Source: an uncultured Clostridium sp. | GTDB taxonomy: Bacteria > Bacillota > Clostridia > Oscillospirales > Ruminococcaceae | Assembly (NCBI GenBank): GCA_964621265.1 | Contig: CAZULQ010000008.1 | Coordinates: 49 to 64,048, forward strand | DNA: 64,000 bases | Direction of reading: 5' to 3' | Shown: in pieces, positions 1 through 64,000 of the stretch | How the letters are laid out: each line of letters begins with the position of its first letter | Numbering within the stretch: position 1 is the stretch's first letter | The notes under the pieces: model-generated | Seen by the model: only the letters and a program-made list of their open reading frames with translations | Database searches by the model: none | Told to the model about the DNA's origin: nothing | Position numbers and translations under genes: made by a program

Positions 1-146
1 GGTTTGACAACTTGTACCCGTTATTTTGTTGCCTGGATTATTATTTTTCAACAATTTTCTTGCTTTCAACATACCCCTGTTGAAATTTTACTATTATATA
101 AAACAAGCATTCATACATAATATAAACCATAAAGGAGGTATCTGTC

Positions 147-842
147 ATGCTTATCAATCTGCTTAATAGTATTTTATCCAATATTTTTTTCTTTGCACTT
201 CATGTTGATTCACGCAACGTTTTTCCAAAGCCACTCTCCCGAACCGAGGAGGAAGAAGCTTTTCGGCAAATGGGCGAAGGAAGTACGAATGCAAAAAACA
301 GACTCATCGAACACAATCTCAGGCTTGTTGCGCACATTATCAAGAAATATTACTCCAACAATACAGAACAGGACGAATTAATTTCCATCGGCACAATCGG
401 TCTCATTAAAGCTGTTTCCACTTATGATTACACCAAAGGAAACCGCTTTGCCACTTATGCATCAAGGTGTATTGAAAACGAAATCCTCATGCATTTTCGC
501 TCAAAAAAGAAGTCTGCCTCTGATGTCTACATAGATGAACCTGTTGATACTGACAAGGACGGAAATCAGCTTACGCTCTCCGACATTCTCGGAGACGGTG
601 AAGATATCATAGAAAAGGTTGACTTGTCAATCCGTTCTGCTCAGCTTTATAAATTTCTCGACAGCTGTCTCTCCCCCCGTGAGCTTGAAATAATCAAGCT
701 TCGCTACGGGCTTTATGGTTGCACACCTCTCACTCAGAGAGAGGTTGCCAAGCGTCTTGATATTTCACGTTCATATGTTTCCCGCATTGAAAAAAAGGCA
801 CTTTGTGAGCTGAAAAAGATGTATGACAAGTCCCCATATTAA
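147..842 (+). CDS. sigK: Pro-sigma-K, late mother-cell sporulation sigma factor (intact, uninterrupted)
   Basis: Hydrophobic pro-peptide then FPKPLS...LIEHNLRLVAHIIKKY, ELISIGTIGLIKAV, RFATYASRCIENEILM and HTH LTQREVAKRLDISRSYVSRIEK; GGAGG SD upstream. Confidence 0.93.
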   Translation: MLINLLNSILSNIFFFALHVDSRNVFPKPLSRTEEEEAFRQMGEGSTNAKNRLIEHNLRLVAHIIKKYYSNNTEQDELISIGTIGLIKAVSTYDYTKGNRFATYASRCIENEILMHFRSKKKSASDVYIDEPVDTDKDGNQLTLSDILGDGEDIIEKVDLSIRSAQLYKFLDSCLSPRELEIIKLRYGLYGCTPLTQREVAKRLDISRSYVSRIEKKALCELKKMYDKSPY

Positions 843-847
843 AAGAA

Positions 848-873
848 AAATCCCAAGAAACATCTTGGGATTT
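848..873. terminator. Bidirectional intrinsic terminator between convergent sigK and phosphatase
   Basis: AAATCCCAAGA-AACA-TCTTGGGATTT perfect inverted repeat with A/T flanks. Confidence 0.8.
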
Positions 874-888
874 ACTCATTATCTAAGA

Positions 889-1464
889 TTATTGTTTTGG
901 CATTATATCATATTTATTGATTTCAACACACTTGTCGTCATCAAAAACAAATTCAACAACCCACGGCATAACACACCTGATTTTCTCAAATTCTTCATAA
1001 CCGAACGAACTGTCATAGTAATTGACGATAGTGCTAAGAGCTGTTCCATGACTGCCTATTGCTATATTTTTGCCCGAATACTTTTTCAACACAGTTTTCA
1101 GTGCTGATATATTTCTATCCTGCACTTCCTTAAGGCATTCACCATCTGACAACTTATAACTAAAATCACTCCATTGCTTTTTCGCAAACGCATCAAAATC
1201 TTCAATCCAGCAACTATCAATTTTTCTTTCTCGAAAATCATCAATAATTTCCACATTAATTCCATTTTTATTTGCAAAATCAGCAACAGTATCTATTGAT
1301 CTCTTATACGGACTTGATAAAACAACCGTCACCTGCTTATCAGATAAAAACTCGGTAACATATTTTCTGTCATTCAATCCTTTTTCAGTCAGTTCGCGAA
1401 GAACATCATCATGGTTATTATAATTAGGCTGTGCATGACGAACAAAATAAACTTTTGTTATCAT
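889..1464 (-). CDS. Histidine phosphatase superfamily (phosphoglycerate mutase-like) protein
   Basis: VYFVRHAQ (RHG-like), [19 protein letters not shown] motifs; ATGA overlap with metK stop. Confidence 0.85.
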
Positions 1465-2657
1465 AATTCATCCAAAGCCTTTTTAAGATCATCAACCTTG
1501 TCTGTCTTTTCCCATACAACGCCGAGGTCCTCACGTCCCATGTGACCATAAGCCGCAAGCTTTCTGTACTGAGGCTTTTTGAGGTTAAGCATCTTGATAA
1601 TAGCCGCAGGTCTGAGGTCAAACACCTTGTCAACTGCCGCAGAAATCTTGGCTTCGTCAACCTTGCCTGTACCGAATGTGTCAACGAGTACAGAAACAGG
1701 CTTTGCAACACCGATTGCATACGCAAGCTGTACTTCACACTTGTCAGCCCAGCCGGCCGCTACGATATTTTTAGCGATATATCTTGAAGCATACGCTGCT
1801 GAACGGTCAACCTTTGTCGGGTCTTTACCTGAGAAAGCACCGCCGCCGTGACGGGCATAGCCACCATAAGTATCAACGATAATCTTTCTACCTGTCAGAC
1901 CGCTGTCACCCTGTGGACCACCGATAACAAATCTGCCAGTCGGGTTGATGTAGTACTTAGTATTTTCATCAAGAAGTTCTGCAGGAATAACAGGCTTGAT
2001 AACGTATTCCATAACATCCTTCTTAATCTGGTCAAGTGAAATTTCAGGTGAATGCTGTGATGAAACAACAACAGCCTCAACTCTTACAGGCTTGTCACCA
2101 TCGTATTCAACAGTAACCTGTGATTTTCCGTCCGGACGGAGATAACGGAGTGTGCCGTCCTTTCTCACTTCTGTAAGCTTCATTGAAAGCTTGTGTGCAA
2201 GTGAAATCGGCATAGGCATAAGCTCAAGAGTTTCGTTGCAGGCGTAGCCGAACATAAGTCCCTGGTCACCTGCACCAGTTGAGTTATCGTCCTTGATTTC
2301 GCCTTCCTTTGATTCAAGCGCTTCGTTAACGCCCATTGCAATGTCGCCCGACTGTTCGTCTATAGTTGTAATAACTGAACAAGTGTGAGCGTCAAAGCCG
2401 TATTTAGCTCTGTCGTAGCCGATATCAGCTACAACCTGTCTTGCAATTTTAGGGATATCTGCATAGCCCTTTGTGCTGATTTCGCCCATGCACATAATCA
2501 TACCTGTTGTGCATACTGTCTCACACGCAACTCTTGATTCAGGGTCCTGTTCTAAGAGAGCGTCAAGTACTGCGTCTGAAATCTGGTCACAGATTTTATC
2601 TGGATGACCTTCTGTTACTGATTCTGATGTAAAAAATCTTCTTACTGCTTCTGCCAT
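1461..2657 (-). CDS. metK: S-adenosylmethionine synthetase
   Basis: [28 protein letters not shown] signatures. Confidence 0.99.
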
Positions 2658-2701
2658 AATTTTTCATTCCTTTCATTTTTTAGAAATATTCACCTTTATA
2701 T

Positions 2702-2735
2702 AAACAAAAACACGTTCGGCTAAACTCCGAACGTG
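2702..2735 (-). terminator. Intrinsic terminator of the SAM riboswitch expression platform
   Basis: CACGTTCGG-loop-CCGAACGTG stem followed by TTTTTGTTT on the minus strand, between aptamer and metK. Confidence 0.85.
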
Positions 2736-2752
2736 TGATTTTCATTAAAAAT

Positions 2753-2854
2753 CCTCATCTCTCGGATAAACCGCAGGAATTAGCACCTTTTTCGCTTAAC
2801 GCAATCAGGTTGCCGGGCTTCACAGGACCTGTTCCTCCACCACTCTTGATAAGG
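2753..2854 (-). ncRNA. SAM-I (S-box) riboswitch
   Basis: Minus strand reads CTTATCAAGAGTGGTGGAGGAACAGGTCCTGTGAAGCCCGGCAACC...AAGGTGCTAATTCC...AGATGAGG, the S-box consensus, upstream of metK. Confidence 0.96.
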
Positions 2855-2874
2855 TAAATATATTTCTTGTTTAT

Positions 2875-2903
2875 ATTATACTACTATGAAGACATTTTGT
2901 CAA
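2875..2903 (-). promoter_or_regulatory. SigA promoter for metK leader
   Basis: TTGACA-17 nt-TATAAT just upstream of the S-box. Confidence 0.85.
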
Positions 2904-3015
2904 TAGAGAACGAATAATAAAGCGATATGTATTTTTTAGCAGAAAGCTATTACCCGTTATTTTGATTTTATGTAACAGTTAAATTGGGATTTGTAAATAT
3001 ATTCTATCGTCATAT

Positions 3016-3417
3016 TTAATCAATTATACGAAGAGTCACACTATTTGTTTTTTTATCGCTGAAAATAAAAAAGTCTCCGTAAATTGTTTCGTTACCAATA
3101 TTGTATTTGAACGATATTGTGTGTAAGCCTTTTGCTAATGGTTCATCTTTATCATCAGTAATTATAACTGGCACAGTAATATTCTCATTAACAAATTGAT
3201 CAAAGCTTTTTTGTGTCGATATATCAAGAAACTGGTCATTCCACAAACCCACACGACTGTAATCGTCAATTATAAGTTCCTCTGTTTCATTAATACCGAA
3301 TGTCTGAATTGCTTGTTCTTTTTCAGATTTGTGATAGAAATATGATGCAATACAGACTATTGTGATTATAGTGAGCAGTATAATAGGGATAACAATAAAT
3401 GATTTTTTAGACTTCAT
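3016..3417 (-). CDS. Hypothetical AT-rich protein with N-terminal membrane anchor
   Basis: 133-aa ORF with GGAGG SD; MKSKKS followed by a hydrophobic helix; no recognisable family. Confidence 0.65.
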   Translation of the reverse strand: MKSKKSFIVIPIILLTIITIVCIASYFYHKSEKEQAIQTFGINETEELIIDDYSRVGLWNDQFLDISTQKSFDQFVNENITVPVIITDDKDEPLAKGLHTISFKYNIGNETIYGDFFIFSDKKTNSVTLRIID

Positions 3418-3487
3418 TTTCAGTATACCTCCAAATTCTTGTTTATCCTAATCCTGTTATCGTAATATCACAAAACAATTCCAAAAC

Positions 3488-3517
3488 AAAAGAACGCCCT
3501 TAAAAAGAGCGTTCTTT
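3488..3517 (-). terminator. Intrinsic terminator after efp-CD1247-like genes
   Basis: AAAGAACGC...GCGTTCTTT stem with T-tract on the minus strand. Confidence 0.75.
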
Positions 3518-3522
3518 AAAAA

Positions 3523-3987
3523 TTATTCTTCAGTCTTGTCTGCCTCAATGTCAGCAACTTCAATGTCATCAAAATCAAATTCAAGACATGAGCCGCAGTT
3601 AGGGCAGTCGATTGAGCCTTCCTCGAGCATATACTCGTCAAGGATTACAGTGTCGCCGCATTCAGGGCAGCAAACCTCATAAAGCTCATCATCGTCAAAA
3701 TCGTCGTCACAGTCGCAATCGCAGTCACAATCATCGCAATCACAATCACAGCCGCAATCGCAGTCATCGAAATAGAGGTCTTCTTCAACCTCGCCTAAAT
3801 CTGCATCAAGGATATCGCAAAGCTCAGTAAGCTCATCAATCTGTGCCTGCATATCGTCAACAGTTTTCACCATTTCCTGCATAACCTCAGTCATCTGAAC
3901 GAGTGCTTTGCCTTCCTTTGTAGTAGTATCAATTTCCATACCGTCGAGCAGACCTTTTAAGTATGACATTTTTTCACAAAGCTTCAT
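3523..3987 (-). CDS. CD1247 N-terminal-domain protein with Cys/Asp-rich tract and C-terminal Zn-ribbon
   Basis: EKMSYLKGLLDG N-terminus, DCDCGCDCDCDDCDC tract, CPECG...CPNCG; directly downstream of efp. Confidence 0.8.
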   Translation of the reverse strand: MKLCEKMSYLKGLLDGMEIDTTTKEGKALVQMTEVMQEMVKTVDDMQAQIDELTELCDILDADLGEVEEDLYFDDCDCGCDCDCDDCDCDCDCDDDFDDDELYEVCCPECGDTVILDEYMLEEGSIDCPNCGSCLEFDFDDIEVADIEADKTEE

Positions 3988-4031
3988 AAGAATCTCCTTT
4001 CAAAGCTCAAAATAATTTTAAAAAGCTGAAA

Positions 4032-4589
4032 TTAAGCTCTTTCCATGTATTCGCCTGTTCTTGTATCGATACGAATCATTTCGTTTTCGTTGATGAACAG
4101 AGGAACTCTAACTTCTGCGCCTGTTTCGAGTGTTGCAGGCTTTGTAGCGTTTGTAGCTGTATCGCCCTTAACGCCCGGTTCTGTTGCAGTAACCATAAGT
4201 TCTACGAATGTAGGTGGTTCAACTGCGAAAACCTTACCCTTGTAAGAACAGATCTTACAAATCATTTCTTCCTTAACGAACTTGAAGTTGTCGCCGAGGA
4301 TATCTGTACCGATTGGCACCTGTTCATAGGATTCCATATCCATGAAGTAGTAAAGCTCGCCATCGTTGTAAGAATACTGCATATCCTTTCTTTCAATGAA
4401 AGCTGTTGGATACTTATCAGTTGGGTTGAATGAACGTTCAACAACTGCGCCTGTGATAACGTTCTTGAACTTTGTTCTTACGAACGCTGCACCCTTACCA
4501 GGCTTAACATGCTGGAATTCGATAACCTGAACAACCTGTCCATCCATTTCGAATGTAACACCATTTCTGAAATCACCTGCTGAAATCAT
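4032..4589 (-). CDS. efp: Translation elongation factor P
   Basis: [36 protein letters not shown]; start refined to ATG 4589 from GAGGAG SD spacing. Confidence 0.98.
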
Positions 4590-4741
4590 ATACATCTCCT
4601 CACTGTATTCTGCAAATGCAAAAACAGTACCGTCCTTGCGGCTGACGGTAAGCCGAAATTTTTAAATTAAACATAATCATAAATCAGATTATAGTAGTTA
4701 TATTTATTTTACTACATTTCTTACAATTTTGCAATACCCTT

Positions 4742-5809
4742 TTATAAAATTATAAGATTTTTAGGGCAATTCGTCAGATTTTTGCAGTTTTTTTCAGTAA
4801 CTACAACAAAATCTTCAATTCTGACGCCAAATTCTCCCGGAAGATAGATTCCCGGTTCAACCGTCACTATCATGTTTTCCGTAAGCTGTTCTTTAGACTT
4901 TTCGGAAGCAGTGGGCGCCTCATGTATTTCCATTCCCACTCCGTGCCCCAGAGAATGCCCGAAGTATTCACCAAAACCTGCTTTTTCAATAACATCTCTC
5001 GCGCTTTTATCAAGCTCTGCACATGAAATGCCGCTTTTTACAAATTCAAGCGCTTTAAGCTGTGCCTCAAGGACTGTTTCGTATACACTTATCATTTTGT
5101 CTGTCGGCTGACCGACACAGACAGTTCTTGTCATGTCGCTGTGATATCCGTCATAGACAGCACCATAGTCCATAAGAACAAAGTCGCCGTTTTGTATAAC
5201 ATAATCAGACGGAACTCCGTGTGGCATGGAAGTATTTTTTCCGCCGAGAGCAATAGTCTCAAATGAAAGTGCCTCAGCACCGTTTCTGAGCATATACTCA
5301 TCAAGACAAAGTGAAATTTCACGCTCAGTAACACCGGGCTTTATGAAATTCAGTACCTCATCAAATGCTTTCTCAGCAATCCTCTGGGCAGAAATAATTT
5401 TTGAGATTTCATCTTCATTTTTAACAATTCTGAGCTTTGATATACTCTCGCTGAGTCGCTTATCCTTAATAAATTCATATTCAGGAAATTTCTCCTCATA
5501 AAAAGCCATACGGGAAAGCGTCATGTCCTCCGCCTCAACGGCAATGGTTTTTGCGCCATGCTTTTCCATAAGCCCGCATATCTGTTCCCTTGTATTCTTA
5601 AGCTCGATTACCTCACAGCTTCTGACAGTAGCTTTCGCCTTTTCGATATAACGAAAATCAATCAGAAGATACGCCTCATTTTCAAATGCAAGAACAAGTC
5701 CTGCCGAAGATTTCATTCCCGTTAAATATCTTCTGCTGATATCCGATGTTATAAGCGCACAGTCTGCGCCCTCGGGAAGTACAAGTCTTTCTGTATTATT
5801 CACGCTCAT
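4742..5809 (-). CDS. Xaa-Pro aminopeptidase (M24B)
   Basis: SMPHG, DYGAVYDGYHSDMTRT, FGHSLGHGVG, VTVEPGIY, GVRIED; aroQ-peptidase-efp order as in other Firmicutes. Confidence 0.93.
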   Translation of the reverse strand: MSVNNTERLVLPEGADCALITSDISRRYLTGMKSSAGLVLAFENEAYLLIDFRYIEKAKATVRSCEVIELKNTREQICGLMEKHGAKTIAVEAEDMTLSRMAFYEEKFPEYEFIKDKRLSESISKLRIVKNEDEISKIISAQRIAEKAFDEVLNFIKPGVTEREISLCLDEYMLRNGAEALSFETIALGGKNTSMPHGVPSDYVIQNGDFVLMDYGAVYDGYHSDMTRTVCVGQPTDKMISVYETVLEAQLKALEFVKSGISCAELDKSARDVIEKAGFGEYFGHSLGHGVGMEIHEAPTASEKSKEQLTENMIVTVEPGIYLPGEFGVRIEDFVVVTEKNCKNLTNCPKNLIIL

Positions 5810-6243
5810 TCCTCCGAATATTTTGAGAGAGCGTCAATCGCCATAAGATAGCTTGCAAAACCAAAGCCTGAAATACTGCCCTTGCATACAGGAGCAATGA
5901 CAGATTCTTTTCTGAACTCATCTCTTGCGAAGACATTGCTGATATGTACCTCAACAACAGGAATTCTTATCGCAGAAATTGCATCACGGATTGCATAGCT
6001 GTAATGAGTATAAGCGCCTGCGTTAAGCGCAACTCCGTCAAACTCCTTTCTTGCGCTGTGAAGCTTATCTATAATAGCGCCCTCGTGATTGGACTGGAAA
6101 ATTTCACATTTAATTCCAAGCTCGTCCGCCTTGTCCATGATTTTTGCGCTGAGGTCAGCGTAGCTTTCGCCGCCATAGATTCCGGGCTCACGCTCACCAA
6201 GAAGATTAAGATTAGGACCATTAATAACAAGTATTTTTTTCAT
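5806..6243 (-). CDS. aroQ: Type II 3-dehydroquinate dehydratase
   Basis: INGPNLNLLGEREPGIYG, FQSNHEG, NAGAYTHYS, EVHISN. Confidence 0.97.
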   Translation of the reverse strand: MKKILVINGPNLNLLGEREPGIYGGESYADLSAKIMDKADELGIKCEIFQSNHEGAIIDKLHSARKEFDGVALNAGAYTHYSYAIRDAISAIRIPVVEVHISNVFARDEFRKESVIAPVCKGSISGFGFASYLMAIDALSKYSEE

Positions 6244-6246
6244 AGC

Positions 6247-7107
6247 TTATCCTTTCTGTGCAAATCCCTGATAGCTCTGCTTCATTGCCAGAGCGTCCTC
6301 AGCCTGCGTACCTGCACTTTCGCACACAAAAATCGGTGAAAGATTCTTTTTTGCAACAATCTCCATAAGCGGCTCAAAATCAGGACCGTATTCACAGTCC
6401 TCAAAAGTGAGATGCTTTTTCTCACCGCCAGGATTTGTGTACATAATCTTTGAAAAATGGCTGTGGAAAACCTTTGCTCTGTCAGAGCCGATTTTGTTCT
6501 CCACAAGCTCAATCATTTTAGCATAGTCGTCGCCGCTTTTTATTCCGCCGAATGTTCTTGCATTAAGATGCCCGAAATCAATTGTTGGAATGAATGTGTC
6601 ATCAAGAAGGCAAAGCTCAAGCACTTCCTCAAGCGTACCAAGCTGATTTACCTTGCCCATTGTTTCAGGACAGAAGTGGATTTTTTCAAACCCCTGTTCA
6701 ATCGCCTGTTTTCTCGCTCTTGTGAGTGTGTCCTTCGCAAGCTCAAGCGCTTCCTCACGGCTTATCTTGGAGCACGAACCACTGTGAATTACAATTCTGT
6801 CCGCGCCTATTCTCATCGCCGCATCACAGCTCTGAAGTATGTAGTTTATGCTGTTATCACGTTTTTCAGCTTCGAGCGACGAGAGCGAAATGAAGTAAGG
6901 TGCATGAAGCGAAAGTCCTATGCCATGCTCCTGCGCCGCACTGCGTACTGCATTTGCCACCTTATCGCTCACCTTAACACCTCTGCCGCACTGATACTCA
7001 TACCAGTCAAGCCCCATTTCCTTTAAGAAAAGCGGAGCCTTGTCCGTTGATTTGTATTTTGCGGAAAAGCTTTCCGAGTTTCCCGCAGGTCCGAATTTTG
7101 CTGCCAT
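6247..7107 (-). CDS. Endonuclease IV-like TIM-barrel (AP endonuclease family 2) protein
   Basis: SLHAPYFISL, IVIHSG, PETMGK, TIDFGHLNAR, HSHFS, ICES metal-ligand pattern. Confidence 0.8.
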   Translation of the reverse strand: MAAKFGPAGNSESFSAKYKSTDKAPLFLKEMGLDWYEYQCGRGVKVSDKVANAVRSAAQEHGIGLSLHAPYFISLSSLEAEKRDNSINYILQSCDAAMRIGADRIVIHSGSCSKISREEALELAKDTLTRARKQAIEQGFEKIHFCPETMGKVNQLGTLEEVLELCLLDDTFIPTIDFGHLNARTFGGIKSGDDYAKMIELVENKIGSDRAKVFHSHFSKIMYTNPGGEKKHLTFEDCEYGPDFEPLMEIVAKKNLSPIFVCESAGTQAEDALAMKQSYQGFAQKG

Positions 7108-7114
7108 TTATATT

Positions 7115-7606
7115 TCACTTCCCTCTGCTGAGCTTTGGCAGAAACGGTTTTTCTGCCCATCTTTTGAATTTGAAAAACTTAGTTTTTTCATGCTCAATCG
7201 GATAAACGTATATCCCTCTTATTCTTTTTAAATTTGCACCGAGTATATCCGTATAAATCTGGTCGCCGACAACTGCCAGCTGAGAAAACGGTATTCCCAT
7301 CTGCTTCTGTGCCCTGTTAAAACCGCTCGATAGCGGCTTTTTACCCTCACTTATAAATTCAAGTCCCAGCATATCCGCAAAAGGCTTGACTCTCGGCGGA
7401 TGATTGTTTGAAACAATCACAAGCTTAATACCTGCTTTTTTCATCGAATCAATCCATTCGAGAACACCTTCTCCCGGAACAGGATTGTCATGAGTTGTAA
7501 GGGTATTGTCAAGATCAAGTAAAAGTCCCTTTATATTATTTTTGAGTAAAAATTCAGGAGTAATCTCCGTTACTCTCCAGAATGCAAAATCCGATTTAAA
7601 AAGCAT
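7115..7606 (-). CDS. yqeG: YqeG-family HAD IIIA phosphatase
   Basis: LLDLDNTL, VSNN, KKP, VVGDQIYTDILGAN. Confidence 0.9.
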   Translation of the reverse strand: MLFKSDFAFWRVTEITPEFLLKNNIKGLLLDLDNTLTTHDNPVPGEGVLEWIDSMKKAGIKLVIVSNNHPPRVKPFADMLGLEFISEGKKPLSSGFNRAQKQMGIPFSQLAVVGDQIYTDILGANLKRIRGIYVYPIEHEKTKFFKFKRWAEKPFLPKLSRGK

Positions 7607-7682
7607 GTATGTTCTCCGATAGCACTTAATTTATTATATAACATTTCCTTGTCGAACAAGGTAGAATTCATGTAATGAAAAC

Positions 7683-7709
7683 AAAAAAGCGAGCTTTCGC
7701 CCGCTTTTT
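7683..7709 (-). terminator. Intrinsic terminator after rpsU
   Basis: GCGGGC-GAAA-GCTCGC stem then TTTTTT on the minus strand. Confidence 0.8.
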
Positions 7710-7746
7710 CCTTGCACCAAGATTGCAACGCAATCGTTAATACTGA

Positions 7747-7920
7747 TTAATATTTACGCTTACGAGCTGCCTCAGACTTCTTCTTACGCTTAACTGAAGG
7801 CTTTTCGTAATGTTCTCTCTTACGAACTTCAGCAATAACGCCGTCCTTAGCACATGATCTCTTAAAACGCTTAAGAGCTGTGTCTAATGATTCGTTCTTA
7901 CCAACGCGAACTTCTGCCAC
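7747..7920 (-). CDS. rpsU: 30S ribosomal protein S21
   Basis: [20 protein letters not shown]...[10 protein letters not shown]; start refined to GTG 7920 behind GGAGG. Confidence 0.97.
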
Positions 7921-8078
7921 TGTTTTCCCTCCCTTTGCCTCAAAGACAGAGGTTTTTAGAGCAAACTTCTCTGCTTCTAAATATATACTAATCATTTTAT
8001 GCCCGAAGGCACAAATGTCAGCTTATCAAACCTTGTTTTGCTGCAACAGCAGATAAAATTTTATATAACTTATAATAC

Positions 8079-8107
8079 ATTTTATCACATAAATGCATAA
8101 TTGTCAA
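8079..8107 (-). promoter_or_regulatory. SigA promoter for rpsU
   Basis: TTGACA-17 nt-TAAAAT with TGn extended -10. Confidence 0.8.
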
Positions 8108-8135
8108 GCATATTTTTCCGTAAGGTTAAATTTTG

Positions 8136-10544
8136 TTATTTTACAACAAAATTAACAAGTTTATTTGGTACATATATCTGTTTTACAATTGTTTTTCCGC
8201 TCACAGCTTCAGCAACCTTCTCATCCTTAAGAGCGTCAGCGAGGATTGCATCCTTGTCGCCGTCCTTCTGGACATTCATCTTAGTCTTGATTTTGCCGTT
8301 AACCTGAACAACAATTTCAACAGTGTCTTCCACACAGAGAGCCTCATCAAATTCAGGCCACTTCTGTGAGCTTAAAATCTCACCGAAATTGCTCTCATAC
8401 ATTTCTTCTGTCATATGCGGAGCAAATGGATTGAGGAGCATAAGGAGAGTTTTCATCTCAGCCTTGTTGATTGTACCAACCGCATAAACTTCATTTACAA
8501 GTGCCATCATAGCTGCAATAGCTGTGTTGAACTTAAGGCTTTCGATATCCTCTGAAACCTTCTTGATTGTCTTGTGGAATGAAGTTGTAAGCTCCTTGCG
8601 GTACTCATCGCCGTCTGTAAGGTTATCCTGGAGTGCCCATACTCTGTCGAGGAATCTCTTACAGCCCTTGATGCTTGACGGGCTCCATGGAGCAGTCTTT
8701 TCAAAGTCACCGATGAACATTTCGTAAAGACGGAGTGTATCAGCGCCGTATTCATTTACAACGTCATCAGGATTGATAACATTTCCTCTTGACTTGGACA
8801 TCTTCTGTCCGTCCTCACCTAAGATCATACCGTGTGAAGTACGCTTCATGTATGGTTCCTTAGTTGTTGTAACATTGATATCATAGAGGAACTTGTGCCA
8901 GAAACGTGAATAAAGCAGGTGGAGAGTTGTATGTTCCATACCGCCGTTATACCAGTCAACAGGCATCCAGTAATCAAGTGCTTCTCTTGAAGCGAGAGCA
9001 TCAGGATTCTTCGGGTCACAATATCTGAGGAAGTACCATGATGAACCAGCCCACTGTGGCATTGTATCAGTTTCTCTCTTTGCAGGACCTCCGCAGCAAG
9101 GACATGTTGTATTGATAAAGCTTTCGAGTGTTGAAAGCGGGCTTTCGCCGTTGTCTGTCGGCATATAGCTGTCAACATCAGGGAGTGTCAGCGGAAGCTG
9201 TTCTTCAGGAACTGCAACCCAGCCGCACTTATCACAGTGAACAACAGGAATTGGCTCGCCCCAGTATCTCTGACGTGAGAATACCCAGTCACGAAGCTTG
9301 TAGTTAACCTTAGAAGCGCCCTTCTTGTTTTCTTCGAGCCATGCCTTGATTTTAACCTTGGCGTCCTCAACTGAAAGACCGTCTAAGAAACCGCTGTTTG
9401 TCATTATACCTGTTTCGCAGTCTGTAAACGCTTCCTTTTCGATATCTCCGCCCTTTACAACTTCGATAATAGGAAGACCGAATACCTTTGCGAATTCATA
9501 GTCTCTTGTGTCGTGTGCAGGAACAGCCATGATAGCGCCTGTACCGTAAGACATAAGAACATAGTCAGAAATGAAAATAGGGATTTCCTTGCCGTTTACA
9601 GGGTTGATACCCATAACGCCTTCGAGCTTTACGCCTGTCTTGTCCTTGTTCATTTCTGTACGGTCAAAGTCAGACTTCTTAGCCGCCATTTCCTGATATG
9701 CCTTGATTTCGTCCATGTTTGTAAGCTTGTCAGCCCACTTTTCAATATATGGATGTTCAGGCGCAATAACCATGTATGTAGCGCCGAAAAGTGTATCAGG
9801 TCTCGTTGTATAAACTGTAAGGATATCGCCTGCAGTTGAACCGAAGTTTACTTCAGCACCTGTTGAGCGTCCGATCCAGTTTGTCTGAGTTGACTTGATT
9901 TTATCGAGATAGTTTACTTCTGCAAGGTCATCGAGAAGTCTCTGTGCATACTCAGTAATCTTGAGCATCCACTGTGACTTGACCTTTCTGATAACTTCGC
10001 CGCCGCAGCGTTCACAGCAACCACCTACAACTTCTTCGTTTGCGAGAACTACCTTACAGGAAGTACACCAGTTAACAGCCATTTCCTTCTTGTATGCCAG
10101 ACCCTTCTTAAACATTTCAAGGAATATCCACTGTGTCCACTTGTAGTAGTTCGGGTCAGTTGTATCAACTTCTCTTTCCCAGTCAAATGAAAGACCAAGC
10201 ATCTGGAGCTGTTCCTTAAAGTGTGCAATATTGTTCTTTGTTACAATTGCAGGGTGAATCTTGTTCTTGATAGCATAATTTTCAGTCGGAAGACCAAATG
10301 CATCCCAACCCATAGGAAAAAGTACGTTATAGCCTTCAAGACGTCTCTTTCTTGAAACGATGTCCATAGCTGTGTAAGGACGTGGGTGACCGATGTGAAG
10401 TCCCTGACCTGATGGATAAGGGAACTCAACGAGTGCATAGAACTTAGGCTTTGAATAGTCAGTACCTGCTCTGAATGTATTGTTTTCTTCCCAGTATTTC
10501 TGCCATTTCTTTTCTATGGCAGTAAAATTGTATTTCTCGCTCAT
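8136..10544 (-). CDS. leuS: Leucine--tRNA ligase
   Basis: [13 protein letters not shown] (HIGH), [13 protein letters not shown]. Confidence 0.98.
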
Positions 10545-10568
10545 TTATATCATTCCTTTAATTTAGTT

Positions 10569-10928
10569 TTATTTGCTCTCCCATGGAGCGTTAGTGAAAT
10601 GTTCCTTGACGTTCGGCATTATACAAATAATAACCGCACAGATAATATCGATTATACCCTCAATCAGATAAAGCAGATTGTCACCGATATTTGAGATATT
10701 GTTTCCGAGGTTTGTAAGAACAACTATTGCAAGAATTACTGCTACAACATAGTTTGTATACTTTATTCCGAGGAAAAGCACAACTGCTAAAATTGCCGCT
10801 GTAATAAGCCCTGTGATTCCAAAACCACCGCCAAGAAGTCCTATAAACATGTTTATAAGCTCCTTGCACACAAGGTATACACCTATAATAATTGCAACCA
10901 TACGTCCTGATTCATTGTTTGTTGTCAT
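10569..10928 (-). CDS. Small hypothetical membrane protein (about 4 TM segments)
   Basis: Mostly hydrophobic 119 aa, GGAGG SD, between rsfS and leuS. Confidence 0.75.
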   Translation of the reverse strand: MTTNNESGRMVAIIIGVYLVCKELINMFIGLLGGGFGITGLITAAILAVVLFLGIKYTNYVVAVILAIVVLTNLGNNISNIGDNLLYLIEGIIDIICAVIICIMPNVKEHFTNAPWESK

Positions 10929-10943
10929 AAGATTATTCCTCCT

Positions 10944-11297
10944 TTAAGTCAGATACCCCTCGATGTCGATTGGCTCCCCGTCAGACCAGAGTCTTTCAAG
11001 CTGGTAATAATCCCTAGTTTCCTTATAAAATACATGAACCACAATATCACCGTAGTCAAGTATTACCCAGTTAGAACCGTTATACCCCTCAGTTCTGTTT
11101 GGTTCAATTCCCTCCTGAGAAAGCTGGTATTCAACCTCCTCAGCAAGAGTCTTTGTATGAGTTGAGCTTGTACCGTTTGCAATTACGAAATAATCCGCAA
11201 GAATTGAAAGGTCGGTAATTTTGATAGCTCTGATTTCCTCGCCTTTTTTCTGGTCGAGAGTTTTTACAATTTTTCCAAGCATTTCATTCTGAGTCAT
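10944..11297 (-). CDS. rsfS: Ribosome silencing factor
   Basis: LDQKKGEEI, ADYFVIANG, WVILDYGDIVVHVF, YQLERLW; start refined to ATG 11297. Confidence 0.96.
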   Translation of the reverse strand: MTQNEMLGKIVKTLDQKKGEEIRAIKITDLSILADYFVIANGTSSTHTKTLAEEVEYQLSQEGIEPNRTEGYNGSNWVILDYGDIVVHVFYKETRDYYQLERLWSDGEPIDIEGYLT

Positions 11298-11315
11298 AAG
11301 CACACTCCTTTTCTT

Positions 11316-12686
11316 TTAATATCCGTAATCATCATCTTCATCATAATCGTATTCAGGCTCTTTCGGTTTCTTGCTTTCACCGGGCTTTGCACCGTCAGCA
11401 ATATCCTGAAGATTATCCTGATTCTGGTCATAGATATCTGTTGAATGGAAATCGCTCTCAACGATTTCAGTAATCGGCAGATCGTCATAACCAAGCTCAG
11501 TCTGATAAGGACGGAAGTATTCATTCAGAACATCAATTGTCGCATCCTTATGAATTGACCATACTGAGTAACCATTATAGTCATCAACAGCTTCACCCGG
11601 AACCATCTGAACTGTTACATCATCAAGATTCATATCCCCTGCAAAGTCCGCAAGAATACTGAGCTCCTTGAGTGACATATCTGTTGCAATATATTCTTTT
11701 TCATATATTTCTGAAAGGAAATTGGTTGCTTCAACTGTTCCCATGTCAATAAACTTCTGCATTGCCGCAGCCATGAATATTCTCTGGGCCTTAACTCGTC
11801 CGATATCACCTTCGTAATATCCCTTTCTCGCACGTACAAAAAGTTCAGCCTGTTCACCGTTTAAAACCTGTTCGCCGGGATAAAGAACCTTGTCGTAGGA
11901 ATAAATAACCTTTTCTGGAAGATTAATCGGGATACCACCGACGAGATCAACCATATCAACAATATCCTCACAGCCTGTTGTAACGTATCTGTCAATCGGA
12001 ATGCCGAATGTATCCCTGACAGCGTCAACAGTTCTCTGAATCGGGATAAGATCCTGATCACCCTGGGAATATACACTGTTAATTTTTCCGTTTGAGCTGC
12101 TTGTATATTCCGGAACATAACTGTCTCTCGGAATCTGCAGAACGTTAATTTTGTCAGCCGCAATATCAAACTGGAAAAGCATCATAACGTCTGAGTTCTG
12201 TCTGCTTTCATCAAAGCCAAGACAAAGAACAGTAAACTGACCTTCGATTATCTGGTCATTTGTAAAGTCACGCTTGTCGTCAATCACCTCAGCCTGACTT
12301 GTAAGCTCATAGCTTGTGGTATCCTTTGAAAGATAGCCTTCCTTTTCAGCCATAGGCGTCTGGGACTTGAACCATTCAAGTACAGACATTGACTGTCCGT
12401 TAGGACCTGTCATAAATGGAATATTCAGCACAAGTATTGCAATAATCAGAATGCCTAAAATTACTGCTGCTGCAATAATAAGCTTTTCCTGAAGTGTTCC
12501 GCTTTTTTTACGTTTTTTATTATTCTTTTTAGATGAACCGGCTTTTTTTGTATTTACTCTGTTCTTGTTCCCCACATTTTTCTGGACAGGCCTTTTGCCG
12601 TTCGGACGATTTGGTGCTCCCGGTCTGTTTGGTCTGTTCGGTCTGTTCTGAGGGGGTCTTTTACCGGATTTCATTTTCTGAGCCAT
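11316..12686 (-). CDS. LCP (LytR-CpsA-Psr) family cell-wall glycopolymer transferase
   Basis: Basic N-tail, single TM, LCLGFD, SDVMML, IPRDS, KINSVY, FVRAR, GDIGRVKAQR. Confidence 0.92.
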   Translation of the reverse strand: MAQKMKSGKRPPQNRPNRPNRPGAPNRPNGKRPVQKNVGNKNRVNTKKAGSSKKNNKKRKKSGTLQEKLIIAAAVILGILIIAILVLNIPFMTGPNGQSMSVLEWFKSQTPMAEKEGYLSKDTTSYELTSQAEVIDDKRDFTNDQIIEGQFTVLCLGFDESRQNSDVMMLFQFDIAADKINVLQIPRDSYVPEYTSSSNGKINSVYSQGDQDLIPIQRTVDAVRDTFGIPIDRYVTTGCEDIVDMVDLVGGIPINLPEKVIYSYDKVLYPGEQVLNGEQAELFVRARKGYYEGDIGRVKAQRIFMAAAMQKFIDMGTVEATNFLSEIYEKEYIATDMSLKELSILADFAGDMNLDDVTVQMVPGEAVDDYNGYSVWSIHKDATIDVLNEYFRPYQTELGYDDLPITEIVESDFHSTDIYDQNQDNLQDIADGAKPGESKKPKEPEYDYDEDDDYGY

Positions 12687-13285
12687 TACTTCTTCTCCTT
12701 ATTCTTCTTTCGGGCAAGGTGAACATAATTATACTGATTGTAAGCTTCAAGAGAATAAACAGGAATATATCCGTGTTTTTTCACAACATTTGTTATCGAA
12801 AAGCTTACTGCCTCAAGCATTGCCTTGTTAAAGTCAGAGTAGGCAAGCTTGCGCATCTTATCAACATCCTTATAATCCCTGTCCTTTGAAATGAGGTCGG
12901 CAAGATAAACAATTTCCTCAAGCCGTGTCATTCCCGACCTTCCGATTGTGTGATATCTGACAGCATTAAGAACATCCGTGTCAGAAACCCCGAGTTTCTC
13001 TTTTATAAAAACCGTTCCCGCAGGACCGTGCCAGAGAGACTTGGACGAAAGCTCGGTATTTGTAATGTCTTCACATTTCAATATCAGTTTTTTTAGTATT
13101 TCTGGCTCATCCTCCTTGCAGATATCATGAACAAGTCCGGCAAAATATGCCTTATCCTCGTTTTCTCCATAAACCTGTGCAAGCTTCAGAGCCTCATCCG
13201 CCACATTCAGAGAATGTGTAAAACGTTTTTTTGAAAGTCTTTTTTCAAGCAAAGACTTAATTTGTTCGACATCTTCCATCGACAA
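12686..13285 (-). CDS. yqeK: YqeK HD-domain Ap4A hydrolase
   Basis: RFTHSLNVA, AGLVHDICK, HGPAG, VRYHTIG, YLADLI; follows nadD. Confidence 0.92.
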   Translation of the reverse strand: MSMEDVEQIKSLLEKRLSKKRFTHSLNVADEALKLAQVYGENEDKAYFAGLVHDICKEDEPEILKKLILKCEDITNTELSSKSLWHGPAGTVFIKEKLGVSDTDVLNAVRYHTIGRSGMTRLEEIVYLADLISKDRDYKDVDKMRKLAYSDFNKAMLEAVSFSITNVVKKHGYIPVYSLEAYNQYNYVHLARKKNKEKK

Positions 13286-13298
13286 TCAAACTCCTAAA

Positions 13299-13895
13299 TT
13301 ACATATACAATTTATTCGACATTATATATTTTACTACTTTTCCATTCAAATAGCAAGATAAATCATCATTATTTTTTATCATTTTTCGGATTTCTGAAGA
13401 TGACATAACAACCGCCTCGGCATTTACTACAACACATCTGCCGTGTTCCGATAACTTTTCAGCCATTTTAGACAGTTGGTCAGAATCTTCCCCCGTACGG
13501 GTTACTGCTACAAGCGTAACATTTGCTAAAATCTCACGATACTCAAACCAGCTTTCAAAGCAAAGAAGCATATCACTTCCCACAAGCCAGTAAAGCTCAT
13601 CCTCCGGAAAAAGCTCTTTAAAGTGACGTACAGTATAAACAGTATAGCTTTTTCTGTCGTTTGCGATTTCATAGTCGCTCACTTCAATGCCATCGTATTC
13701 CTCACATGCCATACGGCACATTTCAAGCCTGTCGCACGCAGGCGCATACTCAGCGCTCGATTTGTGAGGCGATGTCCCCGACGGGATAAGAATAATCCTG
13801 TCAAGTCCCAGCTTTTCCCTGACTGAAATCAGAAGATTTATATGTCCTTTATGAATGGGGTTGAAACTGCCCCCGAAAAGACCAATTTTAGCCAT
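13299..13895 (-). CDS. nadD: Nicotinate-nucleotide adenylyltransferase
   Basis: GLFGGSFNPIHKGH, SPHK, SYT, LVGSD, SSSEIR. Confidence 0.96.
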   Translation of the reverse strand: MAKIGLFGGSFNPIHKGHINLLISVREKLGLDRIILIPSGTSPHKSSAEYAPACDRLEMCRMACEEYDGIEVSDYEIANDRKSYTVYTVRHFKELFPEDELYWLVGSDMLLCFESWFEYREILANVTLVAVTRTGEDSDQLSKMAEKLSEHGRCVVVNAEAVVMSSSEIRKMIKNNDDLSCYLNGKVVKYIMSNKLYM

Positions 13896-14188
13896 TATAA
13901 TTTTATGTCAATAACAGGCTCTTTAGGATTTCTCTTAAAAAGTACAAATCTGCTGCCTATTACCTGAACCACATCCGCACCTGTCTTTTCTGCAATTTCC
14001 TCAGCAGCCTCCCTTGCTGAATACATGCTGTTATCAAGCACTCTGAGCTTTATAAGCTCTCTTTTTCTGAGTGCATCTGAAACCTGTGAAATAAGTGTAT
14101 CCGAAATGCCGCCCTTGCCCACCTGGAAAATTGTATCCATAGTGCTGGCAATTCCTCTTAAAGCGGCTCTCTGCTTGCTGTTTAACAT
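13895..14188 (-). CDS. yhbY: YhbY/CRM-domain RNA-binding protein
   Basis: LNSKQRAALRG, QVGKGG, ELIKLRVL, VQVIG. Confidence 0.93.
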   Translation of the reverse strand: MLNSKQRAALRGIASTMDTIFQVGKGGISDTLISQVSDALRKRELIKLRVLDNSMYSAREAAEEIAEKTGADVVQVIGSRFVLFKRNPKEPVIDIKL

Positions 14189-14769
14189 AAGCCATCCTCT
14201 TTCTTTTTCAATATATCACAAAGCTGCTGAAGCGCTTTTGCTCTGTGACTGATTTTGTTTTTCTCATCTGCCGTCATCTGGGCGATTGTCTTGTCGCCGT
14301 AGACAAATATCGGGTCATATCCGAATCCGTTTGTACCGAGCATTTCATGGCCGATTTTTCCCTCGCATCTTCCCGAAGCATTATAGATAAACCCGTCGTC
14401 CATCATAACGATTGCACATTCAAAATATGCGCTTCTCTTTTCTTCAGGAACATCCTTCATCTCGTCCAGAAGCTTCTGACATTCCTCGCCCTTCGGCGCA
14501 TAACGCGCAGAATAAATTCCGGGTCTGCCGCCGAGTGCCTCAACGCACAGACCGCTGTCATCTGCAATAACTGCGTAATCTGTGATATCGTAAATCGCCT
14601 GTGCTTTGATAAGAGCGTTTTCGGCAAATGTACTGCCGTTTTCCTCAACCTCAATTTCACCGACAGCTTCTGACTGTGAAACTACATCATATCCGAGCGG
14701 CGAAAGAATTTCAGTAAATTCCTTTATCTTGCCCTTGTTGTTGCTTGCGATTATAACCTTTTTACTCAT
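14182..14769 (-). CDS. rdgB: Non-canonical purine NTP pyrophosphatase (Ham1/RdgB)
   Basis: IASNNKGK, EENGSTFAENALIKA, ADDSGL, PGIYSARY, GFGYDPIF, KISHR; start refined to ATG 14769 overlapping ftsY stop. Confidence 0.95.
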   Translation of the reverse strand: MSKKVIIASNNKGKIKEFTEILSPLGYDVVSQSEAVGEIEVEENGSTFAENALIKAQAIYDITDYAVIADDSGLCVEALGGRPGIYSARYAPKGEECQKLLDEMKDVPEEKRSAYFECAIVMMDDGFIYNASGRCEGKIGHEMLGTNGFGYDPIFVYGDKTIAQMTADEKNKISHRAKALQQLCDILKKKEDGLC

Positions 14770-15718
14770 CTTCGCTTTCCTCCGAAGCTTCTGCTTCAGT
14801 TTCAGTTGATGTATTTTCAAAAAGTGCTCTCACAAAATCTCTGCTGTCAAACGGCTGAAGGTCATCAATCTTTTCACCAACGCCAATAAGCTTTACAGGT
14901 ATGCCAAGCTCATTCTTTATAGAAATTACGATACCGCCCTTGGCTGTACCGTCAAGCTTTGTAAGCACAATTCCGCTTATCGGTGCAACTTCCTTGAAAA
15001 GTCTTGCCTGATTTACCGCGTTCTGACCTGTTGTTGCATCAAGCACAAGGAGTACTTCCTTTGAGCTTTCAGGTGCTTCACGCTCAATAATTCTGTTCAT
15101 TTTTGCAAGCTCATCCATAAGGTTTTTCTTATTGTGAAGTCTGCCTGCAGTATCACAGATAAGGACATCACAGCCCCTTGCCTTTGCCGCCGCAATAGCG
15201 TCAAATACAACCGAAGCAGGGTCTGAGCCTTCGGCGTGCTTTACAATATCAACGCCTGCTCTCTGTGTCCATACCTCAAGCTGGTCAATTGCCGCTGCAC
15301 GGAATGTATCCGCTGCCGCAACAATAACCTTCTTACTCTCATTTTTAAACGAATGACAAAGCTTACCGATAGTTGTTGTCTTTCCCGCACCGTTTACGCC
15401 GATAACCATTATAACCGACGGTGAAACAGAAAGGTCAAGACCTGTATCATCGCCCATCATTTCAGCGACAATTTCCTGTATCATTTCCATAATAAGCGAC
15501 GGGTCTGTAACGCCTCTTTCCTTAATACGACGCCTTAGTTCCTCGCATATCTGCACAGATGTTTCAACACCCATATCACTCATTATCATAGTTTCTTCAA
15601 GCTGTTCAAAAAGGTCTTCATCAATCTTGGTAAAGGAGTTTACAACTCTCTGCATTTTCTTTACCATTGATTCCTTGGTCTTTTTAAGTCCTTCTTTGAT
15701 TTTACTGAAAAATCCCAT
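14762..15718 (-). CDS. ftsY: SRP receptor FtsY
   Basis: GVNGAGKTTT, DTFRAAA, DTAGR, TKLDGTAKGG. Confidence 0.98.
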   Translation of the reverse strand: MGFFSKIKEGLKKTKESMVKKMQRVVNSFTKIDEDLFEQLEETMIMSDMGVETSVQICEELRRRIKERGVTDPSLIMEMIQEIVAEMMGDDTGLDLSVSPSVIMVIGVNGAGKTTTIGKLCHSFKNESKKVIVAAADTFRAAAIDQLEVWTQRAGVDIVKHAEGSDPASVVFDAIAAAKARGCDVLICDTAGRLHNKKNLMDELAKMNRIIEREAPESSKEVLLVLDATTGQNAVNQARLFKEVAPISGIVLTKLDGTAKGGIVISIKNELGIPVKLIGVGEKIDDLQPFDSRDFVRALFENTSTETEAEASEESEDE

Positions 15719-18700
15719 TATTCATCTTCCCTTTCCTGCTTCGGGGCATCCTCTGCTTCAATCTGCTCCATCTTAAGAAGTTTTGAAATGCCGTCCTCCT
15801 GCATTGTTACACCATAAAGGACATTTGCTTCCTCCATAGCGCTTCGTCTGTGAGTTACAAGTACAAACTGAGTTGTATTGGTAAAGTTTTTGAGATACTG
15901 AGCATATTTCTTGACATTTACTTCATCAAGTGCCGCATCGATTTCATCAAGAATACAAAACGGTGCAGGACGCAGTTTTAAAATCGCAAAGTAAATACAG
16001 ATAGCGATAAACGACTGCTCACCACCCGAAAGTGAAATAAGATTTTTAATAACCTTTCCGGGAGGTGCAACTCTGATTTCAATTCCCGATTCAAGAACAT
16101 TTTCAGGGTCGCTGAGTATAAGTTCTGCCTTACCGCCGCCGAAAAGCTCTCTGAAAATTTCTTTGAAGTTATTGTTGATAATAACAAAGCTTTCCGCAAA
16201 AATACGGCACATATCCTCTGTCAGTTCTTCAATCAAGCGTTCAAGCTCACGCTTTGACTGCCTTACATCCTCAAGCTGTTCTGAAAGGAAATTATATCTT
16301 TCTGATACTTCCTTGTATTCTTCAATCGCTCCGACATTTACATTACCGAGCGCTCTGATTTTACCCTTGATTTCATTAAGCTGCTTGTTTGCTTCTGTCA
16401 GATCTTCAATCTTTTCAGCAATTTCCTCAGCCTCTGAGCGTGTAAGCTCATAAACCTCGTAAAGCTGGGTTATAATGTTGTCAAAGTCACGCTGTGCCGA
16501 AGCCTTACGTTCCTCAGCCTTTGAAATCTCGCCCGAATATTTTTCCTTGGCGATATTAAGCTCCTTGACACCCTTTCTGAGTGTCTCAACATAAGCCTCC
16601 TGCTGAGCGTGAACATTCTGCCAGTTCTTTATATCATTATTATATTTCACAACTGCTTCACTTATTTCAGAAAGCTGTTTCTTTCGTTCTTCGATTAACT
16701 TCAGCTTGCTTTCGATAAGTTCTTCATGCTGTCTGAGATTTTTGTCAAGCTCTGAGAGTGTCAGCGCAGTATTCTCACTGCTCTGACGCAGCATTTCAAG
16801 CTCTCTCTCTGCTATTGATTTATCCTTTGAAAGTTCAGCAGACTTGATACGAAGCGATGACATTTCAGCTGAAAATGCTTCACGTCTGCTTCTGATATCT
16901 TCTTTTTTATTCTGAGCCTTAGCAAGACTTTCCTCAGCTTTTCTGATTGTCTCATCAAGCTCTGCAAGCTTCATGCGTGCTTCTTCTGCCGCCTGTACGC
17001 CTGACTGCATCTTGTTTTTCAATGCATCAAAGCGTGACTTGAAATCATCAAGCTGTGACTGTGTCTGTGCCTCAAGCGCTTCTGCTCTTGAAAGCTCAGC
17101 TTCAAATCTGATTTTATCCTGCAGTATTTCATTCTGCTCGTTCTTAACGCCCGAAAGCTCAATTTCAAGCTTTGCAACAACACCCGAAAGCTTATGTATT
17201 TCACCGAGTCCTTCCTCAGACTTTTTGGTATATTCCTCAATCTGAGCCGCAAGTGAATCAAGTTCATTTTTTCTTGAGAAAACACCCGCTGAGTGTACAG
17301 CCGAACCACCCGTAAACGAGCCGCCTGCATTAACAAGCTGACCGTCGAGTGTTACAATTCTGAATTTATATCCGTATTTCTTAGCAATCAGCGCCGCACT
17401 GTCAATATCCTCCGCAACAGCTGTTCTGCCAAGCAGTGAATTAACAATTCCGCTGTACTGTAAGTCATACTCAACAAGCTCACTGCCAAGCGCAATAAAG
17501 CCGTCCTCAGAAGAAAGCTTCGGTTCATTAAGAGTATATCCCTTAACCGATGTCATCGGCAGGAATGTTGCTCGACCCATTCGGTTTTCCTTGAGCATTC
17601 TGATACAGCGTTTTGCCGCCGTGTCGTCCTCAACGATGATATTCTGCATCGCACCGCCGAGTGCTGTTTCAATAGCAGTCGCATACTCCTGCTTTACATT
17701 TATAAGCTGTGCAACCGTACCTCTGATGCCGCCGATTTTCCCGATGGAAGATGCCTTCATAATTTCCTTTACGGAACGTGCAAAGCCCTCCATGTTGTTT
17801 TCAAGGTCGCAAAGAAGTTTTCTTCTCTGCTGCTTTTCACGTATTGCAAGGTTTAAATCTTCCTGTGCTTTTTTAAGCTCAGAAAGCTTTGACTGCTTGC
17901 TTCCAAGAAGCGTATTGTAACCCGCAAGCTGATTTTGCAGCTCCTGTGCCTTTTCCTCAGCCGCCCTGACTCCGCTTCTGATTTCATCCTTTTCCTTTGC
18001 ATACTGCAAAAGCTGGTCCTTAAGAGCATCTTCCTGCTGCTCCATAGCTTCAAGCTGCTGGGCAGCGTCCGCCTCAGCTGACTGGGCGTTTGCAATATCA
18101 GAGCGATATCTGCTCTGCTTTATATAAAGCGCATTTATTTCATTACCTGTTTTGTCCGAGGCTTCACCGAGACTTTCGTCCTCTCTCTGAGCCTGTTCAA
18201 AGCTTTTTTCCGCTTCCGCAAGTCTTATTTCAAGCGCCTTGATTTCCTTTTCGATTTCGGAAATCTCATAAAGCTTTCTGTCAATATCCTCTTTGAACTT
18301 CTGCTCGTTATCAGAAAGTGATTTCTTCTGTTCCTCGATTGAGTCAATGCCTGCACGGCTGTGAGATATATCATTTTCAAAAACGGCAATGTCCGCCTTA
18401 TACTGCGAGGACTGCTTTTCCGTTTCAAGAATCTGCTCTCTGAGCTGTTCCACCATAACGGAGCTTTCCTGAATCTTTCGATAACCCTCGTTTATCTTTT
18501 CTTCCTCACGCTCAATGTCATTCTGAATATTCTGATATTCATTCTTGTTCATGAGCAAATCGTTGTCAAGAACCTCAAGCTTTTCCTTAAGCTCACCAAT
18601 CTTGTGCACCCATACGGAAATTTCAAGCTTTTTTCTTTCTTCCGCCATAACAACGAACTTTTCAGCCTTTTCCGCCTGTGCTTTAAGCGGTCCGACACGT

Positions 18701-19299
18701 CCCTCAAGCTCAGACACAATATCATTGAGTCTCAGGAGATTTTCCTGTGCCGCCGAAAGCTTTCTTTCTGCTTCAGTCTTTCTGTAACGGAATTTTGAGA
18801 TACCCGCCGCCTCTTCAAAAATATCACGGCGCTCATTGCTCTTGGCACTGACAATCTCAGCAATACGTCCCTGACCGATTATAGAATAACCGTCACGTCC
18901 GAGACCCGTGTCCATAAAAAGCTCATTTATGTCTTTAAGACGTACATTTTTCCCGTTGATTTTATATTCGCTCTCACCGCTTCTGTAAAGCTTTCGTGTA
19001 ATACTCACTTCATCTTCATCGCTGTTGAGCGTTCTGTCCGAGTTGTCAAGCGTCAGCGTTACAACCGCAAAGCCGACAGGCTTTCTGGCAACAGTACCGG
19101 AAAAAATAACATCCTCCATCTTGTTGCCTCTGAGAGTTTTTGTAGACTGCTCACCGAGTACCCATCTGATAGAGTCACCGATATTACTTTTTCCGCTGCC
19201 GTTAGGGCCGACAACAGCTGTCAGACCCTTATCAAAGCTAAGCCTGATTTTGTCCGGAAAGGACTTGAATCCCTGTAATTCAAGTGATTTTAAATACAT
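15718..19299 (-). CDS. smc: Chromosome segregation protein SMC
   Basis: GFKSF, VGPNGSGKSN, long coiled coils, hinge GRATFLP, LSGGEQ, ILDEIDAALD. Confidence 0.98.
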   Translation of the reverse strand: MYLKSLELQGFKSFPDKIRLSFDKGLTAVVGPNGSGKSNIGDSIRWVLGEQSTKTLRGNKMEDVIFSGTVARKPVGFAVVTLTLDNSDRTLNSDEDEVSITRKLYRSGESEYKINGKNVRLKDINELFMDTGLGRDGYSIIGQGRIAEIVSAKSNERRDIFEEAAGISKFRYRKTEAERKLSAAQENLLRLNDIVSELEGRVGPLKAQAEKAEKFVVMAEERKKLEISVWVHKIGELKEKLEVLDNDLLMNKNEYQNIQNDIEREEEKINEGYRKIQESSVMVEQLREQILETEKQSSQYKADIAVFENDISHSRAGIDSIEEQKKSLSDNEQKFKEDIDRKLYEISEIEKEIKALEIRLAEAEKSFEQAQREDESLGEASDKTGNEINALYIKQSRYRSDIANAQSAEADAAQQLEAMEQQEDALKDQLLQYAKEKDEIRSGVRAAEEKAQELQNQLAGYNTLLGSKQSKLSELKKAQEDLNLAIREKQQRRKLLCDLENNMEGFARSVKEIMKASSIGKIGGIRGTVAQLINVKQEYATAIETALGGAMQNIIVEDDTAAKRCIRMLKENRMGRATFLPMTSVKGYTLNEPKLSSEDGFIALGSELVEYDLQYSGIVNSLLGRTAVAEDIDSAALIAKKYGYKFRIVTLDGQLVNAGGSFTGGSAVHSAGVFSRKNELDSLAAQIEEYTKKSEEGLGEIHKLSGVVAKLEIELSGVKNEQNEILQDKIRFEAELSRAEALEAQTQSQLDDFKSRFDALKNKMQSGVQAAEEARMKLAELDETIRKAEESLAKAQNKKEDIRSRREAFSAEMSSLRIKSAELSKDKSIAERELEMLRQSSENTALTLSELDKNLRQHEELIESKLKLIEERKKQLSEISEAVVKYNNDIKNWQNVHAQQEAYVETLRKGVKELNIAKEKYSGEISKAEERKASAQRDFDNIITQLYEVYELTRSEAEEIAEKIEDLTEANKQLNEIKGKIRALGNVNVGAIEEYKEVSERYNFLSEQLEDVRQSKRELERLIEELTEDMCRIFAESFVIINNNFKEIFRELFGGGKAELILSDPENVLESGIEIRVAPPGKVIKNLISLSGGEQSFIAICIYFAILKLRPAPFCILDEIDAALDEVNVKKYAQYLKNFTNTTQFVLVTHRRSAMEEANVLYGVTMQEDGISKLLKMEQIEAEDAPKQEREDE

Positions 19300-19302
19300 A
19301 AA

Positions 19303-20331
19303 TTACCCTCTGATTTCACATTGATATTTCGGAATATTTTCATCTCCGATAACCTTTATATCAATATTCATTTCCTTGAAAAATTTCACATTGCTTTTCT
19401 TGTGACCAAGCGCCTTGCTTATGCATGACGGATTAACCGCAATTGTATAGCAGTATGTTTCGCCCTTTGCAATTTTTATGTAGCCAATACCGCTGTTCCA
19501 TTCCAGAACTGCTTTCTGAATCGCCTTGCGGTAAATATCGCTTTCGCAGATTTCTCTGAACGCAGGGTGATAGTAACCGCCTATCATTTCTCCCTCAACG
19601 CCGTCAGAGGCATGAAGTCCGCACTTTATGACCTTAATCCCGTGCTTTTCAAACTTAAGCAGAATTCTTGCACATACTTCAACTGCATGGTCAAACTCCA
19701 TAAGCTCATATTCGCCTGACTTGTAAAGCTCCGCAAGCTTAGTGCCTTCAAGTATAACAACAGGATAAATTCTGACTGTATCAGGACGGATTTTGAGTAT
19801 TCTGTCCCTTGTATCAAGCTCATATTTTTCGCTGCTGCCGTAAAGACCGACCATCATCTGAAGTCCGAGTTCAAAGCCGTATTCACGGATTAAGTCACAC
19901 GCATTGTAAACATCCTCAACGCTGTGGCCTCTTTCATTGAGCTGCAAAACCTTGTTTCTCATGCTCTGTGCGCCAAGCTCAATAGCAGTAACGCCGTAGC
20001 TTTTTAAGATTTCCAGCACTTCCCTGTCAATGAAATCCGGACGTGTTGAAATGCGGATACCAAAAAAGCCGTTTTCGCCGAGATAGCATTTTGCCGCTTC
20101 AAGAAGTGATATCATATAGTCTCTGTCAATTGCTGTAAAGCTTCCGCCGAAAAATGCAATTTCGCAGTTTTTTCTGTCCGGCACTTCCTCAAGTGCCTTC
20201 CTGCAGATTTCATGAACTTCCTCAGCCGTCGGCTGTTTCTGCGCACCGCTTATCGTTTTCTGATTGCAGAAGCTGCACTTGTGAGGGCAGCCTGCATGCG
20301 GTATAAATATTGAAATATTACTATGTTTCAT
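19303..20331 (-). CDS. Elp3-like/YhcC-type radical SAM protein
   Basis: IPHAGCPHKCSFCNQ (CxxxCxxC), AFFGGSFT, ISTRPD, IELGAQS; no acetyltransferase domain. Confidence 0.85.
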   Translation of the reverse strand: MKHSNISIFIPHAGCPHKCSFCNQKTISGAQKQPTAEEVHEICRKALEEVPDRKNCEIAFFGGSFTAIDRDYMISLLEAAKCYLGENGFFGIRISTRPDFIDREVLEILKSYGVTAIELGAQSMRNKVLQLNERGHSVEDVYNACDLIREYGFELGLQMMVGLYGSSEKYELDTRDRILKIRPDTVRIYPVVILEGTKLAELYKSGEYELMEFDHAVEVCARILLKFEKHGIKVIKCGLHASDGVEGEMIGGYYHPAFREICESDIYRKAIQKAVLEWNSGIGYIKIAKGETYCYTIAVNPSCISKALGHKKSNVKFFKEMNIDIKVIGDENIPKYQCEIRG

Positions 20332-21022
20332 AACCCATAAGCTCCAATGCTTCCTTAGCCGCCATCTGTTCGGCTTCCTTTTTGCTTTTTCCGATACCCG
20401 TGCCTATTACATTTGAATTGAGACACACCTGTACCTTAAAAGCCTTATTGTGGTCAGGACCCGACTGTCCCGCTAAGTGATACTCGACCTTTTCCTCAGG
20501 ATTCTTCTGAATGATTTCCTGCAGTACTGTCTTGTAATCATTAAATGCCGAATACTTTCTGCTGTCGATATCTTCAGGGATAAAACGCAGAACATATTCC
20601 GTTGCGGCATTAAGTCCGCCGTCAAGATAAATTGCGGCAATAACCGCCTCGAAAGCGTCAGCCAGGATTGATGGTCTTTCTCTGCCGCCTGTATTTTCCT
20701 CGCCCTTGCCAAGAAGAATAAATTCACCAAGCTGAATCTGCTTTGCGAATTCAAAAAGCGATTTTTCGCATACAAGCGACGCTCTGATTTTAGTAAGTTC
20801 TCCCTCAGGAAGATGTGTGTAATGTAAAAACAGATACTGCGAAACCACAATTGAAAGCACGCTGTCTCCCAGAAATTCCAGTCTCTCATTGCTTCTTCTC
20901 ACCTTTTTCTTTTCATTTGCATAAGAAGAATGAGAAAGAGCTTCTGCAAGCAGCTGTTTGTTTTTGAATGTATATTTAAGATTTTTTTCAAAATCCGCAA
21001 ACTGCTCAAAAAGCTGTTCCAT
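20321..21022 (-). CDS. rnc: Ribonuclease III
   Basis: ALSHSS, NERLEFLGDSVL, ADAFEAVIAAIYLDGG, dsRBD DYKTVLQE...KEAEQ; ATG 21022 preferred, GTG 21034 possible. Confidence 0.98.
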   Translation of the reverse strand: MEQLFEQFADFEKNLKYTFKNKQLLAEALSHSSYANEKKKVRRSNERLEFLGDSVLSIVVSQYLFLHYTHLPEGELTKIRASLVCEKSLFEFAKQIQLGEFILLGKGEENTGGRERPSILADAFEAVIAAIYLDGGLNAATEYVLRFIPEDIDSRKYSAFNDYKTVLQEIIQKNPEEKVEYHLAGQSGPDHNKAFKVQVCLNSNVIGTGIGKSKKEAEQMAAKEALELMGYET

Positions 21023-21039
21023 TGATGTTTTCACCGCCT

Positions 21040-22023
21040 TTATTTTCCGATTGAATTTATAATAGTCTGTGTAACATTTCCGTCAACACATGCCTTAGCC
21101 TGTCTTATTGCATTGAAAAATGCCTTTGCGTCCGAGCTTCCGTGCGCTTTTATAACAGGCTTATTTACGCCAAGCAATACTGCTCCGCCGTATTCCTTAT
21201 AGTCCATTTTCTTTTTGAATGCCTTGATTTTTCCGTATATAAGAAGAGCAGAAAGCTTACCTAAAAAGCCCGAATAGATTCCCTTAAGTTCACCTGCAAA
21301 AAACTTGCCCATTCCTTCATAAAGCTTTAAGACAACGTTTCCTGTAAAGCCGTCTGAAACAGCAACATCAAAATCACCCTTAGGAAGCTCTCTTGCCTCC
21401 AGGTTTCCGCAGAAGTTAAGGCCGGAGTTCCCGAGCAGCTTATAAGCTTCAATTTCAAGGTCTCTTCCCTTTGTTTCTTCAGCTCCGATATTTATGAGTC
21501 CGACTCTCGGCTTTGAAATGCCGACTACCTTTTCCATATAGGCAGACGCCATCATGCCAAACTGCAAAAGCATCTCAGGACGACAGTCGTCATTTGCGCC
21601 GCCGTCAACAAGCATAAACGGACCCTTCGCTGTCGGAAGAATCGGCGCTAAAACCGCACGCTTTATGCCTTTTATTCTCTTGGCGATAAATGTTGCACCG
21701 ACAACCAGTGCACCCGAGCTTCCGGCACTTACAAATGCGTCGCCGTTATCGGCTGCGAGTGCTTTAAGTCCGAGCGCCATTGAACAGTCGTCACGGCTCT
21801 TTAAAATTTCTGTCGGTTTTTCGTGAATATCTATTACAGATTCAGTATGAATTATATCCATACCGTTTATATCAACACCGTTTTCCTGTGCTGATTTTTT
21901 GATTTTATTTTCATCACCTGTAAGGGTGATTTCAACCCCAAGCTTATCTACAGCCTCCCTGCAGCCCTTTATAACCTCAAGAGGTGCGTGGTCTCCGCCG
22001 AATGCATCAACTATAATTTTCAT
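21040..22023 (-). CDS. plsX: Phosphate acyltransferase PlsX
   Basis: VDAFGGDHAP, SAGSSGA, DGGAN, DGFTGN, YGGAVLLGV, KAHGSS. Confidence 0.96.
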   Translation of the reverse strand: MKIIVDAFGGDHAPLEVIKGCREAVDKLGVEITLTGDENKIKKSAQENGVDINGMDIIHTESVIDIHEKPTEILKSRDDCSMALGLKALAADNGDAFVSAGSSGALVVGATFIAKRIKGIKRAVLAPILPTAKGPFMLVDGGANDDCRPEMLLQFGMMASAYMEKVVGISKPRVGLINIGAEETKGRDLEIEAYKLLGNSGLNFCGNLEARELPKGDFDVAVSDGFTGNVVLKLYEGMGKFFAGELKGIYSGFLGKLSALLIYGKIKAFKKKMDYKEYGGAVLLGVNKPVIKAHGSSDAKAFFNAIRQAKACVDGNVTQTIINSIGK

Positions 22024-22044
22024 ATGTTATCAACTCTTTTGTCT

Positions 22045-23343
22045 TTATTTTTTGAGCGTTTCTTTCAAAGCTTCACACGCTCTGTCAGCATAAGCCGTAT
22101 ATTTCAGCTTCTTATCCTTTATTCTGTCAGTAAGATCGGGAAGTATTCCCATATTACAGCCCATAGGCTGAAATTCTCCGCTGCAGCCTCCGCTGATATA
22201 GTGCGTCAGCGCACCAATCATTGTTTCAGGCGGCAGTACAAGCGGTTCTTCACCCTTTATGTGCCTTACAGCATTAATGCCTGCCATAATTCCGCTTGCC
22301 GCGGATTCTATATATCCCTCAACGCCTGTAATCTGTCCCGCAAAGAAAATTCTGCGGTCAGCTTTAAGGCTGTAATCATTGCAAAGAAGCTTCGGACTGT
22401 CAATAAATGAATTTCTGTGCATAACGCCGTATCTTACAAATTCAGCATTTTCAAGTCCCGGAATCATTGAGAATACTCTCTTCTGCTCACCGAATTTAAG
22501 ATTTGTCTGGAATCCCACGAGATTATACATTGTACCCTCAGCATTTTCCTTTCTCAGCTGTATAACAGCATAAGGACGCTTGTCAGTTCTCGGGTCTCTG
22601 ATTCCAACAGGCTTCAAAGGTCCGAAACGCATTGTATCCTCGCCTCTTTTAGCGAGCACCTCAACGGGCATACAGCCTTCATAAACCTTGAAATCCCTCT
22701 TGTCAAACTCCTTGAGCGGTGCGCTCTCAGCAGTAATAAGTGCATTATAGAACGCTAAATATTCTTCCTTGTTCATCGGACAGTTAATATAGTCAGCGTC
22801 ACCTCTGTCATAGCGTGACGCAAAGAAAACCTTTTCCTTGTCCAGACTTTCAAAGGTTACAATCGGAGCCGCAGCGTCAAAAAAGCTTAAATAGTCGCCG
22901 CACTTTTCTCTGATACTCTCAGCAAGACCACCCGATGTAAGCGGTCCTGTTGCAATTATAACAATGCCTTCATCCGGGATTTCAGTTACTTCCTTGTCTA
23001 TAACCGAAATGAGCGGATGTGACATAATCTTTTCTGTTACAGCGTCAGAAAAATTCTCCCTGTCAACAGCAAGAGCTCCGCCTGCCTCAACGGCATTGGC
23101 TTTGGCGCATGGAACTATAACTGAACCGAGCATTTCCATTTCTTCTTTTAATAATCCTGCCGCCGAATCGTGTCTTGCCGCCTTTAAGGAATTTGAACAC
23201 ACAAGCTCAGCTAAACCCTTATAGTGATGCGCAGGGGTATATTTATGAGGCTTCATTTCATAAAGCTCAACTTCAATTCCGGCATTCGCCAGCTGCCATG
23301 CAGCTTCACAGCCTGCTAAACCTCCGCCAATAACCTTAACCAT
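22045..23343 (-). CDS. trmFO: tRNA (uracil-5-)-methyltransferase TrmFO (Gid)
   Basis: IGGGLAGCEAA, ELVCSNS, FFDAAAP, FGPLKPVG, GVMHRN, AGQITGVEGY. Confidence 0.97.
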   Translation of the reverse strand: MVKVIGGGLAGCEAAWQLANAGIEVELYEMKPHKYTPAHHYKGLAELVCSNSLKAARHDSAAGLLKEEMEMLGSVIVPCAKANAVEAGGALAVDRENFSDAVTEKIMSHPLISVIDKEVTEIPDEGIVIIATGPLTSGGLAESIREKCGDYLSFFDAAAPIVTFESLDKEKVFFASRYDRGDADYINCPMNKEEYLAFYNALITAESAPLKEFDKRDFKVYEGCMPVEVLAKRGEDTMRFGPLKPVGIRDPRTDKRPYAVIQLRKENAEGTMYNLVGFQTNLKFGEQKRVFSMIPGLENAEFVRYGVMHRNSFIDSPKLLCNDYSLKADRRIFFAGQITGVEGYIESAASGIMAGINAVRHIKGEEPLVLPPETMIGALTHYISGGCSGEFQPMGCNMGILPDLTDRIKDKKLKYTAYADRACEALKETLKK

Positions 23344-23358
23344 TTATATCTCCATTCA

Positions 23359-25434
23359 TTATAAATTACGTTCATATCCGCAGTCAGGCTTTTCACATAA
23401 AAGCTTTCCTGCCTTGCCGCCCTTTTTAAAGAGCGAGCTTCCGCACTTTGGACACTTATCCTCAACAGGAGCATTCCATGTCATAAAGTTGCAGTTAGGA
23501 TAGTTGTCACAGCCATAGAAGCTTCTGCCCTTCTTTGACTTCTTAAGAATAATCTTCTTTCCGCAAAGAGGACAGCTTCCCTTTGTTTCCTGTACAATCT
23601 TCTTGGTGTTTTTGCACTCAGGAAATCCCGGACATGCAAGGAACTTGCCGAAACGTCCGATTTTAATAACCATGTTCTTGCCGCAAAGCTCACAGACAAC
23701 ATCAGTTTCCTCATCCGGAACCTTGACTCTCTTGCCTTCCATGGTCTTTTCAGCCTTTTCAAGAACCTTTTCAAAGTCCTTGTAGAACACGTCAATATTG
23801 TCAACCCAGTCTTTTTCGCCTCTTTCAACCGCGTCCAGGTCATTTTCCATTCTTGCAGTAAACTTGGCATCAACAATATGCTTGAAGTGGTCCTTCATAA
23901 GGTCAGTTGTAACTTCACCCAGAGCAGTAGGCTTAAGCTGTTTGCCCTCACGCTCAACATAAAGTCTCGATGTAATTGTTGCAATTGTCGGAGCATACGT
24001 ACTAGGTCTTCCGATTCCGTTTTCTTCCATTGTCTTGATGAGTGACGCTTCCGTAAATCTTGCAGGAGGCTGGGTAAAATGCTGATTACCGCCGATTTCC
24101 TTAAGCTTTAAGACATTATCCTTTTCAATCGGAGGAAGCATTTTATTGTTTTCCTCGTCCTCATCCTTCTTTTCTTCGTAAAGCTTTGTAAAGCCGTCAA
24201 ACTTGACAGAATATCCCGAAGCCTTGAATGTACAGCCCTCTGCCTCAATTGTAACAGAAACAGTATCCAGCAGGGCATTTGCCATCTGGCTTGCGATAAA
24301 GCGTTCCCATACAAGCTTGTAAATCTTGAACTGGTCTGTTGAAAGACTGCTCTTTACTCTCTCAGGAGTAAGGTCAGGGATTGAAGGTCTGATAGCTTCG
24401 TGAGCGTCCTGAGCGTTTTTCTTACTCTTGAACACTCTTGGTGACGGAGGTAAATACTCCTCACCGAAAATATTGCAGATACATTCAGCCGCGGCATCTC
24501 TTGCTTCATCAGAAATTCTTAAGCTGTCAGTACGCATATAAGTGATAAGACCAACAGCGCCCATTCCCTCTACTTCAATACCTTCATAGAGCTCCTGTGC
24601 TGCCTTCATTGTACGTTTAGCCTGGAAGCCCAGTCTTCTTGATGCTTCCTGCTGTAAAGTTGATGTAATAAACGGTGGCGCAGGCTGTTTTTTAGTAACT
24701 CTCTTTTTAACCTCAGTTACAACATACTGCGCATTTTCAAGTCTCTTTAAAATATCATCAGTCTGTGTCTGGTTTTCAAGCTCAGCCTTTTTACCGTCAA
24801 TTGTTGCAAGCTTTGCCGCAAACACCTTTCTGCTTGACGGAGCAGTGAATTTAGCGTCAATGCTCCAGTATTCAGTAGGAACAAAATCCTGGATTTCCTT
24901 TTCCCTGTCAACAATCATTCTCACTGCAACAGACTGAACTCTGCCCGCAGAAAGACCACGCTTTACCTTTTTCCAGAGGAAAGGACTCAGCTTATAGCCC
25001 ACAATTCTGTCAAGGATACGTCTTGCCTGCTGTGCATTTACAAGATCAAGATCAATCTTGTGAAGATTATCCATCCCCGCCTTGATACCGGACTTTGTAA
25101 TTTCGTTGAATGTAACTCTGTTGTTTTCCTCAAGATCCATTCCAAGCATCTGTGCTATATGCCATGATATAGCTTCTCCTTCGCGGTCCGGGTCAGTTGC
25201 GAGATATATTTTATCGCTTTTCTTAGCGTATTTTTTCAGTTCCTTAATGACTTCTTCCTTGCCCTTCATATTAATATACTTAGGCTCATAATTATTCTCA
25301 AAGTCAATACCCATTTTTGACTTAGGCAAATCTCTTACATGCCCCATTGAGGCAATTACTTCAAAATCTCCGCCGAGGTATTTCTTTATAGTTTTAGCCT
25401 TGGCAGGAGACTCAACGATAACCAGATCTGACAT
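23359..25434 (-). CDS. topA: DNA topoisomerase I
   Basis: LVIVESPAKAKTI, ATDPDREGEAI, SAGRVQS, LITYMRTDS, GIGRPSTYA, C-terminal Zn fingers. Confidence 0.98.
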   Translation of the reverse strand: MSDLVIVESPAKAKTIKKYLGGDFEVIASMGHVRDLPKSKMGIDFENNYEPKYINMKGKEEVIKELKKYAKKSDKIYLATDPDREGEAISWHIAQMLGMDLEENNRVTFNEITKSGIKAGMDNLHKIDLDLVNAQQARRILDRIVGYKLSPFLWKKVKRGLSAGRVQSVAVRMIVDREKEIQDFVPTEYWSIDAKFTAPSSRKVFAAKLATIDGKKAELENQTQTDDILKRLENAQYVVTEVKKRVTKKQPAPPFITSTLQQEASRRLGFQAKRTMKAAQELYEGIEVEGMGAVGLITYMRTDSLRISDEARDAAAECICNIFGEEYLPPSPRVFKSKKNAQDAHEAIRPSIPDLTPERVKSSLSTDQFKIYKLVWERFIASQMANALLDTVSVTIEAEGCTFKASGYSVKFDGFTKLYEEKKDEDEENNKMLPPIEKDNVLKLKEIGGNQHFTQPPARFTEASLIKTMEENGIGRPSTYAPTIATITSRLYVEREGKQLKPTALGEVTTDLMKDHFKHIVDAKFTARMENDLDAVERGEKDWVDNIDVFYKDFEKVLEKAEKTMEGKRVKVPDEETDVVCELCGKNMVIKIGRFGKFLACPGFPECKNTKKIVQETKGSCPLCGKKIILKKSKKGRSFYGCDNYPNCNFMTWNAPVEDKCPKCGSSLFKKGGKAGKLLCEKPDCGYERNL

Positions 25435-25482
25435 ATCTATATATACTCTTTCTGTTTTATAACAGAAAGAATTCTCCTTTCA

Positions 25483-26736
25483 CTATTTTTTACAAAGCCT
25501 GTATTTTCTGCCTTCACACAGTCTGACAGCGCCCATCATTTCAAGCTCTGTCATAAGAGCAAAAATGCTTATAGGGTCAAGCCCCGAGCGCACAACAATT
25601 TCGTCAAGCATAAGTCCTTCATCGCCCTCAAATACTCCGACAACTGCAAGATGCTCTTCTTCCATTTCTTCAAGTAAGGTTTCCCAGCTGCTCTTTGCTT
25701 CATCAGAAGCCTCAGCTTTGTTTTCGGATTCCTGCACCTGAGGATTTGTTTTCGGCTTTGTATTTGTTTTTCTTCTGACAGTTCTGCTGTCCCTTTTCGG
25801 AATATCCTGTTCCTCATAATTAAGCTCAGGTATTTCAAATTCACTTTTCAGCATTCTGAAATAACTCGATGTATAATAATCATAAAGAATATCCAGATGA
25901 TTAAAAACAGGCACAGCACCGTCACGAAGATATTTTACCACTCCTGAGTACCTTTTGTCAAATATATCTGCCGGAGGAATGCAAAATACCGTTCTTCCCT
26001 GTTCCGTTGCGTGCTCAGCGGTAATAAGCGAACCGCTTCTTTCATCGGCTTCTGTCACAATTGTTCCGAACGTAAGCCCTGAGATAATACGGTTTCTCAC
26101 ATGAAAGCAATGTCTGTCAGGACGTGTTCCCGGGAAAAATTCAGTTATAACAAGTCCTCTTTTTGCGATTACAGCTTTAGCGTCCGCATTTTCGCGCGGA
26201 TAATTCACATCAATTCCGCAGGCAAGCACTGCCACAGTTCTTCCTCCGACCTTCAGCGCACCCTTATGTGCCGCTGAATCAAGTCCCAGAGCAAAACCGC
26301 TTACGATAGTAAACTCTCTTTTTGCAAGCTCAGAACAGATTCTTTCGGTAACATCCTTGCTGTAACCGGAAGGATGTCTTGTACCGACACATGAAACAGC
26401 AGGATATCTGTTGAAGCTTTCGAGGTCACCCATACAAAACAGTACGGCAGGCGGATTATAAATATTCCGAAGCAGAGTAGGATAATTCTCATCCTCAAAG
26501 GTCAGAACATAAAATCCATTTTTCTCACAGTATTCTATAATACTGTCGCACTGTTCTATATGTGTTGTTTTGATTGCACGCTTTTCAGCGTCACTCAGAG
26601 ACGGATGCTCTCCGTCGCAGACTGCTTCATAAGCCTCTTTCACATCACCGAAAGGGCTTATCATCTGCCATATTCTCTCATTACCCGGGCGCAGTGCCAT
26701 AGCAAACCAGACCCAGTAGCGTCTGTTGTCATTCAC
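25483..26736 (-). CDS. dprA: DNA-processing protein DprA
   Basis: YPTLLRNIYNPP, VGTRHPSGY, IVSGFALGLD, RNRIISGL, SGSLITA, C-terminal wHTH. Confidence 0.95.
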   Translation of the reverse strand: MNDNRRYWVWFAMALRPGNERIWQMISPFGDVKEAYEAVCDGEHPSLSDAEKRAIKTTHIEQCDSIIEYCEKNGFYVLTFEDENYPTLLRNIYNPPAVLFCMGDLESFNRYPAVSCVGTRHPSGYSKDVTERICSELAKREFTIVSGFALGLDSAAHKGALKVGGRTVAVLACGIDVNYPRENADAKAVIAKRGLVITEFFPGTRPDRHCFHVRNRIISGLTFGTIVTEADERSGSLITAEHATEQGRTVFCIPPADIFDKRYSGVVKYLRDGAVPVFNHLDILYDYYTSSYFRMLKSEFEIPELNYEEQDIPKRDSRTVRRKTNTKPKTNPQVQESENKAEASDEAKSSWETLLEEMEEEHLAVVGVFEGDEGLMLDEIVVRSGLDPISIFALMTELEMMGAVRLCEGRKYRLCKK

Positions 26737-27538
26737 TTTTCATCAGCTCCCACATAATAATTCCTGCCGCCATTGCAGCATTAAGAGATTCAGTATTTCC
26801 GCTCATTCTGATAGTAATTTTCTCTGAGCATTTTGCGGTTATATCAGCGTCCAGTCCGTTTCCTTCATTACCGATAAACACAGCTCCGCCATCTGAAAAA
26901 TCAGTTGTCTTAACGTCGCAAGCAGACGAGTCTACAACTGCCGCATAGCTTTTCACAGCGGCATTATCAAGCTCAGTAAAAAGCTCATCTTCATTAACAT
27001 CCCTGAAAACCGGTACACGAAACATCGAGCCCATAGTTGCTCTCACAACCTTAGGATTGTATACATCACAGCTTTCACAGAAAATCACGCCATCAAGTCC
27101 CAGCGCATCAGCAGTTCTTATAATCATACCTGCATTGCCGGGGTCCTGAAGCTTGTAAAGAACGGCATATCTTCCCCTGCTTTTAATGTGTCCTGCAACA
27201 GATGTATTATCAGAAAAGGAACATTCCGCAAAAACACCCTGAGTATTTTCCGTTGCGGAAATGTACTTCCCCATATCATCCGAAATAACATTCACCCTGA
27301 TATCAGATGATACTTTTTCTTCAATTATATCACAGTATCTGAGAAGTGCCGACTCAGTAAAATAAATCTGTCTCACTGCCGCCCCGGATTTAAGCGCATC
27401 AAAAACAAGACGACTTCCCTCAAGAACAAAAAGCTTATATCTCATTCGTTCCTTTTTGGAACTCATAAGCTTTCTGAAAAGCTTGATTTTCGGATTATCC
27501 TTAGAACGGATAACCTCTCCGAAATACATATTATCCAC
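26729..27538 (-). CDS. TrmH/SpoU-family RNA methyltransferase
   Basis: LQDPGNAGMIIRTADA, PKVVRATMGS, IGNEGNG, ESLNAAMAAG. Confidence 0.93.
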   Translation of the reverse strand: MDNMYFGEVIRSKDNPKIKLFRKLMSSKKERMRYKLFVLEGSRLVFDALKSGAAVRQIYFTESALLRYCDIIEEKVSSDIRVNVISDDMGKYISATENTQGVFAECSFSDNTSVAGHIKSRGRYAVLYKLQDPGNAGMIIRTADALGLDGVIFCESCDVYNPKVVRATMGSMFRVPVFRDVNEDELFTELDNAAVKSYAAVVDSSACDVKTTDFSDGGAVFIGNEGNGLDADITAKCSEKITIRMSGNTESLNAAMAAGIIMWELMKSE

Positions 27539-27591
27539 CTTATCGACCCTCCTGTTTTACTGTTGTCTGCAAACATTCGCCGTTTAAACGA

Positions 27592-27625
27592 AAACACGCT
27601 CTATTTGCAGAAAAAGAGCGTGTTT
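27592..27625 (-). terminator. Intrinsic terminator after rplT
   Basis: AAACACGCTCT...AGAGCGTGTTT inverted repeat with T-tract on the minus strand. Confidence 0.75.
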
Positions 27626-27634
27626 ATCTTCAAA

Positions 27635-27988
27635 TTAAAGGGCAGCCTTAGCCTTTTCTACAATAGCTGTAAAGCCTGCCGGATCATTAATAGCAATTTC
27701 TGAAAGCATCTTGCGGTTCAGAGTGATTCCGGACTTCTTAATGCCGTTCATGAATGTTGAATAATTCATGCCATTAAGCTTACAAGCAGCGCTGATTCTT
27801 GTGATCCAGAGCTGTCTGAAATCTCTCTTCTTCTTCTTACGTCCAGCGTATGCATAATTGCCTGATTTCATTACGGCCTGTTTAGCCATCTTGAAATGCT
27901 TGCTCTTAGCGCCCCAGTAGCCCTTAGCAAGCTTGAGAGTTTTATTTCTTCTCTTGCGAGTCATCATCGCACCCTTAACACGTGCCAT
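27635..27988 (-). CDS. rplT: 50S ribosomal protein L20
   Basis: [38 protein letters not shown]. Confidence 0.99.
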
Positions 27989-28016
27989 AGTCTTATACCT
28001 CCGTTATTTTCTTGAA

Positions 28017-28220
28017 TTACATATAAGGAACTAACTTCTTGATTACAGGAGCATTAGCTTCGCTTGCTACACCTGCACAACGAGCAATTCTCTTTCTCTT
28101 TGTGTCCTTCTGAGTAAGTCTATGTCTTTTGTTTGTGTGCTGATATTTAACCTTGCCGTTTTTAGTCAGCTTAAAACGCTTTTTTGCGCCTGAATGAGTT
28201 TTAACCTTTACCTTTGCCAT
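28017..28220 (-). CDS. rpmI: 50S ribosomal protein L35
   Basis: KVKTHSGAKKRFKLT; infC-rpmI-rplT order. Confidence 0.97.
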   Translation of the reverse strand: MAKVKVKTHSGAKKRFKLTKNGKVKYQHTNKRHRLTQKDTKRKRIARCAGVASEANAPVIKKLVPYM

Positions 28221-28234
28221 AACAAGTTCCTCCT

Positions 28235-28756
28235 TTATTTAGTCGATGCTTTTGGTGACATGAACATAACAATACTGCGACCTTCCATCTTGGCAGGCTT
28301 ATCAACAACTCCTGCTTCTGCGCATGCCTCCTTGAATTTTTCAAGCAGTTCTTCACCAAGCTGCGGATGTGCAATCGCACGCTTACGGAATCTTACGGAA
28401 ATCTTTATCTTATCTCCGTTCTTCAGGAATTTTAAAGCCTGATTAACCTTTGTATTAAAATCGTGTGTATCAATTGCGGAAAACATTCTGATTTCCTTGA
28501 TTTCAACAACCTTCTGATTTTTTCTTGCTTCCTTTTCCTTTTTAGCCTGTTCAAAACAGAATTTACCGTAATCGAGAATTCTGCATACAGGCGGCTTTGC
28601 ATTAGGAGCAATCTTTACAAGGTCAAGATCCTTATCATAAGCCATTTTCTGAGCTTCTTTGGCAGAAACAACGCCGAGCTTTGTACCGTCAACGTCAATC
28701 AGTAATATTTCCTTATCTCTGATTTCGTCGTTGATCTGATGTTCCTGTTTGCTAAT
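28235..28756 (-). CDS. infC: Translation initiation factor IF-3 (probable ATT start)
   Basis: QINDEIR, DLVKIAPNAKPPVCRILDYGKF, KIS(V)RFR; GGAGG lies 9 nt before ATT (28756) but only 3 nt before TTG (28762). Confidence 0.97.
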   Translation of the reverse strand: MSKQEHQINDEIRDKEILLIDVDGTKLGVVSAKEAQKMAYDKDLDLVKIAPNAKPPVCRILDYGKFCFEQAKKEKEARKNQKVVEIKEIRMFSAIDTHDFNTKVNQALKFLKNGDKIKISVRFRKRAIAHPQLGEELLEKFKEACAEAGVVDKPAKMEGRSIVMFMSPKASTK

Positions 28757-28805
28757 AGTCAAGCACCTCCAAGCATTAATTGGGCGTAAAAATTATCGCC
28801 ATAAT

Positions 28806-28935
28806 AAAAATGAGCGCAGATATATAATCAGCACTCAATAATAAACATGTAAGTTTTTAACACTAACATTTCATATTGACCATATCATAGCTTTGCGCCG
28901 TATGGTGAGAACTGATATTCTGCTTTGTTTTTACT
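28806..28935 (-). ncRNA. L20 leader (autoregulatory attenuator of infC-rpmI-rplT)
   Basis: AAGCAGAATATCAGTTCTCACC 5' motif like Firmicute L20 leaders; ends in TGAGTGC...GCGCTCA-TTTTT terminator. Confidence 0.75.
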
Positions 28936-28940
28936 AATCA

Positions 28941-28969
28941 ATTATATACCATATTTCATCCCGTGTCAA
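28941..28969 (-). promoter_or_regulatory. SigA promoter of infC operon
   Basis: TTGACA-17 nt-TATAAT. Confidence 0.88.
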
Positions 28970-28987
28970 GTGTTTTTTCAAAAAAAA

Positions 28988-29608
28988 TCAGAAAAAAGAG
29001 AAAAATTTATTTTTTATTCCCCTAAGCACTTCAACACATTTGAATTTAACCTCATATTCTTCCGGATTTTTCATTACATCAAGCTCGTCCTCGGAAAAAT
29101 ACTCATAAGCCGCTTTTTTGTCAGTTTCCACTTCCTCCGCTGCCGGTATACAAAGCGGAGGATACATGACACACCACCAGTTTTTCCCCTGCGCTTCACC
29201 GATTGTAACCCTCAGCGCCTCATATTCCCCTGCCGGCATTGTTATATCTTCATAGACACGATTGTCAAACTCCATGCTGACAACCTCGCTCTTAGCACCA
29301 TAGTCAAACCCATTTTCCTCAATAACGTCAAGTACTATATCATTAATGTAGTCAAGGTTCTGCTCTGCCACATTCTCCATTTCTTCAAGCGTATCACATC
29401 CGCCGAAAATTTCTTCTGAGTGCTCAAGAAGCTCGTCCCTCACCTTCAGCTTGAGATTCTGGTCTTCTTCGCTGTCCGAATTTGCAAGTATGTGCATTCT
29501 CAGAACGTTTTCCTCAAGTCCCGAAAGAGTATTCTCAAAGCCTGCCAGATTTGAAAAGAATATAGCCGAAACAAGTCCGCCAAATAAAATAATGTCTGTT
29601 TTTTTCAT
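28988..29608 (-). CDS. spoIIR: Stage II sporulation protein R
   Basis: VLRMHILANSDSEEDQNLKLKVRD, MPAGEYEALRVTIGEAQGKNWWCVMYPPLC; start refined to ATG 29608. Confidence 0.95.
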   Translation of the reverse strand: MKKTDIILFGGLVSAIFFSNLAGFENTLSGLEENVLRMHILANSDSEEDQNLKLKVRDELLEHSEEIFGGCDTLEEMENVAEQNLDYINDIVLDVIEENGFDYGAKSEVVSMEFDNRVYEDITMPAGEYEALRVTIGEAQGKNWWCVMYPPLCIPAAEEVETDKKAAYEYFSEDELDVMKNPEEYEVKFKCVEVLRGIKNKFFSFF

Positions 29609-29668
29609 GTCAATCACCTCGGTTAAAGAATTGTCCTGTAAAACAGACATTATTCATTTTCTTAAAAA

Positions 29669-30778
29669 TTATTCTTCGTCATCATTATAAAGCTCAACAT
29701 TGTCATCGTCAATCATACCAATGTAGCTTTTACCTGCGTTGACAGTTATTTCTTCACCCGTATCCTCATCATAAATCTTAATCGGGTCGCTGTCAGACGC
29801 CTTTTCCCATGTAATCTCCTGTGCCTTACCCATGGAAATGTAGTAACCCTCTCCACTGTCAAGACCGATATCCATAAGCTTTCCGTCGGCTCTCACACCA
29901 ACATAGGTTTCAAGCACAAAAATATTCGTAAACGAAAGCTGATTGCCTGTAACGCCGTCCTTATGCTCGTTCCCTGAATGATACTTATAATAAACCTGTT
30001 CATTTTCATCATATTCAAATGTGCTGTAATAAGAATTTGAGAAATTGAGACTGAATTCCGGACAGTCGTCTCCAACCGGTTCAACAGGCTCGCCTGGCGG
30101 ATTGAACATAAACGCTCCGTCAGCATTCTCATCGTTTATATCTGTACGATAACCCATTTCCTCAATCTGTTCCGGAAGCTGACTTCCTCTGAGTGCACCC
30201 GTATGCTCTGTTGCATAAGACTGCGCTCTGACAGAATCACGCTCAAATACAGTTCCATAGCCAAGACTGCTCTCATTACCGTCAAAGCGGTCAATACCAA
30301 GATAATCGAGTGTGTCCTGAGCGATTGTCTTGTCAGAACCCCAGTGACAATAAATTGCATCCATACCGTAAGCAAGCCGAGGATAGTAATAACGACAGCT
30401 TCTTACAGAGCATATATCAGGAACGTTTGTATAATCCGCATATACAGCCATAAGTCTTGTTATGCCGCCCTCAACAGGAATCTCATATATAATGTCCGCT
30501 TCGTCAATGCCATACTGAGGAAGCGCCGCCTTGATATTGCTGACCATAACAGCTATCGGTCTTTTTCCGACCGCATCCTCATTATAGCCATCCTCACCTG
30601 TCAGCGGATTTATAACGCTGTCAGCCTCAGGCTCAGTAGGCTCTGTTGTTTCAACAACTGTCGGTTCCTCTGTCGGAATTGTTTCAGCAATTGAATCCTT
30701 TATAGGTCTTGCGTCACCGCAGCCGGCAAGGCACAAAACTGCAGCAAATGCTGCTGTCATAATTTTTAGTTTATTCAT
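29669..30778 (-). CDS. DUF3048-family lipoprotein
   Basis: Lipobox LAGC; NPLTG, RPIAVMVSN, PQYGI, ADIIYE, VEGGITR, SVRSCR. Confidence 0.85.
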   Translation of the reverse strand: MNKLKIMTAAFAAVLCLAGCGDARPIKDSIAETIPTEEPTVVETTEPTEPEADSVINPLTGEDGYNEDAVGKRPIAVMVSNIKAALPQYGIDEADIIYEIPVEGGITRLMAVYADYTNVPDICSVRSCRYYYPRLAYGMDAIYCHWGSDKTIAQDTLDYLGIDRFDGNESSLGYGTVFERDSVRAQSYATEHTGALRGSQLPEQIEEMGYRTDINDENADGAFMFNPPGEPVEPVGDDCPEFSLNFSNSYYSTFEYDENEQVYYKYHSGNEHKDGVTGNQLSFTNIFVLETYVGVRADGKLMDIGLDSGEGYYISMGKAQEITWEKASDSDPIKIYDEDTGEEITVNAGKSYIGMIDDDNVELYNDDEE

Positions 30779-30847
30779 GATAATTTTACCCCGAAATATA
30801 AATTTATAGTTTTTTCAAAAATATACCACATAAATTCCTTTTATAAA

Positions 30848-30876
30848 ATTCTATCAGAATTTATAGAATTTGTCAA
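30848..30876 (-). promoter_or_regulatory. SigA promoter for DUF3048 gene
   Basis: TTGACA-17 nt-TAGAAT with TGn extension. Confidence 0.7.
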
Positions 30877-31063
30877 ATTTACAACTTTACACATATATCT
30901 GCCTGATATTCCAGGCTTTTGATTATGTCGTCAAAAAGTACTGATAAACACCCCTGTTTTGTCGAGAAATTACGATGAAAACCTGTATCAAAGCTATTTA
31001 CAACTCATAAAAAAGAATATAAAATAATAGTTACAAAATTATTACAACAAAACGGAGGTCAAT

Positions 31064-31939
31064 ATGAAAAAAATAAATGCAATTCTTTCTGCGGCGGCAG
31101 TTCTTCTGGTTTCTGCAGGAAGCTGTATAAGCGTAAGCGGCCTTGAATACTGTGAAACGCTTACATACATTGTTTCCGAAAACGAGGCTATTATTACAGG
31201 CTACTGCGGAAATCCCGAAGTTATAAACCTGCCATCTGAAATCGAAAACAAGCCTGTAACTGAAATCAGGGAAAATGCATTCTACAGATGCAGTTCACTT
31301 ACTGAAATAACTCTTCCCGAGAGCGTAAGCGAAATAAGTCACCACGCTTTTTTTGAATGCACTTCTCTTGAAACAGTTAAAATAAACGGGGAAGTTGACT
31401 GCTTTTCCGAGGGCGTATTCTATGGCTGTGAAAGCCTCAGAAGTATTGACGTACGCAACACCGCTGAAATTGATGATTACGCATTTTTCGGATGCCTGAG
31501 CTTAGAAAAATTCCGAACGCCGCAGGGCGTTACAGAAATCGGAGAATACGCATTTTACAACTGCCTTTCACTCTCAGAAATCTCCTTTGGCAACAAGCTT
31601 CACAAAATCGGAAGCTACGCATTTTTCAACTGTCCTGAGCTCCCGAAAATAAGCTTTCCCGAAAATCTCAATTCAATCGGTCAGTACGCCGCAGGATTTT
31701 CAGATAATGGTCTCAACAAAAGCTTTGAAATTGTCGGGATGCCTGATACCATAGCTGAGCATTACGCAAAAAGTAATGGCATAGACTTCAGACAGCGCAT
31801 TACCTCACAAAGAAGCACCATTCTGACAGGCGAAAACATTCTCAGCACTCTTATATGGCTTATCTTCGCCGTTCTTTATGGCATAACTATATTTTACGTT
31901 CTTCCCGCAGTAAAAAAGCGACGTCGTGCTTTCAGATAG
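31064..31939 (+). CDS. BspA-type leucine-rich-repeat (LRR_5) surface protein with C-terminal membrane anchor
   Basis: Signal peptide; repeated I..xAFxxCxSLxxI.P units; C-terminal TM followed by KKRRR. Confidence 0.88.
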   Translation: MKKINAILSAAAVLLVSAGSCISVSGLEYCETLTYIVSENEAIITGYCGNPEVINLPSEIENKPVTEIRENAFYRCSSLTEITLPESVSEISHHAFFECTSLETVKINGEVDCFSEGVFYGCESLRSIDVRNTAEIDDYAFFGCLSLEKFRTPQGVTEIGEYAFYNCLSLSEISFGNKLHKIGSYAFFNCPELPKISFPENLNSIGQYAAGFSDNGLNKSFEIVGMPDTIAEHYAKSNGIDFRQRITSQRSTILTGENILSTLIWLIFAVLYGITIFYVLPAVKKRRRAFR

Positions 31940-31950
31940 AATCAGCACAA

Positions 31951-31987
31951 AAAACGGGACTGCCTGTTATAATGGCAGTCCCGTTTT
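31951..31987. terminator. Bidirectional terminator between LRR gene and dockerin-protein gene
   Basis: AAAACGGGACTGCC...GGCAGTCCCGTTTT 14-bp inverted repeat. Confidence 0.85.
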
Positions 31988-32023
31988 CGTTAAGGAAGTT
32001 TTTACTATCTCAATGTATTATTA

Positions 32024-33859
32024 TCAAACCATTTTTGAAAGTGTCATGTAATCGAATACATTAACAACACCATCACTATTTACGTCTGCTGATTCAGCTG
32101 TGAATTCAAAGCCTTCAACAGTAACGCCTACCATATACTTCTTGAGCGCTTCAGCATCGTCTGTTGAAACCATGCCATCGTTGTTGTAGTCATATGCTGT
32201 ATTTGTTTCTTCTACAACTGCGTCAGGTGTATATGTAATTTCGATTGTTTCGAGGTAAAGAGGAACTGTTGAGCCCCACCAGTAACCGATTTCAATGTTT
32301 CCGCCTGTGATACCATTGCAGATATCAGTGTCAGCGAAGTTAATTGTGTAAACTGTATTTGTACCGATGTATTCGTTGATGTCCTTCTGATACCAGTTGC
32401 CGTTTGAAACCATGCCGATACCCATGATGAGTGTATCGATTGTGCCAACTGTTGAGCGGAGGTTAATCTTGATGTTTTCAACTGTGCCCTTTGAGCAGAT
32501 TTCGTCGAGGTTGAATTTGTAAAGCTTGCTTGCTTCGTCTGAATAGTCAAGCTTTGCATTGATTGAGTATACTTCTGTGATTGTGTCTGAATCTGAAGCT
32601 GTTGTTGTTTCTGTTGTTGTAGCTACTGTGCTTGCCTTTGATGATGAAGATGCGATTGTTGCTGTTGTAGTTGTAGTAGTTGTTGTAGCTTCTGTTGTTG
32701 CAGGAGTTGTAGATGTAGTAGTAGTTGTTGTAGCTTCTGTTGTTACTGTAGTAGTTGTTGTTGTAGTTGTTGTAACTTCTGTTGTAGTTGTAGCTGCTTC
32801 GTCAGCGATATATGTAACTGTAATTGTGTTAAGAATAATTGTATTTGATGTGCCGTACCAGTAACCGATTTCAACATTGCCGTTTTCAAGACCCATGCAT
32901 GCGCTTGTGTCGCCAAAGCTTGCTGTGTATGACTTAACGCCTACTGTTGTGTTAACGTCATTCTGATACCAGTTGCCATTAACCACGCCTGACATAGATA
33001 ACGAAATTGAACCGAGAGCTGATGCTGAACGGAAGTTTGCATCGAGACCGATGATTGTGCCCTTAGCTGCGATTTCGTCGATGTTGAATGAGTATGACTT
33101 GCTGTCGTTTGATGTGTAGTCGAGAGTCTGTCTGATTGTGAATGTTTCTGTAACTACTTCGCCTTCAGGAAGTACAACTGTTGTTGTAGTTGTTGCTTCT
33201 GTTTCAGGAGCAGTTGTTGTAGTTGTTGTTGTAGTTGTAGTAGTTGTTGTAACCTGTGTTGTTGTAGTTGTTGTTACAGCTGATGTCTTTGTCCATACTG
33301 CTGCAAATACGATTTTATCTGATGAAAGGATTGCAGGAACTTCGAATGCTGAACCAGCTGTGTATGTAACGCCGTCATACTTCCAGCCGCTGAATGTGTA
33401 ACCGTCATATGTGAACTGGTTTTCAGGAAGAGTAATTGTTGTGCCGTATGTAGCGTCAACGTAGAAGTTTGCGCTGCCTGCTGAAGTTTTGCCGCCCTTG
33501 CCTGTGAAAGTGATTGTATATGTGCTTGGTTCCCAGTTAGCTACGAATGTGAGGTCGTATGAAGGCATTGTGTACTGAGCACCTGTTCTGACTGTTTCGC
33601 CTGTCTTTGGAACATACCATGACTTGAGGTCGTAGCCGAGTCTTGAGAATCTTGATGAATCTGCCGCATCGAATGTTGTGTTGATAATCTTTTCGAAGTT
33701 TACTTCAGATGCACCAACGATGCCGTCAACATCGCCTGCTGTGTAAGTAAGTGTGCAGTATGTAACTGCGTGTACTGTCAGACTTGTAAACATTGAAACT
33801 ACCATGAGGATTGAAGAAATAACTGCGATTGCTCTCTTAAAATTAACTGTTCTTTTCAT
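32024..33859 (-). CDS. Secreted non-catalytic dockerin protein: 2 InlB-B (Listeria-Bacteroides) repeats, Thr linkers, 2 CBM79-like modules, dockerin
   Basis: Signal peptide MKRTVNFKRAIAV...VHA; GYDLKSWY...FVANW and GYTFSGW...AAVW repeats; two ~118-aa modules ending GYW(Y/W)G; DYNNDG...DVNSDG duplicated Ca-loops; start refined to ATG 33859 (AAGGAG SD). Confidence 0.85.
   Translation of the reverse strand: MKRTVNFKRAIAVISSILMVVSMFTSLTVHAVTYCTLTYTAGDVDGIVGASEVNFEKIINTTFDAADSSRFSRLGYDLKSWYVPKTGETVRTGAQYTMPSYDLTFVANWEPSTYTITFTGKGGKTSAGSANFYVDATYGTTITLPENQFTYDGYTFSGWKYDGVTYTAGSAFEVPAILSSDKIVFAAVWTKTSAVTTTTTTQVTTTTTTTTTTTTTAPETEATTTTTVVLPEGEVVTETFTIRQTLDYTSNDSKSYSFNIDEIAAKGTIIGLDANFRSASALGSISLSMSGVVNGNWYQNDVNTTVGVKSYTASFGDTSACMGLENGNVEIGYWYGTSNTIILNTITVTYIADEAATTTTEVTTTTTTTTTVTTEATTTTTTSTTPATTEATTTTTTTTATIASSSSKASTVATTTETTTASDSDTITEVYSINAKLDYSDEASKLYKFNLDEICSKGTVENIKINLRSTVGTIDTLIMGIGMVSNGNWYQKDINEYIGTNTVYTINFADTDICNGITGGNIEIGYWWGSTVPLYLETIEITYTPDAVVEETNTAYDYNNDGMVSTDDAEALKKYMVGVTVEGFEFTAESADVNSDGVVNVFDYMTLSKMV
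32590..33280 (-). repeat. Low-complexity Thr-rich linker triplet repeats (32590-32800 and 33170-33280)
   Basis: Runs of GTT/GTA on the plus strand = ACA/ACT Thr codons in frame. Confidence 0.85.
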
Positions 33860-33910
33860 AATAATAACACTCCTTAACTTATTCGCCTGACAGGTTATTA
33901 TCAAGTATAT

Positions 33911-33951
33911 AAAACAAAAACGGCGTCTTTTTTGTAGCAAAAAAGACGCCG
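33911..33951 (-). terminator. Intrinsic terminator in the riboswitch expression platform
   Basis: CGGCGTCTTTTTTG-loop-CAAAAAAGACGCCG stem followed by TTTTTGTTTT on the minus strand, between aptamer and SD. Confidence 0.88.
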
Positions 33952-33992
33952 CTAATATAGCTTAATAATAACATTTGTAATTAATACAAGTG

Positions 33993-34082
33993 TCAGCAAC
34001 TGGCTGTCGTACCGCTTATTGTTCAAGCGGGTTAGACCCTTAGCTTTGCGTCCTTACCTTTCAGTAAGTTTGCCCATTATTC
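33993..34082 (-). ncRNA. c-di-GMP-I (GEMM) riboswitch
   Basis: Minus strand GGGCAAACTTACT-GAAA-GGTAAGGACGCAAAGCTAAGGGTCTAA-CCCGCTT...AAGCGG-TACGACAGCCAGTTGC matches the GEMM consensus (GAAA tetraloop, GACGCAAAG, GGxCTAA, CAGCCAGTTGC). Confidence 0.93.
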
Positions 34083-34197
34083 AATTTACTTTCTTTACAT
34101 CTGAACTTAAAATTTATTTCAACTTGAAGCTTTGTGAGTTTTAATTTTTGTTTTCTCTTAAGCTTTGTTTTTAAATCTTGTGTTCTTCTGTGTCTAT

Positions 34198-34226
34198 ATA
34201 ATACCACTAAAACGGTTTCGTGTCAA
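34198..34226 (-). promoter_or_regulatory. SigA promoter for riboswitch leader/dockerin gene
   Basis: TTGACA-17 nt-TATTAT with TGn extension. Confidence 0.75.
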
Positions 34227-34551
34227 CAGTTTCGGGCTATTTTTATTTTGTTTCTACTTATTAACTAAATCAAACGGTAAATTTACTGTCTAAAATGCAC
34301 CAATAATAAACAAGATTTACAATAATTGCTTTAACAAACCCTGTTTTTTGTAGATTTTGTTGTTTCGTTTACTTTTTAAAACGTTTTAATACGCATAAAT
34401 ACGTCCGTTAAATGTTTTCGTAAATGTTGCTTTTAAAACGTATCCGTAAAAAATTCCGGAAATATATTTGTTTCATTACAGCTTGTGACAAAATAATCGC
34501 ACTATATATATTAGAATAAAAGAAAATTCACAAGTCAAAGGAGATGTTAAA

Positions 34552-34884
34552 ATGTCTGTAAAAATAACAGAGGATGAAAAAAGGATTATTGCGCTGCTCT
34601 CTGGCGAGATTGACCATCATAGTGCAAAGGGGCTCAGGGCAGAAATTGATTTTTCTTTGCGTGAACGTCATCCACAGGAATTAATTCTCGACTTTTCGGA
34701 AGTAACCTTTATGGATAGTTCCGGAATCGGTCTTGTTATGGGACGCTGTAAGCTTATGAACGAGCTCGGGGGAACTGTCACCGTAAAAAATCCCCCTAAC
34801 TATATAAGAAAGGTCATGCGCCTTTCGGGTATAGACCGCATTGCGACTATTTCAGGCAGTAAGGAAGGAGCATGTCACAAATGA
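34552..34884 (+). CDS. spoIIAA: Anti-sigma-F factor antagonist SpoIIAA
   Basis: LSGEIDHHSA, VTFMDSSGIGLVMGR (phospho-Ser motif). Confidence 0.95.
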   Translation: MSVKITEDEKRIIALLSGEIDHHSAKGLRAEIDFSLRERHPQELILDFSEVTFMDSSGIGLVMGRCKLMNELGGTVTVKNPPNYIRKVMRLSGIDRIATISGSKEGACHK

Positions 34885-35318
34885 AAACCATAAACGAAAT
34901 GAAAATCAGCTTTCTCAGCAAATCAGAAAATGAAGGCTTTGCGAGAACGGCAGTTTCTGCATTCTTTGCTCTGTGCGACCCGTCGGTCGAGGATATAGCA
35001 GATATAAGGACGGCAGTTTCCGAAGCTGTCACAAACTGTATAGTTCACGCTTATCGTGGTACGACAGGAATTATTGAAATAACTGCAAAAATACTTGAAG
35101 GCAACGAATTTTACATAAGAATAAAGGATAAGGGCTGTGGCATACCTGATATAGAAAAAGCGATGGAGCCGCTTTATACCTCTGCACCGCTCGAAGAACG
35201 TGCAGGGCTCGGATTTGCTGTCATGGAATCATTTACAGACGTTTTAACCGTTAAAAGCGAACCTGACAAGGGAACAGTAATTACAATGAGAAAAAAGCCC
35301 GGTGAACACAATGAATAA
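34881..35318 (+). CDS. spoIIAB: Anti-sigma-F factor/kinase SpoIIAB
   Basis: SENEGFAR, TAVSEAVTNCIVHAY, DKGCGI, AMEPLYT, ERAGLGF; start refined to ATG 34881. Confidence 0.95.
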   Translation: MKTINEMKISFLSKSENEGFARTAVSAFFALCDPSVEDIADIRTAVSEAVTNCIVHAYRGTTGIIEITAKILEGNEFYIRIKDKGCGIPDIEKAMEPLYTSAPLEERAGLGFAVMESFTDVLTVKSEPDKGTVITMRKKPGEHNE

Positions 35319-35961
35319 ACCATCAGCAGAGGAACATCTGGGACTGGTACATCTTTGTGCTAATCGTTTTCGTGGACGAGGAATCGAATATGACGACCTG
35401 TATTCTGCCGGCTGTATCGGCTTACTAAAAGCCGCTGACGCATTTGACTGCGAAAGGGGCGTGAAATTTTCAACCTATGCAGTACCCGTCATACTCGGTG
35501 AAATAAAGCGGCTTTTCCGTGACGGAGGAGCTATAAAGGTAAGCAGAAGCTTAAAGGAGCTTTCACTGCGAACTGTCCGCAAGCGCGAAGACCTTTCCAA
35601 GACGCTCGGGCGTGAGCCGACTATCAGCGAACTGAGTCACGCCATGAACGAAAATGAGTGCGACATAGCAGAAGCGCTTGCCGTAAGCCTTCCGCCCGTC
35701 TCGCTCACAGACAGCTCCGATGAAAATGGTAAGGAGCTTGATATAGCAGTTCCCTCACCCGATACAGAAATAGGCGATACAATTGCGCTCAGACAGGTAC
35801 TTTCTATAATGGAAGAAAAGGACCGTTCCCTTATAATCTTAAGATACTATAAAGGGAAAACCCAGACAGTCGTTGCAAAAGAGCTCGGTATGTCACAGGT
35901 TCAGGTTTCAAGGCGTGAGAAAAAACTGCTCGGATTTATGAGGGAACAGCTTTTAAAGTAA
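35311..35961 (+). CDS. sigF: Forespore sigma factor F (short N-terminus)
   Basis: RGIEYDDLYSAGCIGLLKA, FSTYAVPVILGEIKRLFRD, IKVSRSLKE, TQTVVAKELGMSQVQVSR; third gene of spoIIA operon. Confidence 0.9.
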   Translation: MNKPSAEEHLGLVHLCANRFRGRGIEYDDLYSAGCIGLLKAADAFDCERGVKFSTYAVPVILGEIKRLFRDGGAIKVSRSLKELSLRTVRKREDLSKTLGREPTISELSHAMNENECDIAEALAVSLPPVSLTDSSDENGKELDIAVPSPDTEIGDTIALRQVLSIMEEKDRSLIILRYYKGKTQTVVAKELGMSQVQVSRREKKLLGFMREQLLK

Positions 35962-36021
35962 ACGTTTAAGCCAAATATGCCACAGAAAACATATTTTTAA
36001 CAGATAATTCACGTCAAAGTA

Positions 36022-36050
36022 TTGATTTTTTATTTAAAATGTAGTATAAT
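36022..36050 (+). promoter_or_regulatory. SigA promoter for TPR gene
   Basis: TTGATT-17 nt-TATAAT. Confidence 0.7.
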
Positions 36051-36084
36051 TAATAGACTGATTAATATAGACAGGAGAATTATC

Positions 36085-37119
36085 ATGGTAAAAAATATTA
36101 TAGAAGAAATAAAAAAAGGACTTGTAGGTGATCCTGCAAAGGATATCCAGTATCTTCAGGAACAGGGTGTCAAGTATAAGGATCATGCACAGGCAGGCGA
36201 AATCTTAAAGGCACTCAGCGAGCTTTCATTCAGCCTTCTTCCTGAAGAAAACCGCAGAAAGATTAAAGAGGATCTTTTCATTGAGGACAAGCGTGTTGAC
36301 CAGGTTTTCGCAGAGGCAAATGAAAAGGTAAAGGCAAAGGATATTGACGGTGCTCTTGAAATTCTCGCAAAAATCGAAGCCCATGCCGATAAGGTATTTC
36401 CTACTGAGAAAAACTGCTTCTTCTCATTCAGAAACCGTCTTGAAGAATATATGTATTCACATTTTTACAAGCCTGAAGAAAAGTACGGCAGAACACCATT
36501 TGATTTCTGTCAGTTCCTTTCAGCATACGGCTATCTTCTTATTGAAAAGCATCAGCCACAGGATGCGGTTGCAAAGCTTGAAAAGGCTATCAAGTATAAT
36601 CCTGTAAATGCCGAACCAAGATTTGAGCTTGCAGAAGCTTACAAGCTTCTCCACGAGCCTGAGAATCTTTTTGAATGTATCAAGGAAACAGTTAAAATCG
36701 CTATTTCACCATATCACATTTCAAGATGCTACGCTAATCTCGGATACTACTGTATCGAAATCAAGGATTATGACAGCGCTGTTGCTTTCTATTACGAAAG
36801 TCTGATGTTTGCTAAGAATCCTGCTGTCCAGGGCGAGCTTCAGCATATCCGTGCAATCACAGGCAAGCAGATTGTTCCGCCTACAAGAGACGAAGTTCTC
36901 GCAGTATTTGAAAAATATGGCATCAAGAATGGTCCTGACCAGGATATCGTTAATATTGCTTTCTCACTTGGCAACTACTGCATCGAGCACAACGCTCCGC
37001 CACAGGAATCACTTTTCTATATGCAGATTGCATACGACCTTTCAAGAAGCGAAAAGGTGCTTGAAATCATTGACCGCTTAAAGGCTCAGATTGCCGCACA
37101 GAACGCTAAGGTAAAATAA
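36085..37119 (+). CDS. Tetratricopeptide-repeat protein
   Basis: TPR-like helices (YGYLLIE...AVAKLEKAIKYNPVNAEPRFELA, YANLGYY...YDSAVAFY); start refined to ATG 36085 (AGGAG SD). Confidence 0.8.
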   Translation: MVKNIIEEIKKGLVGDPAKDIQYLQEQGVKYKDHAQAGEILKALSELSFSLLPEENRRKIKEDLFIEDKRVDQVFAEANEKVKAKDIDGALEILAKIEAHADKVFPTEKNCFFSFRNRLEEYMYSHFYKPEEKYGRTPFDFCQFLSAYGYLLIEKHQPQDAVAKLEKAIKYNPVNAEPRFELAEAYKLLHEPENLFECIKETVKIAISPYHISRCYANLGYYCIEIKDYDSAVAFYYESLMFAKNPAVQGELQHIRAITGKQIVPPTRDEVLAVFEKYGIKNGPDQDIVNIAFSLGNYCIEHNAPPQESLFYMQIAYDLSRSEKVLEIIDRLKAQIAAQNAKVK

Positions 37120-37127
37120 TAAAGCCG

Positions 37128-37151
37128 AAAGCCTCCCATAAGGGAGGCTTT
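37128..37151 (+). terminator. Intrinsic terminator after TPR gene
   Basis: AAAGCCTCCC-ATAA-GGGAGGCTTT then T-tract. Confidence 0.8.
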
Positions 37152-37174
37152 TATAATCAATGGGGGTGTATTAA

Positions 37175-37615
37175 ATGAACATTCGCACAATGTATATTAC
37201 AGACTATGAGGATGTATATTCACTATGGCTTTCATGCAAGGGCATGGGACTTAACAATCTTGACGATTCCAAGGACGGAATCGAGCGCTTTCTGAACAGA
37301 AATCCCGAAACCTGCTTTGTTGCAGAAAAGGATAATAAAATCGTCGGCGTTATAATAACAGGAAATGATGGTCGCCGTGGTTATATTTATCACACAGCAG
37401 TAAATCCCGATTACAGAAAGCAGGGCATTGCATCTGCACTTGTCAATACAGCTCTGACAGCACTTGAAACAATTGGAATAAACAAGGTGGCGCTTGTCGT
37501 GTTTGAAAGAAATCAAAGCGGCAATGAATTTTGGGAAAAGATTGGATTTACCCAAAGGGATGATTTAATTTACCGCAACAAGACCATAACACAGATGGTG
37601 AGAATTGATACTTAA
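37175..37615 (+). CDS. GNAT N-acetyltransferase
   Basis: GRRGYIYHTAVNPDYRKQGIASAL motif A, N..G..FWEKIGF. Confidence 0.92.
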   Translation: MNIRTMYITDYEDVYSLWLSCKGMGLNNLDDSKDGIERFLNRNPETCFVAEKDNKIVGVIITGNDGRRGYIYHTAVNPDYRKQGIASALVNTALTALETIGINKVALVVFERNQSGNEFWEKIGFTQRDDLIYRNKTITQMVRIDT

Positions 37616-37634
37616 TAAATTTAAGGAGACATAT

Positions 37635-37958
37635 ATGCTTGGTAAAATCGTCACAGTAACCGTCGACCGTCCTCTTGGAAGCTATCATCCTGAATATAAA
37701 GATTTGTATTATCCCGTGAACTATGGCTATATTGAAGGCATTATGGCTCCCGATGGGGAAGAACAAGACGCTTATATTTTAGGCATAAACGAACCTGTTG
37801 AAAAATATACAGGTAAAATAATTGCAATAATTCACAGATTTGATGACATTGAAGAAAAGTGGGTTGTCTGTCCGGAAGATATGTCATTCACCAAGTCTGA
37901 AATTATTAAAGCGGTAAAATTTCAGGAGCAATATTATCAATCAGAAATTATTATGTAG
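37635..37958 (+). CDS. Short inorganic pyrophosphatase-family protein
   Basis: VDRPLGSYHP, YPVNYGYI, APDGEEQDAYILG, DDIEEKWVV; start refined to ATG 37635. Confidence 0.8.
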   Translation: MLGKIVTVTVDRPLGSYHPEYKDLYYPVNYGYIEGIMAPDGEEQDAYILGINEPVEKYTGKIIAIIHRFDDIEEKWVVCPEDMSFTKSEIIKAVKFQEQYYQSEIIM

Positions 37959-37977
37959 GGGCGGTCATTGACCGCCC
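37955..37977 (+). repeat. GTAG-type REP-like palindrome, copy 1
   Basis: GTAG followed by GGGCGGTCA-T-TGACCGCCC. Confidence 0.65.
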
Positions 37978-38004
37978 GATTATATTTGAATATCAACTAT
38001 TAAA

Positions 38005-38036
38005 AACAGGCGCCCCTCTTGCAGAGGACGCCTGTT
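38005..38036. terminator. Bidirectional terminator between PPase and Clp genes
   Basis: AACAGGCG.CCTC...GAGG.CGCCTGTT with A and T tracts. Confidence 0.75.
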
Positions 38037-38047
38037 ATTTTTGCCAC

Positions 38048-38073
38048 GGGACGTCGTAGGCGCCGTCCCCTAC
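38048..38073 (-). repeat. GTAG-type REP-like palindrome, copy 2
   Basis: Minus strand GTAG-GGGACG-GCGCCTACGA-CGTCCC. Confidence 0.65.
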
Positions 38074-38148
38074 TAAATAAATGGTCGTGCCAGAAAACAA
38101 AATCCAATTCTTATCTGACAAACGAAATGCAGTCAAGCGGCACGCTTG

Positions 38149-40416
38149 TTACATATAATCAACCTTGATTTTGCCGTTCTCAGCTGTAATGCCGATTCCT
38201 GCAATGTTTCCGTTTTTCTCAATCATGATATCAGCAATCTTTTCTTCGATTTCCTTTCTGATTACACGTCTGATATCTCTTGCGCCATAGCTCTTGCCAA
38301 ACGCTTCTTCAGCAACAGCGTCGAGCGCTGACTGTTCGTATTTCAGAATGATACCCTTTTCTTCAAGCGGTTCTTTCATTTCTTCAAGCATAAGTCCCGC
38401 AATTCTTGCAAAGTCCTCCTTCACAAGCGGCTTGAACACGATAACCTCATCAATACGGCTTATAAACTCAGGACGTAAAAATTCCTTGAGAGACTTCATC
38501 GCCTTTTCCTTTGAAATGTCCTCAACCGACTTGTTAAAGCCGACACCTGTTGACTTGTCTGTCGAGCCTGCATTTGAAGTCATTGCAATGATTGTATTTT
38601 CAAAGTTTACAGTTCTTCCCTGTGCATCATTGATTTTACCTTCGTCAAGAATCTGAAGCAGAATATTCATGATATCAGGGTGTGCCTTTTCGATTTCGTC
38701 AAAGAGTACCACTGAATACGGATGACGGCGCACCTTTTCAGTAAGCTGTCCGGCTTCATCATATCCCACATATCCGGGAGGAGAACCAATCATTCTCGCA
38801 ACGGAATGCTTTTCCATATATTCAGTCATGTCAAGACGGATAAGCGGCTCGGTTGAGTCAAACATCTCGTTTGAAAGCACCTTTACAAGCTCAGTCTTAC
38901 CAACGCCTGTCGGTCCTACAAAAATAAATGATGCAGGGCGTCTGCGCTTTGAAAGCTGAACTCTTGTACGCTTGATTGACTGCGCAAGGAGATGAACAGC
39001 CTCGTCCTGTCCGACAATATGCTGCTTTATGCGTTCTTCCAGCTGAGACATCTTTGAAAATTCGCTCTCAGCAATCTTGTTTGACGGAATACCCGTCCAG
39101 AGCTCGATTACCTTAGCAAGGTCATTTTCAGTTACCTGAATATCTGAAATCACCTTTTCAAGCTCTTCCATATCATTTTTCACTCTGATTATATCGCCCT
39201 TGACTTCAGCAAGTGCCTCATAGTTCGGCTCAGACTCTTCTTCGATAGACTTTTCCATGTCTTCGAGAACTTTAAGTCTCTTTGTCTTTTCGTCATACTG
39301 AGCAAGCTCAGGTGTTCTGATACATGTACATGCGCAGGCTTCATCAAGCAGATCAATAGCCTTGTCAGGCAGGAATCTGTCCTGAATGTATCTTTCAGAA
39401 AGTGTTGCACACTGACGTATAAGAGCGTCGCTTATCTTAACTCTGTGATATGCTTCGTAGTATTTCTTGATTCCAAGTAAAACCTCGTATGTTTCATCAA
39501 TAGTCGGCTCATTTACAGTTACAGGCTGGAAACGTCTCTCAAGAGCGCTGTCCTTTTCGATATATTTTCTGTACTCGCTGAATGTTGTAGCACCGATAAC
39601 CTGTACCTCTCCTCTTGAAAGGGCAGGCTTTAAGATGTTTGCAGCATTCATGGAGCCTTCAGAATCACCTGTTCCGACAAGGTTATGCACCTCATCGATA
39701 AAGAGGATTATATTTCCCTCAGACTTAACTTCGTTTACAAGACCCTTTACACGGCTCTCGAACTGTCCTCTGAACTGAGTTCCTGCAACAAGAGCAGTCA
39801 GGTCAAGCAGATACACCTTTTTTCCGACAAGATTAAACGGCACATTACCCTCAGCAATCTTCTGGGCAATACCCTCTGCAATCGCTGTTTTACCAACACC
39901 AGGTTCACCGATAAGGCAAGGATTGTTCTTCTGACGTCTTGAAAGAATCTGAACGACTCTTGCAATCTCCTTGTCTCTGCCGATTATGTTGTCAAGCTGA
40001 CCTTCCTCAGCCTTCTTGCTTAAATTAGTACAGTAATTTTCAAGGAATTTGAGTTCCTTTTCCTTTTTCTTCTTGCTTTTCTTTTCGGATGATTTACCAT
40101 GCTTCTTTTCAGATGCTTCTCCGCCTGGGAAACCTCCCTTTTCCATTCCGTCAATGAGATTATGTAAATAGTTCGGGAGAGTATCGGCACCGCCCATTTC
40201 AAAGCCGTCACCGTCCATAAGCTCCATCATCTGGTCAGACATCTGCTCAATATCATCATCAGTAATCCCCATCTGTTCCATGTATTCAGAAACCTGAGGT
40301 ATATTCATCTTCTTTGCACAAAGCATGCAAAGACCTTCGTTCTTCTTTTCATTTCCCTGCATTGTTGTAATAAATACAACAGCGGGTCTTTTTTTGCATT
40401 TACTGCATAATACCAT
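38149..40416 (-). CDS. ClpC/ClpE-like AAA+ Clp protease ATPase subunit with N-terminal Zn finger
   Basis: CSKC...CMLC N-terminus; [42 protein letters not shown]; start ATG 40416 or GTG 40425. Confidence 0.93.
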
Positions 40417-40482
40417 AGCTTTCACATTTCGCCCGAAGCCTTCGGGCGAACTCCTTTCTGTTAAAATCCGGTCAAACCGAAT

Positions 40483-41373
40483 TTAGAACTTATCTATCTT
40501 ATCAAAAACGTGTCTGAATAAGTATGTTTTCTCAACTGTTTCATAGCTTATAAATGAGCCTTCGCTCTCTGCAACATGAATAAGAATCTTCACAAGTACA
40601 GCCAGAATAATCAGCATAACTGCACCCTGTATTGCACCAAGCACGCCTCCTGCAATCTTGTCAAGCTTGTCAAAGCCGTTTAAAAGTCCGAATCTGAACG
40701 CCTTGTTTATAACAATACGGATTATTGTCATGAAAATGAAATAGCATATTATAAACACAAACGCCTTAACAAGTCTCAGCGCAGGCTTTCTTATAAAGTT
40801 CTTTTCAATATATTCAGGAACATCTTCAGGCTTTTCAACAATAACGTTTATTGTCTCTGTAAAAAGCTCCTTGTTCTCTGAAATTTTTTCAGTAAGCTCA
40901 TGAGTTACATACGGAGGCAGCTTCACACCCAGATGCTTTGAAAACATATCTGTGAATTCCTTCATGAAATCCGCCTCAAAGTTTTCGAATGTATCAACAA
41001 CCGCTCCCGACGCCTGATTTGCATATTCATAAAGCTCAATCATCGAGTCGTCAGATTTAAGAATTTTCTGTACTCTTCCGTTTTCAAGTACAGCGCCATA
41101 GTCACTGTTTTCAATAACCTCTTTTACAGTCATTGCAGGGTCATATTCCTCAAGGGCTGTTTCAACTCCCTCAATGCTGGATTCCTTGATGAAATTATCG
41201 TATATGATTTCCGAACAGCTGTTACTTACTGCCGCTGCTAAGAATACTGATACAACACAGCCCGCAATCAGTACAACTATTTTTGAAAAACCTTTTTTTA
41301 CGCAATTATAAATACATAAAGCAACAATTGCAACTGTTAATATATCCAGTAGCCACCAGAAATTTGTTCCCAT
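40483..41373 (-). CDS. CvpA (colicin V production)-like membrane protein
   Basis: LDILTVAIV..IYNCVKKGF N-terminus and DKIAGGVLGAIQG C-terminal TM motif. Confidence 0.7.
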   Translation of the reverse strand: MGTNFWWLLDILTVAIVALCIYNCVKKGFSKIVVLIAGCVVSVFLAAAVSNSCSEIIYDNFIKESSIEGVETALEEYDPAMTVKEVIENSDYGAVLENGRVQKILKSDDSMIELYEYANQASGAVVDTFENFEADFMKEFTDMFSKHLGVKLPPYVTHELTEKISENKELFTETINVIVEKPEDVPEYIEKNFIRKPALRLVKAFVFIICYFIFMTIIRIVINKAFRFGLLNGFDKLDKIAGGVLGAIQGAVMLIILAVLVKILIHVAESEGSFISYETVEKTYLFRHVFDKIDKF

Positions 41374-41396
41374 TTTATCGCCCCATTCCACACACT

Positions 41397-42569
41397 TTAA
41401 TAATCTATTCTGTCAATTCTGTCATAACCTAAAAGGAAAAGATAATCATCAATATAAATAATCTTTTCATATGAGCCTTCCGAACTGATTTTTGTCTTTC
41501 CGCTTCCACTGAAATTATACTGAGCTATACCCTCTTTACCGAGTATGCACAGCTTTTCATCAATAATTCTTATACACTTCGTACTGTTATCATCAAATTC
41601 AATAACTGCAGGTTCTTTTTTCGCACTGCTTATAGCGGCAACATAGCTGTGTCTTTTGGTTTCATTTTCAAAAAGCATCGCCACTCTGCCTTCGGAATAA
41701 TCCCAGTCCTTCAGCTGTGCAGGATATGGATATTCTGATTTAAGCTCACCCTTATTGTTGTAATACACACACTTTGTATCGCCTAAAAGAATAACGTTGT
41801 TTTCTGATTTATAGACGCTTACACAAAGCGTATCAATCATTTCTGATTTCCAGTTGTCCTTTGCTGAATTAAAGGAAACCGAAGTAAGCCCCGAACAGAT
41901 ATTGCCGTTTATGGCGTCAATCGTTGCAATAACGCATCCTTCTGAATCCTCAGTAAATGCCAGGTCAACCACTCTGTCAACACACTCACGGGAATATATC
42001 TCATTTCCCGATTCGTCATATACTATGAGCTTGCAGAAATAGGTTTCAGACGTTGTAACGACAGCCGCTTTTCCGTCCTCACTTATTCTTGCGAAAATAA
42101 TATTGTCTTCAAGCTTGTGTGAATACTCAATATCGCTGTATGATTCAACTCTGAATCTGTTGCCGCCGCTTTCATAAACAACAGCCTTTTTACCTGCCGC
42201 CTGTAATTTGGCATTTGAATAGGCATGCTGTCTTGATTCATAAAGCTCGCCATCAGTTGTATAGACATATGTATATGCATCACTTAATATTACAAGATAA
42301 TCATTAAGCTCGGCAGTCTGATAATCTATACCACCCGAAATGCTGATAGGAAAGTTTCCCTCAGCAAGTTCATTTTCGCCGCCTGAGCGAACGCTCTGAA
42401 ATTTTGCACCTATTCCCTCAAGCTTCGGAAACCACACATCACGCTTTACATAAAGCATAATAACAGTTCCTATAAGAAGCATAACTGCCAGGAATTTTGT
42501 AATCTGACGTCGTCTTCTTTTCTTTCTTCTCAAAAGACCGATGTCTACATCCTTTGAAGTAATTTTCAT
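41397..42569 (-). CDS. DUF5711-like membrane-anchored beta-propeller protein
   Basis: Basic stretch plus TM, then beta-rich repeats (VYESGG, IFARISEDGKAAVVT, DLAFTED); follows in truA-DUF5711-cvpA order. Confidence 0.65.
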   Translation of the reverse strand: MKITSKDVDIGLLRRKKRRRRQITKFLAVMLLIGTVIMLYVKRDVWFPKLEGIGAKFQSVRSGGENELAEGNFPISISGGIDYQTAELNDYLVILSDAYTYVYTTDGELYESRQHAYSNAKLQAAGKKAVVYESGGNRFRVESYSDIEYSHKLEDNIIFARISEDGKAAVVTTSETYFCKLIVYDESGNEIYSRECVDRVVDLAFTEDSEGCVIATIDAINGNICSGLTSVSFNSAKDNWKSEMIDTLCVSVYKSENNVILLGDTKCVYYNNKGELKSEYPYPAQLKDWDYSEGRVAMLFENETKRHSYVAAISSAKKEPAVIEFDDNSTKCIRIIDEKLCILGKEGIAQYNFSGSGKTKISSEGSYEKIIYIDDYLFLLGYDRIDRIDY

Positions 42570-42585
42570 TAATGTCCCTTTCAGT

Positions 42586-43320
42586 TCAGTAATAAATCCT
42601 GTTTAAATAAAGTCCGTGCGCCTGTGCCGTTCTTCCAGCAAGAGTACGGTTCCTGGATTTAAGTATCTCGTCTATATATTCGGGCTTCATACGCCCTTCA
42701 TTTACAGTCAGAAGCGTTCCGACCATAATCCTAATCATATTATACAGAAAACCATCGCCTTTTACAAGCATTTTAATCGATTCACCATTAATTACTATGT
42801 CGAATTTTTCTATTGTCCTCACAGTATTCTGTCCTTCTTCATAATTGGAACAGAATCCGGCAAAGTCATGAGTTCCGACAAACCGCTGTGCCGCACTTCT
42901 CACAAGCTCAGCATTGAATGGTCTGCGGTAGTGAAGCGCCATATCTGTCATAAAAGGATTTTTCGACTCGCTGTTGTGAATAAGATATATATATTCCTTT
43001 CCCTTGCAGGAAAATCTCGCATGAAAATCCTCAGGAACCTCCTCACAGGAAAGTATCGATATATCATCGGGCAGTTCGCCGTTAACGCCTCTTACAAAGC
43101 CCTTTACGGGTATACTGCTTTCCGTCAGAACGGAAAAGCAGTAATTGTTGGCGTGAACACCCGTATCAGTTCTTGAACAGCCGTTTATCTGTGCCTTATG
43201 GTTAAGCACTTTGGAAACACACCTTTCCACAACCTCCTGTACTGTCAGGGCATTATCCTGGCGCTGAAAGCCGTGGTAGGCAGTTCCTCTGTAAGACATG
43301 ATAACCTTAAGATTTCTCAT
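42586..43320 (-). CDS. truA: tRNA pseudouridine(38-40) synthase
   Basis: YRGTAYHGFQ, GCSRTDTGVHA, FHARF, GTHDF, GFLYNMIRIMVG, AQAHGLYL. Confidence 0.97.
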   Translation of the reverse strand: MRNLKVIMSYRGTAYHGFQRQDNALTVQEVVERCVSKVLNHKAQINGCSRTDTGVHANNYCFSVLTESSIPVKGFVRGVNGELPDDISILSCEEVPEDFHARFSCKGKEYIYLIHNSESKNPFMTDMALHYRRPFNAELVRSAAQRFVGTHDFAGFCSNYEEGQNTVRTIEKFDIVINGESIKMLVKGDGFLYNMIRIMVGTLLTVNEGRMKPEYIDEILKSRNRTLAGRTAQAHGLYLNRIYY

Positions 43321-46024
43321 TTTCTTCCTCTGTCACTTTTGCAGTTTCAGCAGAAACCGCTTCCTTTTTCTTTGTCAGGCGTCCGCTTAAATACCAGAGC
43401 GCCGCAAATGCGCCAAGTGAAACAATGCTTATAATAAGTCCCGGTACAAATCCAGGAGGGCAGTATTTAAGCTCAATCTTGTGTTCACCTGCCGGAACAT
43501 GAGCGCAAAGGAATGCATCATTAATTGATGAAGTCTCAGCTTCCTTACCGTCAACATAAACAGACCATCCGCTGTCATAAGGAATTGATGTATACATAAC
43601 ACCGTCTTCTGCGGCAGTCATATTTCCGCAGATATATGTGTCATCGTATTCTGTAACATCAAGTGAACCTTCAAGAAGCTTCTGATAGCCTTCTTCAAAT
43701 ACTGCGCTGTTTATCTGATAAACGAAAATAGTACCGTTTCCGCTTTCATTTTCAGGAACATTTGCCTGGAATGTAACCGTTTCTCCCGCCTTCATATCAG
43801 CAGCAGCATAAGTTGCTAAATACTTGTCTGTCTTTTTAGTATATAAAACTGCATTTCCGTTTTTAATCTGTACAGTATTTACAGAATCAGCAGTTCCGAA
43901 ATCAAATGAGAAATATACAGGTCCGTCGAACATCACTTCATAATTGTATTTGAGGAAGCAATTTCCGCTTTCACTTGCTTCATACTGATAATTATACTGT
44001 CCGTCGCCTGTTTTTATAACATTAAGGCCTGTGTGTCCTACATCCTTGATAGGCACCTTCACAAGAACATCTTCTTCAATACCTGTTGCAAGTCTGAAGA
44101 GTTCGTTCTGATTGTTAAACTGATTTGTGCTCTCGCCTGTAAAGTCAAGAATTGTATTTTCAGACATAAAGCCAATAGGTAAGTGATGTGTATTCTTATA
44201 TGAAGAAACGCCATTGCTTTCAGCAAGCGGTTCAAGATATGTCAGGTCACCTGAATAATTATCAATTGAAAGAAGATATTTTAAGTTCAGGAACATGTTC
44301 ACAACAGCTGTATTCTGATGGTAGTAATATCTGTTACCGGCAGCTGAAGCAGGAACACCGAGACTTCTCATCAGATTTGTAACATTAACATTAGCAGTTG
44401 ATGAAAACTGTGAAATACCCTTATAGCCATAAAGTGCAGGGTCATTGATTGTATATGTCTTGTTCTTTTCTATACGGTAAAAACCGTCATCGTTCATTTC
44501 AATTGTATCAATAAGAGCCTGTATTTCCTCACCCTTTGTAGGATACTGGTCACGGCTTGTATTTGAAACAGATTCAACACCAAGGCTTGCGTTCATGCCC
44601 ATTTCAACAAAGCATACGCCGAACACAAGGAAGTTGAGCAGCTTTTCCTTAACGATGTTAAGCTCATAAAGTGCTGTTATAACAATAAAGATAAAGCATA
44701 CGATAAGGCTGTAAGTAAGCGCATTCGGATTTTCTTCTGTCTTTTCACCGTATGTCACAAGCGCAATAACAAAAGTCATCACAGCCGCCGCAATAATATC
44801 AAATTTATTTTTCTCAGCCTTCATAACAGTAAACGCTCTGTATCCTGCCGCAAGGACAAGGAATGAGAAGAGGAATGAGAAACGATATGGAAGCATGTTT
44901 GTAAAATGGAAACCATGCCAGATGTAGTTGAGTACATTCATATTACAGCTTACAACTATAAATGCAAGGTAAATTACAGTAACAACCTTTTCTCTGATTT
45001 TAACTGACTTGGCTCTTATGAAAATACCAAGCAATGCAACAGCTACCATACCGCAGTAATAGTTAGGCAGACCTTCCTTGACTGTCGGAGCCTGGAAGCC
45101 GAGAATTGCAGAAAGCATTCTTGTCCATGTTTCGTAGTAGGTTATAGTTTCAGGGAACTTGTTTTCTGCACTGTTTGTAAGCATAAGTCCGAGGAACGCC
45201 GGAAGAAGAATAAGTGCACCGATTCCTATACCTATCGCTGAAGCACCTGCAATCTGTCCGAGGCGCTTAGCAGCGTACTTGATGCCGCCCCACTCGCATA
45301 TAACAAGACCGCCGAATATAAGTACTGTAAATATGCATGTAAAAAGTCCGATGTAAAAGCTTGACATAAGTGAAAGCGCAAGTGAAATTACATAAAGCTT
45401 GAACTTGCCTTCCTTGTAAAGCTTGATTGTTCCGAGAACAACAAGTGGCAGAAGCGCTACTGTATCAATCCAGATAACGTTCCAGTAATAGCCCATGATG
45501 TAGTTACAAAGGGCGTAACAAAGACCGAACGCTGTAATTGAAATATCGTTTTTCTTGAAAACGTGCTTTACAAATATTGCAAAGAAAAGTCCTGCACAGC
45601 TTATTTTTAAAGTCAGGAAAAGCGTAAGCGCTTCTCTTGAATATTCCATAGGGAATAAAAATGCCAGGAAATTGAGCGGACTTGCCGTATAATAAGACAT
45701 AAGCGAAATAAAGTTTGTACCAAGTCCTGTGTCCCATGAATAGAAAAGCGATGAAAAATCCTGAAGCTTTTCATGTTCTATTCTGAAAAACGGGTAATAC
45801 TGGTGCCACAGGTCAGTTACAAGAATCTGCTTTGTACCAAACGGATAAATTTCACTCTTTGAAAAGAAATACCACATTATTATAAATGGGATTATAAATG
45901 CCAGAAAAAGATAAATTCTTGATTCTCCCTTTTTATTGAATAAAAGAGGATTTCCTTTTAATATACTGTCTCCCGATTTTTTACTTTTTACGGAAGTGTT
46001 TTTAGTGTTCTTTGTGCTTTTCAT
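43307..46024 (-). CDS. YfhO-family multi-TM membrane protein (putative GT-C glycosyltransferase)
   Basis: DLWHQYYPF, SPLNFL, PNYYCG, WHGFHFTNMLPYRF, SIPYDSGW C-terminal motif. Confidence 0.88.
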   Translation of the reverse strand: MKSTKNTKNTSVKSKKSGDSILKGNPLLFNKKGESRIYLFLAFIIPFIIMWYFFSKSEIYPFGTKQILVTDLWHQYYPFFRIEHEKLQDFSSLFYSWDTGLGTNFISLMSYYTASPLNFLAFLFPMEYSREALTLFLTLKISCAGLFFAIFVKHVFKKNDISITAFGLCYALCNYIMGYYWNVIWIDTVALLPLVVLGTIKLYKEGKFKLYVISLALSLMSSFYIGLFTCIFTVLIFGGLVICEWGGIKYAAKRLGQIAGASAIGIGIGALILLPAFLGLMLTNSAENKFPETITYYETWTRMLSAILGFQAPTVKEGLPNYYCGMVAVALLGIFIRAKSVKIREKVVTVIYLAFIVVSCNMNVLNYIWHGFHFTNMLPYRFSFLFSFLVLAAGYRAFTVMKAEKNKFDIIAAAVMTFVIALVTYGEKTEENPNALTYSLIVCFIFIVITALYELNIVKEKLLNFLVFGVCFVEMGMNASLGVESVSNTSRDQYPTKGEEIQALIDTIEMNDDGFYRIEKNKTYTINDPALYGYKGISQFSSTANVNVTNLMRSLGVPASAAGNRYYYHQNTAVVNMFLNLKYLLSIDNYSGDLTYLEPLAESNGVSSYKNTHHLPIGFMSENTILDFTGESTNQFNNQNELFRLATGIEEDVLVKVPIKDVGHTGLNVIKTGDGQYNYQYEASESGNCFLKYNYEVMFDGPVYFSFDFGTADSVNTVQIKNGNAVLYTKKTDKYLATYAAADMKAGETVTFQANVPENESGNGTIFVYQINSAVFEEGYQKLLEGSLDVTEYDDTYICGNMTAAEDGVMYTSIPYDSGWSVYVDGKEAETSSINDAFLCAHVPAGEHKIELKYCPPGFVPGLIISIVSLGAFAALWYLSGRLTKKKEAVSAETAKVTEEENEKS

Positions 46025-46039
46025 TTTCCTTCCCTTTCC

Positions 46040-46843
46040 TTAACCTAAAATATTACCTGTTATAATTATTCCAAAGAAAAACAGGGTAATAAAAAGTGCA
46101 ATATAATCAGCTATACCGCTTTTTAACTGCTTCATACGGGTTCTGCCCTCGCCGCCTCTGTAACAGCGACACTCCATAGCAGTAGCTAAGTCTCCTGCAC
46201 GTCGTATCGACGAGACAAACAGCGGTATGATAACAGGAACTACAGCCCTGACCTTTTCCTTTATTCCTCCACCGTCCATGTCAGCACCCCTTGCCTTCTG
46301 CGCAGACATAATCTTATCCGTTTCTTCAACAAGAGTCGGGATAAATCTCAGCGCAATTGTCATCATCATTGCAAGCTCACTTACAGGAAGCTTTATTTTT
46401 TTGAGAGGACTCAAAAGTCTCTCGATAGCGTCCGTCAGTGCAACAGGTGAAGTTGTATATGTCAGAAGTGATGTTCCTGAAATAAGAAGAATAAGTCTTA
46501 CTATCAGAAATACTGATGTTCTCACTGCTTCATCAGTAATTGAAATGAATTTCCACTCAAAAAGCGGTATACCGCCCGATATCATAAACAGATTCAGAAG
46601 CGATGTGATAATCAGAATCGGCACAATCGGCTTTAAGCTTTTGAGTATCATTTTTATCGGTACGTCTGAGCAAAGATAAGCCATTGCCGTAAAAACAAAG
46701 CCGAGTATAAGACTTGTAACGTCAGACCCCATAAAAAGCATTATAACAAAAAGAAGCGTAATAACAAGCTTAAAGCGTGCGTCAAGCCTGTGTATAATGC
46801 TGTTTCCGGGAAAATATTGTCCTAATGTAATATCCTTTATCAT
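46040..46843 (-). CDS. ecfT: ECF transporter transmembrane component T
   Basis: [35 protein letters not shown]. Confidence 0.95.
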
Positions 46844-47706
46844 AGCGTTTCCCCTCCGACAGCAAGTTTTTCAAGGAGCTTTTCCGCTGCATATTTAACG
46901 GTGTAAATATCCTTGTCTATATCAATACCCTTTTCTCTGAGCAGATTTATAACTCTAGTAACCTGCGGAACGTCAAGCCCGATTTTTTCAATTTCAAGAG
47001 AACGCTTGAATACTTCTGCCGTATTGTCGTAACAGAAAACCTCCGCCTTGTTCATGACAAGTATTTTAGAGGCATATTTTGCAACATCCTCCATACTGTG
47101 TGAGACAAGCAGAATTGTACAGCCCATGTCCTTATGATACTGCTTAATCTGATTTAATATAAGCTCCCTGCCTTTCGGGTCAAGACCTGCTGTCGGCTCA
47201 TCGAGAATAAGCACCTCCGGCTCCATTGCCATAACACCTGCAATCGCCACACGGCGTTTTTCACCGCCCGAAAGCTCAAACGGTGATTTTTCGAGCATGG
47301 AAGTCGGTATTCCGACAGCCTCTGCGGTTGTTCTCACTCGCCTGTCTATTTCGGCTTCCGAAAGCCCCATATTTTTAGGACCGAAAGCAATGTCTCTGTA
47401 AACAGTGTCCTCGAAAATCTGATATTCCGGATACTGAAAAACAAGTCCCACACGAAATCTTACTTTTCTGATTTCAGATTTGTTTTCCCAGATATCCTGT
47501 CCGTCAAGATAAACCTTACCCGACGTTGGTCTCAAAAGTCCGTTGAAATGCTGGATAAGCGTTGATTTTCCCGAACCTGTGTGACCGATAACCCCGACAA
47601 ATTCTCCCTTTTCTATTTCAATGTTTACATTGTTTACTGCCATCTTTTCAAACGGCGTTCCCCCACTGTAAACATAACTCAAATTCTCTGTTTTTAAAAT
47701 TGCCAA
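46840..47706 (-). CDS. ecfA2: ECF transporter ATPase A2
   Basis: [38 protein letters not shown]. Confidence 0.95.
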
Positions 47707-47732
47707 AATTCAAAACTCCTCAAGTAATAACC

Positions 47733-48569
47733 TTACCGTTTTAAAAGTTCAAACAGCGCCTGTGCACACTCAGCCTCCGAGATAATATGACTGTCAAGTG
47801 CAAAGCCGTGCTTGTTGAGTTCATATACAAGCTCCGTTACCTGCGGAACATCAAGTCCTATCGACTTCATAAGCTCAACCTGTGAGAAAACCTCTTTTGG
47901 GGTATCATCAAGCAGAATTTTACCCTTGTCCATGACAATAACCCTTTTGCACTTTGCTGCTTCCTCCATGTAGTGAGTAATCAGAATTATTGTTATATTA
48001 TAATCCTCATTGAGACGCTTAATAGTCTCCATAACCTCTTTTCTTCCGACAGGGTCAAGCATAGCAGTCGGCTCGTCCATAACAATGCATTTAGGACGCA
48101 TTGCGATTATCCCCGCAATTGCAACCCTCTGCTTCTGACCGCCCGAAAGCTGATGAGGAGAGTGATTCCTGTATTCATACATATCAACTGCCTTCAAAGC
48201 GTCATCAACACGTCTGCGGATTTCTGATGGCTCAACGCCTAAATTCTCAAGCGCAAACGCCACGTCCTCCTCAACGATTGCCGCAACAATCTGATTGTCG
48301 GGATTCTGGAAAACCATTCCGACCCTCTGACGAATGTCAAAAATCCTGTCCTCATCGGAAGTGTCAATTCCGTCTATATAAACCTTTCCGCCGCCAGGCA
48401 GCAAGATTGCATTCATATGCTTTGCAAGGGTTGATTTCCCACAGCCGTTATGTCCTAAAACGGCTGTAAACTCGCCTTCTTCAAATGAAACGTTTAAATT
48501 CTGAAGAACAAGCCCGCCCTCGTCATCATATTTAAAATCAAGACCCTCTGTTTTAGCAAAAGACTTCAT
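47733..48569 (-). CDS. ecfA1: ECF transporter ATPase A1
   Basis: [24 protein letters not shown]; start refined to ATG 48569. Confidence 0.95.
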
Positions 48570-48571
48570 AT

Positions 48572-49438
48572 TTATCCTTTCTGCCAGATTGCTGTTGAGC
48601 CGCATGGCAGACAAAGTCCGCTTTCCTCAACAGGCAGTCCGATTTCATCAAAAGTAACCTCTCCGCCAAACTGCGGACAAATTGTCTCACCGAGAATATA
48701 TCCCATAACAGACGGAGAAAGACCCGTTGTATAGCTGTTAATCAGGAAGAAAAGAGGATTGTCGCTCAATACGCCTGTACAGAGCTTGACTAAGTCATAA
48801 ACGCAGTCCTCAAGCTTCCATACCTCTCCGCCAGGACCTCTGCCATAGCTTGGCGGGTCCATGATTATAGCGTCATACTTTCTTTCACGTCTGATTTCTC
48901 TTGCAATAAACTTTTCACAGTCATCAACAATCCAGCGCACTGGCTTTTCTGAAAGACCTGACAAAGCAGCGTTTTCTCTTGCCCACGCAACCATGCCCTT
49001 TGATGCGTCAACGTGACACACGCTCGCACCTGCTGCCGCACATGCAAGCGTCGCTCCGCCTGTATAGGCGAAAAGATTGAGCACATTTATTGGTCTGCCT
49101 GCATTTCTGATTTTATCCATCATAAAATCCCAGTTTACAGCCTGTTCAGGGAAAAGTCCTGTATGCTTAAAGCCTGTCGGCTTAATGCTGAATTTCAGCT
49201 CCTTATATGACATTTCCCACGAATCCGCAGGCTTTTTCGCAAAGCTCCACTTGCCGCCGCCCGATGATGAACGGTGATAATGTCCCTGAGCCTTATCCCA
49301 GAGCGGAGACTTTTTTGAAGTCTTCCAGATAATCTGCGGGTCAGGACGGATAAGCAGTACACCGTTCCACGACTCAAGCTTTTCCTGGTTTGTAGTATCC
49401 AGAATTTTATATTCTTTCCAGTTATTTGCAATACGCAT
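48572..49438 (-). CDS. Class I SAM-dependent methyltransferase (RlmI/YwbD-like)
   Basis: [33 protein letters not shown]. Confidence 0.88.
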
Positions 49439-49458
49439 TATAGGTATTCCTTTTCAAT

Positions 49459-50151
49459 TTATTTTTTCCACGGACGAGCCTTTCCCGTCCAGCCTTTTTC
49501 CTTCCAGTAGTCGGCATCCGCCTTGTTCCAGCCTTTTTTCTGAGCCATACTCATGATTTTAAAGAAAGCCTTTGTTTTTATGGAAGGCGTAACTCTGCCA
49601 TGACTGAATTTAATGTACTTTGCAATACTTTCGAGCTTTTTGTTAATCTTATGTTTTTTCTTGTCATCGACAGCCTCCCAGGAAGTTGCCGCAATACCCA
49701 GACCATAAGAATAAACCCTGCCGACGCCCCAGAAAAACAAGCTGTCCTTTATGTCCTTAATAGTTGATTTCACACCTGCGCCTGCAGCAGTTGAGAGTAT
49801 GACTGCCTGCTTTGTAAACATCGATTCCTCAGGACGATGCACCATAAAGCGATAGCCATAGTGGTCAAGTAAAGCCTTCATAGCACCTGTACAGTGATAA
49901 ACATAAACAGGCGAAGTGAAAATCAGCAGGTCTGCCGAATCAATAGCTTCTGTTACAGGACGGAGCTTTTCATAATGAGGGCACAAAGTCTCGCTCTTCA
50001 CAAAGCAGTTTGTACAGCCACAGCAAAACTCATCAAAATCACGGGGCAGGAAAAATTCAGTAACCTCGCCCGAAAGCTTTTCACACAGAATTTTCCCCAT
50101 GTTGTACGTTGAACCCTTGTGGTTCTGACCGTTTATTACAACAATTTTCAT
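49459..50151 (-). CDS. Flavodoxin-like / iron-sulfur flavoprotein (NADPH-dependent FMN reductase family)
   Basis: INGQNHKGST, CCGCTNC...CPH cluster motif, SPVYVYH, STAAGAG; ATGA overlap with glmM stop. Confidence 0.85.
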   Translation of the reverse strand: MKIVVINGQNHKGSTYNMGKILCEKLSGEVTEFFLPRDFDEFCCGCTNCFVKSETLCPHYEKLRPVTEAIDSADLLIFTSPVYVYHCTGAMKALLDHYGYRFMVHRPEESMFTKQAVILSTAAGAGVKSTIKDIKDSLFFWGVGRVYSYGLGIAATSWEAVDDKKKHKINKKLESIAKYIKFSHGRVTPSIKTKAFFKIMSMAQKKGWNKADADYWKEKGWTGKARPWKK

Positions 50152-51500
50152 TTTCCTGTGCGCTCCTTGATTTTGTCAGCAATAGCAACAGCATATTTAT
50201 TAATCTGACTAAAATCCTTACCCTCGAGCATAACTCTGATAAGCGGTTCTGTACCGCTTTCTCTTACTAAAATTCTACCAGTATCGCCAAGCTCGTTTTC
50301 ATACTGTTCAATAAGGTCTGTAATCTGGCTGTCGTTCTTCCATACTTCCTTGTCACGAGGACTGATTTTAACGTTAATCATAACCTGTGGGAATGTTTCC
50401 ATAACAGACGCAAGCTCTGACATTTTCTTGCCTGACTCAGCTAAGATTTCAAGAACTTTAGCACCTGAAAGCTGACCATCGCCTGTGTTTGCCTCATCAA
50501 GGAAAATAATATGTCCACTCTGTTCGCCGCCGAGATTATAGCCGCCCTCAAGCATTCTTTCAAGAACGTATCTGTCGCCGACCTTAGTAGTTTCCATTTT
50601 GATGTCATTTGCCTTGGCAAAGTATGTAAAGCCTAAGTTACTCATAACAGTAACAACCGCCGCATCATTTTTAAGCTTGCCCTTTTCCTTGTAGGATTTA
50701 GCGCAGATTGCGATAAGCTTGTCACCGTCAACAAGCTCACCCTTTTCGTCAACAGCTAAGCATCTGTCAGCGTCACCGTCAAAAGCAAGACCCGCATGAC
50801 ACTTCTTGTCAACAACAAACTGCATAAGATTGTTGATGTGAGTTGAACCGCAGTTATCATTGATGTTTGTACCGTTTGGTGAAGCGCTCATGATATAAAC
50901 ACTTGCGCCGAGACCTTCAAAGAGTCTCTTTGCTGTTGCTGAAGCACTTCCGTTTGCACAGTCAAGCGCAATTCTGAGTCCTGTAAGATTTCCCTTGATT
51001 GACTTCATGATATGTCTTATGTAATCAGTCTGAGCGTCTCTGTAATATGTGATTTTACCAACCTCGCCGTCAGACACAAGCTTCATTTCCTCAGGCTTGT
51101 CGAGAATAAGCTCTTCGATTTCCTCTTCAAGCTCGTCTGAAAGCTTATAGCCTGTTGAAGCAAAAAGCTTGATACCGTTAAATTCAAAGCTGTTGTGTGA
51201 AGCAGAAATCATAACGCCTGCGTCAGCGCCCTTCTGCTTTACAAGCATAGCAACAGCAGGTGTCGGAACAACACCTAAAATCTGAACATTCGCGCCAACT
51301 GAGCAGATACCTGCCGCAAGAGCTGCTTCAAGAACGTCTGATGAAATTCTTGTGTCCTTGCCGATGAAGATTGTCGGCTTATGCTTTGTTCTCTTTGTAA
51401 GCACGATTGCCGCCGCTCTGCCTATATTCATTGCAATTTCGCATGTAAGCTCTGTTATTGCAACGCCTCTTGCACCATCTGTACCAAATAATCTACCCAT
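50148..51500 (-). CDS. glmM: Phosphoglucosamine mutase
   Basis: LFGTDGARG, ISASHN, FDGDADR, GGEQSGH, VRESGTEP. Confidence 0.97.
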   Translation of the reverse strand: MGRLFGTDGARGVAITELTCEIAMNIGRAAAIVLTKRTKHKPTIFIGKDTRISSDVLEAALAAGICSVGANVQILGVVPTPAVAMLVKQKGADAGVMISASHNSFEFNGIKLFASTGYKLSDELEEEIEELILDKPEEMKLVSDGEVGKITYYRDAQTDYIRHIMKSIKGNLTGLRIALDCANGSASATAKRLFEGLGASVYIMSASPNGTNINDNCGSTHINNLMQFVVDKKCHAGLAFDGDADRCLAVDEKGELVDGDKLIAICAKSYKEKGKLKNDAAVVTVMSNLGFTYFAKANDIKMETTKVGDRYVLERMLEGGYNLGGEQSGHIIFLDEANTGDGQLSGAKVLEILAESGKKMSELASVMETFPQVMINVKISPRDKEVWKNDSQITDLIEQYENELGDTGRILVRESGTEPLIRVMLEGKDFSQINKYAVAIADKIKERTGK

Positions 51501-51537
51501 TTTAAATTATCTCCTTATTATGTTTTTGTTTGTTGTA

Positions 51538-52587
51538 CTATATTGTAAGCTGTCCGTCATCTGTCGTGTCATTTCTTGTAAATCCCAGATGAGCGTAAGC
51601 TAAATTTGTCGCAACTCTTCCTCTCGGAGTTCTTGCTAAAAATCCGAGCTGCATTAAATATGGCTCGCATACGTCCTCAAGCGTAATCGCTTCTTCGCCG
51701 ATTGCGGAAGCCAGTGTTTCAAGTCCCGCAGGACCGCCGTTATAGCCCTTTATGAGCATTGTGAGCATTCGCTTGTCAAGACTGTCAAGCCCGAGTGCGT
51801 CAATTTCAAGTCTGTTAAGAGCAATTGCCGCAATTTCGCCTGTAATTTCACCGTCGCCCATAACCTCAGCAAAGTCTCTCACACGCTTTAAAAGCCTGTT
51901 TGCAATTCTCGGAGTACCTCTCGACCTTTTTGCAATTTCCAGCGCACCGTCCGAAGTACACGGAATCCCCAGCAGTGAACTGCTTCGCCTTATGATATCG
52001 CTTAATTGTTCATGAGTGTAAAGCTCAAGTCGCTGAACAATGCCGAAACGGTCACGAAGCGGGGAAGTCAGCTGACCTGCCCTTGTTGTCGCCCCGACAA
52101 GCGTGAACTTTTCAAGGTCAACTCTGATTGAACGTGCCGAAGGCCCTTTGCCTATGATAATATCAAGTGCACCGTCTTCAAGCGCAGGATAGAGTATTTC
52201 CTCAACTGCTCTTGAAAGTCTGTGGATTTCGTCGATGAAAAGCACATCGTTTTCCGAAAGGTTTGTAAGCAGTGCCGCCAGATCCCCCGGCTTTTCGATT
52301 GCAGGACCTGTTGTGATTCTCAGGTTTGCACCCATTTCGTGGGCAATAATTCCTGCAAGCGTTGTTTTACCAAGTCCCGGAGGACCGTAAAGCAGAACAT
52401 GGTCAAGCGGCTCGCTTCGGCGTTTTGCCGCTTCAATGTAAATCGCAAGATTCTCTTTTACCTTGTCCTGTCCTATATATTCCTGTAATGTCTGAGGTCG
52501 CAGAGTAAATTCAGTTTCTGTGTCCGCCTCGGTATACTCCGGCGCAACAACTCTGCTCTCAAACTCCATATCTGATGTTTCTATCAC
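51538..52587 (-). CDS. ruvB: Holliday junction branch-migration helicase RuvB
   Basis: [40 protein letters not shown]. Confidence 0.98.
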
Positions 52588-52599
52588 TTTTTTCTCCCA

Positions 52600-53208
52600 T
52601 TATTTCATCTTACTGCTGATAATTTTAAGTGCCTGCTTTATGATTTCGCCCGAATCGAGAGTACTGTCAATCTTTGAAACAGCCCCTGCCGCTTCCGCCT
52701 GTGAATAGCCAAGCACCATAAGCGCAGACATCGCCTCAGATACATTATCGTTTGCAACGTTCTCTGCAACCTTAAATCCATCAGCAAGTTCCTTTGATGT
52801 TGCCTCTTTTGCTATTTTGTCTTTAAGCTCTAAAACTATACGCTGTGCAAGCTTCGGACCTACGCCCTTTGTTTTTGTGAACACCTTGCTGTCTCCCGAC
52901 GCAATAGTCAGCGCAAAGCGCTGTGAATCGATATCAGAAAGTATCGCAAGCGCCGCCTTAGGTCCGACTCCCGAAACAGAAAGCAGCATTTTAAAGCAAT
53001 TAAGCTCCTGTGTTGTTGAAAAACCGAAAAGCTCAACGTTATCCTCCCTGACATGCAGGTATGTATACACAAACGCCTCTGAACCGTTGCTTCCGAGCTG
53101 TGATGAAGTTGCACAGGTAGTCCTGCACGCATATCCCACTCCCGCACATTCAATAACCGCCAGCATAAGCTCTTTATGTATCAGCTTTCCTCTGAGACTA
53201 TATATCAT
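52600..53208 (-). CDS. ruvA: Holliday junction branch-migration protein RuvA
   Basis: GVGY, HVRED..LFGF, VSGVGPK, GVGPKLAQRI. Confidence 0.97.
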   Translation of the reverse strand: MIYSLRGKLIHKELMLAVIECAGVGYACRTTCATSSQLGSNGSEAFVYTYLHVREDNVELFGFSTTQELNCFKMLLSVSGVGPKAALAILSDIDSQRFALTIASGDSKVFTKTKGVGPKLAQRIVLELKDKIAKEATSKELADGFKVAENVANDNVSEAMSALMVLGYSQAEAAGAVSKIDSTLDSGEIIKQALKIISSKMK

Positions 53209-53224
53209 TTTTTCTTCTCCATTA

Positions 53225-53704
53225 TCATCTTATTCCCTTGCAGCAATGACCATGACAGATTGCAAGTGCAAGAGCGTCAGCCGCATCATCAGGCTTTGGA
53301 ATCTGTTCAAGCTTTAAAATTCTCCTTGTCATATCCATCACCTGTTTTTTCTCGGCTCTGCCATATCCAACAACCGACTGCTTCACCTGAAGCGGAGTAT
53401 ACTCAAAAACAGGAACATCATGTCTGACAGCGGAAAGAACAATAACTCCCCTTGCCTGTGCAACGTCAATACCCGTTTTCTGGTTACTGTTGAAAAACAG
53501 CTTTTCAATCGACATACAATCGGGTCTGAACTTGTCAAGAATATAGTCCATGTCCTCTGCGATTGATTTGAGCCTCTGGGGAAATTCCGTGTGCGCCTCG
53601 GTCAGAATTGCGCCGTATTCAAGCGGTGCAAAATTTGCCCCGGAATAATCAACTATTCCAAAACCGACTATCGCATAGCCGGGGTCTATTCCAAGTATAC
53701 GCAA
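53225..53704 (-). CDS. ruvC: Crossover junction endodeoxyribonuclease RuvC
   Basis: ILGIDPG, IEKLFF, AQARG, GYGRAEKKQV, DDAADALA. Confidence 0.97.
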   Translation of the reverse strand: MRILGIDPGYAIVGFGIVDYSGANFAPLEYGAILTEAHTEFPQRLKSIAEDMDYILDKFRPDCMSIEKLFFNSNQKTGIDVAQARGVIVLSAVRHDVPVFEYTPLQVKQSVVGYGRAEKKQVMDMTRRILKLEQIPKPDDAADALALAICHGHCCKGIR

Positions 53705-53863
53705 ACAAACTCCTCCAAAAACATATTTATATTTTATTATAACATATAATGCATATCAGTTTCAATAGAAATATGCGATTTATCTTGAATTTTCAGCTTT
53801 TTTATTAAATAAAACAGCTTTTAAAGCTTGCTTTGACGAAAAAGCTTGTGAAAATACGAAAAA

Positions 53864-53890
53864 AATCCGGAAGCATAACACTTCCGGATT
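53864..53890 (-). terminator. Intrinsic terminator after lipoprotein gene
   Basis: AATCCGGAAG...CTTCCGGATT with T-tract on the minus strand. Confidence 0.75.
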
Positions 53891-53895
53891 GATTT

Positions 53896-55101
53896 TTATT
53901 CAATATTAATCTCGAACGGGTCATATCTGTCATATGCATCCTCGTTCTTAACAACCTCTAATGTTTCAGCAATAGCCTGAATAACATCTTCGAATTCTTC
54001 ATAATACATTGTCCAGCGAACGTTGTCTGAAACAGTTTCGTTCCAGAGGTCATCCTCTGTCATACGTTCTTCAATATCAAATCTTACGATTACATAAATT
54101 GTGTCTTCATCTTCAACGATTTCAGGAACGCCTGTTTTGGCATCATTGAAAATCCAGTCATAACAAGCCTTTGAAGGAGTGTATGTCACTTCGTCCTCAG
54201 GTGTGCCTTCCTCTGTTGTAACAACAGGAACAACCACTTCATTTGTATATGGTGAAGTTGTAGTAGTAGTTGTTGTTTCATCTCCTGTTTCTTCAGGCGC
54301 TGTTGTAACAACCTCTTCAGGAACTTCTTCTCCTGCAGCTTCTAAAGTTGCACCGTATACATAATCGTCATATTCTTCCTGGAATTCATTGAAAAGCTCA
54401 AGCATTTCAGTATCATTTTTAGCCTTTGAAGCACGCTTCTTGAAATCCTCAGCCATATCTCTGAGTTCTTCCTTGCCTGCTTCGTCGAGTTCGTTGCCTT
54501 CTGTATCGTGAAGATCAAGGTCAATGTATCTTACTCTGGCATTATTTTCAACGTAATAATCCTTTATAGTTTCTTCCTTGATGCCCTCAGAGCCGCCTTC
54601 GCCGTAATATGCTTCAAAAACCTTTTCAGCCTTATATGTCATTTCCTGAATTTCATATAATGATTCTTCGCCTACGCCGTTTTCTGTAAGTGACTTACCG
54701 TATGCATCCCAGTAGCCATCAACATATGCGTCAATATCATTCTGCTCAGCTTCTGTAAATGAAAGACCGAGTTCATCAAACTGTCTTAAAATTGTAACGT
54801 GCTGAATACATTCATCAGTTGTCTGGTCCTTGACATAGTTCATAAATTCCATACCGTCGAGCTTTGTAGCCTTTAAAGCTTCTTCGTCTTCAACGTCAAG
54901 GTCCTTGTTTATGCCTGCTGCCTTGTTTTTAGCCTCTTCAAGTGAATTGAGAGAATACCAGATATAAACACCGGCCTTGATTTCATATCCGTCAACTGTA
55001 AGTGCAACTGCAGTGTCCTCGCCGAAATTACAGCCTGCACAGCTTAAAACCATTGCAGAAGATAATACACCCGCAATGACTCTTTTAATCTTTCCAAACA
55101 T
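53896..55101 (-). CDS. Acidic lipoprotein, possibly PrsA/SurA-like foldase
   Basis: Lipobox-like SCAGC; VALTVDGYEI...Y N-domain and ARVRYI reminiscent of PrsA/SurA; Thr/Glu-rich insert; family assignment tentative. Confidence 0.6.
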   Translation of the reverse strand: MFGKIKRVIAGVLSSAMVLSCAGCNFGEDTAVALTVDGYEIKAGVYIWYSLNSLEEAKNKAAGINKDLDVEDEEALKATKLDGMEFMNYVKDQTTDECIQHVTILRQFDELGLSFTEAEQNDIDAYVDGYWDAYGKSLTENGVGEESLYEIQEMTYKAEKVFEAYYGEGGSEGIKEETIKDYYVENNARVRYIDLDLHDTEGNELDEAGKEELRDMAEDFKKRASKAKNDTEMLELFNEFQEEYDDYVYGATLEAAGEEVPEEVVTTAPEETGDETTTTTTTSPYTNEVVVPVVTTEEGTPEDEVTYTPSKACYDWIFNDAKTGVPEIVEDEDTIYVIVRFDIEERMTEDDLWNETVSDNVRWTMYYEEFEDVIQAIAETLEVVKNEDAYDRYDPFEINIE

Positions 55102-55301
55102 TATCTTAAACCTCCGTAAAAGTAATAAAGTAACCCAATTAATAAACAGGACATCTTACATTATACTATATAACTTGCTATAAGTCCATACTTTTTGATA
55201 TATTTTTATGAAATTTCATAAAATTTTCAGAAATACCCGTTAAAAACAGAGTGAAAATATGGTATAATATCAATAATGACATCACAGAAAGGATTTTGAA
55301 C

Positions 55302-56054
55302 ATGAAAGCACTTATAACAGGAGCAAGCTCAGGAATCGGCAGAGATATGGCAAGATATCTTTCATCGCTCGGCTGGGAGCTTGTTTTAACTGCACGAAAC
55401 GAGGAAAATCTCAGACAGCTCGTCTCAGAGCTTGATACTCCTGCTGAAATAATACCGCTTGACCTTGCCGACGAAAAGAGCGTTTTTGAGCTTTACGAAA
55501 AAACAAAGTCGCAGAATATCGACCTGCTTGTAAACAATGCAGGCTACGGCATTTTCGGAGCATTCGATGAAACAGACCTCGAAGATGAATTGAATCTGAT
55601 AAACGTAAACATAAAAGCCGTCCACATTTTAACCAAACTTTTTCTGCGTGATTTCAAAAAGAAAAACAAGGGACATATCCTGAACGTTGCATCAAGCGCA
55701 GGGTTTATGACAGGTCCGCTTATGTCTGCTTACTACGCTTCAAAAAATTATGTCGTAAGGCTTTCACTTGCAATCCACGAGGAGTTAAGACGCTCAGGCA
55801 GTAACGTCAGAATCAGCGTTTTCTGCCCTGGTCCCGTTGAAACAAACTTCAACAACCGTGCAAATGTGTCCTTCAGTGTAAAGCCGATTTCAAGCGAATA
55901 TGCAGCAAAATATGCAATCGACAAATGCCTTTCGGGAAAAACAGTTATTATCCCGTCCATCATGATGAAGCTCAGCAACTTCAGCTCACGCTTCGTACCT
56001 TATAAAATGCTTTCCGCAATCACCTATAACATTCAGCATAAAAAGAAAAACTAA
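55302..56054 (+). CDS. Short-chain dehydrogenase/reductase
   Basis: ITGASSGIG, LVNNAG, NVASSAG, YYASK (YxxxK); start refined to ATG 55302. Confidence 0.93.
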   Translation: MKALITGASSGIGRDMARYLSSLGWELVLTARNEENLRQLVSELDTPAEIIPLDLADEKSVFELYEKTKSQNIDLLVNNAGYGIFGAFDETDLEDELNLINVNIKAVHILTKLFLRDFKKKNKGHILNVASSAGFMTGPLMSAYYASKNYVVRLSLAIHEELRRSGSNVRISVFCPGPVETNFNNRANVSFSVKPISSEYAAKYAIDKCLSGKTVIIPSIMMKLSNFSSRFVPYKMLSAITYNIQHKKKN

Positions 56055-57175
56055 TTCTTCTCGCTGTAATTTCCGATGAATTTGAAATCATCGCCGAGTT
56101 CATCCTGAAGCTCAACCAGGAGCGATTTAACCTTTGTATCATTTATGTTTCCTGCAAAATCAAGGAAAAATCTCACATCAAAACTGCCGTCCGCAACAGG
56201 GCGGCTTTCTATTTTTTCAAGACTCATATCATTCACGAAAAACTTTGTCAGCAGACGATAAAGACTACCGTTTGTATTAGGGAGTTCAAGAATAAGCGAT
56301 ACTGTCTTCGCATCGTCAGAGAGTCTGAAATCCTTTGTAACGCAGATAAATCTTGTGAAATTCGGAATTACATTTGAAATGTTCTTTTCAACAATTTCAA
56401 GACCATAAAGTTCAGCACAGTTTTCAGAGCATATTGCCGCACAGGCTGACGGAGTTTCGCTGACATACTTTGCCGCAGTCGCTGTGTTTTTCGCCTCAAC
56501 GGGTTCATATTTTCCTCTTCTGAGATACTCAGAACACTGACTGAGTGCCTGAGGGTGAGAATAAACCTTGCTGATTTTGCTGACATCTGTGCCAGGCTTT
56601 ACAGCAAAGCAGTTTGTAATTTCAATCTTAACTGTTTTAGCTATGTAAACATTATTCTTTCTCAGCAGGTCATAACACTGTGTAACCGACCCTGCTGTTG
56701 AATTGTTTATCGGCAGTATGCCGAATTCAGCATCGCCTTTTTCAACCGCTTTGAATACTTCATCAAATTCGTTATAAAACACAATCTGATTATCTTCAAA
56801 AAGCATTCTTGCCGCTGTTTCGGAATTTGAGCCCGCTGTACCCTGACATGCAACCTTTCCCCCCGAACACATATCAAGCGGGAGCGGCTTAATAAAATCA
56901 CGTTCTTTAAGCAGAGCCTGCTGCTGCAAGCACTTGCTTATATCCATAATTTCAGTAAAAAGTGACGCAGACGCTCCTTTTAAATCTTCAGGGCTGTTGT
57001 TCATAACCTTTTCAATAATCTGCTTTTCACGTTCAGACTGAAAAATCTGCATATTGTTTTCTTTTTTATAGAGAGCCACATTTCTGCAAAGCTCCATTCT
57101 CTTTTCAAAAGATTCAAGAATAACCTTATCAAGCTTGTCAATTTCAATTCTCAGTGCGTTAAGGTCCATTTTCAT
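56051..57175 (-). CDS. pheA: Bifunctional chorismate mutase/prephenate dehydratase
   Basis: LRIEIDKLD CM domain; ILPINNSTAGSV, YSHPQALSQC, TRF, ACT domain KIESRP. Confidence 0.92.
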   Translation of the reverse strand: MKMDLNALRIEIDKLDKVILESFEKRMELCRNVALYKKENNMQIFQSEREKQIIEKVMNNSPEDLKGASASLFTEIMDISKCLQQQALLKERDFIKPLPLDMCSGGKVACQGTAGSNSETAARMLFEDNQIVFYNEFDEVFKAVEKGDAEFGILPINNSTAGSVTQCYDLLRKNNVYIAKTVKIEITNCFAVKPGTDVSKISKVYSHPQALSQCSEYLRRGKYEPVEAKNTATAAKYVSETPSACAAICSENCAELYGLEIVEKNISNVIPNFTRFICVTKDFRLSDDAKTVSLILELPNTNGSLYRLLTKFFVNDMSLEKIESRPVADGSFDVRFFLDFAGNINDTKVKSLLVELQDELGDDFKFIGNYSEKN

Positions 57176-57207
57176 CACCATTTCCTTTTAATAATCATAC
57201 GTTATGT

Positions 57208-57236
57208 ATTATACAGCAAATCTTCAAAAAAATCAA
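57208..57236 (-). promoter_or_regulatory. SigA promoter for pheA
   Basis: TTGATT-17 nt-TATAAT. Confidence 0.7.
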
Positions 57237-57242
57237 GACAGA

Positions 57243-57281
57243 AAAACTGCCGTACCAAATCAGCAAGGCACAGCAGTTTTT
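57243..57281 (-). terminator. Intrinsic terminator after fucO-like gene
   Basis: AAAAACTGC...GCAGTTTTT inverted repeat. Confidence 0.65.
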
Positions 57282-57290
57282 CCGGGTTAT

Positions 57291-58439
57291 TTATAGGAGT
57301 GACATATAAAGCTTTTCAATTTCCTCAACAGATGTGTCCTTAGGATTTCCCGGACGACAAGCATCAGCATATGCTGATTCCGCAAGGAATTTAACATCCT
57401 CAGGCTTTACAATATCCTTGAGGTTCGCAGGGATTCCAACATCCTCTGAGAGCTTCTTGACTGCATCAACAGCAGCTTTTCTGTATTCGTCAACCGACAT
57501 TGTTTCAGTATCCTTAACGCCCATAGCGGCAGCGATATATTTATACTTATCGCCTGTTGCCTCAGCGTTATACTCCATAACAGTCGGCAGAATAATTGCA
57601 TTTGCAACACCATGAGGTGTATCATAAACTGCACCGAGAGGGTGAGCCATTGAATGAACAATACCAAGACCAACATTTGAGAATCCCATACCTGCAATAT
57701 ACTGTCCAAGAGCCATTCCTTCACGGCCTTCAGGAGTATTGCTTACAGCACCTCTTAAAGAAGCTGCAATAATTTCAATTGCCTTGAGATGGAACATGTC
57801 AGTCATTTCCCATGCAGCCTTTGTTGTAAAGCCTTCGATTGCATGAGTCAGAGCATCCATACCTGTTGCCGCTGTAAGTGACGGAGGCATAGTGTTCATC
57901 ATTTCAGGGTCAACAAACGCAACAACAGGGATATCGTGAGTATCTACACAAACCATCTTTCTGTTGTTTTCTTCGTCTGTGATAACATAGTTTATAGTAA
58001 CCTCCGCAGCTGTTCCGGCAGTTGTCGGTACAGCAAGGATTGGTACACAAGGATTCTTTGTCGGCGCAACGCCTTCCAGGCTTCTGACATCTGCAAATTC
58101 AGGATTTGTAATAATAATACCGATTGCCTTTGCTGTGTCCATAGAAGAACCGCCGCCGACTGCAATAATATAGTCAGCCTCAGACTTCTTGAACGCCTCA
58201 ACACCGTCCTGTACATTCTTGATAGTCGGATTAGGCTTGATGTCAGAATAAATCTGATATGAAAGTTCGTTTTTCTGAAGTAAATCTGTAACCTTTGCTG
58301 TAACACCGAATTTAATCAGGTCAGGGTCAGAGCAGATAAATGCTTTTTTAAAGCCTCTTCCGTTAACTTCTGCAATAATATCATTGATTGCACCTGCACC
58401 ATGATATGAAATTCCGTTTAATACGATTCTTTGTGACAT
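57291..58439 (-). CDS. fucO: Iron-containing alcohol dehydrogenase, lactaldehyde reductase-like
   Basis: IKPNPT, GGGSSMDTAK, PTTAGT, TGMDALTHAIE, GIVHSMAHPLG, PHGVANA. Confidence 0.85.
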   Translation of the reverse strand: MSQRIVLNGISYHGAGAINDIIAEVNGRGFKKAFICSDPDLIKFGVTAKVTDLLQKNELSYQIYSDIKPNPTIKNVQDGVEAFKKSEADYIIAVGGGSSMDTAKAIGIIITNPEFADVRSLEGVAPTKNPCVPILAVPTTAGTAAEVTINYVITDEENNRKMVCVDTHDIPVVAFVDPEMMNTMPPSLTAATGMDALTHAIEGFTTKAAWEMTDMFHLKAIEIIAASLRGAVSNTPEGREGMALGQYIAGMGFSNVGLGIVHSMAHPLGAVYDTPHGVANAIILPTVMEYNAEATGDKYKYIAAAMGVKDTETMSVDEYRKAAVDAVKKLSEDVGIPANLKDIVKPEDVKFLAESAYADACRPGNPKDTSVEEIEKLYMSLL

Positions 58440-58483
58440 AAATTTCTAAGTTCCTTTCTATATTTTACTAATATTGTATTTAT

Positions 58484-58512
58484 ATTATACCTCTTTTATC
58501 AACGTTTGTCAA
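58484..58512 (-). promoter_or_regulatory. SigA promoter for fucO-like gene
   Basis: TTGACA-17 nt-TATAAT. Confidence 0.82.
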
Positions 58513-58542
58513 TAGTTTTTGTGTTTTATAAACAATAAAATT

Positions 58543-58572
58543 AAACGACCCTTCTTAAAAGAAAGGTCGTTT
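58543..58572 (-). terminator. Intrinsic terminator after GH5 gene
   Basis: AAACGACC...GGTCGTTT inverted repeat. Confidence 0.72.
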
Positions 58573-58579
58573 TTTAAAG

Positions 58580-60400
58580 TTAACCCAATTTAGTTTCGCC
58601 GATAAGTGCACGTCTTAAAAGAACGCAGTCCATTGAGTTTATAAGACCATCGCCTGTGCAGTCAGCATTGAGCATAGCTGTTTTACCAAGAGGATTTTCC
58701 TCTGAATCTGCAATAAACATCATAAGAGCTACTATGTCAGCAACATCAACTAGACCATCTGCATTCACGTCGCCTCTGAGTGTTACAGAAGAGCCCGCAA
58801 CAGGTATTGCATAAACACCGTAAATTGTAGCTGACTGAGCAGTTGCACTTACAAACATATTCTTCATATCAGCAAGAGCAACTTCATTAGCTTCAAGTGT
58901 TTCAGTAATGTTGTTATAGTCAAAATATGCAAGGAAGCTGTCCTCTTCATTTGCTGTAACAGTATACCAGCCGCCCTGGAAAATAACTGTCGGTGCAACG
59001 TCTGAGTCATGAACAACTACAAGCTTGTAGTTTTCATTCACATAATCCTTCCAGCCGCTTATAGTGAAATTTTTCCACGCGGCAATTTCCTTACCTTCGT
59101 CAGCACGGAAAAGTTCAACCCAGTCACTGCCGATGTTAACATCATCCCATGAGAATACAGGCTTTACATATTCCGCATAATCAGGAAGCTTATATCCTGT
59201 GATGCCGAGTGTGTCCATCATAGCCGCAACAACAGGCTTTGAGTTAGGATACCATGTATTTGTTGCTCTGTAAACATAGCCGTGTGCTTCACCTGTGCCG
59301 TTATATTCAGCATTGTTATCCCAGAGTACGCAAGGAATGCCTGCATCCTTGGCTCTTGAGAGATAATACTTAGCCCATGCAACTCTTGAGTCAGTATTTT
59401 CAAAGTCAGAAGCACTGAATTCGCCGATTACAATCGGAGCACCCTTACTGCTTGAAATACCCTTTAAGCTGTTGAAAAGACTGTCAAGGTGATATTCATA
59501 GCTTTCGCCCCAGCCGCTCGAACCAGGGAATTCATGATTAGCCTTGTCTGATGTATCCATTGTGAAGAAATAAGGCGCATATGCATGAACTGAAAGCGCT
59601 ACGTTTCCTGCACCGCTTGGGATTTCAATTGCGTTTATAGCCTCAGCTGATGAAGAAGCACAGTAGCCAGGGAGCATGAGCATACGCTCTGCGTTCTGAG
59701 CTGAACCCTGTCCTCTTACAGTTTTTATAAATTCAGCATTGAGGTCATTGATATACTTTCTTGAATAGCTGTCACCTGCGCCCCATTCAACAGAGCTTCC
59801 GAGACCTGTCTGACGAGGCTCGTTCATACCCTCAAAGATAAGGTGCTGGTCATAGTCAGCAAATGTTTCTGCAACCTGTGCCCAGATGTCAGTAAGCTTG
59901 TTCTGAGCGTCTGCATATGTAGCATCTGTAAACTCAGCAACATTTACCCATTCCTCATGATGAACATTGATAATAATGAACATTCCGAGTTCATAAGCAT
60001 AGTCAACGTTTTCCTTTACGTAATCGAGCCATTTCTGGTCGATTTCATAGAAATCGTTTGCTTCATCGTAAGTAAGGTGCTGATACCATGTTATTGGTAT
60101 TCTTACTGTATTGAAACCGCCTGCCTGAACAGTTTCAAAAAGCTCCTTGGTTGGTACCGGGTTGCCCCAGCTTGTAACAAATTTTTCCGGCGCCGCATTA
60201 ACCTTGAGGTTAGCGTTTGTAGCGTCGAATGTGTTACCGAGATTCCAGCCGATTTTCATCTGAGAAGTAATTTCAGCAGATGAAAGTCCTGAAAGCGTTG
60301 CCGCATCGACTGTTTCTTCGACATTTCCTGATACACCTATCATACACATAAGACAGGCAGCCGAAGTCAGGACTGACATGATTTTCTTTTTGATTGACAT
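58580..60400 (-). CDS. GH5 (subfamily 4-like) endoglucanase with an extra ~125-aa module and C-terminal dockerin
   Basis: Signal peptide; GWNLGNT, WGNP, RIPITW, INVHHE, FEGMNEP (acid/base), SVHAY, IGEF (nucleophile), LWDN; GDVNADG...DCTGDG dockerin. Confidence 0.93.
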   Translation of the reverse strand: MSIKKKIMSVLTSAACLMCMIGVSGNVEETVDAATLSGLSSAEITSQMKIGWNLGNTFDATNANLKVNAAPEKFVTSWGNPVPTKELFETVQAGGFNTVRIPITWYQHLTYDEANDFYEIDQKWLDYVKENVDYAYELGMFIIINVHHEEWVNVAEFTDATYADAQNKLTDIWAQVAETFADYDQHLIFEGMNEPRQTGLGSSVEWGAGDSYSRKYINDLNAEFIKTVRGQGSAQNAERMLMLPGYCASSSAEAINAIEIPSGAGNVALSVHAYAPYFFTMDTSDKANHEFPGSSGWGESYEYHLDSLFNSLKGISSSKGAPIVIGEFSASDFENTDSRVAWAKYYLSRAKDAGIPCVLWDNNAEYNGTGEAHGYVYRATNTWYPNSKPVVAAMMDTLGITGYKLPDYAEYVKPVFSWDDVNIGSDWVELFRADEGKEIAAWKNFTISGWKDYVNENYKLVVVHDSDVAPTVIFQGGWYTVTANEEDSFLAYFDYNNITETLEANEVALADMKNMFVSATAQSATIYGVYAIPVAGSSVTLRGDVNADGLVDVADIVALMMFIADSEENPLGKTAMLNADCTGDGLINSMDCVLLRRALIGETKLG

Positions 60401-60548
60401 TAGATTCCCCTCCTAAAATCTTGCTGGCAGAATAATTCTGCCTGTTATCTTCCGCATGCGTGCCTTATATCTCATAGCACGCAGACGTCTTTCTGATATA
60501 TCTCTCCGGAATTCCAGGCAAGATGAACCCACAGAGCTATATATACAC

Positions 60549-60577
60549 ATTTTACAATAAATAATCACAGATGTCAA
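60549..60577 (-). promoter_or_regulatory. SigA promoter for GH5 gene
   Basis: TTGACA-17 nt-TAAAAT about 150 nt upstream of the ATG. Confidence 0.75.
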
Positions 60578-60602
60578 TATTTTTTGTTTTATTCAGAACA
60601 AA

Positions 60603-60627
60603 GGGCAGAATATCGACTATTCTGCCC
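60603..60627 (-). terminator. Intrinsic terminator after cytidylate kinase-like gene
   Basis: GGGCAGAATA-TCGAC-TATTCTGCCC perfect 10-bp stem. Confidence 0.75.
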
Positions 60628-60634
60628 CGCTTTT

Positions 60635-61231
60635 TTATTCAACTGCACTAATAATTATGTCAGCACACTTTTCTATGCCATAAAAACCGCTGTCCAGCGA
60701 AAGATGATATCCATGCATACCACCCCAGTTTGTACCTGTAAAACTCTCACAGTAAATACGTCTTTTTTTATCCATCTGCTTAATTCTCTTTTCAGGAGAC
60801 TTAGGCGTCTCACCATAGACATTAAGAATTCTTTCGACTCTCTTTTCTACAGGAGCATGAATAAAAACGTTAAGGCAATTTTCTCTTTCACGAAGGATAT
60901 AATCTGCACATCGTCCGACTATGACACAGTTTCCTTCGTCTGCCGCCTCACAAATGATACTTTTCTGAATGTTATAAACTTCATTGTAAAGCGACAGAAT
61001 TCCTCCGGTCGGGTCATTGCCAACTGCAAGATTAAAAAGCAGACTTGATGTCACAGACGCATATTCACCGCTCTGAGCAATAAACTTTTCAGAAAGACCG
61101 CTCTTTTTTGCAGTTTCCTCAATGATTTCTCCGTCAAGGAATTTCCAGCCAAGCTTTTCTGCAACCATCTTGCCGATAAGTCTTCCTCCGCTGCCGTATT
61201 CACGACTGATTGTAATAATGTTAATACCCAT
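60635..61231 (-). CDS. Cytidylate kinase-like family protein
   Basis: ITISREYGSGGR, CVIVGRCADYIL, VFIHAP, DKKRR. Confidence 0.85.
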   Translation of the reverse strand: MGINIITISREYGSGGRLIGKMVAEKLGWKFLDGEIIEETAKKSGLSEKFIAQSGEYASVTSSLLFNLAVGNDPTGGILSLYNEVYNIQKSIICEAADEGNCVIVGRCADYILRERENCLNVFIHAPVEKRVERILNVYGETPKSPEKRIKQMDKKRRIYCESFTGTNWGGMHGYHLSLDSGFYGIEKCADIIISAVE

Positions 61232-61256
61232 ATATAAACCTCCTTCTTATATACAT

Positions 61257-61283
61257 AAAGACCCGGACTCAATCCGGGTCTTT
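61257..61283 (-). terminator. Intrinsic terminator after GH9 gene
   Basis: AAAGACCCGGA-CTCAA-TCCGGGTCTTT. Confidence 0.8.
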
Positions 61284-61295
61284 TATAGTCACTGT

Positions 61296-63998
61296 TTACT
61301 TTCCAAGCTGTGAGTAATTAATAATCATAGCAACATAGTTCATAATCAGAACACTGTCAGATGAGTCAATAACTCCGTTTTTAGCACAGTCTGAGTTAGC
61401 TAATGATACGTCGGAAAGTGAATTTGTTGTCGAATTGAGAAGATACATATTAATTGCTACAACGTCTGCAACGTCAACTGACTTGTCATCATTAACATCA
61501 CCGTACTTAGTAGCAGTTACATTAGGAACTGTTGCACCCTGAGATGATGTTGTTGTAGAAGTTGTTGTCTTGATTGCAATTGTTGTGGACGGTGTTGTAG
61601 TTGTTGCAATTCCCTGATTATCAAGTGAATATTCACATGTCACTGACTCAATTGTAATCGGGCTGTTACCCCACCAGTAACCAAACTGGAATATACCTGT
61701 ATCATATTCGATTTCATCCTGAATTGATGACACATCAAATACATACTTACCCGAGTTTACAGATGAAGCTGTGAGATCAAGCCAGTTGTCAGCATTGCTT
61801 GTTACTGAAATACCGCCACCGTATGAGATAGAATCTGATGTATTAAGCTTAACAATAATCTTTTCAGCCTTTGCGCCACTTGGAACAAGCTCTGAAAGTG
61901 AAATCTTATACATCTTATTTGTTTCGCTTGAACTGTCAAGCTGAGTATTTACATTCACAACTGTTGAGCCTTCTGAAGAAGGTGCTGTTGTTGTTCTTGT
62001 TGTAGTAGTTGTTCTGATTGTAGTTGAAGTAGTTGTTGTAACCTTTGGAGCTGTAGTGATTGTAGTAACAGATGCACCTTCCTTTGAGTAAATGCAGGTT
62101 ACAGATTCAATTGTAATAGGACTGTTGCCCCACCAGTAGCCAAACTGGAATATACCTGTACCGTATTCAATTTCATCCTGGATTGATGATACATCAAATA
62201 CATACTTGCCTGAATTTACAGATGAAGCTGTAAGGTCAAGCCAGTTGTCAGCATTGCTTGTTACAGAAATACCGCCGCCGTATGAGATTGATTCTGATGT
62301 ATTGAGCTTAACTATAATCTGTTCAGCCTTTGCACCGCTTGGCACAAGCTCTGAAAGTGAAATCTGATACATCTTGTTGTTTTCGCTTGAACTGTCAAGC
62401 TGAGTATTTACTGTCACAACTGTTGAGCCTTCTGAAGAAGGTGCTGTTGTTGTTCTTGTTGTAGTAGTTGTTCCACCCTGGTTATTTGATGTTGAAACAG
62501 TAGTAGTCTTTATTGTTGTAGTAGTAGTTGTTGTGACCTTTGGAGTTGTAGTAGTGGTAGTTGGCTGTGTTGAACCGCCGTCTACGCCAGGAACAGAAGA
62601 AGCAATTGACTGTCCTGAACCGTATTTAAGGTAAAGACCTGCAAGTGCGCCAACAAATGCTGCGTTATAGTCTGTTGCAACTTCAGTATATTCATACTTT
62701 TCAACGTCATCAACATAAGAGTCATTTGAGTCAGGACCGCCAACAAGCGCACCTACGAGAACGTGCTTGAATGGAACGCCCTGATTTTGTGACGGGAAGT
62801 TTGAGTAGCCTGAAGCCGCTCTGTGGTGAGGTTTTGTAACAGAATTGCTGTCATAGCCTACCATGTAGCAGTAACCTGCACTGTTATTACCAAAGAGATA
62901 TTCCATCTGTCCCTTTGCCCATGCTGAATAAGTTGAACTGTTCTTATACTTGTCATAAACAAGACCTACAAGCTGAGTTGCTGTATTGTATCTTGCAGAG
63001 CCCCAGTTATTACGGCATGCATAACCGCCTGATGTGTTGAAGCTGTTCTTGTTTGTATCAACGTTTGCTGATACTCTGTCCCACTCATTTGCGTAGATTG
63101 CATTAACTGCAGGCCATACGCTGTCCCAGCAGAGCGGATAGTCAGATGTATAGGCATAGTTTGACTGAGAAATCCAGTTTGCGCAGTCTGACTTGTATGA
63201 AGATGTGTTTGTAGCCTTGTAAAGTAAGATTGAAGCAAGAGCTAAGTCATCAAGATAGCTTGTACCTGTATAGTATGACTGTGACTGATGATTTGCCTTG
63301 TTATTTGACTTTGCAAATGCGTAAAGAGCCTTGGCATATGTAAGGTCCTCAGAGTTTCCGAAGTTAATGTAGTTCATTGCAAGTGCCGCAGCTGTTTCAG
63401 CAACAACGTCTGTACAAGGATTGCTTGATGTTGCAAAGTAAGCAGGTCTTGCAAGAGTCTGGCTTTCAGGTGAGCACCACTGTGCATGGTCAGTATCACC
63501 GTCACCAACCTGATAACAGAACGCCTGAACGCTTGAACCGCTCATTACAGTACATCTCTTGAAGTAGTCACAGAAATAATCTGTGATAGTCTGGAGGTGA
63601 CCCGCCTGTCCTGTCTTTGTATAGGCATCCTTGAATTCGTAGTAGCCCCAGCCGAGCATTGTAGCCGAGTAAGCACCAGGAAGACCAAACTTAACGTGGT
63701 CACCTGCGTCGTGGAAGCCACCGCTTAAATCAAGTGTACCGTATGGAGTTGAAACAGCTGAGTCATAAGTATGACAGTCATCTCTCCAGTTGAGCTGTGA
63801 TGTTTCTCCAACCTGTCCGCCGCACATGTTTGCGTCGTAAAGATAGAGTGAATACTGAAGTGCCTTAGCATAGTTTACGCTTGAAGCAGCTTCAATAACC
63901 TGTGTTTCTACGGCTGTCATAGGAACTAACGCCGTAGCGGCAACTACAATACCTGTTACCGCAGCTTTGATTCTGTTCAAAAGCTTTTTGCCTTTCAT
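61296..63998 (-). CDS. GH9 endoglucanase with two tandem CBM79-like modules and C-terminal dockerin
   Basis: Signal peptide; DLSGGFHDAGDHVKF, PHHRAAS, LVGALVGGP, YVDD...EVATDYNA; Thr linkers; duplicated module ending FQFGYWWG; YGDVNDD...DCAKNG dockerin. Confidence 0.94.
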   Translation of the reverse strand: MKGKKLLNRIKAAVTGIVVAATALVPMTAVETQVIEAASSVNYAKALQYSLYLYDANMCGGQVGETSQLNWRDDCHTYDSAVSTPYGTLDLSGGFHDAGDHVKFGLPGAYSATMLGWGYYEFKDAYTKTGQAGHLQTITDYFCDYFKRCTVMSGSSVQAFCYQVGDGDTDHAQWCSPESQTLARPAYFATSSNPCTDVVAETAAALAMNYINFGNSEDLTYAKALYAFAKSNNKANHQSQSYYTGTSYLDDLALASILLYKATNTSSYKSDCANWISQSNYAYTSDYPLCWDSVWPAVNAIYANEWDRVSANVDTNKNSFNTSGGYACRNNWGSARYNTATQLVGLVYDKYKNSSTYSAWAKGQMEYLFGNNSAGYCYMVGYDSNSVTKPHHRAASGYSNFPSQNQGVPFKHVLVGALVGGPDSNDSYVDDVEKYEYTEVATDYNAAFVGALAGLYLKYGSGQSIASSVPGVDGGSTQPTTTTTTPKVTTTTTTTIKTTTVSTSNNQGGTTTTTRTTTAPSSEGSTVVTVNTQLDSSSENNKMYQISLSELVPSGAKAEQIIVKLNTSESISYGGGISVTSNADNWLDLTASSVNSGKYVFDVSSIQDEIEYGTGIFQFGYWWGNSPITIESVTCIYSKEGASVTTITTAPKVTTTTSTTIRTTTTTRTTTAPSSEGSTVVNVNTQLDSSSETNKMYKISLSELVPSGAKAEKIIVKLNTSDSISYGGGISVTSNADNWLDLTASSVNSGKYVFDVSSIQDEIEYDTGIFQFGYWWGNSPITIESVTCEYSLDNQGIATTTTPSTTIAIKTTTSTTTSSQGATVPNVTATKYGDVNDDKSVDVADVVAINMYLLNSTTNSLSDVSLANSDCAKNGVIDSSDSVLIMNYVAMIINYSQLGK
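61636..62473 (-). repeat. Intragenic direct duplication (about 380 bp unit, 459 bp period) encoding the two CBM-like modules
   Basis: 61636-62014 and 62095-62473 align nearly base for base, with mostly synonymous differences. Confidence 0.92.
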
Positions 63999-64000
63999 GA

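Follow-up and report, generated by a model that had tools for sequence, protein, structure and literature searches.

The window, a 64,000-nucleotide stretch of DNA from an uncultured Clostridium sp., carries a single transcription unit in which a promoter, an A-rich spacer, an aptamer, an intrinsic terminator, a Shine-Dalgarno (SD) sequence and the open reading frame P0001 follow one another. All lie on the minus strand, to which the feature coordinates below refer, and this arrangement gives the aptamer a cis-regulatory 5′-UTR position. The unit had been proposed from the sequence alone, and every part of that original prediction was found at its place, within a few bases.

The promoter is of the sigma-A type and occupies 34198..34226, as predicted, with TTGACA, a 17 nt gap and a TG-extended TATTAT giving 11 of 12 consensus matches. 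Of 37 related GEMM-I leaders, 36 are preceded by TTGACA-17-TATnnT with the TG. Measured from the extended −10 promoter, the P0001 leader is ~330 nt long. Its A-rich 5′ spacer (34085..34190, ~54% A) is likewise real, and 114 nt separate the −10 box and the aptamer. Spacer length among relatives ranges from 28 to 114 nt, the window's being the longest, and the spacer is A-rich in every one of them. At the other end of the leader, the expected SD was found as AAGGAG at 33870..33875, 10 nt 5′ of ATG 33859, and alignment showed it to be kept in almost all of 17 orthologous leaders. A TTG at 33940 was considered as the start of P0001 and rejected, as it falls within the terminator; ATG 33859 has an SD and a normal signal peptide.

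A GEMM aptamer had been placed at 33993-34082, with a covariance-model search suggested as its check. The Rfam c-di-GMP-I model (RF01051) gave a significant match at 34084..33992 (−), covering model positions 1-87 of 87 with a score of 73.4 bits (gathering score 35, E = 1.6e-12); the whole-genome search returned the same score for it. Alignment to the model showed a GAAA tetraloop and a GACGCAAAGC junction with an AAA linker, and the second hairpin carries receptor-like CUAA and UACGA. The loop, junction and second-hairpin motifs are kept in the 17 orthologous leaders. These are the features by which the GEMM-I family was described: two adjacent hairpins joined by AAA, with a GNRA tetraloop and a receptor-like internal loop (Weinberg 2007, PMC1950547). 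Judged by this family match, the element at 33992..34084 is a genuine c-di-GMP-I riboswitch aptamer.

P0001 and its modules

P0001 (32024..33859) encodes 611 aa from ATG 33859 to a stop codon at 32024-32026 and is a predicted secreted, non-catalytic cellulosomal protein, matching the 611-aa secreted product first proposed. Residues 1-31 (33767..33859) were recognised by inspection as a signal peptide, with a basic N-terminus, a hydrophobic core and VHA followed by V; in the AlphaFold model, residues 7-25 form a helix and a low-confidence stretch follows. The two InlB-B repeats of the original prediction correspond to two stretches of Flg_new (Listeria-Bacteroides, InlB B-repeat-like; Pfam PF09479, 31.8 bits against a cut-off of 27) within residues 33-192 (33284..33763). 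This region (residues 32-192) was modelled at pLDDT ~90 and gave a weak profile match to the InlB B-repeat 2y5p. Neither Pfam nor the AlphaFold model revealed a catalytic domain in P0001, again as predicted. The architecture is shared by 73 homologues, all uncharacterised.

The protein ends in a type I dockerin, also foreseen, at residues 556-611 (32027..32194). Pfam Dockerin_1 (PF00404) matched residues 556-610 with 37.1 bits against a cut-off of 22.9, and both calcium loops, DYNNDGMVSTDD and DVNSDGVVNVFD, are intact. Helices were modelled at 566-576, 588-591 and 601-610 with pLDDT ~85, and the family profile matches many solved dockerins. In sequence, the domain nonetheless stands apart from the rest of the 99 dockerin ORFs found in the genome. 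Such a dockerin should plug the protein into a cohesin. Downstream of the gene, a terminator with an 11-bp stem, a 9-nt loop and a U tract (31949..31984) was found by inspection, the terminator scan having a loop limit of 8 nt. Since this terminator stands at the 3′ end of the gene, the unit is monocistronic.

Between the repeats and the dockerin lie the two modules that had been called CBM-like. The first, at residues 232-352 (32804..33166), has the motifs NWYQ and GYWYG, was assigned by profile and fold, and was modelled at pLDDT ~92; the second, at residues 427-545 (32225..32581), has NWYQ and GYWWG and was recognised as a repeat of the first, to which it is 44% identical. The P0001 family profile matched 4d3l, the carbohydrate-binding module (CBM) of R. 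flavefaciens Cel9A, with E = 4.6e-6, and 4d3l ranked first in a Foldseek search with the whole P0001 model (E = 2e-7, target TM 0.66, 127 columns). Identity to 4d3l is ~13%, and NWY and GYWWG of the P0001 modules align with its GYW and GVWW. We take 4d3l to be a CBM79. This is probable from its PDB title and from the listing of CBM79 as a family from an R. flavefaciens GH9 (PMC9026390).

Pfam scored DUF5620 (PF18522) at 16.1 bits in the first module and 21.9 bits in the second, below the cut-off of 25. Orthologues at ~40-50% identity scored 37-48 bits for the same domain, and most of the 73 homologues carry a precomputed DUF5620 domain. Two modules of the GH9 cellulase encoded in the window share 26-29% identity with the second module; this enzyme has the same module type twice, between its GH9 catalytic domain and its dockerin. 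From this homology, and from their position in the GH9, we infer that the P0001 modules are putatively carbohydrate-binding.

GEMM-I targets in the genome and genus

The whole-genome RF01051 search found three GEMM-I aptamers only, and a genome search for c-di-GMP-II riboswitches found none. The two aptamers outside the window's unit stand in tandem before a second gene, P0002, a target overlooked in the original prediction, which encodes a cohesin-dockerin adaptor scaffoldin. Its dockerin scored 35.6 bits in Pfam; its cohesin is too divergent for Pfam to detect in P0002 itself. Since Pfam alone found neither this cohesin nor the DUF5620 of P0001, family profiles and folds were used for both. 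The P0002 family profile matched cohesin 10uv with E = 1.4e-7, and in a Foldseek search with the P0002 model (pLDDT 85) all 50 of the 50 best matches were cohesins (top E = 8.8e-10), R. flavefaciens ScaB, ScaC and ScaE among them. On the evidence of this model, P0002 is an adaptor scaffoldin, with a predicted cohesin fold and a dockerin in one small secreted protein.

A survey for GEMM aptamers upstream of dockerin genes had been suggested, and was made across 22 genomes of the genus, which is probably Porcipelethomonas (Oscillospiraceae). A regular expression for dockerins was discarded after it missed the Pfam-confirmed dockerin of P0002, and was replaced by an HMM. GEMM-I was present in 21 of the 22 genomes, and 34 of 40 GEMM-I units preceded a dockerin ORF, as called by the HMM built from this genome's Pfam-confirmed dockerins, which may miss divergent ones in other genera. 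The window's unit is thus not a one-off. By class, 17 targets were P0001-like and 20 had one to three cohesins together with a dockerin. Essentially all GEMM-I switches of this genus stand before one of two kinds of gene, that for the P0001-like protein or that for the cohesin-dockerin adaptor. The single complete genome without GEMM-I (G021) had no full-length match to the P0001 or P0002 genes, and the same gene pair occurs in a second genus (G109). A related-locus search of genome contigs found one related locus only.

The genome encodes at least seven GGDEF and five EAL proteins, and flagellin genes are present. As c-di-GMP would be both made and degraded, and flagellins are encoded, framing the switch in terms of motile and sessile states is plausible.

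Expression platform and the proposed role of c-di-GMP

The terminator scan found an intrinsic terminator in the leader at 33909..33953, with a 16-bp stem (33953..33919), a 3-nt loop and a U tract reaching to ~33909; it had been predicted at 33911-33951. All 17 orthologous leaders have an intrinsic terminator, which covaries among them, with 96.2% of cells paired and compensatory changes in five of ten pairs. None of 500 shuffles reached its covariation score, and slid controls paired 38-57%. The 5′ arm begins 39 nt downstream of the aptamer and does not overlap it. Between the two, the 17-leader alignment and folds identified a small covarying hairpin (33971..33993).

A pairing test pointed to a candidate antiterminator. 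Its 5′ strand, GUUGCUGA (33993..34000), is formed by the 3 nt that end the final stem of the aptamer together with the aptamer 3′ tail; its 3′ strand, UUAGCGGC (33948..33955), overlaps the first 6 nt of the terminator 5′ arm. The predicted helix, 34000-33993 with 33955-33948, has 8 bp including 3 G-U pairs (−9.6 kcal/mol) and would enclose the small hairpin. Across the 17 leaders, the aptamer 3′ strand was complementary to the base of the terminator with a mean z of −2.38, 11 of 17 lying below −1.64, and cognate pairing differed from non-cognate (p = 0.015), although z-scores overstate the support because related leaders are not independent. The hypothesis was framed after the alignment had been seen and was replicated afterwards on a separate set of 12 independent adaptor-scaffoldin leaders (mean z −1.93, negative in 11 of 12). 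Taken alone, pairing in the window's own leader is weak (z −1.0, p 0.15).

Pairing of the terminator 5′ arm with the GGACGC core was suggested by MFE folds of nascent transcripts for eight leaders, including the window's. Tested against shuffled controls, with the arm set against the entire aptamer, this pairing gave a weak signal (mean z −1.2; −0.7 for the window's own leader), and arms such as CCGGCAUCUU do not preserve it. It was dropped, and pairing of the terminator base with the 3′ strand of P3 was preferred. The 17-leader alignment showed no GC-rich antiterminator partner in the AU-rich spacer. In the short leaders of the P0002 type there is no U-tract terminator, and a conserved hairpin sequesters the SD.

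At low c-di-GMP, GUUGCUGA would pair with UUAGCGGC at the terminator base as an antiterminator, and the gene would be transcribed. With c-di-GMP bound, the aptamer would lock GUUGCUGA away, the terminator would form and transcription would stop before the ORF. The platform thus likely reads as an OFF switch acting by transcription termination. On this reading, high c-di-GMP would therefore probably repress P0001 and not induce it, contrary to the common expectation that c-di-GMP promotes adhesion.

The opposite polarity, in which c-di-GMP would promote read-through and the binding subunit would be made in the sessile, high c-di-GMP state, has analogy on its side. Vc1 before gbpA in V. cholerae and Bc2 before cap in B. 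thuringiensis are ON switches before adhesin or binding proteins, and the type II c-di-GMP switches before CD2831 and pilA1 in C. difficile are ON as well. An OFF switch conflicts with this analogy, since several characterised adhesin-controlling c-di-GMP riboswitches are ON, and the weak antiterminator of the window's own leader leans the same way. An ON design, with the terminator 5′ arm overlapping the 3′ side of the aptamer, was also given for many GEMM terminators (Weinberg et al. 2007, PMC1950547). Here, however, the distant arm is complementary to the aptamer 3′ strand instead of overlapping it, and a three-state design would need a spacer partner for the GC-rich arm, which the AU-rich spacer does not offer. 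An ON switch is accordingly judged unlikely, and the OFF reading is preferred.

Other alternatives concern the ligand, the state of the RNA and the function of the protein. The base before GCAAAC, which we take to correspond to the ligand-contacting G20 of Vc2, is of interest in the first case, as an A at this position marks the cGAMP-responsive GEMM-Ib variants. An A was found in the second tandem aptamer and in the orthologue L055, as would suit an aptamer that sensed another cyclic dinucleotide (3′3′-cGAMP, as in GEMM-Ib) or was promiscuous; G is present in the window aptamer and in 35 of 37 first aptamers, and the genome encodes GGDEF and EAL proteins, so that a different ligand for the window aptamer seems very improbable. 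Even less credible is an aptamer that is decaying and no longer regulates. Nothing specific speaks for this beyond there being just three aptamer copies in the genome, whereas the RF01051 match is high-scoring and full-length, the aptamer, promoter, terminator and SD are conserved jointly in 17 leaders from different species with compensatory changes, and G021 lacks both GEMM-I and its target genes. As for the protein, P0001 could instead be a structural spacer, or an adhesin that binds other cells, the host or mucus, its dockerin serving for surface anchoring and its DUF5620 modules for something else than carbohydrate binding. The function of DUF5620 is a putative one, identity to 4d3l is low, as given above, Flg_new repeats are common in surface proteins unrelated to plant fibre, and the dockerin departs from the others of this genome. 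Against this, 4d3l is the top match by both profile and fold, both aromatic motifs align with it, and the paired modules of the GH9, between catalytic domain and dockerin, stand in the usual position of a CBM. We regard such an adhesin or spacer as doubtful.

The whole is best explained, with a probability of roughly 65%, by an OFF c-di-GMP-I switch that gates P0001 as a non-catalytic cellulosomal targeting protein. That P0001 loads onto a cohesin, binds fibre and responds to the ligand is what we infer from its modules and leader. Because the GEMM-I targets of the genus are essentially P0001 and the adaptor, c-di-GMP most likely reshapes that side of the cellulosome which is non-catalytic and serves targeting; at high levels it probably withdraws these parts. 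More tentatively, P0001 and the adaptor scaffoldin may be physical partners in a c-di-GMP-switchable targeting arm, the unusual dockerin of P0001 binding the adaptor cohesin and the adaptor dockerin plugging into the main scaffold. If so, one messenger would, through two riboswitches, add or withdraw a whole substrate-capture module, deployed while searching at low c-di-GMP and dropped once the cell is attached at high c-di-GMP.

Comparison with known systems

To our knowledge, the regulation of ruminococcal-type cellulosomes is largely unknown. Cellulosome controls described in clostridia are protein-based, comprising sigma/anti-sigma pairs and two-component systems. A 2025 review mentioned "riboswitch-linked dockerins" only as a design concept, as yet unrealised. 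Nature appears to realise them here with a well-understood riboswitch class, and what is controlled are not enzymes but structural parts that serve targeting, namely a subunit with CBMs only and an adaptor scaffoldin. For uncultured fibre degraders of the gut, the choice between motility and attachment would thereby be tied to the composition of the cellulosome in a way that can be tested directly. The unit also highlights DUF5620 as a module worth characterising, and the promoter, switch and terminator as a compact natural part for the control of designer cellulosomes.

The original prediction knew of no characterised example, and our literature search found no precedent for a c-di-GMP riboswitch controlling cellulosome components. 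The GEMM targets named earlier include carbohydrate-binding proteins, chitin- or cellulose-binding domains and transglutaminase-like proteins; neither dockerin nor cohesin is named as a target in that text (Weinberg et al. 2007, PMC1950547). The leader resembles the GEMM-I riboswitches Vc2 and Vc1 (before gbpA) of V. cholerae and Cd1 (before flgB) of C. difficile in its full-length model match, GAAA tetraloop, AAA linker, 5′-UTR position and terminator-based control. Cd1 is a terminator-type OFF switch. The difference lies in the targets, which here are cellulosome components and almost the sole targets in the genus.

Among proteins, P0002 resembles the ScaC-type monovalent adaptor scaffoldins of R. 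flavefaciens, with one cohesin and one dockerin in a small secreted protein, but its cohesin falls below Pfam detection; the literature search turned up no case of an adaptor scaffoldin controlled by a riboswitch or by c-di-GMP. The P0001 modules find their best profile and fold match, with aligned aromatic motifs, in the Cel9A CBM of R. flavefaciens (4d3l/4v1k/4v1l), and here too the module accompanies an enzyme with GH9 and dockerin. In P0001, by contrast, the modules stand without any enzyme domain and at low identity.

Two systems bear on the control itself. In the 5′-UTR of the C. papyrosolvens xyl-doc cluster, premature transcription termination of cellulosomal genes was attributed by the authors to a 'putative riboswitch' (PMC5815224). 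The two share a prematurely terminating leader of cellulosomal genes; the xyl-doc element is speculative, with no known ligand or RNA family, whereas the riboswitch class of the present leader is well defined and has been characterised biochemically. The sigma-I/RsgI system of C. thermocellum is made of proteins, responds to polysaccharide outside the cell and works at the initiation of transcription. Both it and the proposed switch adjust cellulosome composition to a signal, but here the sensor would be an RNA, the signal an intracellular second messenger and the step controlled transcription elongation.

Architecture and conservation of the P0001 unit

A complete single-gene unit had been predicted on the minus strand, and all of its parts were present between window positions 34226 and 31949. 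When the full window was scanned with Rfam, the expected c-di-GMP-I (GEMM-I) aptamer was recovered at full length (34084..33992, −), with 73.4 bits against a gathering score of 35 (E = 1.6e-12). Consensus scans placed a TG-extended promoter, TTGACA-17-TATTAT, at 34226..34198 (−), and a leader terminator, a 16-bp hairpin followed by a U tract, at 33953..33919 (−). As read from the sequence, the Shine-Dalgarno (SD) element AAGGAG lies 10 nt 5′ of the ATG at 33859, which opens the 611 codons of the secreted dockerin protein P0001 (stop at 32026-32024, −), and by inspection the unit ends at a strong 3′ hairpin with a U tract (31984-31949, −). This hairpin is common to P0001 and a convergent BspA-type leucine-rich-repeat gene (31064-31939, +; LRR_5, 146 bits). 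Divergent from the promoter is a spoIIAA/spoIIAB/sigF-like trio (34552-35961, +; STAS anti-anti-sigma, anti-sigma kinase and sigma-70-family), which is probably unrelated to the unit. Elsewhere in the window, a SAM (S-box) riboswitch (2752-2855, −; 77.1 bits) lies 5′ of a 398-aa ORF (1461-2657, −). The leader (60401-60560, −) of a GH5-dockerin cellulase (58580-60400) folds with an MFE of −46.9 kcal/mol (z = −2.8), matched or bettered by 2 of 200 shuffles, and yields no Rfam match up to E = 1.

The order of parts was the same in 17 orthologous leaders from congeneric species, and all 17 carried the terminator. The promoter pattern TTGACA-17-TATnnT with TG recurred in 36/37 related leaders. Between promoter and aptamer, an A-rich, G-poor spacer (34085-34190, −) has equivalents in 36 related leaders; every leader of the two gene classes has such a spacer, of very variable length (28-114 nt). 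In the 17-leader alignment, 96.2% of terminator cells were paired, with two-sided changes at 5 of 10 pairs and a covariation score reached by none of 500 shuffles. When the 3′ partners were slid as a control, pairing fell to 38-57%. The architecture of the P0001 unit is more than chance.

Polarity of the switch

Many GEMM terminators overlap their aptamer, an ON design (Weinberg et al. 2007) in which c-di-GMP binding leads to read-through. In the P0001 leader the terminator 5′ arm starts 39 nt 3′ of the aptamer, so that the folded aptamer cannot block the terminator by overlap, and the AU-rich sequence between them contains nothing able to pair with the GC-rich arm. The 3′ strand of the aptamer, GUUGCUGA (34000-33993), is complementary to UUAGCGGC (33955-33948) at the terminator arm, and would pair with it as an alternative to the terminator. 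A broad test of the terminator 5′ arm against the whole aptamer gave a weak signal (mean z = −1.2). A specific test, pairing 17 nt from the AGCC anchor with the 8 nt upstream of the arm plus its first 8 nt, gave a mean z of −2.38 in the 17 leaders, 11 of them below −1.64, and cognate pairs were better than non-cognate ones (permutation p = 0.015). Because this hypothesis was framed after viewing those leaders, the identical test was applied to a separate set of 12 adaptor-scaffoldin leaders with terminators; the mean z was −1.93, with 11 values negative and 6 below −1.64, although the leaders are related and these statistics therefore overstate independence. The window's own helix is weak alone (8 bp, three G-U pairs, z = −1.0). 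Overall, we favour an OFF switch for the P0001 leader, in which c-di-GMP binding leads to termination, with a probability of roughly 0.7.

A predicted binding subunit and a co-regulated adaptor

As originally predicted, P0001 matches Pfam profiles for a dockerin (residues 556-610, 37.1 bits) and, in two stretches, for Flg_new (31.8 bits), and none for a catalytic domain. In an AlphaFold model that drew on 37 family members, the Flg_new pair (residues 32-192, pLDDT ~90), the first middle module (232-352, ~92) and the dockerin (556-611, ~85) were confident, the second middle module (425-545) was of moderate confidence, and the Thr-rich linkers (194-231 and 355-424) were disordered. The middle modules share 44% identity with each other. 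They score 16.1 and 21.9 bits for DUF5620, under the Pfam cut-off of 25, which P0001 orthologues clear at 37-48 bits. Most of the 73 homologues found combine DUF5620, Flg_new and dockerin, and none is characterised.

The prediction that these modules resemble CBMs was borne out by both profile and structure comparison. Against solved structures, the family profile matched the "carbohydrate binding module" 4d3l/4v1k/4v1l (E = 4.6e-6). Foldseek ranked 4d3l first (E = 2e-7, target TM 0.66, 127 columns), the remaining matches being generic jelly-roll or CBM22-type folds, and in the alignment with 4d3l two aromatic motifs of the modules, NWY and GYWWG, coincide with GYW and GVWW. The title of the 4d3l entry names a novel CBM of the R. 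flavefaciens GH9 Cel9A; this module is probably CBM79, since that family is given for an R. flavefaciens GH9 (PMC9026390). Two P0001-type modules (26-29% identity, E = 1e-8) also occur in the window's GH9 gene (61296-63998, −), at residues ~527-642 and 680-793. They lie between the GH9 domain (residues 43-452) and the dockerin (832-889), which is the normal position for a CBM. This endoglucanase with two DUF5620/CBM79-like modules and a dockerin mirrors the arrangement of R. flavefaciens Cel9A. P0001 is therefore best read as a binding-only cellulosomal subunit, with predicted sugar binding.

The window's genome (2.2 Mb, 99.6% complete) contains only three GEMM-I aptamers and no c-di-GMP-II riboswitch. 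The other two aptamers form a tandem pair on contig C2 (164866-165040, +, corresponding to 1417-1591 of locus L002; 64.5 and 70 bits), 5′ of the gene for P0002, a secreted 250-aa protein with a dockerin. The P0002 family profile matched solved cohesins (10uv, E = 1.4e-7; 4uyp, E = 1.5e-4), and the best 50 Foldseek matches to its model (pLDDT 85) were all cohesins, with R. flavefaciens ScaB Coh5 at the top (E = 8.8e-10). By profile and model, the N-terminal domain is a cohesin, which together with the dockerin makes P0002 a monovalent adaptor scaffoldin. The second tandem aptamer has A before GCAAAC where other aptamers have G, at the position that we take to set selectivity between c-di-GMP and cGAMP. 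Orthologous leaders of other species have a single aptamer, in contrast to the tandem. In the short leaders of 250-aa adaptor scaffoldins (L060-L065, L068 and L002:1592-1665), a conserved hairpin, UUGCCCUU ... AAGGGCUAA, sequesters the SD and a U-tract terminator is absent; control is therefore probably translational.

The P0001 dockerin (32027-32194, −) is an outlier, its best match in the genome being 38-43% identical compared with a median best match of 60%. This divergence would fit a dedicated cohesin partner, for which the co-regulated P0002 is an obvious candidate. The dockerin of P0002 itself falls into a populous NLYDAIxIAK group, which is found mostly on small proteins.

Distribution and significance of the regulon

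The window's genome has 91 Pfam dockerin matches, 90 of them over the cut-off, and 99 dockerin ORFs by a custom HMM; dockerin genes thus account for only a few percent of its gene total. GEMM-I occurred in 21 of 22 genomes of the genus, usually as two units. The DNA 3′ of all 40 units was retrieved and the first ORF classified: 17 preceded a P0001-like ORF, 20 an ORF with one, two or three cohesins and a dockerin, one another dockerin protein and one a large ORF truncated at a contig end, while one had no same-strand ORF. This last aptamer (L066, G020:C16:2985-3076, +; 64.4 bits) has no same-strand ORF of at least 100 aa in ~2.8 kb downstream, only a convergent 734-aa ORF, and could be an orphan or have another target. 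The sole complete genus genome lacking GEMM-I, G021, has no full-length P0001 match (only a partial Flg_new and a weak C-terminal match) and matches P0002 only partially, in the cohesin region; G001 has one unit, before an adaptor, and lacks a P0001 orthologue. Thus the switch and its genes travel together. Members of the adaptor-orthologue cluster are labelled Porcipelethomonas sp. or Oscillospiraceae bacterium MAGs, and the public locus closest to P0001 is from a Hadza gut MAG.

Placement of GEMM-I before dockerin genes was the rule within the genus, with a dockerin detected behind 34/40 units and contig ends cutting 4 of the 6 exceptions, and was uncommon beyond it. In a family survey (151 genomes, 135 genera), 42 genomes had GEMM-I, and outside the genus a dockerin protein followed only 5 of 59 units with a scoreable downstream ORF, although the custom HMM may miss some dockerins in genera further away. 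GEMM-I and dockerin genes are therefore linked only in certain lineages. Two of the five are in G109, from a second genus, before a 250-aa protein with Pfam cohesin and dockerin and before a P0001 homologue; there the tandem precedes the P0001 homologue rather than the adaptor. Another two are in G120 (C13:65116-73110; L082, L086), where adjacent genes for transglutaminase-dockerin proteins (~770-800 aa, transglutaminase-like core plus dockerin) each have their own GEMM-I, and one is in G169. Behind the other outside-genus units lie genes for pilins and large surface proteins as well as phage-like ones.

Among the products of the window's genome are at least 7 GGDEF proteins, at least 5 EAL proteins and a flagellin, and none of its flagellar genes follows a GEMM-I aptamer. 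With an OFF switch, low c-di-GMP would allow synthesis of the binding subunit P0001, and perhaps of the adaptor, and high c-di-GMP would withdraw them; one could speculate that they help to capture substrate before the cell is firmly attached. The original observation is confirmed, and its interpretation is supported and extended to a regulon that also takes in P0002, with ligand response, cohesin partner and sugar binding as predicted properties.

Carbohydrate-binding and transglutaminase-like proteins have been GEMM-associated since 2007 (Weinberg et al. 2007). No publication was found that connects dockerin or cohesin proteins with c-di-GMP, whether through a riboswitch or in any other way; a 2025 cellulosome review treats riboswitch-linked dockerins as a design idea only, and a 2026 study of divergent ruminococcal cohesins is silent on regulation. 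The only such proposal found for cellulosomal genes is a speculative "riboswitch" with no known ligand in a C. papyrosolvens cellulosomal leader (PMC5815224). The RNA described here, by comparison, is a typical representative of a well-known class, and its regulon is undescribed and biologically interesting.

Follow-up and report, generated by a model that had tools for sequence, protein, structure and literature searches.

What does a c-di-GMP riboswitch do in front of a gene for a cellulosomal protein in which no enzyme can be recognised, and in which direction does it switch? The locus that raises these questions lies on the minus strand of a 64,000-nucleotide stretch of DNA, referred to here as the window, from a cellulolytic Porcipelethomonas/UBA1394-like gut bacterium with a 2.2-Mb genome. 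That genome holds 91 dockerin matches, at least five cohesins detectable with Pfam, and a set of cellulase families comprising 9 GH9, 1 GH48 and 11 GH5; it also encodes a flagellin and, in the form of 7-9 GGDEF proteins, enzymes of c-di-GMP signalling. A setting like the amylosome of R. bromii was considered for the dockerin protein and rejected because GH48, GH9 and GH5 are present.

The locus is a monocistronic, riboswitch-regulated unit, the outer elements of which are the following:

34198..34226, minus strand: sigma-70 (SigA-type) promoter, made of TTGACA, a 17-nt spacer and a TG-extended TATTAT, with consensus matches at 11/12 positions
34085..34191, minus strand: A-rich 5' leader spacer of 107 nt, which runs from the inferred transcription start to the aptamer
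33857..33875, minus strand: ribosome-binding region, with the SD AAGGAG at 33875-33870, the second copy of an 11-nt repeat, UGUUAUUAUUA, at 33869-33859 and the ATG at 33859-33857
32024..33859, minus strand: coding sequence, stop codon included, of a 611-aa secreted non-catalytic cellulosomal protein, P0001

The promoter ranks best among the nine promoter-like sites of the scanned region, and the position of its -10 box was used to infer the transcription start. The leader spacer that follows is 55% A, 13% G and 11% C, compared with 31% A on the minus strand of the window. A preliminary description of this DNA had proposed a SigA promoter (34198-34226), an A-rich spacer, a GEMM aptamer (33993-34082), an intrinsic terminator (33911-33951), an SD and a secreted protein of 611 aa, and we located every one of these elements either in place or a few bases off. 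Additionally, metatranscriptome Logan contigs from one study cover pieces of the P0001 coding sequence, and a 182-nt contig with a depth of ~3 spans 33947-34128, which includes the aptamer and part of the leader; these are low-depth contigs from which transcript ends and levels are not readable, and DNA carry-over is possible. Contig depth peaks at 34000-34083 and 33160-33330, and these peaks stem from other organisms, through sequence that is conserved or of low complexity.

Further along the leader lies the aptamer:

33992..34084, minus strand: c-di-GMP-I (GEMM-I) aptamer, Rfam RF01051, 73.4 bits, E 1.6e-12

The covariance-model match covers the full model (positions 1-87 of 87), at more than twice the gathering score of 35 bits, and the aptamer contains both the GAAA tetraloop hairpin and the GACGCAAAGC core. 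All six pairs of the tetraloop hairpin (CUUACU/GGUAAG) are kept in 18/18 related leaders, and five of the six show compensatory changes, with two to three pair types each. When RNAalifold was run on these 18 leaders it found the terminator as well as the tetraloop hairpin; the second aptamer helix was not recovered by RNAalifold alone, but is paired in the CM alignment. The ligand is contacted at G20, A47 and C92 in Vc2 numbering, and a G instead of an A at position 20 provides selectivity for c-di-GMP (PMC6140456). Counting on the CM alignment, we find a G at the equivalent of G20, where it precedes the GC of GGCAAAC, and an A at the equivalent of A47, where it follows GACGC; the C of GUUGC is only a tentative counterpart of C92. 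The aptamer is predicted to bind c-di-GMP.

While the aptamer is of an ordinary RNA family, its set of targets is new. The 99.6%-complete genome (G000) has three RF01051 matches that make up two loci, and a search of the same genome for c-di-GMP-II riboswitches gave no match. The only other riboswitch locus is a tandem aptamer pair, in a leader with no terminator, before the gene of a 250-aa cohesin+dockerin adaptor (P0002), which is itself a weak match to Pfam Cohesin (19.5 bits, cut-off 24.1), but has orthologues that pass. Twenty-one other genomes of the genus were searched, of which 20 have the riboswitch; with the loci of G000 counted in, the reading frames downstream of it belong to these two classes, P0001-type protein and cohesin+dockerin adaptor, in about 38 cases out of 40. 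Sixteen further species of the genus share the P0001-type unit of leader and gene, and dockerin genes lie downstream of the riboswitch in three other genera of the family too. The P0001 gene is not a one-off; it is part of a conserved two-gene regulon. The genus has a cultured type species.

This regulon also contains A20 variants: one is, in G000, the second of the two tandem aptamers, and another is the aptamer of one orthologue. GEMM-I aptamers with A20 bind cGAMP or both ligands (PMC6140456), which would fit a reading in which our aptamer senses 3'3'-cGAMP instead of c-di-GMP; in a variant of the same reading it binds nothing and the leader is a constitutive attenuator. In either form we find this very improbable: the aptamer in the window has the G at the position 20 equivalent together with a high c-di-GMP-I model score, and its conservation with covariation over at least 20 species argues against decay.

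If the aptamer binds c-di-GMP, the next question is what binding does to the gene, and here the element to consider is the terminator:

33919..33953, minus strand: intrinsic terminator stem-loop of 16 pairs (7 G-C) with a loop of 3, followed by a T-run
33909..33918, minus strand: U-tract of the terminator, TTTTTGTTTT

The scanned region has no other terminator-like site. The terminator is present in 17/17 orthologous leaders, and the hairpin alone has a folding energy of -22.1 kcal/mol. A gap of 38 nt separates it from the aptamer, so that the two do not overlap, and the MFE structure of the complete leader contains both. At the same time, the 5' arm of the terminator (33938-33953) is complementary to GGACGC in the aptamer core, and the adjacent UUAGC to GCUAA, with the result that arm and core form a predicted antiterminator. 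A transcript that ends before the 3' arm folds at -39.3 kcal/mol when pairing between arm and aptamer is allowed and at -29.4 kcal/mol when it is not, a gain of ~10 kcal/mol for the truncated transcript. In all 18 of 18 related leaders this predicted pairing exceeds the shuffled-arm mean, but it is individually weak: in 8/18 leaders at least 12 of 60 shuffles reach the observed value, and in about half of the leaders, taken singly, the complementarity is indistinguishable from that of shuffled arms. RNAalifold on the 18 leaders did not recover the antiterminator.

The hallmark of the Cd1 OFF switch is that aptamer and terminator folds coexist, and this distinguishes it from pilM, an ON switch (PMC9262584). 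Our predicted folds display what defines a Cd1-type platform, that is, coexistence of the two structures plus an antiterminator between the aptamer and the terminator 5' arm. Because the non-overlapping aptamer and terminator resemble Cd1, and because pairing between the 5' arm and the aptamer core is possible, we lean towards an OFF switch, in which c-di-GMP would terminate transcription. With such an architecture, high c-di-GMP would lower production of the binding subunit, and the predicted logic would reverse the intuitive view that a sessile cell attaches more. An OFF switch on an adhesin-like protein is contrary to the usual pattern, in which high c-di-GMP goes with adhesion. The preliminary description had proposed that c-di-GMP controls the loading of a binding-only subunit onto the cellulosome or cell surface, and so links sessile/motile signalling to fibre attachment. 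Gating of a non-catalytic dockerin protein is supported by the anatomy of the locus, by the regulon and by the presence of GGDEF proteins, flagellin and cellulases in the genome.

The opposite sign deserves consideration nonetheless. In an ON switch, c-di-GMP would block termination or open the ribosome-binding site (RBS), and subunit and adaptor would be made upon commitment to a surface. This would agree with general c-di-GMP biology, in which adhesins are usually induced, and ON riboswitches for c-di-GMP and for cGAMP do exist, pilM being one example (PMC9262584). Known ON designs, however, have a terminator and an aptamer that are mutually exclusive (PMC9262584), whereas the two are spaced apart and coexist here. 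Furthermore, the spacer between aptamer and terminator holds no complement to the terminator arm when its sequence is read, the aptamer core being the sole one, and in constrained folds the RBS is more sequestered in the state that serves as a proxy for bound ligand. We therefore consider an ON switch unlikely, and the feature that could still invert the output, or add to it, is the 11-nt repeat at the RBS together with its complement after the terminator. These belong to a group of smaller elements between aptamer and gene:

33969..33995, minus strand: hairpin right after the aptamer, which folds and keeps its pairing in relatives despite varying sequence
33963..33973, minus strand: first copy of the 11-nt repeat UGUUAUUAUUA, a putative extended P1 3' strand
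33886..33904, minus strand: post-terminator segment UUGAUAAUAACCUGUCAGG, complementary to two other leader sites

The post-aptamer hairpin is formed by different sequences across the related leaders, and a conserved GUUAU motif comes next. In a constrained fold, the first copy of the repeat can pair with AAUAAU, which flanks the aptamer on its 5' side. The post-terminator segment is complementary, on the one hand, to the 3' end of the aptamer plus the first repeat copy and, on the other, to the spacer between SD and AUG; its duplex comes to -19.8 kcal/mol, a value attained by 1 of 200 shuffles, the mean of which is -9.4. The combination of repeat and post-terminator complement is significant only in the clade of the window and in the G010/G018 clade, and its sign is ambiguous in the constrained folds around the RBS, which include alternatives. 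Such folds leave room for an added translational layer at the RBS, which may act with either sign.

We now turn to the protein whose production this leader regulates, and for which the following parts can be delimited:

33767..33859, minus strand: signal peptide, about residues 1-31, ending VHA, read from the sequence
33281..33766, minus strand: two tandem Flg_new / InlB B-repeat-like beta-grasp domains, residues 32-193, PF09479
32801..33172, minus strand: CBM79-like (DUF5620) beta-sandwich module A, residues 230-353, by profile homology
32219..32599, minus strand: CBM79-like (DUF5620) module B, residues 421-547, by profile homology and AF2 model
32030..32194, minus strand: type I dockerin, residues 556-610, PF00404

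This architecture is common to 73 homologues and bears out what had been described from the sequence, namely two InlB-B repeats, two CBM-like modules and a dockerin, with no catalytic domain. The signal peptide has a basic N-terminus, a hydrophobic core and an A-x-A-like site, and is conserved in the alignment of homologues. The repeats match PF09479 in two stretches within residues 30-200 (43.4 bits, cut-off 27); AF2 models them with a pLDDT of 93, and their structural matches comprise the InlB B-repeat 2y5p_C (TMt 0.73), the cell-surface protein YwfG and the mucus-binding protein Mub. The dockerin scores 37.1 bits against a PF00404 cut-off of 22.9 (E 3.7e-9), is found in the same place in the genome scan and has two Ca-binding loops, DYNNDGMVSTDD and DVNSDGVVNVFD, as read from the translation; a dockerin of this kind would have a cohesin as its partner. 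A complex prediction that combined the P0002 cohesin (residues 28-172), the P0001 dockerin (residues 546-611) and two Ca returned 0.01, had no controls and is taken to give no verdict. The whole-protein scan detected no catalytic Pfam or NCBIfam family in P0001.

The assignment of the two modules between repeats and dockerin draws on several lines of evidence. They are roughly 125 aa each and 41-42% identical to one another, and module A is flanked by Thr-rich linkers (residues 194-229 and 354-420). DUF5620 is not listed in the whole-protein Pfam scan and is seen, below cut-off, only when the modules are scanned alone (PF18522 at 15.5 and 21.0 bits, cut-off 25; E 4.4e-4 for module B). On the other hand, the homologue P0003 passes PF18522 at 39.4 bits, and nearly all homologues carry precomputed PF18522 matches. 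A profile of the modules matches the CBM structure 4d3l of R. flavefaciens Cel9A with an E of 7.8e-9 over ~103/125 positions, and the AF2 model of module B (pLDDT 94) has 4d3l as its top Foldseek match (E 2.5e-6, TM 0.68). The paired aromatic motif of the modules, GYWWG/GYWYG, aligns with GVWW of 4d3l. The modules are homologous to CBM79 by profile and AF2 fold, and are putatively glycan-binding. CBM79/DUF5620 occurs in ruminococcal cellulosomal proteins, and the ligand of its founding member is beta-glucans.

One could also imagine that P0001 is mainly an adhesin directed at the host or at cells (mucin, another microbe or its own wall), which acts through its repeats and in which the CBM79-like modules are spacers or no longer bind glycans. 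The repeats are by far the most conserved region of the protein, with a mean column identity of 69% versus 40% for the modules, and their structural neighbours YwfG, Mub and InlB point the same way, as does the divergence of the modules, which fall below the Pfam cut-off and the second of which differs in type between P0001 orthologues. Still, the modules retain a confident CBM79-like fold along with the paired aromatic motif, and the organism is a dedicated cellulolytic bacterium, and we find an adhesin of this kind improbable.

Overall, the explanation that we hold to be probable is an OFF-type c-di-GMP riboswitch that gates an enzyme-free, dockerin-borne subunit of the cellulosome. Transcription would start at the SigA-type promoter and run through a long A-rich leader with a canonical c-di-GMP-I aptamer and, 38 nt on, an independent terminator. 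With c-di-GMP bound, the aptamer core would be locked, the terminator would form and transcription would halt upstream of the gene; with no ligand, the terminator arm (GCGUC...UUAGC) and the aptamer core (GGACGC...GCUAA) would join in an antiterminator, and transcription would continue into the gene. P0001 would then be exported through its Sec signal peptide, and its architecture of InlB-B/MucBP-like repeats, CBM79-family modules and C-terminal dockerin with no enzyme suggests that the dockerin would seat it on one of the cohesins of this bacterium's cellulosome, where it would serve in targeting or adhesion. Since the P0001 gene and the gene of the adaptor scaffoldin are the only targets in this genome, and the pairing recurs across the genus, what the second messenger appears to change is the non-catalytic side of the cellulosome, its binding target and wiring, and not its enzymes. 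A bolder proposal, which we put forward as doubtful, is that c-di-GMP is a dedicated cellulosome-architecture switch in Porcipelethomonas and related ruminococci, with a riboswitch regulon made up entirely of a matched pair, the substrate-targeting CBM subunit and its carrier adaptor, which would be put on or taken off the complex as the cell changes between swimming and fibre-attached life, and with tandem G20/A20 aptamers integrating two cyclic dinucleotides.

Regulation of cellulosome composition is known mainly from SigI/RsgI sigma/anti-sigma factors and two-component systems in Clostridium; to our knowledge, almost nothing has been learned about it for ruminococcal-type cellulosomes. Our literature search found no papers linking c-di-GMP riboswitches to cohesin-dockerin genes (the query 'scaffoldin' was uninformative, as it matched 'scaffolding'). 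A 2025 review names 'riboswitch-linked dockerins' merely as a future engineering idea (PMC12484212), one which nature seems to be using already. We describe a conserved c-di-GMP riboswitch regulon of non-catalytic cohesin/dockerin parts only, in a motile, cellulolytic gut genus. The regulon offers a directly testable connection from lifestyle signalling by a second messenger to the attachment to fibre or the wiring of the cellulosome, as well as a natural, compact RNA part for the control of designer cellulosomes.

How do these components compare with known systems? The modules have their nearest relative in the CBM79 of Ruminococcus flavefaciens FD-1 Cel9A (4d3l, 4v1k, 4v1l; DUF5620), with which they share profile homology, the best structural match and the aromatic motif, but they are only ~20% identical to it, the module is duplicated here and P0001 has no glycoside hydrolase. 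As a whole, the protein recalls CttA of R. flavefaciens and Sas6 and Sas20 of the R. bromii amylosome, which are non-catalytic, dockerin-bearing binding proteins. Like P0001, these are secreted, combine substrate-binding modules with a dockerin and are thought to tether the cell or complex to substrate, but their binding modules are different, and no control of CttA, Sas6 or Sas20 by a riboswitch or second messenger was found in the searchable literature. P0002, in turn, is comparable to the ScaC-type adaptor scaffoldins of R. flavefaciens, which have a single cohesin: it is likewise small and secreted and combines one cohesin with one dockerin, yet it differs in its own weak Pfam Cohesin match and in its terminator-free leader with tandem aptamers.

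Among riboswitches, the closest counterpart is Cd1, a transcriptional OFF switch of the same Rfam family that precedes the flgB flagellar operon of Clostridioides difficile. Both have a complete aptamer, an independent, coexisting terminator tens of nucleotides later and an antiterminator formed by the aptamer and the 5' strand of the terminator (PMC9262584). Unlike Cd1, which acts on a flagellar operon, the riboswitch described here targets just one gene, which encodes a binding protein with a dockerin, and its leader has an extra conserved hairpin and the 11-nt repeat at the RBS; switching is, in our case, a prediction. With regard to the target, c-di-GMP riboswitches are known before genes of adhesins and colonisation factors, such as Vc1-gbpA in Vibrio cholerae and Bc2-cap in Bacillus thuringiensis, as well as the class II switches of C. 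difficile before CD2831/CD3246 and pilA1. Those adhesion factors are sortase- or cell-wall-anchored or freely released, and most are induced by c-di-GMP. Our locus resembles the group of Vc1-gbpA, Bc2-cap and CD2831 in that a riboswitch stands before a secreted or surface adhesion factor that is non-enzymatic or binds polysaccharide; it departs from it in that the dockerin of P0001 would hold the protein on a cohesin scaffold, and in that the same second messenger is predicted to repress it.

All elements that the preliminary description had listed for this riboswitch-gene unit are present on the minus strand of the window, including the A-rich spacer, and are arranged as follows.

34226-34198, minus strand: promoter, TTGACA-17 nt-TATTAT with TG upstream, ranked first among the promoter-like sites of the region
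34085-34191, minus strand: A-rich leader spacer (107 nt, 55% A) between an inferred transcription start and the aptamer
33992-34084, minus strand: c-di-GMP-I aptamer (Rfam RF01051, whole model; 73.4 bits, gathering score 35, E 1.6e-12)
33953-33919, minus strand: intrinsic terminator, a 16-pair stem then a T-run, the sole terminator-like site of the region
33875-33870, minus strand: Shine-Dalgarno sequence AAGGAG, preceding the ATG
33859-32024, minus strand: 611-codon frame, opened by AAGGAG and the ATG at 33859

The covariance-model scan bore out the GEMM aptamer, which is the one c-di-GMP-I match in the entire window; a SAM-I riboswitch (RF00162, 77.1 bits) lies at 2752-2855, minus strand. 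Since the downstream neighbour, a plus-strand gene for a BspA-type LRR protein, is convergent and the upstream neighbour is divergent, the unit is monocistronic. That upstream neighbour is a spoIIAA-spoIIAB-sigF-like operon (34552-35961, plus strand; STAS anti-anti-sigma, HATPase anti-sigma and sigma-70-family factor) running divergently from the riboswitch promoter, and a SpoIIR homologue lies downstream of the unit (28988-29650, minus strand), so that sporulation genes occur on both flanks.

The N-terminus of the encoded protein (P0001), basic, then hydrophobic and ending in VHA, reads by eye as a typical Sec signal. The two InlB-B repeats claimed earlier were recovered at residues 32-193 as repeats of the Flg_new family (PF09479; Listeria-Bacteroides, InlB B-type), at 43.4 bits and with an AF2 pLDDT of 93. 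Taken singly, a repeat fits the InlB B-repeat in structure 2y5p with a TMt of 0.73; YwfG, a protein of the cell surface, and Mub, which binds mucus, are also among the structural matches. The dockerin is likewise there, of type I, with two Ca loops at residues 556-610 (PF00404, 37.1 bits), and family scans of the protein detected no catalytic family, as had been proposed. Two modules of about 125 residues, set apart by two Thr-rich linkers, had been called CBM-like, which holds and can be refined: they are best read as divergent members of the CBM79 family. Scanned singly, they match Pfam DUF5620, the family of CBM79, below its cut-off; a profile built from the modules of 13 homologues matches the R. 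flavefaciens Cel9A CBM (4d3l/4v1k/4v1l, E 7.8e-9), and 4d3l is the best structural match of the AF2 module model (pLDDT 94, TM 0.68). The GVWW of 4d3l aligns with the GYWWG/GYWYG motif of the modules, and the tryptophans aligned there presumably line the CBM79 glycan site. The founding CBM79 is a module of this GH9 enzyme (PMC9026390). Module B (32219-32599, minus strand) is 41-42% identical to module A (32801-33172, minus strand), and the second module of most orthologues is a distinct subtype, 22-29% identical to module B, which suggests a lineage-specific replacement or duplication.

RF01051 has three matches in this genome and c-di-GMP-II has none; besides the window aptamer, the matches form a tandem pair on contig 2, here also numbered along the stretch L004.

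Contig 2, 164866-165040 (L004:1867-2041), plus strand: two c-di-GMP-I aptamers in tandem (64.5 and 70 bits)
L004:2113-2865: gene for a 250-aa cohesin and dockerin protein (P0002), directly downstream of the tandem aptamers

P0002 is secreted, with an N-terminal cohesin followed by a dockerin; its Pfam cohesin match is weak (19.5 bits), and its orthologues score 33-48 bits. Just upstream of the tandem riboswitch (contig 2, about 162000-164500; L004:148-1500 and upstream) are a cohesin and dockerin ORF (241-aa frame) and a gene for an SH3-Big_3-dockerin protein, so that the P0002 gene belongs to a compact group of cellulosome genes without catalytic function. In both riboswitch leaders of the genome, promoter and aptamer are separated by a long stretch rich in A and poor in G and C, the second at L004:1800-1870.

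This association extends across the genus, Porcipelethomonas (GTDB UBA1394), a gut genus that adjoins R. flavefaciens, R. champanellensis and R. callidus and whose type strain has been cultured (PMC9723785). The riboswitch was found in 20 of the 21 other genus genomes searched. For every match we took the downstream DNA and set its first ORFs beside the domains of P0001 and P0002: about 38 of about 40 loci precede either P0001 orthologues (class A, 16 other genomes) or adaptor-like proteins with one to three cohesins and a dockerin (class B), the exceptions being a giant ORF of the M60-peptidase/fn3 type and a locus without a nearby ORF. One genus genome has a CAP-dockerin protein behind a class A leader. 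In a family-wide sample (riboswitch in 42 of 151 genomes), three further genera carry dockerin genes behind it: a P0002-like 250-aa cohesin-dockerin protein, a Flg_new-dockerin protein behind a tandem pair, two transglutaminase-dockerins and one other. Elsewhere in the family the riboswitch precedes genes for pilin-like proteins, recognised by an N-terminal FTLIE motif, and for large surface proteins, as expected for the class. Other genera also hold clusters in which a riboswitch leads each of five genes for surface proteins of 860-1060 aa, and double and triple tandem c-di-GMP-I aptamers (G160:C2:2062000-2082651, stretches L098 and L099; G062, with 10 matches; G161:C3:11701-12239). Dockerin genes make up about 4-5% of genes in the window's genome (some 91 among an estimated 2,000), and it is unlikely that both of its riboswitch loci precede such genes by chance; the conservation between species carries more weight. 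Relatives do not count as independent samples.

The assembly (2.21 Mb, 99.6% complete) contains 91 dockerin matches, at least five Pfam cohesins, nine GH9, one GH48 and 11 GH5, and from this content the organism is judged a true cellulosome producer. Within the window, a GH5 cellulase (610-aa frame, about 58604-60190, minus strand) and a GH9 (923-aa frame, 61332-63872, minus strand) have dockerins and no riboswitch. Flagellin genes and seven to nine GGDEF proteins make c-di-GMP signalling and a motile state plausible.

In the window aptamer, a G precedes the GC of GGCAAAC and an A follows GACGC; by our count on the Vc2 sequence, these correspond to G20 and A47. G20 is typical of c-di-GMP-selective aptamers, and A20 of cGAMP-sensing or bispecific ones (PMC6140456). 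At position 20 the first tandem aptamer of P0002 has G and the second has A, which is also the base in one class A orthologue (G019); the tandem pair may act as a two-ligand logic gate.

As for direction, aptamer and terminator share no nucleotide (gap 38 nt), and the MFE structure of the whole leader contains both. Such coexistence separates the C. difficile Cd1 OFF switch, which our leader resembles in its predicted fold, from the pilM ON switch, where the two are mutually exclusive (Landgraf et al.; PMC9262584). In a transcript ending before the terminator 3' arm, the 5' arm is predicted to pair with the aptamer core (GCGUC/GGACG, adjacent UUAGC/GCUAA, UUUUGCU/GGGCAAA; −29.4 to −39.3 kcal/mol). 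Pairing of this kind is predicted in 18 of 18 related leaders, with the arm on either core GGACGC or the aptamer 3' strand GCCGGUUGC; shuffle controls discriminate weakly. Bound c-di-GMP would block this antiterminator and let the terminator form; from the coexisting elements and the antiterminator pairing we consider the P0001 riboswitch probably an OFF switch.

A further, translational layer may exist. An exact 11-nt repeat, UGUUAUUAUUA, follows the post-aptamer hairpin (33973-33963, minus strand) and recurs between Shine-Dalgarno and start codon (33869-33859, minus strand), and a post-terminator segment (33904-33886, minus strand) shows complementarity to each copy as well as to the aptamer 3' end (duplex −19.8 kcal/mol versus −9.4 shuffled, reached by 1 of 200 shuffles). 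Statistical support is confined to the window's clade and the G010/G018 clade, there with different, covarying sequences; the pattern was not seen in half of the orthologues examined, and constrained folds gave no clear direction of the segment's effect on the RBS. The P0002-type leaders examined lack a terminator. Their sequences contain a GCCCUU segment able to sequester the AAGGG Shine-Dalgarno site, and an AAGGGU mimic inside the aptamer, which suggests translational control.

The dockerin of P0001 implies recruitment to a cohesin, and its CBM79-like modules and InlB-B/MucBP-like repeats a binding role, the protein carrying no enzyme domain; we take its closest functional analogues to be binding-only dockerin proteins such as CttA and Sas6/Sas20. 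Because the co-regulated gene encodes an adaptor scaffoldin, c-di-GMP most likely changes both the cargo and the wiring of the cellulosome. If the OFF reading is true, P0001 and P0002 would be made at low c-di-GMP, for example in cells that swim unattached and have to capture substrate, and shut down as c-di-GMP rises.

As an RNA, the riboswitch is an unremarkable representative of a family that is already well known, and there are earlier examples of adhesion factors under riboswitch control. Our literature search, over 8.4 million full texts, found no link between c-di-GMP riboswitches and cohesin or dockerin genes: a 2025 cellulosome review offers riboswitch-linked dockerins as a design idea (PMC12484212), and DUF5620, but no riboswitch, comes up in a 2026 preprint on the cellulosomes of ruminococci. 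What is new, relative to the literature searched, is a conserved, previously unreported set of targets for this riboswitch class.
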